Made by a program: the position numbers and the translations under genes
Notes under the pieces: generated by a model
Databases searched by the model: none
What the model was told of the DNA's origin: nothing
Seen by the model: the letters and a program-made list of their open reading frames with translations, nothing else
Part shown: piece by piece, positions 1-4,573 of the stretch
How the letters are laid out: the number at the start of each line of letters is the position of its first letter
How positions within the stretch are numbered: the stretch's first letter is position 1
Virus record (IMG/VR): IMGVR_UViG_2700989367_000011
DNA from: a virus
Lineage: Duplodnaviria > Heunggongvirae > Uroviricota > Caudoviricetes
Strand: one strand, 5' to 3'
DNA: 4,573 nucleotides

Positions 1-413
1 GCCTGTCATGGGCTGTTAATCATTACCGTGATAACGCCATTACCTACAAAGAGCAGCGCGACAAAAACGCAAGAGAACTGAAGCTGGCGAACGCAACCAT
101 TACTGACATGCAGCAGAGACAGCGTGATGTTAATGCACTCGATGCTAAATACACGAAGGAGTTAGCTGATGCGAAAGCTGAAAATGAAACTCTGCGCGCT
201 GATGTTGCCGCTGGTCGTCGTCGGTTGCACATCAAAGCAGTCTGTCAGTCAGTGCGTGAAGCCACCACCGCCTCCGGCGTGGATAATGCAACCAGCCCCC
301 GACTGGCAGACACCGCTGAACGGGATTATTTCACCCTCAGAGAGCGGCTGATGACGATGCAGATGCAACTGGAAGGGGCACAGGAGTATATCCGCACTCA
401 GTGCATTAAGTAG
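1..413 (+). CDS. Rz: Rz i-spanin (inner-membrane spanin subunit), 5'-partial; codon phase starts at nt 3, stop TAG 411-413
   Basis: The frame is open from the window edge. Its translation ([136 protein letters not shown]) is near-collinear with phage lambda Rz as I recall it. The ATG at 108 is internal, not the start. Confidence 0.92.
169..351 (+). CDS. Rz1: Rz1 o-spanin (outer-membrane lipoprotein), embedded in the +1 frame of Rz
   Basis: 60-aa [63 protein letters not shown] with a signal peptide, a lipobox (VVGC, Cys at about residue 20) and a proline-rich mature part. AGGAG at 157-161 sits 7 nt upstream of ATG 169. The gene lies wholly inside Rz, the classic lambda Rz/Rz1 arrangement. Confidence 0.88.
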
Positions 414-455
414 CCTTTTTATCGTGGTAAACATTTCGCAGGGTATGAGGTATTT

Positions 456-727
456 ATGCCATCACTAATCCCACGTGCCTGCCGTAAGCGTGGATGTGCA
501 GGTACAACCACAGACAGTTCGGGTTACTGCGATAAACATCGCGGTGAAGGCTGGGTGCAGCACCAGCGCGGACTGAGCCGCCACCAGCGTGGCTATGGCT
601 CAAAATGGACGGTGATTCGTGCCCGTATTCTGAAGCGCGATAAAGGTCTGTGTCAGTTGTGTCTGCGTGTCGGTGTGGTGAGCGAGGCGAAAACCGTCGA
701 CCACATCATCCCGAAAGCGCATGGCGG
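456..727 (+). CDS. HNH endonuclease (phage packaging-associated type), 3' end lost in the N gap
   Basis: ATG 456 is preceded by GAGG (447-450) at 5-nt spacing. The translation has zinc-finger-like Cys pairs (CRKRGC, GLCQLC) and the start of an HNH motif (VDHIIPKAHGG) just before the N run. Its position directly upstream of the terminase genes matches HK97-like phages. Confidence 0.85.
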
Positions 728-950
728 NNNNNNNNNNNNNNNNNNNNNNNNNNNNNNNNNNNNNNNNNNNNNNNNNNNNNNNNNNNNNNNNNNNNNNNNN
801 NNNNNNNNNNNNNNNNNNNNNNNNNNNNNNNNNNNNNNNNNNNNNNNNNNNNNNNNNNNNNNNNNNNNNNNNNNNNNNNNNNNNNNNNNNNNNNNNNNNN
901 NNNNNNNNNNNNNNNNNNNNNNNNNNNNNNNNNNNNNNNNNNNNNNNNNN
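728..950. other. Assembly gap (223 consecutive N)
   Basis: An uninterrupted run of n characters. It masks the 3' end of the HNH gene, the HNH-terS intergenic region and the 5' end of the small terminase gene. Confidence 0.99.
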
Positions 951-951
951 T

Positions 952-1344
952 GTTTTTACGCCCATCAAAGGTGTTGAGCCACCAGAGTGGTTCGCTGAAG
1001 AAGATCTCCCTCTCGCCACGATCATGTGGCAACTGACAACCAAAGAACTCTGCGGTCAGGGCCTGCTGTGCGTGACTGACCTGGCGGTACTTGAGCGGTG
1101 GTGCGTGGCCTATGAGTTCTGGCGACGTGCCGTGAAAAATATTGCCATACAGGGCAACACCATCACCGGTGCAATGGGCGGCAGGGTCAAAAATCCGGAG
1201 CTGACCGCCAAAAAAGAACAGGAGTCCGAGATGAGCAGCACGGGGGCAATGCTCGGACTCGACCCCAGCAGCCGCCAGCGTCTGATTGGCCTGGCGGGGC
1301 AGAAGAAAGCCACTAACCCGTTTCTGAAAATTATCGAATCATGA
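952..1344 (+). CDS. Terminase small subunit (P27 family), 5' end lost in the N gap
   Basis: The reading frame is open from the gap to TGA 1342-1344. The translation ([130 protein letters not shown]) fits the P27-family pattern as I recall it (PEW..E, GLL..D...L..YC.AY..W, LGL.P.SR.RL). The stop overlaps the terL start in ATGA. Confidence 0.85.
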
Positions 1345-3074
1345 GCCGGAAATCTTACCCCAACGTAAATGCTGCAAATCAGTATGCCCGGGATGTCGTG
1401 CGCGGAAAGATTGTTGCCTGCCAGTTTGTGATTCAGGCCTGCCAGCGCCATCTTGATGACCTGATGGCGGAAAAAAGTAAGTCGTTTCGTTACCGCTTCG
1501 ACAAGGACCTGGCTGAACGGGCCGCGAAATTTATTCAGCTGTTGCCGCACACCAAGGGGGAGTGGGCATTCAAACGGATGCCCATCACGCTGGAGCCGTG
1601 GCAGCTATTTGTGATCTGCTGTGCGTTTGGCTGGGTCAATAAAGGCACCCGGTTGCGCCGCTTCCGGGAGGTGTACACCGAAATCCCCCGTAAGAACGGC
1701 AAATCAGCAATCTCTGCCGGTGTTGCCCTGTATTGTTTTGCCTGTGATAACGAGTTTGGCGCGGAAGTGTATTCCGGTGCCACGACAGAGAAACAGGCGT
1801 GGGAAGTCTTTCGCCCGGCGCGACTGATGTGTAAACGCACACCCATGCTGACGGAAGCGTTCGGGATTGAGGTTAACGCCTCAAACATGAACCGTCCGGA
1901 GGATGGCGCGCGGTTTGAACCGCTGATCGGCAACCCAGGTGATGGTTCATCACCCCACTGTGCCGTGGTTGATGAATATCACGAGCATGCCACCGATGCG
2001 CTTTATACCACAATGCTTACCGGGATGGGGGCGCGACGTCAGCCACTGATGTGGGCCATCACCACCGCCGGGTACAACATTGAGGGGCCGTGCTACGACA
2101 AGCGGCGGGAAGTCATCGAGATGCTCAACGGCTCGGTGCCTAACGATGAACTGTTCGGGATCATCTATACCGTTGATGAAGGTGACGACTGGACCGGCCC
2201 GCAGGTGCTGGAAAAAGCCAATCCAAATATTGGCGTGTCGGTTTATCGCGAATTTTTGTTAAGTCAGCAGCAGCGTGCGAAAAATAACGCCCGTCTGGCA
2301 AACGTCTTTAAAACAAAACACCTCAATATCTGGGTGTCGGCGCGTTCGGCGTATTTCAACTTGGTGAGCTGGCAGAGCTGCGAGGATAAATCACTGACCC
2401 TTGAGCAGTTCGAGGGGCAGCCGTGCATTCTGGCCTTTGACCTGGCGCGTAAGCTGGATATGAACAGCATGGCGCGACTTTATACCCGCGAGATTGACGG
2501 TAAAACGCATTACTACAGTGTGGCCCCGCGTTTCTGGGTACCGTATGACACGGTGTACAGCGTCGAGAAAAATGAAGATCGACGGACAGCCGAACGCTTT
2601 CAGAAATGGGTGGAAATGGGCGTTCTGACCGTTACCGATGGTGCGGAGGTGGATTATCGCTACATCCTCGAGGAGGCCAAAGCGGCGAACAAAATCAGCC
2701 CGGTCAGTGAGTCACCCATCGACCCCTTCGGGGCGACCGGGTTGTCACATGACCTTGCTGATGAAGACCTGAATCCCGTCACTATCGTCCAGAACTTCAC
2801 CAATATGTCCGATCCGATGAAAGAGCTGGAAGCAGCGATTGAATCGGGACGTTTTCATCATGACGGCAATCCCATCATGACCTGGTGTATCGGCAACGTG
2901 GTCGGCAAAAACATGCCGGGTAACGATGATGTGGTGAAACCCGTCAAAGAGCAGGCGGAAAACAAAATCGATGGTGCAGTTGCGCTGATTATGGCGGTTG
3001 GCAGAGCCATGCTGTACGAGAAAGAAGACACGCTGTCTGACCACATTGAGTCCTACGGGATCCGCTCGCTTTAA
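1341..3074 (+). CDS. terL: Terminase large subunit (HK97 / Terminase_1 type), ATPase plus nuclease
   Basis: 577-aa ORF with a Walker A-like motif IPRKNGKS and a Walker B-like motif [11 protein letters not shown] in the N-terminal ATPase half, and acidic residues in the C-terminal half ([22 protein letters not shown]) consistent with the nuclease domain. Its size and position between terS and portal fit. The ATG at 1341 overlaps the terS stop. Confidence 0.95.
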
Positions 3075-3085
3075 CTGAGGTAATT

Positions 3086-3268
3086 ATGATCATGCTGATT
3101 CTCGCGCCTCTGGTGGGCGTGCTGGGTGCGCTTTTGCTGGCGTATGGTGCCTGGCTGATTTATCCCCCGGCGGGTTTTGTTGTTGCCGGGGCGCTGTGCC
3201 TGTTCTGGTCGTGGCTGGTGGCGCGATATCTCGACCGTACACGGCAGTCTGTCGGCGGAGGTAAATAG
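3086..3268 (+). CDS. Small hypothetical membrane protein (60 aa, two predicted transmembrane helices)
   Basis: GAGG (3077-3080) lies 5 nt upstream of ATG 3086. The translation [60 protein letters not shown] has two hydrophobic stretches separated by a YPPAG turn and a basic C-terminal tail. Its TAG stop (3266-3268) overlaps the portal GTG start. I do not recognise the family. Confidence 0.5.
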
Positions 3269-4424
3269 TGTTCTTTTCGGGATTATTTCAACGAAAAAGC
3301 GATGTGCCGGTGACCACGCCAGCAGAACTGCTGATGCTATCGGGCTGTCATACGACACCTATACCGGAAAGCGGATCAGTAGCCAGCGGGCCATGCGCCT
3401 GACGGCGGTCTATTCTTGCGTCAGGGTGCTGGCAGAGTCTGTTGGTATGCTGCCCTGCAGTCTCTACAAAATCAGCGGTACCCTGAAAACACGGGCGGTG
3501 GATGAACGACTGCATAAGTTGGTTTCGGCAAAACCTAATGGCTACATGACACCGCAGGAATTCTGGGAGCTGGTTATTGTCTGCCTGTGTCTACGGGGGA
3601 ATTTTTACGCCTACAAGGTAAAGGCACTGGGAGAAGTGGTGGAGCTTCTTCCGATAGATCCGGGCTGTGTGGAACCGAAGCTGAACAGCCAGTGGCAGCC
3701 GGTTTATCAGGTGACGTTTCCGGATGGTTCCGTGGATGTGTTGACCCAGAATGAAATCTGGCATGTGCGCACCCTGACGCTGGATGGACTTGTCGGGCTG
3801 AATCCCATTGCGTATGCGCGTGAGGCCATTTCACTGGCAGCGGCAACCGAGGAGCACGGTGCCAGGTTGTTTAGTAATGGTGCGGTGACATCCGGTGTGT
3901 TGCGTACGGAACAAAAGCTCACGCCGGATGCTTACGAGCGTCTGAAGAAAGATTTTGAGGAGTGTCACACGGGGCTTGGCAATGCTCACCGCCCGATGAT
4001 TCTGGAAATGGGGCTGGACTGGAAGTCGATGGCGCTGAACGCCGAGGACAGTCAGTTCCTGGAAACCCGCAAGTTTCAGCTGGAAGAAATCTGTCGTCTG
4101 TTCCGGGTGCCGTTGCACATGGTGCAGAACACCGATCGCGCCACCTTCAACAATATCGAAGAGCTGGGGCTGGGATTTATCAACTATTCACTGGTGCCGT
4201 ATCTGACCCGCATCGAACAGCGGATCAACACCGGACTGGTACGAAAAAGTAAGCAGGGCGTTTATTACGCCAAATTTAACGCCGGGGCGTTACTGCGCGG
4301 GGATATGAAGTCCCGTTTTGAAGCCTACGCCACCGGGATCAACTGGGGAATTTACTCTTCCAATGACTGCCGCGACCTGGAAGATATGAATCCGCGTCCC
4401 GGTGGTGTAATGCCGATCAGTTAA
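3268..4424 (+). CDS. Phage portal protein (HK97 family), apparently disrupted: N-terminus in a different frame from the body, and the 3' end runs into the IS4 terminal repeat
   Basis: GGAGG (3257-3261) lies 6 nt upstream of GTG 3268, and that frame gives a portal-like N-terminus MFFSGLFQRKSDVPVTTPAELLMLSG before stopping at 3400-3402. The portal body (…ISSQRAMRLTAVYSCVRVLAESVGMLPCSLY… to …GINWGIYSSNDCRDLEDMNPRPGG) is in the frame shifted by one and has no ATG/GTG/TTG start before ATG 3393. The final codons VMPIS and the stop (4407-4424) are read from the IS4 end. The ORF-track start at TTG 3177 is not supported. Confidence 0.8.
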
Positions 4425-4425
4425 G
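4408..4425 (+). repeat. Putative IS4 terminal inverted repeat (left)
   Basis: TAATGCCGATCAGTTAAG is immediately followed by a second GATCAGTT copy (the octamer repeats at 4415-4422 and 4426-4433). The other inverted-repeat copy and the target duplication are outside the window, so this cannot be confirmed here. Confidence 0.5.
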
Positions 4426-4457
4426 GATCAGTTGACCGATCCAGTGGCTGTGTAAGA

Positions 4458-4491
4458 ATCCGGAAACGCTCACTTGTTTCCGGATTTTTTT
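4458..4491 (+). terminator. Intrinsic-terminator-like hairpin (10-bp perfect stem, 8-nt loop, T7 run) inside the IS4 end, ending directly at the transposase ATG
   Basis: ATCCGGAAAC (4458-4467) pairs perfectly with GTTTCCGGAT (4476-4485), with loop GCTCACTT, followed by a run of T through 4491. The only Shine-Dalgarno-like element for ATG 4492 (GGA 4482-4484) lies in the 3' arm of the stem. Confidence 0.5.
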
Positions 4492-4573
4492 ATGCACATT
4501 GGACAGGCTCTTGATCTGGTATCCCGTTACGATTCTCTGCGTAACCCACTGACTTCTCTGGGGGATTACCTCG
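4492..4573 (+). CDS. insG: IS4 transposase, N-terminal 27 codons (3'-partial; runs off the window)
   Basis: The translation MHIGQALDLVSRYDSLRNPLTSLGDYL matches the N-terminus of the E. coli IS4 transposase InsG as I remember it. The frame is open to the window end. Confidence 0.8.
   Translation, partial: MHIGQALDLVSRYDSLRNPLTSLGDYL

Follow-up and report, generated by a model that had tools for sequence, protein, structure and literature searches.

The 4,573-nucleotide stretch of DNA analysed here, referred to below as the window, most probably represents the late-gene end of a decayed Shigella sonnei lambdoid prophage. On this reading, to which we assign a probability of roughly 0.87, the window carries an HK97-type packaging module in the order HNH endonuclease, cos, TerS, TerL, membrane protein and portal, and the run of N within it conceals about 301 nt that include a cos site of the SfI/SfV/phiP27 type. 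The gene order, the homologies of the encoded proteins, the sequence of sister genomes and the identity of a 10-mer in that sequence with an experimentally mapped cos site were observed directly. The cos site, the HNH-terminase arrangement and the packaging mechanism are already known from SfI, SfV, phiP27 and HK97, and only the discrepancy in gap length and the defective state of the prophage are additions to prior knowledge. The biological weight of the result is small, the missing bases being available from identical genomes.

Packaging genes in the window

The window was found to contain the following features.

1..413, + strand: Rz (i-spanin) gene, the last lysis gene ahead of the packaging module, with its 5' end cut by the window start
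169-351: Rz1-like lipoprotein ORF, embedded in the Rz gene
456..727, + strand: visible part of the HNH endonuclease gene (272 nt, codons 1-90, ATG at 456)
728..950: run of 223 N
951..1344, + strand: 3' part (last 394 nt) of terS, P27 family
1341..3074, + strand: terL, intact, 577 aa, HK97 type
3086..3268, + strand: gene for a YmfR-like hydrophobic 60-aa protein between terL and portal, from the ORF list
3268..4407, + strand: portal pseudogene
4408..4573, + strand: terminal part of an IS4 element that interrupts the portal gene; the window stops inside IS4

The HNH start and the terS stop are the exact limits of the interval 456-1344. The HNH, terS, terL and portal genes were all located on the + strand, the terS stop at 1344 overlapped the terL ATG at 1341, and a regular-expression check revealed that the 223-N run was the sole N run in the window. 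The Rz gene matched the Pfam family Phage_lysis (PF03245) with 177 bits, and in the sister loci the holin, lysozyme and Rz genes were situated 5' of the HNH gene. The 60-aa ORF at 3086-3268 gave no Pfam match; its counterparts were named 'protein YmfR' in RefSeq (E. coli prophage) and 'putative integral membrane protein' in phiP27 (L37).

The visible HNH ORF (456-725, 90 codons) matched Pfam HNH (PF01844) with 23.2 bits against a cut-off of 21.4, and the match covered only profile positions 1-25 of 47, being broken off by the N gap. Three elements could be read in this part, namely a Cys-rich segment at the N terminus (CRKRGC...YCDKH), CQLC as the first CxxC pair, and DHIIP with the catalytic Asp-His. 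When completed with the filler from the sister genomes, as described in the next section, the protein comprised 116 aa and matched profile positions 1-47 of 47 with 60.6 bits. Its core was complete in the sister genomes, with DH (82-83), N97, CH (105-106) and the pairs CQLC and CWPC, and the C-terminal codons hidden by the gap read GTDADSNLQSLCWPCHKAKTARERIR followed by the stop. The best solved relative was the HNH protein of phage GVE2 (PDB 5H0M), which aligned end to end, Cys-rich N terminus and DH...N...CH core included, although its host and phage are distant and its similarity to the HNH protein of the window is modest (E 1e-12). The protein was also homologous to HK97 gp74 (34% over 70 aa, E 2e-10). 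An HNH gene occupied the same position in six of the six relatives compared, namely phiP27, SfV (orf53), 606R7 and three E. coli prophages.

Window positions 952-1341 matched Pfam Terminase_4 (PF05119) with 73.4 bits, and the full TerS from the sister genomes (164 aa) matched the same family with 72.6 bits (cut-off 24.7 in both cases). A 100%-identical E. coli copy of TerS is named 'phage terminase small subunit P27 family' in RefSeq. TerL gave Pfam TerL_ATPase and TerL_nuclease matches. A phmmer search of TerL against the PDB revealed 6Z6D, the HK97 TerL, as the only match (E 5.4e-26), and BLASTP comparison with HK97 gp2 showed 26% identity over 522 aa (E 8e-31).

The original prediction had placed the HNH gene directly upstream of terS and terL in an HK97-like arrangement, and both statements were borne out, the former by the gene order and the Pfam matches on one strand and the latter by the homology of TerL to HK97 TerL and the relationship of the HNH protein to gp74. 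The HNH-terS-terL order was the same in all sister and related loci compared, and it was also the order of HK97, in which HNH (gp74), cos, terS (gp1) and terL (gp2) follow one another. The prediction had further stated that the HNH protein is reported to assist cos cleavage, which agrees with PMC9410871, PMC11331095 and PMC12967558, where Kala 2014 is cited for HK97. In a reconstituted system, HK97 gp74 boosts cos cleavage (PMC9410871; PMC11331095), HK97 being the only phage for which such stimulation is known.

Sequence behind the N run

The gap was closed by looking up contigs that encode the exact 577-aa TerL in a public assembly collection. The exact protein was indexed in 4305 blocks, mostly contigs of 2-10 kb, with contigs longer than 1 Mb in 87 blocks. 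We examined ten public contigs with the exact TerL, including CP000038.1, which we take to be the chromosome of S. sonnei Ss046; this accession is mentioned together with 'Ss046' in 25 papers, and the five of these that were listed all concern Shigella. Four of the ten had 0 mismatches to both flanks of the window (left, 727 nt; right, 3623 nt), and these perfect matches included the portal/IS4 junction. Where the window has 223 N, all ten sister contigs (10/10) carried one identical filler of 301 nt. As the flanks of the window are those of the sisters, the window is therefore an S. sonnei contig, and its missing sequence is known with high confidence; judging from the sisters, this strain should carry the same 301-nt filler. 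Assembly gaps can thus be closed by an exact-protein look-up in sister assemblies.

The N run was 78 nt shorter than the filler of the sister genomes (223 versus 301). Because sisters with identical flanks have 301 nt at this place, the N length is likely a mere estimate; it probably records the gap size estimated by the scaffolder and not a faithful length. N-run lengths are not to be trusted for spacing arguments. In the sister sequence, the hidden stretch held a 100-nt segment of 72% G+C together with boxes rich in G/C homopolymers, and this high G+C content with its G/C runs may plausibly have caused a short-read drop-out. When one genome per species was searched for both gap flanks at a distance of 208-238 nt, there were 0 matches. 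Complete E. coli genomes were also considered as a source for the gap and were rejected, the best of them reaching about 94% identity over the whole window. In the best-matching E. coli complete genomes, an iss moron was located between Rz and HNH.

The filler was found to contain the elements listed below, with offsets counted within the 301-nt sister sequence; the window itself shows no base of cos.

1-79: HNH codons 91-116 and the stop
between the HNH stop and the terS ATG: HNH-terS spacer, 121 nt
100-116: conserved box GAGGGGCGGGGCAAATC, about 20 nt past the HNH stop
102-109 and 143-150: inverted-repeat arms GGGGCGGG and CCCGCCCC, respectively
141-150: cos 10-mer TGCCCGCCCC, starting 41 nt beyond the box start
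downstream of the cos 10-mer and before the terS start: T7, ACCCGCG and A5 tracts
201: terS ATG; the filler holds the first 33 terS codons

Both ORFs were intact across the filler (HNH, 116 aa; TerS, 164 aa). The 10-mer TGCCCGCCCC was present as a single copy, counting both strands, in the 7.7-kb locus and was found in ten of the ten sister contigs. Its last eight bases, CCCGCCCC, formed a perfect inverted repeat with GGGGCGGG, which lies 33 nt upstream. The first 40 nt after the 10-mer (+1 to +40) read ATCGTTTTTTTATACCCGCGAAAAATG. With it, the HNH-terS spacer of the sister genomes contains the cohesive-end sequence of the form (T/C)GCCCGCCCC, the window's own bases being N.

It had been predicted that the 3' end of the HNH gene, with the remaining catalytic residues, the intergenic region and the start of terS all lie in the gap, and the sisters with identical flanks confirmed this, down to the Asn and the final His of the core. 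Filling the gap computationally from the sister genomes yielded the cos 10-mer together with HNH and terS genes that were intact and not fused. The accompanying view that the cis element is unsequenced stands for this record but not elsewhere, as thousands of sister assemblies carry cos.

The cos site and its relatives

Megablast searches of phage records revealed that the terS-terL-portal stretch was 94-98% identical to the S. flexneri phages SfIV, SfII, SfI and SfV. The same stretch was 83% identical in Salmonella phage ST64B, and both gap flanks matched the Stx2e phage phiP27 (AJ298298) at 84% (megablast). The records of SfV, SfIV, SfI, SfII and ST64B begin 150-230 nt upstream of the base matching window position 951, and these starts fall inside the hidden stretch. 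For SfI, a 10-nt gap, 5'-TGCCCGCCCC-3', was detected when the virion ends were compared to the prophage, a result that indicated a cos mechanism, as postulated for SfV, and the fixed cohesive virion ends were shown by end sequencing (PMC3636060). Mapped onto the sister sequence, the SfI record begins immediately past TGCCCGCCCC, in agreement with the report that the record closes with the cos site (PMC3636060). An identical cos site is common to SfI, SfII, SfIV and SfV, and the terminases of the pac phages Sf6 and SfX are dissimilar (PMC3851460). In phiP27, the annotated cos-site CGCCCGCCCC is situated between L34 (HNH) and L35 (terS), at the aligned position and one base off TGCCCGCCCC. In SfV, the HNH homologue orf53 is the last gene ahead of the right genome end. 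The phiP27 annotation, the starts of the SfI-type records and the 10-mer in the sister spacer all agree with the predicted location of cos between HNH and terS. By its sequence, the cos site in the gap is assigned to the SfI/SfV/phiP27 type, a kind already characterised.

The cos regions of S. sonnei, two E. coli prophages, phiP27 and phage 606R7 were aligned together with the joined ends of SfV. The alignment revealed an invariant G-rich box, GGGAGGGGCGGG-CAAATC, soon after the HNH stop, and a (G/T)AC(C/T)GCC core at a fixed spacing from this box, while the sequence downstream of the core followed the terS type. In cos sites of the SfI/SfV/phiP27 type, the box takes the form GAGGGGCGGG(T/G)CAAATC. 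A scan of IMG/VR for the box identified at least 120 contigs with the T form and 41 with the G form, at least 161 in all, and 126 box occurrences had flank enough for analysis. The box started 20-31 nt past the stop of an ORF with the HNH motif (DH..N.Q..C..CH) in 104 of these 126, a count made with a simple regular expression that may have missed the HNH ORF in the remaining 22 of 126. The (G/T)AC(C/T)GCC core began exactly 38 nt after the box start in 107/126. We also found the exact S. sonnei spacer in 11 IMG/VR contigs. The notion that the G in the box GGGGCGGG(G/T)CAAATC is a decay mutation was rejected, as 41 IMG/VR contigs carry G. Many of the contigs with the G-form box were 30-50 kb in length, and the 11 with the exact S. 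sonnei spacer belong to these 41.

In the comparison with SfI, SfV, SfII and SfIV, the part of the spacer that reaches from the cos core up to the terS ATG was identical to the SfV left end, and the experimentally mapped 10-nt cos of SfI was the same as TGCCCGCCCC of the sister genomes. In contrast, the SfV box has T where the S. sonnei box has G, and the HNH gene of the window was of the phiP27 type, with 64-86% identity per 50-nt bin to an SfV-like E. coli copy. The gene order was the same in phiP27, after which the TerS family is named, and the segment from the HNH gene through the box was 88-100% identical to phiP27 per 50-nt bin. Past the cos core, however, the S. sonnei sequence turned to the SfV type, its identity to phiP27 dropping to 40-72%. 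Identity to the SfV-like E. coli copy was 100% from about nt 400 onward, counted from the HNH ATG. On this pattern of identities, the S. sonnei element is read as a phiP27/SfV mosaic whose two parts meet between the box and the cos core. E. coli UTAK-3 was found to be a similar hybrid with its joint at the right edge of the 10-mer; from the two joint positions, recombination joints thus cluster at cos.

When the right and left ends of HK97 were joined and aligned with these sequences, the G-run, the TCAAATC box and the GACCGCC core were found to be shared. In particular, GACCGCCGCCAAA/GTTTG of HK97 aligned column for column with GACTGCCCGCCCC/ATCG, and the HK97 genome end therefore corresponds to the right edge of the SfI 10-mer. 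Some structural differences were present, as the HNH stop lies 319 nt from the genome end in HK97 compared with about 70 nt here, and the HK97 record has the 10-nt overhang CGCCGCCAAA in place of TGCCCGCCCC. The length of the HK97 overhang has been given as 10 nt, 3' (PMC11331095), and as 12 nt, 3' (PMC9410871).

HK97 and the S. sonnei sequence both have an ACCCG motif and an A/T-tract at 15-25 nt past the cut. HK97 reads ACCCGATTTTTTT at about +18 to +30, and the S. sonnei/SfV counterpart, +14 to +25 past the 10-mer, is ACCCGCGAAAAA. In HK97, TerS binds a site that spans +15 to +29 beyond the cut and is recognised via one G and the adjacent A-tract (PMC11331095). This correspondence suggests that the TerS site of the S. 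sonnei/SfV type may lie at the same place as that of HK97. The HK97 model of the TerS site serves here as an analogy only because TerS differs from HK97 gp1 in having no detectable sequence similarity to it, gp1 had no Pfam match at E 0.01 or below (and thus no Terminase_4), and TerS had no match in the PDB.

By analogy with HK97, TerS of an intact phage would bind immediately to the right of the nick site, in the A/T-tract region, and TerL, stimulated by the HNH protein, would then make nicks staggered by 10 nt within the core that contains CCCGCCCC. The DNA would be packaged rightward, starting with terS, and packaging would terminate at the next cos. The 3' polarity of the 10-nt overhang is likewise expected from the homology with HK97. 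The same analogy points to the ACCCG/A-tract as the putative place of TerS binding and would also apply to how HNH and TerL share the work, with each nuclease cutting its own strand or strands.

Alternative readings and the state of the prophage

The observations above were also weighed against other readings of the locus. That the strain itself differs inside the gap is quite improbable. It would mean either that the N run is faithful in length and that about 78 nt, probably including cos, have been deleted, or that an insertion or rearrangement has taken place. The 223 N of the window, compared with 301 nt in ten sister contigs, fit such a deletion, and with 223 nt and an intact HNH end and terS start the spacer would be only about 43 nt and cos would be lost; moreover, S. 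sonnei genomes are IS-rich, and several IS surround the remnant. However, the flanks were 100% identical to the sisters over 4350 nt, all ten sisters agreed on the filler, and the species-representative genomes scanned contained no pair of flanks 208-238 nt apart. An IS insertion would have kept the 301 nt of unique sequence, and the flanks would have assembled up to the insertion point. The 72% G+C segment and the G/C homopolymer boxes would be typical causes of short-read drop-out, and S. sonnei draft assemblies typically give this region as contigs of 4-5 kb.

The HNH gene could alternatively be a free-standing, selfish homing endonuclease gene that happens to lie beside the terminase genes and has no packaging role, and several phage records do annotate the homologue as 'homing endonuclease'. 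Phage HNH proteins of this class, when alone, cut non-specifically (PMC12967558), and the mosaic joints adjoin the HNH gene, a setting that recalls the nuclease genes at exchange boundaries described in PMC10055350. Nevertheless, we consider this reading very improbable. Rather than occurring sporadically, the gene held one position throughout the six relatives compared, it preceded the cos box at a fixed 20-31 nt in 104/126 IMG/VR loci, and its product is kin to HK97 gp74 and full-length kin to the GVE2 HNH protein, gp74 being known to stimulate cos cleavage (PMC9410871; PMC11331095). Headful (pac) packaging with no cos in the gap, which the original prediction had named as the outcome that would overturn it, is barely conceivable for this lineage. 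No specific point speaks in its favour, whereas SfI has fixed virion ends, with a 10-nt gap relative to the prophage (PMC3636060), SfIV and SfII share the site, and the terminases of Sf6 and SfX, both pac phages, are unrelated (PMC3851460). The TerL of the window is of the HK97 cos type, and the exact 10-mer is present in the sister genomes. We therefore retain the reading of an HK97-type module with a SfI/SfV/phiP27-type cos behind the N run, located in a decayed S. sonnei prophage.

The decay was evident from the portal gene. Alignment to the intact 1242-nt portal of an E. coli prophage revealed a 1-nt deletion in the window at about 3329/3330, which shifted the frame after codon ~21, and the match to Pfam Phage_portal (358.8 bits) was on the shifted frame. 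The portal homology stopped at window position 4407, corresponding to reference position 1141/1242, so that the last ~100 nt were missing. In many E. coli genomes, a sequence labelled 'IS4-like element IS4 family transposase' matched window positions 4380-4573 at 97%, and in the sister loci an IS4 transposase gene comes after portal. We inspected neighbourhood views of 21.7 kb each from six S. sonnei chromosomes, in which the portal fragment was followed by IS4, often by another IS, and then by chromosomal genes; these were bamE-recN-nadK-grpE in some strains and raiA-pheA-tyrA-aroF in others. On its upstream side, the prophage was cut by an IS adjoining a DnaB-like gene. The 21.7-kb views of the six chromosomes contained no protease, capsid or tail genes. 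Since the portal gene is broken and the head and tail genes are gone, the cos site cannot serve its own phage. The packaging module is a relic in a dead prophage, which cannot make heads or virions.

The S. sonnei element thus differs from the SfI/SfV phages in being a remnant without head or tail genes. With regard to the features of an HK97-type module, the HNH-terS-terL order and a gp2-type TerL were present in the window, and the complete HNH core was present in the sister sequence, the window showing its first half only. The downstream genes deviated from the module, as the portal gene was broken and the protease and capsid genes were absent from the S. sonnei loci. Intact relatives do carry an 'HK97 family phage prohead protease' and a capsid gene. 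The lineage is a member of the group with an HK97-type, presumably HNH-assisted cos module, and this copy is a remnant. A tidy packaging module may therefore sit in a prophage without working portal, head and tail genes.

It is extremely unlikely that the HNH-cos-TerS-TerL block of the remnant is anything but inert, either because a SfI/SfV-type superinfecting phage packages from the chromosomal cos and mobilises adjacent host DNA or because the resident terminase or HNH protein interferes with such phages. The sole point behind this reading is that the ORFs are intact, and clonality explains their conservation without selection. S. sonnei is clonal, and identical TerL sequences across the returned S. 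sonnei contigs are therefore expected and are not evidence of selection. The intact HNH-cos-TerS-TerL block was kept in every S. sonnei contig examined.

Mosaic joint and spacing around the cos region

Comparison with phiP27 and an SfV-like E. coli copy revealed a mosaic joint near cos, which we located within positions 2038-3004 of L012, a sister contig that encodes the same TerL, matches the flanks with 0 mismatches and closes the gap in window 456-1344. To the left of this joint, the HNH gene and the G-rich box that shortly follows its stop were phiP27-like. The switch falls past this box and ahead of the cos core, the conserved stretch downstream of it, and from that point on the DNA was 100% SfV-like. 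The run of N at window 728-950 comprised 223 positions, in contrast to 301 nt in all ten sister contigs (10/10) with identical flanks; arguments on spacing or reading frame that take the N count as their basis would be wrong.

We also observed a similar hybrid in E. coli UTAK-3 (L005), where the joint lay about 35 nt further right and terS was annotated as frameshifted. Additionally, one viral contig (L049, IMGVR_UViG_2711768073_000020) contained two copies of the box, at 3490-3506 and 6361-6377, on the same strand and with 2.9 kb between them.

Portal gene and IS4 insertion

The portal gene at window 3268-4407 is a pseudogene: one nucleotide is deleted near 3329/3330, which shifts the frame after about 21 codons, and the gene lacks its final ~100 nt. 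In sister genomes, the portal product was 343 or 414 aa long, depending on the gene call. The gene is interrupted by the following element:

4408-4573, terminal part of an IS4 element whose insertion site lies within the portal gene; the window stops inside IS4

In sister draft assemblies, this region is represented by contigs of 4.4-5.1 kb. The DNA beyond IS4 varied among S. sonnei chromosomes (L017-L022, about 13100-16000), as some contained an IS and bamE-recN-nadK-grpE and others raiA-pheA-tyrA-aroF. These differences suggest IS-mediated rearrangements in S. sonnei, with the prophage remnant at a breakpoint.

Rz region and Rz-HNH interval

An ORF at window 169-351 (+) was found out of frame within Rz (1-413). 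Its product contained a lipobox and a proline-rich stretch, and the embedded ORF looks like an Rz1 o-spanin gene nested in Rz. In the best-matching E. coli prophages, a lipoprotein gene, iss (increased serum survival), was located between Rz and HNH on the opposite strand (L003:1442-1735); this gene was absent from the window, where the Rz-HNH distance was 42 nt.

Follow-up and report, generated by a model that had tools for sequence, protein, structure and literature searches.

ymfR, a gene for a predicted two-helix membrane hairpin between the terminase and portal genes of HK97-type phages

Described counterparts and identity of ymfR

In phage lambda, the gene of gpW, a soluble protein of 68 aa with no membrane helix, lies between the large terminase gene and the portal gene (A/terL to B/portal). 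In HK97, terL abuts the portal gene directly with a 1-nt overlap, an order that an earlier note on the DNA analyzed here had given for the canonical HK97-type module, and no ymfR is found. In E. coli K-12, the cryptic e14 prophage carries b1150, recorded as "IPR020297 domain-containing protein YmfR", between the aaaE remnant (terminase large subunit) and the beeE remnant (portal). This gene was described in the literature as being co-induced with other e14 genes. Its deletion in K-12 led to no host phenotype (PMC9145139), but the cryptic state of the prophage makes this result uninformative.

The window analyzed here, the whole stretch of 4573 nt of phage DNA, contains between terL and a portal gene a 60-aa ORF that the earlier note took for an uncharacterised ORF and for an inserted accessory gene (a moron). 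The first of these descriptions has to be revised, since it is very well supported that this ORF is the already named gene ymfR. Homologues are listed as "protein YmfR" in RefSeq, as "putative integral membrane protein" in the phiP27 and SfII records, and as "membrane protein" in phage records, and the name YmfR is also used for K-12. Equivalents of the window protein are e14 b1150, L37 of phiP27, Sb3 of ST64B, the "integral membrane protein" of SfI/SfII, and PHROG 502, whose profile matched residues 1-55 with an E-value of 2.8e-28. The e14 protein has the same length of 60 aa and differs in nothing material, and the two copies, that of the window and that of e14, are both located in defective prophages. 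ymfR shares its small size and its place on the map with the gene encoding lambda gpW, but YmfR is a predicted hydrophobic hairpin with no gpW Pfam match. On these grounds, the label "head-tail joining protein W", given to the YmfR homologue in several phage records, was rejected as a positional mis-annotation.

YmfR peptides encoded in related loci or clusters were 95-100% identical to that of the window. A search with the single sequence recovered 166 clusters and a profile search 844, and at 50% identity the family was reduced to 173 representatives. Among 5,426 complete E. coli genomes, about 1,600 contain this DNA stretch. It is thus very well supported that YmfR belongs to a family of widespread phage proteins of about 60 aa, corresponding to PHROG 502, to which PHROG 7105 is the sister group. 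Pfam holds no family for YmfR and gave weak compositional matches to other two-helix membrane domains, a NCBIfam search returned nothing meaningful, and a sequence-profile search of the PDB gave no match. Foldseek comparison of the AlphaFold2 model with viral and PDB libraries yielded nothing below E = 1, as expected since the model is a bare hairpin. In the literature, no functional studies of ymfR, Sb3, or portal-adjacent small membrane proteins were found.

The ymfR gene and its neighbors in the window

On the plus strand of the window, ymfR reads from an ATG at position 3086 to a TAG at positions 3266-3268 and encodes 60 aa (Table 1). Its GAGG sequence follows the terL stop codon (3072-3074) at a distance of 2 nt and precedes the ATG by 5 nt, in a terL-ymfR gap of 11 nt. 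At the other end of the gene, the TAG and the portal GTG (3268) have one G in common (TAGTG), the portal being annotated from this same GTG in E. coli A36 and phiP27, and a purine-rich GGAGG, GGGGG, or GAGG occupies the place of the portal Shine-Dalgarno sequence in all loci. The ribosome-binding site, the overlap, and the portal Shine-Dalgarno sequence within the last ymfR codons had all been described in the earlier note and are seen in the window, and the layout, which combines the TAGTG overlap with an internal GGAGG, is indeed suited to translational coupling with the portal gene. The RNA fold of the ymfR-portal junction showed no extra stability when compared to shuffled sequences (z = −0.39), and thus there was no sign of a structure hiding the portal ribosome-binding site; an Rfam search of positions 2900-3500 gave no match. 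A programmed frameshift fusing YmfR to the portal protein was ruled out by a stop codon in the portal frame two codons before the start, and the finding of no conserved slippery sequence also speaks against such a fusion.

Table 1 Features of the window around ymfR. Helices and membrane orientation are predicted.
Feature	Position	Strand	Basis
Rz gene	108..413
terL, terminase large subunit, 577 aa, upstream neighbor of ymfR	1341..3074	+	Pfam TerL_ATPase and TerL_nuclease
ymfR Shine-Dalgarno sequence GAGG	3077..3080	+	Read from the sequence; GAGG kept in enterobacterial loci
ymfR coding sequence including TAG stop	3086..3268	+	PHROG 502 match, dN/dS, third-position variation
Predicted transmembrane helix 1, residues 2-25	3089..3160	+	Hydropathy, AlphaFold2, alignments A2 and A3
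YPPAG turn at residues 26-30, predicted periplasmic	3161..3175	+	Hydropathy dip, alignment A2
Predicted transmembrane helix 2, residues 31-46	3176..3223	+	Hydropathy, AlphaFold2, alignments
Predicted cytoplasmic tail, residues 47-60	3224..3265	+	Alignment, hydropathy/charge
Portal Shine-Dalgarno sequence GGAGG, within ymfR codons 58-59	3257..3261	+	Read from the sequence
Portal 5' fragment: GTG start, 44 codons, premature stop	3268..3402	+	Reading of the window; start of A36 and phiP27
Site of 1-nt deletion, CTGGC to CTGC	3329..3330	+	Alignment A1, column 281
Portal body, Pfam Phage_portal PF04860, out of frame with the start	3331..4407	+	Pfam E 3.3e-107
Left end of IS4 element within the portal gene	4408..4573	+	IS4 end TAATGCCGATCAG... 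from 4408

Column entropies at the three codon positions of ymfR were 0.66, 0.48, and 1.09, the third position being the most variable. The conservation and purifying selection that the earlier note had proposed to look for in relatives were both found, with ymfR intact in 112 of 113 loci and dN/dS values of 0.1-0.45. Judged from this pattern of variation, ymfR evolves as a protein-coding gene, and the ORF can be regarded as far beyond chance because of its PHROG 502 match, its intactness across loci, and the purifying selection. Two antisense ORFs (3071-3358 and 3090-3242) were rejected, as the variation pattern matches the plus frame.

The second description given in the earlier note, that of an inserted moron, was not supported, because neither a promoter nor a terminator specific to ymfR was found, its composition is not anomalous, and its position and its stop/start overlap with the portal gene are conserved. 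A scan for consensus sequences detected zero sigma-70-like sites and zero plus-strand terminators in positions 2700-3600, and the GC content of the ymfR ORF was 0.58, as compared with 0.51-0.59 in terL and portal. Since no promoter of its own was found, expression of ymfR from a repressed prophage would be unexpected.

The prophage in the window is defective, its portal gene being frameshifted and cut by IS4. The 1-nt deletion, at about 3329/3330, is relative to A36, phiP27, and ST64B, and is common to six identical or near-identical IMG/VR loci (L034-L039). This deletion closes the frame opened by the GTG at position 3402 and leaves the portal body in a different frame, so that the coupling target of ymfR in the window is a pseudogene. 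Likeness to other portals stops at position 4407. In the window, ymfR itself is intact and is carried along by a prophage that is dead.

The predicted hairpin and its linkage to the portal gene

Hydropathy analysis of YmfR placed its two hydrophobic segments at about residues 2-25 and 30-46, on either side of a dip at YPPAG. The Wimley-White octanol free energy was about −9 kcal/mol for each segment, and the GRAVY of the peptide was 1.16. The AlphaFold2 model contains helices at residues 2-25 and 27-57, with moderate confidence (mean pLDDT 72). The two hydrophobic helices around YPPAG and the hairpin topology announced by the earlier note are thus found by both approaches, and a two-helix transmembrane hairpin is a very well supported prediction for the members of the family. 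The window peptide shows the traits of the family, namely a length of about 55-65 aa, two hydrophobic helices, and the pattern G-x2-G...G-A-W...P-A-G...G. Helix 1 bears the most conserved residues of the family (G11, G14, G21, and W23 in alignments A2 and A3). In alignment A2, Y26 and G30 of the turn are invariant and P27, P28, and A29 are at least 90% conserved, while helix 2 contains an invariant G35 and a CLxWSW motif. In the tail, R/K47 is conserved and the remainder is variable; the final GG codons hold the portal Shine-Dalgarno sequence, and this overlap accounts for part of the conservation of the tail (GG). The tail had been described as basic, which is correct for the window (four basic residues and one acidic) and for close relatives but not for the family as a whole, in which the far C-terminus is often acidic and the juxtamembrane R/K at position 47 is the only basic feature kept.

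Another reading of the peptide is that helix 1 is a cleaved signal peptide, releasing, once the hairpin has inserted, a mature single-pass peptide of 39 aa in the manner of M13 procoat. Position 19 always has a small residue (A, S, T, C, or G) and position 21 a G, which resembles, by eye, the −3/−1 rule of signal peptidase I. However, four of the five positions best conserved in the family lie in helix 1, which is not what signal peptides show; a basic N-region is missing from most members, and the loop spans only about five residues. Moreover, in the tandem-duplicated members (P0141, P0150, P0168, and P0179) the "signal peptide" would become internal, and we consider this processing improbable. 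These tandem duplicates fit a unit with both ends inside that would pair with itself.

It is very well supported that ymfR is a late-operon gene of P27/ST64B/SfI-type HK97-like phages, located between terL and an HK97-type portal gene. This location was found in every context (113 loci and nine distant metagenomic or genomic members, all nine of which lie directly upstream of a PF04860 portal gene), and the order terL, ymfR, portal was observed in 30 of 30 genome loci, even where the identity to terL fell to 35% or that to the portal to 39%. In all loci with a scorable nearest portal start, stop and start overlapped by 1 nt (TAGTG, TAATG, or TGATG), the only exceptions being L034-L039, the carriers of the portal frameshift of the window. 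Position and overlap with the portal gene are kept from Escherichia to Halomonas (portal 39% and terL 54% identical) and also in the nine distant members, and in Halomonadaceae the ymfR ATG overlaps the 3' end of terL. When compared to the window, phiP27 showed 77% identity in terL and 98% in both YmfR and the portal, and a Serratia locus 35% in terL and 78% in the portal. As far as these mosaic joints can be read, ymfR travels with the portal gene. The overlapping stop and start codons alone could hold ymfR beside portal.

The gene has also been dispensed with. Pseudomonas phage D14E, with a portal 61% identical, has no YmfR homologue anywhere in its genome, and its terL is directly coupled to portal by the same 1-nt overlap as in HK97. 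In phages pAN, Psymv2, Mcat31, KPP5665-2, and Shpa, and in a Streptococcus phage, terL is also joined straight to portal. Going by this distribution, ymfR is dispensable in evolution; all close relatives fetched carry it, these loci having been found by a YmfR search. This direct coupling would suit a peptide without function, the ORF being then a translated spacer that leads ribosomes from terL to portal and keeps portal dosage low, and the stop/start overlap and the internal portal Shine-Dalgarno sequence are the most constant features. However, a spacer requires no conserved membrane hairpin, and tandem duplicates would neither arise nor persist in one. The purifying selection, with G11, G14, G21, W23, and G35 kept while synonymous sites are saturated, likewise argues against a spacer, which appears highly improbable.

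A different hairpin occupies the junction in SfV, which has the same terL as the window (98% identical), another portal (28%), and a hairpin of another subtype, PHROG 7105, encoded by an unannotated ORF of 53 aa (L114, 2289-2450) detected by an ORF scan. PHROG 7105 is also present in Ralstonia phage YO028_2. Like YmfR, it is a two-helix hairpin with a basic end whose gene extends from the terL stop to the portal start, and the two are remotely related (hhalign probability 89%; match to PHROG 502 at E 5.7e-6). It differs from YmfR in having neither W23 nor the PPAG turn, in its longer loop, and in its association with a different portal lineage (28%). Hairpin-linked portals tend to start with MF(F/L/I), but this was rejected as a distinguishing mark, since an amphipathic N-terminal helix is found in all portals of this type.

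Possible functions of YmfR

The earlier note had listed superinfection exclusion, membrane toxicity or modulation, packaging, and lysis timing as functions of the peptide. Among these, the strict linkage to portal favors a role in packaging or head assembly, as far as gene order can indicate. Our tentative explanation, put forward as a possibility, is that YmfR is made late and self-associates as an inner-membrane hairpin with a link to the synthesis or assembly of the portal. YmfR would be made late only, from the structural-gene transcript and at levels like those of terL and portal, and would insert into the inner membrane so that its two ends are cytoplasmic, a topology suggested by the R/K conserved after helix 2 and by the short YPPAG loop facing the periplasm. 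Self-association may occur via the small-residue faces of the helices (G11, G14, G21, G30, and G35). Ribosomes that terminate on ymfR would reinitiate at the portal start codon, at a distance of one base, and the portal protein would thus be made beside the membrane-bound hairpin. The hairpin might then act as a non-essential helper that localizes or nucleates the assembly of the portal and procapsid, or of the packaging motor, at the membrane.

A loose parallel to such assistance by the membrane is found in T4, whose prohead assembly starts in association with the membrane. There, gp40 and the initiation on portal gp20 offer a functional analogy only, that of a membrane factor aiding portal assembly. 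There is no homology between T4 gp40 and YmfR, and T4 gene 40 is not next to gene 20. To our knowledge, HK97-type proheads have no need for a membrane, and we know of no HK97-type phage whose head is assembled on one. Other points also stand against a portal helper. YmfR has no conserved soluble domain for portal binding, the tail being short and variable, and ymfR is missing from HK97, D14E, and the other phages in which terL and portal are joined. If YmfR does link portal assembly or packaging to the membrane, an extra step would be added to the HK97 assembly pathway.

Alternatively, YmfR may be a late host-directed membrane peptide acting on a conserved inner-membrane component or on the bilayer, possibly blocking DNA entry by superinfecting or re-adsorbing phages or altering late membrane physiology, its adjacency to portal being historical. 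The peptide is small and very hydrophobic, its conservation lies mainly in the membrane-embedded helices, and many small membrane proteins act by binding larger membrane proteins. The loss of ymfR from several related phages resembles the behavior of accessory genes, and PHROG 502 is placed in the PHROGs category "moron, auxiliary metabolic gene and host takeover". HK97 gp15 and T4 Imm, which block DNA entry of superinfecting phages, are likewise small phage-encoded inner-membrane proteins, and HK97 gp15 is embedded among structural genes. However, these two are expressed from their own signals, in the prophage or early, and occur sporadically, whereas YmfR has no detectable promoter, a fixed position, and no sequence similarity to them that was found. 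The unexpectedness of ymfR expression in a repressed prophage weighs against such a role, as does the fact that, in the contexts examined, the gene was never found outside the terL-portal junction, which is unusual for an accessory gene. Exclusion genes are usually fast-evolving and scattered, whereas the helix core of YmfR is kept across bacterial orders, and a PADLOC search with YmfR gave no match. We therefore regard a host-directed role as rather unlikely. Should YmfR nevertheless act late in exclusion or in modulating the membrane, its conservation would be unusual for such a peptide.

A role in lysis timing was also considered, in which YmfR, as a pinholin-like or antiholin-like factor, would accumulate with the structural proteins and tune membrane depolarization. 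The peptide has the anatomy of class II holins and pinholins such as S68 of phage 21 (about 60-70 aa and two helices, with the termini predicted to lie inside and with charges in the C-terminal tail), it is expected to be expressed late, and Met1 and Met3 of the window peptide mimic a dual start. However, this pair is not conserved, relatives starting with MIL, MFL, or MLT, and no holin family was among the Pfam matches, even at E-values up to 10. The constant neighbor of ymfR is portal and not endolysin, and the gene lies outside the lysis cassette; a holin and an M15 endolysin are encoded upstream in locus L001, which together with Rz/Rz1 form a complete lysis set. Taken together, these data make a lysis-timing factor very improbable.

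Returning to the portal-linked hairpin, a broader version of this explanation is that such hairpins are a widespread and largely overlooked part of HK97-type head and packaging modules, anchoring to the cytoplasmic membrane both the synthesis of the portal and the onset of procapsid or motor assembly. This generalization seems doubtful; if it were true, the heads of many HK97-like phages would begin to assemble at the membrane, like those of T4. The gene in the window is an ordinary one, a named and very common prophage gene, and it is the family that may merit experiment, because it is highly conserved, always adjacent to portal, and often unannotated or mislabelled. Annotation pipelines should call ymfR and drop the name "head-tail joining protein W". 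Junction hairpins span Gamma- and Betaproteobacteria and, if analogous ORFs are included, possibly Actinobacteria and Bacillota. The terL-portal junctions of SfV, PY54, and phages of Burkholderia, Ralstonia, Vibrio, Mycobacterium, and Bacillus carry diverged or analogous hairpin ORFs, and those of SfV, SfIV, PY54, Burkholderia vB_RY5, and Bacillus phi4I1 had been left unannotated.

Identity and coding status of the ORF

The ORF between terL and the portal gene is a known, named and very common gene, ymfR. When 5,426 complete E. coli genomes were searched by megablast with nucleotides 2950-3500, the stretch was present in about 1,600 of them, where RefSeq labels the ORF "ymfR: protein YmfR" and its neighbours "terminase large subunit" and "phage portal protein". 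The gene is called L37 in phiP27, Sb3 in ST64B and "putative integral membrane protein" in SfI and SfII. In K-12 it is b1150 of the cryptic prophage e14, flanked by a terminase remnant (aaaE) and a portal remnant (beeE). The ORF also matched PHROG 502 ("membrane protein", E 2.8e-28), and no match to YmfR was found in Pfam, NCBIfam, PADLOC or PDB. The ORF was thus not uncharacterised in the sense of unrecognised, as the earlier note had it. A literature search returned no functional study of ymfR: it is mentioned in gene lists and e14 deletions, was once described as induced jointly with other e14 genes, and was used once as a neutral integration site, its deletion giving no host phenotype.

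A single-sequence search collected 166 family clusters and a profile of diverse members 844, all named "hypothetical", "prophage" or "membrane" protein; an exhaustive phmmer search of 1.8 billion representatives recovered 173 members. Sequence comparisons show that ymfR is a real, conserved protein-coding gene, in line with the conservation and selection that the earlier note had proposed to verify. The ORF was intact in 112 of the 113 fetched loci, the exception being a second, decayed copy in a Shigella flexneri genome, and dN/dS was 0.1-0.45 against increasingly distant homologues, with synonymous sites near saturation. Column entropy by codon position was 0.66, 0.48 and 1.09, with its maximum at the third, a pattern that ruled out antisense ORFs over ymfR.

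Phage records ON470584, ON470603, ON470580 and PQ793804 name the YmfR homologue "head-tail joining protein W", a positional transfer from lambda without sequence support. The enterobacterial prophage stretch was also found in records attributed to unrelated hosts, namely a "Bacillota bacterium" MAG (L005) and Edwardsiella hoshinae (L007), with YmfR 97% and terL 99% identical, and "Enterococcus phage Efm 3-10" (H43/H51), with 97% identical DNA, which suggests contamination or misassignment.

Linkage of ymfR to the portal gene

Genomic context is the most informative feature of ymfR. The order terL, ymfR, portal was found in 30/30 loci from one-genome-per-species contigs (Escherichia, Shigella, Edwardsiella, Mangrovibacter, Scandinavium, Erwinia, Lonsdalea, Serratia, Citrobacter, Salinicola, Halomonas, Vreelandella, Chromohalobacter and Modicisalibacter). 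It was kept despite terL identity of 35% (Serratia) or portal identity of 39% (Halomonadaceae), YmfR being 46-66% identical in these loci. The ymfR stop and portal start overlapped by one base (TAGTG, TAATG, TGATG) in all loci with a scorable nearest portal start, except six contigs (L034-L039) whose portal has the frameshift seen in the window. Halomonadaceae show a further overlap of 7 nt, between the ymfR ATG and the 3' end of terL. Nine distant members were traced to contigs, and all nine lay between genes for TerL and a PF04860 portal or, on short contigs, directly 5' of the portal; some of these loci encode an S49 rather than an S78 head protease. The SfV terL is 98% identical to that of the window, whereas its portal is only 28% identical and its hairpin belongs to another subtype (PHROG 7105), so the hairpin goes with the portal at the recombination joint.

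To the earlier note, the ORF looked like an inserted moron. This reading is at odds with its conserved position, its flank-like GC content and the scans around the window's ymfR, which found no sigma-70 promoter and no plus-strand terminator.

ymfR is widespread, not universal. As the earlier note had it for the canonical module, terL and portal follow directly in HK97, with a 1-nt overlap and no ymfR-like ORF. Pseudomonas phage D14E shares the module (HNH, terS, terL, portal, protease, capsid) and a 61% identical portal but has no ORF at the junction, and no YmfR homologue turned up when its entire genome was scanned in six frames. Mcat31, pAN, Psymv2, KPP5665-2, Shpa and a Streptococcus phage also lack a ymfR-like ORF. 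Unannotated or barely annotated hairpins occupy the junction in PY54 (L124 2301-2492, 63 aa, profile E 1.5e-26), Burkholderia vB_RY5 (L134 1188-1373, E 1.5e-12), Vibrio K272, Ralstonia YO028_2 and SfV (both PHROG 7105; hhalign probability 89% against the YmfR profile) and, as a weak match, Mycobacterium phage Wanda (gp11). The 53-aa two-helix ORF of Bacillus phage phi4I1 (L132 1203-1364) is an analogue by architecture only. The interest lies in this family-level portal linkage and frequent non-annotation, not in the window locus.

Published genomes of SfV (L114 2289-2450), PY54, vB_RY5, phi4I1 and SfIV leave the hairpin ORF unannotated; the annotated SfV portal start (2392) falls inside it and should probably lie about 50 nt further downstream. 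A distant metagenomic locus (L121) has an additional 113-aa ORF (3663-4004) between terL and a 106-aa hairpin gene with a charged N-terminal extension. Portals after a hairpin ORF tend to start M-F-(F/L/I) (MFFSGLF, MFFSRQL, VSFFSRIF, MIFDRLF), and those joined directly to terL start with MGIL or polar residues, a difference that may reflect phylogeny only.

Peptide topology and possible function

ymfR is a gene for a predicted hairpin membrane peptide in the late operon, terminating on the portal initiation codon; we infer late-only expression, an in/in topology and self-association. Hydropathy gave two hydrophobic segments, at about 2-25 and 30-46, with a YPPAG dip between them, and the AlphaFold2 model has helices at 2-25 and 27-57 (mean pLDDT 72). 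Together with the stop/start overlap in the loci scored, these data support the portal-coupled membrane hairpin of the earlier note, of which the real, functionally uncharacterised hairpin stands and the new ORF and the moron do not.

Across the wide family, the most conserved positions are G11, G14, G21, W23 and G35, with the P-A-G turn and the R/K directly after helix 2; the small ones among them occupy faces of the helices that suit close packing. Three features predict that both ends are cytoplasmic: a basic residue next to the membrane, an N-terminus that is uncharged or basic, and a loop of 5 residues. In some members (P0141, P0150, P0168, P0179; also locus L118) the entire hairpin is duplicated in tandem, giving about 100-120 aa and four predicted helices, and the P0168 stop is overlapped by one base by the next gene. 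These relatives fit an uncleaved in/in unit pairing with itself, and the variant topology with a cleaved signal peptide, compatible with other functions, is unlikely. Elsewhere the tail varies and is often acidic. Enterobacterial members have an invariant GG there that falls on the portal Shine-Dalgarno sequence; its conservation need therefore not mean peptide function.

The most likely reading, though a tentative one, is that YmfR is a non-essential membrane helper tied to the portal. Ribosomes finishing the membrane-inserted hairpin would restart on the portal, which would thus be made beside the hairpin, and the hairpin could localise or nucleate portal and procapsid or packaging assembly. 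The chief argument is the exclusive, deep portal linkage, among viruses whose accessory genes are otherwise freely mobile. Against such a helper stand the lack of a conserved soluble surface and the repeated evolutionary absence of YmfR. The stop/start overlap alone could also preserve adjacency. A late, host-directed peptide, of the membrane or exclusion kind, is a less likely reading of the hairpin, a lysis-timing factor a very unlikely one, and a mere coupling spacer hardly probable.

Layout and state of the window copy

The window corresponds to the start of an HK97-like prophage late region, and the peptide and the translation signals described in the earlier note were all confirmed. The +1-frame ORF inside Rz resembles an Rz1 lipoprotein gene, lipobox included. 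The masked run hides the end of the HNH endonuclease ORF and the start of the small terminase subunit.

Features of the window
Feature	Position	Remarks
Rz spanin gene	108-413	Pfam Phage_lysis, E 2.4e-45
Rz1-like ORF	169-351	embedded in Rz, +1 frame
HNH endonuclease gene	from 456	runs into masked bases
Masked bases (N)	728-950	223 nt
P27-family small terminase subunit frame	ends 1344	emerges from N run
terL	1341-3074	upstream neighbour of ymfR
GAGG	3077-3080	5 nt 5' of ATG 3086
ymfR	3086-3268	60 codons, between terL and portal
GGAGG	3257-3261	within final ymfR codons; portal Shine-Dalgarno sequence
ymfR TAG / portal GTG	GTG 3268	G common to both
Portal GTG frame	3268-3402	premature stop 3402; portal body in another frame
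IS4 left end	4408-4573	TAATGCCGATCAG...; inserted ~380 codons into portal, cuts it off

Five IMG/VR contigs match the window exactly and a sixth nearly so (L034-L039). Common to all is a 1-nt deletion at 3329/3330, called relative to E. coli A36, phiP27 and ST64B, that frameshifts the portal 21 codons past its start; its presence in six contigs makes it a real lineage allele rather than a one-off sequencing error. With the frameshift and the IS4 insertion in the portal, the prophage is defective, like e14, and ymfR is an intact passenger. Contigs L034-L038 end within the IS4 copy, at points from window position 4424 to 4573 or past it, as expected of a repeated element.

Follow-up and report, generated by a model that had tools for sequence, protein, structure and literature searches.

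A one-base deletion and an IS4 insertion in the portal gene of a phiP27-like Shigella sonnei prophage

The sequence analysed here (the window, 4573 bases) is a block of phage late genes in which the portal gene follows ymfR and gives way, from 4408 on, to the left end of an IS4 element (Table 1). The same gene order, i.e. HNH, cos, TerS, TerL, ymfR, portal, protease, capsid, is found in phiP27 and in many E. coli prophages. The homologue of the ymfR-like gene is labelled either "protein YmfR" or "membrane protein" in E. coli A36, phiP27, ST64B, SfII and SfI.

Table 1. Features of the window and their coordinates.
Feature	Coordinates	Strand	Remarks
Phage_lysis spanin/Rz-like gene, 3' part	ends 413		
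HNH endonuclease gene	starts 456		interrupted by 223-N run at 728-950
P27-type small terminase (TerS) gene, 3' part	ends 1344		
Large terminase (TerL) gene	1341-3074		577 codons
ymfR-like small membrane protein gene	3086..3268	+	60 codons; from the ORF list; directly 5' of portal gene
Shine-Dalgarno GGAGG	3257..3261	+	from the sequence; identical in 9/9 intact relatives compared; 6-nt spacer to GTG
Portal pseudogene 5' fragment, original frame	3268..3402	+	21 native codons (MFFSGLFQRKSDVPVTTPAEL), 23 out-of-frame codons, TGA 3400-3402
Frameshift site, single G for GG doublet	3330..3330	+	CTGGCT in intact alleles, CTGCT in window; codon 22
Portal body, codons 22-380 and first base of codon 381	3330..4407	+	-1 frame relative to GTG 3268
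Internal ATG, Met43 of intact protein	3393..3395	+	7 nt upstream of the first base of the TGA (3400)
IS4 target-site duplication, 12 bp, left copy	4396..4407	+	GTCCCGGTGGTG; same 12 bases after IS4 right end, L019 4197-4208
IS4 left end	4408..4573	+	terminal inverted repeat TAATGCCGATCAGTTAAG from 4408; transposase ATG 4492

Some peculiarities of the window and of its counterparts lie outside the portal gene. The length of the N run is false: complete S. sonnei genomes have 301 bases between positions 727 and 951, and this stretch holds the 3' end of the HNH gene, the intergenic region in which the cos site of phiP27 is annotated and the start (~100 bases) of the small terminase gene. The S. 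sonnei chromosome CP044191.1 is 100% identical to the window from 951 onward, but its spanin/HNH region (L007 4580-5309) is only 92% identical to window positions 1-727, with indels, which suggests recombination with another prophage copy. In the complete assembly CP021144.1 (L008) a run of four C instead of five is found at 7824-7828, corresponding to window positions 3164-3168 within ymfR. This CCCC destroys the ymfR gene call, is seen in that one assembly alone and looks like a long-read homopolymer error; in contrast, the portal frameshift described below is found in every assembly.

The GTG codon of the portal gene (3268-3270) overlaps the TAG stop of ymfR (3266-3268) by one base, as TAGTG, and the GGAGG that the sequence-only reading had placed 6 nt upstream is present. 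The frame opened by this GTG is 44 codons long, reads MFFSGLFQRKSDVPVTTPAELLMLSGCHTTPIPESGSVASGPCA and ends at TGA 3400-3402, again as that reading had it. The 44-residue product is absent from the protein collection and matches no Pfam family, which is to be expected of an out-of-frame fragment. The portal body (...RAMRLTAVYSCVRVLAESV...) lies in the -1 frame, i.e. the one whose codon starts are divisible by 3, which stays open over 3177-4424; the body itself shows neither another indel nor a stop. Between 3183 and ATG 3393 the body frame contains no ATG, GTG or TTG. The only earlier starts are three TTG codons (3177, 3180 and 3183), which lie inside ymfR and have no ribosome-binding site. 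The earlier statement that the body has no start before ATG 3393 holds only downstream of 3183; in the original annotation of strain Ss046, AAZ89394.1 was started at TTG 3180. Gene callers start a 343-residue "portal protein [Shigella sonnei]" at ATG 3393, before which there is no good ribosome-binding site.

When a single G is restored (see below), the frame reads MFFSGLFQRKSDVPVTTPAELADAIGLSYDTYTGK... and the product is recognised as a portal protein. The Pfam model PF04860 gives 359.2 bits (cut-off 39.1) over profile positions 2-321 of 321, and TIGR01537 (portal_HK97) gives 263.6 bits (cut-off 112.05) over positions 3-343 of 343. There are also matches to two portals of known structure, the chains 8cez_A (E=1.5e-51, query residues 27-382) and 9lbn_H (E=1.5e-50, query residues 24-380). 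As to the position in the head module, TerL and ymfR are found upstream as in phiP27, and IS4 is found downstream in the window, with either the protease and capsid genes (L019) or chromosomal genes (other S. sonnei genomes) behind it. The strong full-length model matches are shared with the HK97-family portals of known structure (8cez_A/8fql, 9lbn_H), but the dodecameric portal of that family is precluded here by the frameshift and the truncation. A single uninterrupted native frame is not found, as there is a deletion at 3330 and an IS4 truncation at 4408; the portal gene is a pseudogene of the HK97 family (PF04860 / TIGR01537) and not a functional member of it.

The closest counterparts are the portal L38 (NP_543090.1) of the Stx2e phage phiP27 and near-identical E. 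coli prophage portals that lie downstream of ymfR. Once the G is put back, a gapless alignment of residues 1-380 gives 97.1% identity to phiP27 and 97.4% to E. coli A36. The window and phiP27 have in common the order HNH, TerS, TerL, ymfR, portal as well as the GTG start, the Shine-Dalgarno sequence and the TAGTG overlap; compared with the phiP27 portal gene, codon 22 is short of one G in the window and IS4 stands in place of the last 33 codons. SfI, SfII, SfIV and ST64B are 85-87% identical at the DNA level across the end of TerL, ymfR and the start of the portal gene, and have the same N-terminal sequence. These four were deposited as complete phage genomes with an uninterrupted portal frame, whereas the frame in the window is interrupted.

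The similarity to phiP27 is not uniform along the window. Over 1341-4405 the DNA identity to phiP27 and E. coli A36 is ~82%, and the TerL gene is likewise about 82% identical to phiP27, which makes the prophage a mosaic relative of phiP27 rather than phiP27 itself. From about 3057 on the two are closer, with ~95% identity over 3060-3700 and 92.6% over the portal coding region. In other words, there is a mosaic joint at the TerL/ymfR boundary (1341-3056 versus 3057-4407). We also note that a 1764-bp record named "Enterococcus phage Efm 3-10" (OR844959.1) is 96.8% identical to window positions 3060-3397 (end of TerL, ymfR and portal start); it is probably mislabelled or a contaminant.

The N-terminal part of the portal was compared in nine intact relatives (phiP27, ST64B, SfI, SfII, phi467, vB_EcoM-689R6, E. 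coli A36, E. coli C311 and the IMG/VR contig L013). All nine are open from the GTG: the N-terminus MFFSGLFQRKSD... is present at the GTG equivalent and in frame with ...RAMRLTAVYSCVRVL..., and it includes the sequence (A/E)PVTTPAELA(E/D)AIGLSYDTYTGK(R/Q)ISSQRAMRLTAV(Y/F)S.... The sequence-only reading had named intact portals that begin at the equivalent of ATG 3393 and lack MFFSGLFQRK as evidence that would speak against it; such portals were looked for, and the relatives start at the GTG instead. In codons 1-42 of the nine relatives 13 of the 16 variable sites are third positions, and the amino acid is changed in only 3 of the 42 codons. Judged from the sequences, this pattern is the signature of a translated, constrained stretch. 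In the restored protein the Pfam match starts at residue 47 and the TIGRFAM match at residue 39. Similarity to 8cez_A sets in at residue 27 and to 9lbn_H at residue 24, both ahead of Met43, so a start at ATG 3393 would remove part of the conserved portal sequence.

The annotation of the portal start is inconsistent across the clade. The GTG-equivalent start is annotated in six records (phiP27, E. coli A36, E. coli C311, SfII, 689R6 and phi467). For ST64B the coding sequence is made to start at an ATA codon 3 nt before the GTG, and in the RefSeq record of SfI the intact portal is annotated from the internal ATG, although the GTG frame is open.

The exact position of the lost base was determined by comparison with the relatives. 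A query of 641 bases (window 3060-3700) found matches in 1394 records of E. coli and 20 of phages. The 30 E. coli matches listed all span 642 bases against the 641 of the query, and each of the 19 phage matches that cover at least 98% of the query is one base longer than the part of the query that it covers. In other words, the central claim of the sequence-only reading, that a one-base deletion separates the true N-terminus at GTG 3268 from the portal body, is borne out by intact relatives with one additional base. In the alignment with phiP27 and E. coli A36 there is a single gap between 3329 and 3331 (CT-GCTGATGCT versus CTGGCGGAGGCT). As this stretch also carries substitutions, IMG/VR was searched with the window's own local sequence, using a pattern that permitted one optional base at either of two positions. 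Six contigs were found with the allele of the window and one (L013) with CAGAACTGGCTGATGCTATCGGGCTG, i.e. the same 25 bases plus one G. The GG context of L013 and the alignment gap together show that the missing base is one of the two G in a GG doublet. The alternative deletion position that was allowed in the pattern, CTGCTG-ATG, is used by no IMG/VR sequence. The remaining G, 3330, closes the Leu21 codon (CTG) in the start frame and opens the Ala22 codon (GCT) in the body frame. The sequence is correctly restored as MFFSGLFQRKSDVPVTTPAELADAIGLSYDTYTGKRISSQRAMRLTAVYSCVRVL..., locally ...AELADAIGLSYD..., and residues 15-30 of the restored portal are …TTPAELADAIGLSY….

The range of about 3330 to 3400 that had been given for the shift holds, with the site at its extreme upstream edge, but the candidate site within that range does not. 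The GGG run at 3342-3344 misses the site by 13 nt on the downstream side, and the reconstruction ...AELLMLSGLSYD... that follows from an extra G there occurs in no relative: this repair gives LMLSG where all the relatives have A(D/E)AIG.

The 3' end of the gene is lost to a second lesion. Portal homology ends at 4407, and the last 33 of the 413 portal codons are replaced by VMPIS followed by a stop. That an IS4 element interrupts the same gene had been proposed from the window, and is confirmed by inverted repeats, transposase matches and junctions. The left repeat TAATGCCGATCAGTTAAG agrees with the reverse complement of the right repeat TAATGCCAGTCAGTTAAG at 16 of 18 positions, the complete element is 1426 bp long (L006 9068-10493), and its 442-residue product matches Nterm_IS4 (PF13006), DDE_Tnp_1 (PF01609) and the IS4 family transposase model NF033592. 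Members of the IS4 family typically duplicate 11-13 bp of their target. In the IMG/VR contig L019 the right end of IS4 is followed by GTCCCGGTGGTG, then by the rest of the portal gene and the protease, capsid and tail genes; the right-hand junction (L019 4150-4260) thus reads IS4-GTCCCGGTGGTG-ATGTCTATC..., ahead of the prohead protease and capsid genes. The presence of GTCCCGGTGGTG on both sides of IS4 means that the insertion made a 12-bp target duplication. With its inverted repeats, a DDE transposase with the IS4 N-terminal domain, a length of ~1.4 kb and a direct duplication, the element has the characteristics of IS4.

In the left end of IS4, at window positions 4449-4486 and shortly before the transposase ATG, there is a GC-rich hairpin with a T run behind it (GAATCCGGAAAC...GTTTCCGGATTTTTTT). 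It resembles a terminator that would block read-through from the portal gene. The draft contig L019 has irregularities of its own. At 2443-2838 the portal junction runs into an uninterrupted portal 3' end and protease start with SNPs (GGTGGGGATGTC versus GGTGGTGATGTC), past which there is one N before the sequence resumes within IS4. The contig appears to have been mis-joined here to a second, paralogous copy of a P27-like prophage in the same genome. The loop of the IS4 hairpin beside the N is inverted in L019, probably as an assembly artefact at a palindrome.

The DNA that follows IS4 differs between S. sonnei strains. In most complete genomes IS4 leads into chromosomal DNA instead of the prohead protease, capsid and tail genes: raiA-pheA in L006 and L007, and bamE-recN in L003-L005, L008 and L009. 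Where IS4 was examined in the strains of the bamE-recN type, another IS was found inside it. In Ss046 and several others (L009 10191-11520, L003-L005) this is a ~1.33-kb IS3-family element (HTH_Tnp_1 and rve), and the IS4 transposase is consequently truncated in these genomes. The differing chromosomal DNA points to a strain-dependent, IS4-mediated rearrangement that parted the portal gene from the rest of the head module.

The distribution of the frameshift allele was investigated in public assemblies. A look-up of the window's exact TerL protein in the assembly collection led to 4305 blocks; ten places were fetched, seven of them on contigs of 4.8-5.0 Mb. The 153 bases of 3268-3420 are identical in all ten, i.e. 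in CP000038.1, in six other contigs of 4.8-5.0 Mb and in short-read drafts, and they are found without change in the six IMG/VR contigs. CP000038.1 is the chromosome of S. sonnei Ss046 (PMC5447701). With the N run left aside, most of these sequences agree with the window at 100% of 3623 bases, and in the comparison with the same prophage in related strains the single-G allele is present in all ten assemblies. The 343-residue product that starts at ATG 3393 and a 336-residue form cut by contig ends each occur on at least 1000 contigs, and every named member of the 343-residue cluster is S. sonnei. A 414-residue form is AAZ89394.1 of Ss046 (L009 7840-9084), whose start at TTG 3180, inside ymfR and in the body frame, masks the frameshift. 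About 16 loci were inspected base by base and the remaining S. sonnei were covered by exact-protein look-up (counts of at least 1000), so that a rare lineage with an intact allele may exist. In complete E. coli genomes neither the intact nor the deleted form of the allele was found, the best match being 93.5% identical over the 153 bases, and the remnant appears to be specific to S. sonnei among the collections searched. A scan for the allele pattern in a collection with one genome per species gave no match; we assume that S. sonnei may not be separate from E. coli there, and the scan is therefore uninformative.

Of the two explanations offered by the sequence-only reading, a real inactivating mutation or a homopolymer error in a draft, these data decide for the former. 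It is true that the window contains a scaffold gap of 223 N and hence comes from a draft, that the lost base lies in a two-base run, and that a singleton run-length difference does occur nearby (C4 versus C5 in L008). Nevertheless, an error would not recur across so many independent assemblies: the same 153 bases stand in Ss046, in the six other contigs of 4.8-5.0 Mb, in the remaining fetched drafts and in six IMG/VR contigs, and the 343-residue call is made on at least 1000 contigs. The probability that the true genome has GG at 3330 and an intact frame is therefore practically negligible, and the frameshift is a real, lineage-wide allele of S. sonnei. A programmed -1 ribosomal frameshift that joins the two frames into a full-length portal is suggested by the layout, as the body is in the -1 frame, which overlaps the frame of the GTG over 3330-3402 and stays open throughout. 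We regard it as next to impossible, since there is no in-frame slippery heptamer of the type X XXY YYZ in 3268-3402, the two-frame layout is not conserved (nine of nine intact relatives use one frame), the lesion is no more than the deletion of one base at a CTG-GCT junction that is not slippery, and the gene is truncated by IS4 in addition.

Two further possibilities concern the internal ATG. If the portal truly started at ATG 3393 (MRLTAVY...) and the upstream 44-codon ORF were unrelated to it, the lesion would be of no consequence. The annotation of SfI, the points at which the Pfam and TIGRFAM models begin and the 343-residue gene calls are all in line with such a start, but it is extremely unlikely: the frame of SfI itself is open from the GTG, which six other records annotate; codons 1-42 vary mainly at third positions (13/16 sites); GGAGG and the TAGTG coupling are conserved, while ATG 3393 is preceded by no good ribosome-binding site; and the similarity to 8cez_A sets in at residue 27. 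It is also conceivable that ribosomes terminating at TGA 3400-3402 reinitiate at ATG 3393 and produce a portal that lacks 42 N-terminal and 33 C-terminal residues but retains some activity. The ATG and the TGA overlap within ATGCGCCTGA, the truncated ORF carries no further lesions, and every S. sonnei genome that was inspected has the locus. In a recent clonal lineage, as S. sonnei is, 100% conservation is to be expected, so that the last point is uninformative on selection; moreover, the truncation takes away the C-terminal end of the protein. As far as can be judged from the sequence, an active reinitiated portal is very unlikely. That such a product (residues 43-380 plus 5 IS4-encoded residues) would be dominant-negative towards the portals of incoming P27/SfI/SfII-like phages is exceedingly improbable; if true, a dominant-negative truncated portal would be a defence of S. 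sonnei encoded by a prophage remnant.

The reading that we prefer is a real, lineage-wide inactivating frameshift, i.e. that the portal gene is a twice-inactivated pseudogene in a degraded phiP27-like prophage of S. sonnei (probability roughly 0.95). The restored portal gene differs from that of phiP27 at 84 nucleotides, 71 of which are third positions; 68 of the differing codons are synonymous and 10 nonsynonymous, and there is no other stop or indel. The predominance of synonymous changes indicates that almost all of the divergence arose while the gene was under selection, and the lack of other stops or indels indicates that the inactivation is recent relative to the split from phiP27-like phages.

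The gene carries two lesions. In one, a G of the GG doublet in codon 22 (3330) was deleted. Ribosomes that start at GTG 3268, with its strong Shine-Dalgarno sequence and its coupling to the ymfR stop, would then make 21 correct and 23 wrong residues before they reach TGA 3400-3402, and the portal domain (residues 22-380), now in the -1 frame, would not be translated from the native start and at best poorly translated otherwise. In the other, IS4 was inserted after codon 380 with its 12-bp target duplication and removed the last 33 codons. A functional portal would no longer be made, and the prophage would be unable to build heads from this locus. We infer that the locus has no remaining function. 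The strain variation at the locus, i.e. the second IS inside IS4 in some strains and the differing DNA beyond IS4, is found on top of these lesions.

Pseudogenisation by IS elements and by frameshifts is a general phenomenon in Shigella genomes. The present case combines a point frameshift and an IS in one prophage gene, and nothing sets it apart from that pattern. The lesion is ordinary and already known, in that the sequence is present in thousands of public assemblies, where it is annotated as a truncated or partial portal. It is of some value for annotation, as the lesion is hidden by three public gene models: the 414-residue Ss046 model that starts at TTG, the 343-residue model that starts at the internal ATG, and the SfI model that starts at its internal ATG. 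Furthermore, the single G at 3330 and the IS4 junction (4396-4407) could serve as markers of the S. sonnei lineage, provided that no lineage has an intact allele, and the locus is a worked control for telling a real frameshift from an assembly error. For the biology of S. sonnei the finding carries little weight: it is one more case of prophage decay in an IS-rich, recently clonal pathogen.

Follow-up and report, generated by a model that had tools for sequence, protein, structure and literature searches.

The window described here, that is the whole 4,573-nucleotide stretch of DNA that was analysed, very probably corresponds to the right edge of a defective lambdoid prophage remnant of ~10 kb with an HK97-type head module, which is fixed in Shigella sonnei and bounded by a recombined, hybrid IS4. 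The features of the portal gene and of the adjoining IS4 end are as follows.

3268..4407, + strand: portal pseudogene, HK97-type, PF04860; first 1140 nt of a gene that has 1242 nt in intact relatives
3329..3330, + strand: -1 frameshift, missing G; the G is present at gene position 63, codon 21, in 3/3 intact relatives
4395..4407, + strand: last 13 nt of portal DNA before IS4 (CGTCCCGGTGGTG), the left copy of a would-be IS4 target duplication
4407..4424, + strand: fusion tail GTA ATG CCG ATC AGT TAA (V-M-P-I-S-stop), from codon reading and the alignment with relatives
4408..4573, + strand: IS4 left end, first 166 nt of the 1426-bp element, identical to annotated copies; the window ends inside the IS
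4408-4425, + strand: left terminal inverted repeat of IS4, within the IS4 left end
4454..4489, + strand: stable hairpin and then a T-run, in the IS4 leader immediately 5' of the transposase ATG (RNA fold -20.6 kcal/mol, z = -4.1)
4492..4573, + strand: transposase start, first 27 codons (MHIGQALDLVSRYDSLRNPLTSLGDYL...), corresponding to the 442-aa gene at L006 13152-14480

Sequence comparison shows the window to be base-identical to S. sonnei chromosomal loci, one of which is CP000038.1, the chromosome of S. sonnei Ss046. Base-for-base matches to positions 1-727, and likewise to positions 951-4573, were obtained in eight of the ten loci returned by an exact look-up of the large terminase. The exact sequence of this terminase (577 aa) is indexed in 4,305 assembly blocks, and that of the IS-fused 343-aa portal ORF, which ends VMPIS, in 1,695. 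The portal-IS4 joint is absent from the 5,426 complete E. coli genomes searched, and the exact junction has no match in the species-representative genomes, a collection evidently without S. sonnei. As the junction recurs in S. sonnei loci and is absent from complete E. coli genomes, it appears to be fixed in this clonal pathogen and to be neither a private mutation nor an assembly error. Flanks beyond IS4 were taken from 19 long S. sonnei source loci of 21 kb each.

The preliminary description had recognised the left end of IS4 at the end of the window, with the portal reading frame running into it, and both the perfect match and clean copies of the element bear this out. Positions 4405-4573 are 100% identical (E 2e-82) to a sequence annotated 'IS4-like element IS4 family transposase' in 2,591 of 5,426 complete E. 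coli genomes. The first base of IS4 is the T of TAATGCCGATCAG at window position 4408, as fixed on the duplication-flanked copies L002, L028 and L032, while homology to intact portals ends at 4407. The element has the terminal sequences of IS4, TAATGCCGATCAGTTAAG... and ...CTTAACTGACTGGCATTA (TAATGCC...GGCATTA in the source genomes), and in the source loci it measures 1426 bp and encodes a single DDE transposase, a 442-aa protein matching PF13006 and PF01609 (the Nterm_IS4 and DDE_Tnp_1 domains seen in full IS4 copies). The transposase ATG at 4492 is the 85th base of IS4, in agreement with the N-terminus reported 85 bp into the element. Set beside IS4 of E. coli and Shigella, the type element of its family, the 166-nt end present in the window is thus identical to annotated copies; the portal-adjacent copy differs in lacking a target duplication and, in most S. 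sonnei genomes, in being split by IS2. It also differs from the E. coli copy L002 at 6 positions, and Shigella genomes are known to share distinct IS4 variants (PMC7373316). The hairpin at 4454-4489 is a generic IS4 feature that a consensus terminator scan left unflagged; from its predicted fold, it may plausibly block read-through from the phage late operon.

The IS4 terminus truncates the portal close to its C-terminus. Intact portals from three E. coli prophages (SC516, STEC308 and STEC276), whose genes (L001, L013, L014) served as alignment references, are all 413 aa long and in a single frame. IS4 abuts the portal after codon 380 of 413, and 33 native residues (381-413) are swapped for five, confirming the earlier view that the native C-terminus has been lost. 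The junction codons at 4401-4424 read GGT GGT G/TA ATG CCG ATC AGT TAA (the slash marks the IS4 terminus), and the V-M-P-I-S-stop tail is supplied by IS4 as had been proposed, save for the first G of the Val codon. Following ...NPRPGG, the intact portals continue with DVYLTPMNMTT and then ~22 variable residues. A natural portal C-terminus ending VMPIS was rejected, as all intact relatives run 33 residues further. The truncated gene is otherwise close to its relatives, with 88.7-93.4% DNA identity over 1140 nt and the last ~370 nt near-identical to SC516. The Pfam Phage_portal profile (PF04860) is covered essentially in full, from profile positions 2 to 321 of 321 (E 1.7e-107), and spans residues 47-373 of 413. 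The best solved relative is chain 8cez_A (entries 8cez and 8fql, which we take to be HK97 portal entries), named 'Portal protein' (E 6e-52), and the alignment to it stops at residue 385. Because the 33 lost residues fall outside PF04860, the IS-encoded tail is the least of the portal's problems; the lost tail is poorly conserved, and judging from these alignments its loss alone might be tolerable.

A second lesion lies at the 5' end of the gene and had been missed by the preliminary description, which took the portal to be a single ORF of ~385 codons. This does not hold, as the GTG at 3268 and the stretch that enters IS4 lie in different frames: a G is missing at 3329/3330, where CTGGC in the relatives has become CTGC in the window. 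Here, exactly as in the relatives, the conserved GTG start shares bases with the stop codon of the 60-aa YmfR-like gene before it. From this start the frame runs for 44 codons to a stop at 3402, and the frame entering IS4 joins portal sequence only from codon ~22; gene callers report the portal as a 343-aa product from the ATG at 3393. The frameshift is best regarded as a real mutation, since the region matches exactly in 7/9 closed S. sonnei chromosomes and the 343-aa call recurs in every locus returned by the exact look-up of the IS-fused ORF. It inactivates the portal gene independently of IS4. Between the frameshift and the loss of residues 381-413, an intact reading frame from conserved start to native stop is not present.

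The portal is the last phage gene of a remnant of ~10 kb that lies between an IS2 on the left (L010 1770-3100) and the IS4 on the right. Its genes are, in order, DnaB-like, RusA, Q, an ORF6N-domain gene, holin, lysozyme, Rz, HNH, small and large terminase, YmfR-like and the cut portal. The IS2 at the left edge adjoins the DnaB-like helicase gene and is 97.6% identical to the IS2 found inside IS4. The order Rz - HNH - small terminase - large terminase - YmfR-like - portal is shared with intact E. coli lambdoid prophages (SC516, STEC308, STEC276). In these relatives the portal is followed by prohead protease, capsid, connector and tail genes, whereas nothing phage-derived follows it in the S. 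sonnei remnant. The intact prophage of SC516, ~37 kb long, interrupts the potABCD operon between potC and potB, and its head and tail genes take up ~17 kb past the portal. Protease, capsid, tail and integrase genes, the modules looked for as marks of a functional prophage, were found in none of the S. sonnei loci. The remnant cannot make particles, because its portal is non-functional in three ways: the frameshift at codon 21, the lost C-terminal tail and the want of partner head genes. The suggestion that the prophage is decaying and makes no normal particles is accordingly upheld by an IS-bounded remnant of ~10 kb without capsid or tail genes.

Several further observations were made on the remnant. 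In two loci (L018 and L024, 164-983) an additional IS3-family element with a 272-aa ORF lies within the DnaB-like helicase gene. At the left of the window, the Rz gene (108-413, PF03245) is cut by the window start, and a 60-aa lipoprotein-like ORF (169-351) is embedded in it in another frame; one annotation scores this ORF as Rz1 (PF06085; L022 6699-6881). The 60-aa hydrophobic ORF between terminase and portal (3086-3268) is conserved in all relatives, has no Pfam family, and is annotated in some E. coli genomes as YmfR, an e14 prophage name. In four loci (L018, L021, L022 and L024, about 7450-9682) gene calls split the small and large terminase into two or three pieces, reflecting either further decay in those strains or long-read indel errors. 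Window positions 728-950 are a run of 223 N where S. sonnei chromosomes have 301 nt (L010 9310-9610). Those 301 nt comprise the end of the HNH endonuclease gene (79 nt), the 121 nt that separate it from the terminase genes and the opening 101 nt of the small terminase gene. The disagreement of these lengths (223 versus 301) suggests a scaffold gap of estimated size, not base-for-base masking.

The right end of this IS4 could be located in the source loci, as the preliminary description had proposed to do; the 11-13 bp target duplication and the portal 3' fragment sought alongside it are absent from 19/19 long loci. Neither a portal remnant nor a protease or capsid head gene was found within 6-8 kb beyond IS4, and a blastn search with the portal 3' end and 4 kb of head genes from SC516 gave matches only 5' of IS4 in every locus. 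The left flank of the element is ...CGTCCCGGTGGTG, and its right flank is GCTCATTGAGCAC... or CAGCCCTTGAGCT..., depending on the locus. In arrangement A (14/19 loci, including Ss046) the right end of IS4 joins DNA 45 bp past the bamE stop, and the flank continues with recN, nadK and grpE. In arrangement B (the other 5/19 loci) IS4 is uninterrupted, and the chromosomal DNA at its right end begins 247 bp upstream of raiA, with pheL, pheA, tyrA and aroF following. Both right flanks are core chromosome, found in 5,426/5,426 E. coli genomes. The missing duplication speaks against a simple insertion, not against the identity of the element as IS4.

The two arrangements differ jointly in the right flank and in the presence of IS2 within IS4. 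The 1331-bp IS2 of arrangement A sits at IS4 position 1123 on the opposite strand (L010 14190-15520), is flanked by a clean 5-bp duplication (GTGTC, IS4 positions 1119-1123), and shortens the transposase to about 374 aa. The IS4 alleles of A and B are identical, with no SNP to mark a crossover. When the IS-fused 343-aa portal ORF was looked up as an exact protein, only arrangements A and B came back, and no ancestral simple insertion. The reciprocal junction, in which TCCCGGTGGTGATGT follows the IS4 right end after 0-3 nt, had no match in the genome and metagenome collections, from which S. sonnei is absent; a forward-junction control in the metagenomes was likewise empty, so this negative says nothing on S. 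sonnei. In the arrangement B loci L020 and L023 (18027-21032), an IS3-family element interrupts the segment after yfiR, together with an IS21-like pair (rve/Mu-transposase C-terminal domain and IstB), which presumably disrupts synteny with E. coli K-12 once more.

The chromosomal breakpoints have the shape of IS4 target sites, for which AAAN20TTT is the consensus. A full-text literature search for this string gave no match, and the flanks of clean IS4 copies together with an IS4-family review were used instead; the target shape is taken from three clean insertions at two sites and a general statement in that review. A 1426-bp IS4 lies between mug and rpoD in L002 with a 13-bp duplication (CACCGAAAAGGTG), L032 has a clean copy at the same site in the opposite orientation, and in L028 a copy between yegP and baeR has a 12-bp duplication. 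These sites consist of an AAAC-NN arm, a duplication of 12-13 bp and an NN-GTTT arm, and at mug-rpoD the break comes 4 nt past the motif's first AAA. The review describes strong target-arm specificity for the IS4 subgroup (PMC2266710). In uninterrupted E. coli DNA, the bamE-yfjF breakpoint reads AAAAAAGGT/GCTCATTGAGCACCTTTTTT and the bamD-raiA breakpoint AAAACGG/CAGCCCTTGAGCTGCCGTTTTT; each is a hairpin terminator of the form AAA-N20-TTT, broken 3 nt after the AAA of the native hairpin, which comes close to the geometry of the clean insertions. The portal site is without the AAA-N20-TTT motif and shares only the GGTG that ends the duplication. The mug-rpoD terminator was observed to hold IS4 in either orientation in different strains (L002 1604-3029, L032 1504-2929), with a 13-bp duplication of the same hairpin each time, which fits a symmetric target usable in either direction.

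Judged by these sites, the right junctions look like products of genuine IS4 insertions in chromosomal terminators; the left junction would then stem from a separate insertion into the portal, making the element at the prophage edge a hybrid. We propose the following sequence of events. IS4 would first have transposed into the portal after codon 380, as inferred from the exact IS terminus that adjoins portal DNA, and other IS4 copies would have entered the AAA-N20-TTT hairpin terminators of the bamE-yfjF and bamD-raiA intervals. By homologous recombination, IS4 copies would then have formed a hybrid whose left junction derives from the insertion in the portal and whose right junction derives from one in the chromosome. 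This step is suggested because the duplication is missing and the right flanks are chromosomal, and its effect would have been to detach the last 101 nt of the portal and all downstream head and tail genes, whether deleted or relocated. A later inversion between inverted IS4 copies around raiA...bamE would have given rise to arrangements A and B, and IS2 would have landed in one IS4. A single crossover 5' of IS2, between inverted IS4 copies, would account for both differences between A and B. Under such an inversion, a second, inverted IS4 is predicted at the distal border of raiA...bamE, past the reach of the 21 kb loci.

Inverted IS4 copies around ~20 core genes could alternatively mark a composite that moved into the prophage, or a segment flipping recurrently in S. 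sonnei populations, an explanation that we hold to be improbable. In the composite transposon, two inverted IS4 copies and raiA...bamE would have moved into the portal as a ~25 kb unit. The portal 3' piece and the head genes should then lie past the second IS4, accompanied by a target duplication, in a prophage that is interrupted, not truncated. Both IS4 right ends do face raiA...bamE, with the IS4 left ends outermost, both right junctions resemble genuine insertions at the native borders of the segment, and two segment orientations are typical of inverted-repeat composites. The model is nevertheless unlikely, as it needs ~20 single-copy core genes to have moved from their native site and is less economical than recombination between IS copies, the route documented in Shigella (PMC8072062); the far end of such a composite falls outside the loci observed.

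A simple insertion, in which one IS4 lies in an otherwise continuous portal, flanked by an 11-13 bp duplication and followed directly by the 101 nt left of the gene, was the reading of the preliminary description and is now very hard to credit. It accounts well for the left junction, a perfect IS terminus joined to portal DNA, yet in 19/19 loci IS4 is followed on the right by chromosome from the bamE or the raiA side, not CGTCCCGGTGGTG followed by ATGTCTATC..., and neither a duplication nor portal or head-gene sequence occurs within 6-8 kb. For the sequenced genomes it is refuted. Contigs mis-joined across the repeated IS4, making the portal-IS4 adjacency or the right flank false, might be suspected from a window that stops inside a repeat and has an N-run of 223 unlike the true 301 nt, but this is next to impossible given that the left junction spans unique sequence and an IS end and recurs in thousands of assemblies, many of them closed, and that arrangement B is common to 5 closed or near-closed assemblies and A to 14. 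A local deletion at the integration site was also considered and found unsupported, the SC516 prophage lying in potABCD, away from bamE and raiA; mosaic relatives may integrate elsewhere.

The recombination between IS4 copies proposed at the portal agrees with what has been described for Shigella at large. All Shigella species have five IS in expanded numbers, IS4 and IS2 among them (Hawkey et al. 2020, PMC7373316), and inversions mediated by IS are far commoner there than in E. coli (Seferbekova et al. 2021, PMC8072062). Recombination between IS copies in Shigella leads to inversions and deletions, and pseudogenes and remnants become fixed in the lineage (PMC7373316, PMC8072062). The portal-IS4 locus is a specific instance of this IS-driven degradation, from which it shows no material difference. 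It is an ordinary and already sequenced example of IS-driven prophage decay, in which the element is the type IS4, the mechanism is textbook and the host genome has been public for two decades.

The significance of the locus is slight outside annotation. What thousands of S. sonnei assemblies annotate as a portal is a pseudogene with two lesions, on the margin of a dead prophage, and the IS4 junction explains short-read contig breaks in this region. The missing duplication, together with flanks shaped like IS targets, exposes this IS copy as a probable recombination hybrid rather than a simple insertion. The locus thereby provides one further instance of the well-documented IS-driven erosion and rearrangement of Shigella genomes.

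Follow-up and report, generated by a model that had tools for sequence, protein, structure and literature searches.

A conserved hairpin at the left end of IS4 as a probable RNA insulator of the transposase gene

In IS10 and IS50, the inverted repeat at the left end includes the ribosome site of the transposase gene, and the element's own promoter starts transcription between the two arms. Only transcripts from outside fold, and these are translationally silent; Davis, Simons and Kleckner reportedly described this protection from external promoters in 1985. Both elements sequester their translation signals and both belong to the IS4 family, of which, according to the family review (De Palmenaer 2008), no members other than IS231A, IS10 and IS50 have received detailed study. 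That review makes no mention of a promoter, terminator or stem-loop. A different arrangement occurs in IS200, where a Rho-independent terminator at the left end acts against impinging transcription and a stem-loop sequesters the Shine-Dalgarno (SD) sequence (PMC4513863). Predicted terminators just upstream of transposase genes have also been surveyed under the names "IS 5' terminators" and mobile attenuators, and were read as limiting IS expression inside transcribed regions (Naville and Gautheret 2010, PMC2965389). The survey names ISBma2, IS3/IS2/IS600/IS1329/IS407A and ISL3; IS4 and insG are absent from its text and supplements. Our search found no paper describing a hairpin, terminator or promoter in IS4, no mapped transcription start and no termination or fusion experiments on it, with the earliest IS4 reports (1981 sequence paper), which may note the palindrome, lying outside its range.

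Here we analyze a hairpin that abuts the IS4 transposase gene in a 4,573-nucleotide stretch of viral DNA, referred to throughout, at its full length, as the window. Self-protection by fold-back is already known in related mobile elements, and the IS4 hairpin would add a case. IS4 resembles IS10 (fold-back inhibition) and IS50 (read-through occlusion) in having a repeat that contains the ribosome-binding site (RBS) and a predicted transcription start between its arms, and all three elements carry GATC sites in the promoter region. Unlike in IS10 and IS50, the IS4 helix runs directly into U7, giving it full intrinsic-terminator anatomy, and the base of its 5' arm consists of the -10 hexamer itself. 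A promoter scan of both strands of IS4 revealed no antisense promoter of the RNA-OUT type. The mechanism has been demonstrated for IS10 and IS50, whereas that of IS4 is predicted from sequence. With IS200, whose transposase belongs to an unrelated family, IS4 shares left-end terminator anatomy and an RNA helix predicted to hide the SD. In IS200, the two jobs fall to separate inverted repeats (nt 12-34 and 69-138) and the terminator is bidirectional, whereas one hairpin would perform both in IS4. The SD stem-loop of IS200 lies in the native leader and represses all transcripts, while the native IS4 transcript is predicted to escape. IS4 does not have the IS200-type layout: a single hairpin stands between the IS end and the ATG, with the predicted start inside it. 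Overlap with a promoter or ribosome site, as in the IS4 case, is not addressed in the survey of IS 5' terminators. IS4 would be a compact variant in which one helix combines a terminator, a lock on the ribosome site and a -10 box.

The IS4 left end in a cut portal gene

Comparison with intact P27-like E. coli prophages places the end of phage homology at 4407, and the following bases match positions 1-166 of K-12 IS4, including the left inverted repeat and the first 27 codons of the transposase gene (Table 1). Only these left 166 bp of the element lie inside the window, which IS4 runs off at its end. IS4 is recognized by its terminal inverted repeat (TAATGCC...), its length of 1426 bp and its 442-aa DDE transposase InsG; MG1655 contains one copy, annotated as "insertion sequence:IS4". 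A full copy of 1426 bp with an 11-bp target duplication is found at 1819-3244 of locus L001. The same 190-base sequence recurs wherever IS4 is: it was counted at 5049 places, spread over 2591 of the 5426 complete E. coli genomes.

Given the homology break at 4407 and IS4 identity from 4408 onward, the hairpin, whose core corresponds to IS4 positions 51-78 (up to 84 with the T-run), belongs to IS4 and is not a phage terminator. Its location just past the truncated portal reading frame could suggest a terminator of the phage itself, closing the portal gene, or else a palindrome that arose by chance. Both ideas are refuted by the end of homology, the IS4 identity and the 5049 copies in E. coli genomes. 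In addition, the intact portal gene runs on for 101 nt, and chance yields 0.017 perfect 10-bp inverted repeats (3-10 nt loop) per shuffled window, none of them followed by a T-run. We assign these explanations a negligible probability.

Table 1. Features of the IS4 left end and its surroundings in the window
Feature	Position	Strand	Evidence or remark
Prophage portal gene remnant	3268..4407	+	GTG start at 3268; homology to intact P27-like prophages
IS4 left end (positions 1-166)	4408..4573	+	100% identity to K-12 IS4
IS4 left terminal inverted repeat, TAATGCCGATCAGTTAAG	4408..4425	.	16 of 18 positions match the right end, TAATGCCAGTCAGTTAAG
Predicted -35 hexamer, TTGACC	4432..4437	+	GATC at 4426-4429 and 4438-4441 on either side
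Outer imperfect helix, 5' side	4440..4453	+	Pairs with 4491-4503 (AUG, codons 2-4) in read-through RNA only
Predicted extended -10	4451..4459	+	TG 4451-4452, AAGAAT 4454-4459; hexamer is base of 5' arm
Hairpin 5' arm	4454..4468	+	Perfect core 4458-4467, ATCCGGAAAC; fold and covariation
Predicted transposase mRNA start, A	4466 (about ±2 nt)	+	7 nt after -10; promoter geometry
Loop of extended hairpin	4469..4474	+	Fold; loop of perfect core 4468-4475, GCTCACTT
Hairpin 3' arm	4475..4489	+	Perfect core 4476-4485, GTTTCCGGAT; holds GGA 4482-4484
T-run: terminator U-tract, SD-to-AUG spacer, complement of -10 hexamer	4485..4491	+	
IS4 transposase gene start (insG, MHIGQALDLV...)	4492..4573	+	ATG conserved in all relatives

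The preliminary description, made from the letters of the sequence, had placed a perfect 10-bp stem, a T-run and an ATG at 4492, and all three are where it put them. The first of the seven T is also the last base of the stem, and the run adjoins the ATG (4492-4494) directly, without a gap. In RNA, A-U and G-U pairs extend the helix to 15 pairs, joining 4454-4468 to 4475-4489. The segment 4440-4510 has a minimum free energy of -32 kcal/mol (z = -6.25), and none of 200 shuffled sequences folds as well; the core hairpin accounts for -14.6 kcal/mol and the extended hairpin for -18.3 kcal/mol. Searched on both strands, 4300-4573 had no covariance-model hit in Rfam 15 at E-values up to 10. The outer helix was considered as a conserved lock on the AUG and rejected, with AUG accessibility ranging from 0.005 to 0.78 in the read-through RNA of relatives. 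Because it is not consistently predicted in distant relatives, the outer helix (4440-4452 / 4491-4503) appears in our models to be specific to this lineage and not a feature of the IS4 group.

In the intact prophage, the portal gene (L083 5655-6896) continues into a protease gene. The match with the window stops at 6795, and IS4 has cut the gene 101 nt short of its natural stop. IS4 is oriented in the same direction as the phage late genes, so that phage read-through would enter its left end, and the portal remnant is the source of any such transcription. Relative to the intact prophage, the portal gene also carries a 1-nt deletion near 3330 (CTGGC to CTGC) that shifts the frame, and translation from 3268 stops at 3400-3402. 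The gene is disrupted twice, by the frameshift and by IS4, with a sequencing error as another possibility for the former. Given the shifted frame, about 1 kb of untranslated RNA ahead of IS4 would be exposed to Rho. Elsewhere in the window, 223 N (728-950, masked) separate the lysis genes from an HNH endonuclease gene, and open reading frames across this run are meaningless.

Helix conservation and the predicted promoter

We fetched 80 loci coding for IS4-group transposases, from 100% down to 55% identical, originating from Enterobacterales, Halomonas, Pseudaeromonas, Ferrimonas, Corallincola, a Legionellaceae MAG and others. In nearly all of these loci, the 100 nt before the ATG contain a hairpin that adjoins the start codon and is built from quite different stem sequences, such as TCCAGAAACG/CGTTTCTGGA, TCCGGTGATTGA/TCAGTCACCGGA, TCCGAAACTCC/GGGTTTCGGA and TCTGAGTTCT/GGAACTCGGA. 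Covariation was assessed on a MAFFT alignment of 25 distinct versions (transposase 55-100% identical). On this alignment, RNAalifold returned the same 15-pair helix unprompted, with compensatory changes in 12 pairs. When a 16-pair helix was compared with slid partners across the 25 relatives, 90.8% of cells were paired (35-59.5% for slid partners), 71 cells were compensatory (at most 21) and the covariation score reached 0.528 (at most 0.135). Double-sided changes were present in 13 of the 16 pairs, and 0 of 500 shuffles reached the observed values. We regard the hairpin as a real, conserved regulatory RNA element.

On the plus strand, 33 cells are G·U and 4 are A·C, the latter corresponding to G·U on the minus strand. 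This excess indicates that the helix is selected as sense-strand RNA and not as DNA or antisense RNA. A palindrome acting as DNA, be it a cruciform or a site for transposase or a host protein, would be in keeping with the subterminal position, at 51-78 bp from the IS end, a region in which secondary sites of some transposases lie, and with the three GATC sites nearby. However, the stem sequence is free to change while pairing is kept, which is not how protein sites evolve, and a 33 to 4 ratio of G·U to A·C is the signature of single-stranded sense RNA. We therefore regard a DNA-level role as very unlikely.

At least five T abut the ATG in 21 of the 25 distinct relatives, and the run often exceeds the five needed for pairing; in L067, a tract of six T ends one base before the ATG. 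One Phytobacter copy of IS4 (L020 1-100) has had its left 84 bp swapped for unrelated sequence. The replacement ends in a hairpin and T-run of its own (CCACCTGC..GCAGGTGGTTTTTT), the start codon has changed to ACG, and the copy looks truncated and dead.

Scanning both strands of IS4 turned up a single sigma-70-like site, TTGACC-16-TGt-AAGAAT. A start at about 4466, equivalent to position ~4,503,457 on the MG1655 minus strand, would produce a 26-nt leader containing the 3' arm only. Within the -10 hexamer, all 25 relatives have A at position 2 and T at position 6, a pattern that is confounded by the pairing of both bases with invariant helix partners; TGn is present in 15 of the 25. Given that pairing could explain the -10 invariance, we tested the -35 element, which lies outside the helix. 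Of the 25 relatives, 17 have TTG at a spacer of exactly 16 nt; for each of the other offsets between 8 and 26, the count is 0-2. The mean match to TTGACA is 3.72 at the 16-nt spacer, compared with roughly 0.8-2.3 elsewhere. The TTG at this fixed distance is also found in lineages whose spacer cannot be aligned (e.g., TTGACT, TTGCAA and TTGATT). From these promoter elements, the native insG mRNA is predicted to start inside the hairpin, without the 5' arm.

Were the native mRNA to start upstream of 4454, the hairpin would be part of every transcript and would serve as a constitutive attenuator or translational repressor. The SD-sequestering stem-loop in the IS200 leader shows that such a design exists, and the conservation of -10-like bases could stem from pairing alone. 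Yet the stretch from the IS end (4408) to the hairpin holds no other promoter-like site, and a -35 TTG held at 16 nt across unalignable spacers is beyond what hairpin pairing can account for. Moreover, a terminator of this kind combined with a lock of ~24 kcal/mol would nearly abolish transposase synthesis. A hairpin-bearing native mRNA is thus unlikely in our judgment.

Capping of RNA with NAD generally needs an A at +1. The insG RNA is reported to be 13% NAD-capped in exponential phase (PMC8040648), which is weakly compatible with the predicted start at A4466. The supplements of Kim 2012 and Mendoza-Vargas 2009 list no insG transcription start. An RpoD genomic SELEX study assigns the promoter-like sequence TTAACA-17-GATAAA to insG (PMC3946193). 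In MG1655, this sequence maps to the host flank (L082 5879-5907), 363-391 bp outside the IS4 left end and pointing inward, and being outside IS4 it is ruled out as the element's own promoter. An active promoter at this place would give rise to just the kind of read-through RNA that the hairpin is expected to neutralize.

Three GATC (Dam) sites fall within the first 35 bp of IS4. One (4415-4418) is located in the terminal repeat; the other two (4426-4429 and 4438-4441) flank the -35 hexamer within a small palindrome, GGATC..GATCC. Elements with 55-58% identity (L059, L079 and L080) have GATC at these three positions too, and in other clades a GATC overlaps the -10 instead. This layout recalls the Dam control of IS10 and IS50.

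Ribosome-site access and termination

The triplet GGA, singled out earlier as the only SD-like element, is indeed the sole such triplet in the 20 nt before the ATG; it lies 7 nt from the ATG. In all 25 relatives, GGA stands 5-8 nt before the ATG inside the 3' arm, and no other SD-like triplet is present. The fold-back arrangement, with the SD in the 3' arm, is found in IS4 and kept in the 25 relatives. Regarding annotation, RefSeq/PGAP begins the transposase at TTG 4474 (448 aa, WP_000483767.1); this codon (4474-4476), where the hairpin loop meets the 3' arm, is not conserved in relatives. ATG 4492 (442 aa) is invariant in relatives, with the conserved GGA before it, and the hairpin data favor it over the TTG chosen by the pipeline.

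Folding of read-through and IS-internal transcripts, the check proposed in the preliminary description, produced the contrast that it had claimed. In RNA starting at or upstream of 4440, the computed unpaired probability is 0.004 for the SD and 0.14 for the AUG, so that the RBS would be hidden. For RNA starting at 4464-4470, the values are ~0.47 and 0.78. The predicted native leader is not fully open: the SD is unpaired with a probability of 0.03-0.47 depending on the length of downstream RNA, the lower value applying with 40 nt of coding sequence. A more robust measure is the cost of opening positions -13 to +6. In IS4, this cost is 24.8/23.9 kcal/mol for read-through RNA versus 3.9/2.5 kcal/mol for the predicted native RNA. 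The medians across 25 elements are 19.6/19.1 and 3.2/4.1 kcal/mol, respectively.

We consider it probable that IS4 encodes the hairpin as a plus-strand RNA insulator, which protects its transposase gene against transcription coming in through the left end. Structure, conservation with covariation, strand, the positions of promoter elements and the thermodynamic contrast form the basis of this reading, and from them we infer the transcription start, termination and the translational block. RNA from outside IS4 would contain both arms, and the 15-bp helix and U7 would act as an intrinsic terminator with its release point at the AUG. In RNA that escapes termination, the GGA, the spacer and, in IS4 itself, the AUG would be locked in the helix; by either route, little transposase would be made from outside RNA. 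The element's own promoter, with its -10 inside the base of the 5' arm, would start transcription at ~4466. The resulting native mRNA would carry the 3' arm only, such that neither terminator nor lock could form and the U-rich ribosome site would be open. The insulation model advanced in the preliminary description is in this way supported computationally, and the protection that it likened to IS10 and IS50 is a documented strategy of these two members of the IS4 family.

The hairpin has the anatomy of an intrinsic terminator, namely an 11-bp stem of -14.6 kcal/mol and a loop of 6-8 nt, with the core stem followed by 6 U. A score of the d'Aubenton-Carafa type comes to about +29. A pattern-based terminator scan of the window and of IS4 did not list the hairpin, probably because the maximal stem swallows most of the T-run and leaves fewer than five T. 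Given this extension of the stem into the T-run, we take the miss as a limit of the scan and not as evidence. The Term-seq tables for MG1655 contain no 3' end at the IS4 left end, where little incoming transcription is expected.

Termination is not needed to explain the T-run, which could instead mirror an A-rich -10 by complementarity or form a U-rich leader for translation. Elements from Halomonas (L062, L066 and L071) are without the T-run, and their SD-AUG segment still complements their own -10-like hexamer (GACCTT/AAGGTC and similar). Since these elements have lost the T-run but kept the pairing, the lock emerges as the universally conserved feature. Across the aligned elements, what appears to be conserved universally is that the ribosome site pairs with the -10 region as transcribed into RNA. 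Where the -10 is A-rich, conserved pairing would give rise to a U-tract, and hence a terminator, automatically. In the same three Halomonas elements, the hairpin reaches -27 to -35 kcal/mol within 50 nt before the ATG. Their -10-like hexamer (GACCTT or GATCGT) follows TGa, with no recognizable -35. This subgroup may represent a lock-only version with an extended -10 promoter.

These observations bear on whether the helix has one activity only, as a pure terminator with incidental SD overlap or as a pure lock with a by-product U-run. For a lock alone, one can cite the Halomonas subgroup, which keeps the helix without the U-run, and the SD-AUG spacer, which always complements the -10. For a terminator alone, there is the canonical anatomy described above, with its -14.6 kcal/mol stem, 6 U and positive score of ~29, as well as a matching terminator at the right end with an observed 3' end. 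A lock alone does not account for the five or more T that abut the ATG in 21 of 25 relatives, often beyond the need for pairing, and a pure terminator would not require a stem that always ends 5-8 nt from the AUG and includes the GGA. A single activity is accordingly improbable; termination and lock are likely both active in IS4. We conclude that the lock is the deeper constraint of the two.

The balance differs in the window itself. In a 94%-identical intact prophage, the same late operon is preceded by a Q antiterminator, and in lambdoid phages Q-modified polymerase reads through intrinsic terminators. Antitermination by Q makes the terminator branch doubtful in this operon and leaves RBS sequestration as the working layer; the terminator branch is weaker than the lock here. 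Behind Q-modified polymerase, the RNA lock would still form. Of the earlier proposal of a Rho-independent terminator for RNA arriving from the portal gene, the orientation and anatomy stand. Its owner is IS4 rather than the phage, and its termination activity is doubtful under Q.

Right end, target sites and implications

The right end of IS4, outside the window (L001 3200-3244; MG1655 4,502,090-4,502,127), consists of the terminal repeat, its own complement and a T-run, and it faces inward. Read in that direction, the sequence TAATGCCAGTCAGTTAAGCAACTGACTGGCTCTTTTT is terminator-like. The right-end hairpin has a folding energy of -16 to -22 kcal/mol and is conserved in 17 distinct relatives. 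In MG1655, Term-seq places a 3' end at 4,502,127(+), exactly at the right-end T-run (PMC7815308 supplement), and the yjgZ-insG RNA binds Hfq (PMC4152368). The right-end terminator probably ends this Hfq-binding RNA.

We reconstructed empty target sites for 46 distinct insertions from the flanks of L002-L081. They consist of an A-tract, a GC hairpin and a T-tract, with the insertion at the hairpin apex; A is found in 85% at -19 and T in 76% at +18/+19, and the target duplication spans 10-14 bp. The targets of the IS4 group are bidirectional terminators. This profile fits the target consensus AAA-N20-TTT reported in the literature of the 1980s. The site used in the portal gene (4378-4407) is without the A and T tracts and shares the CCGGTG junction. 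The hairpin signal at target sites appears only when both flanks are read together, the 36-nt left flank alone being no more stable than controls (-4.95 vs -6.45 kcal/mol).

An element that splits host terminators would need terminators of its own at both ends. A possible reading, which we offer tentatively, is that IS4-group elements are "terminator-replacing": they destroy a host terminator and bring an inward terminator-like hairpin at each end, the left hairpin being a three-in-one module. That module would terminate outside transcripts, lock the ribosome site and carry the -10 box. If this reading is true, the strength of the promoter, the U-tract and the lock would evolve together, being the paired halves of a single helix.

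A large transposon family has IS4 as its type element, yet little work has addressed how this element is regulated. The hairpin yields a precise prediction, a +1 at ~4466 (MG1655 minus strand ~4,503,457). The IS4 subgroup would share with IS10 and IS50 the logic of ignoring outside promoters, in a more compact form, and this bears on the polar effects of IS4, inserted thousands of times in the genomes of E. coli and Shigella.
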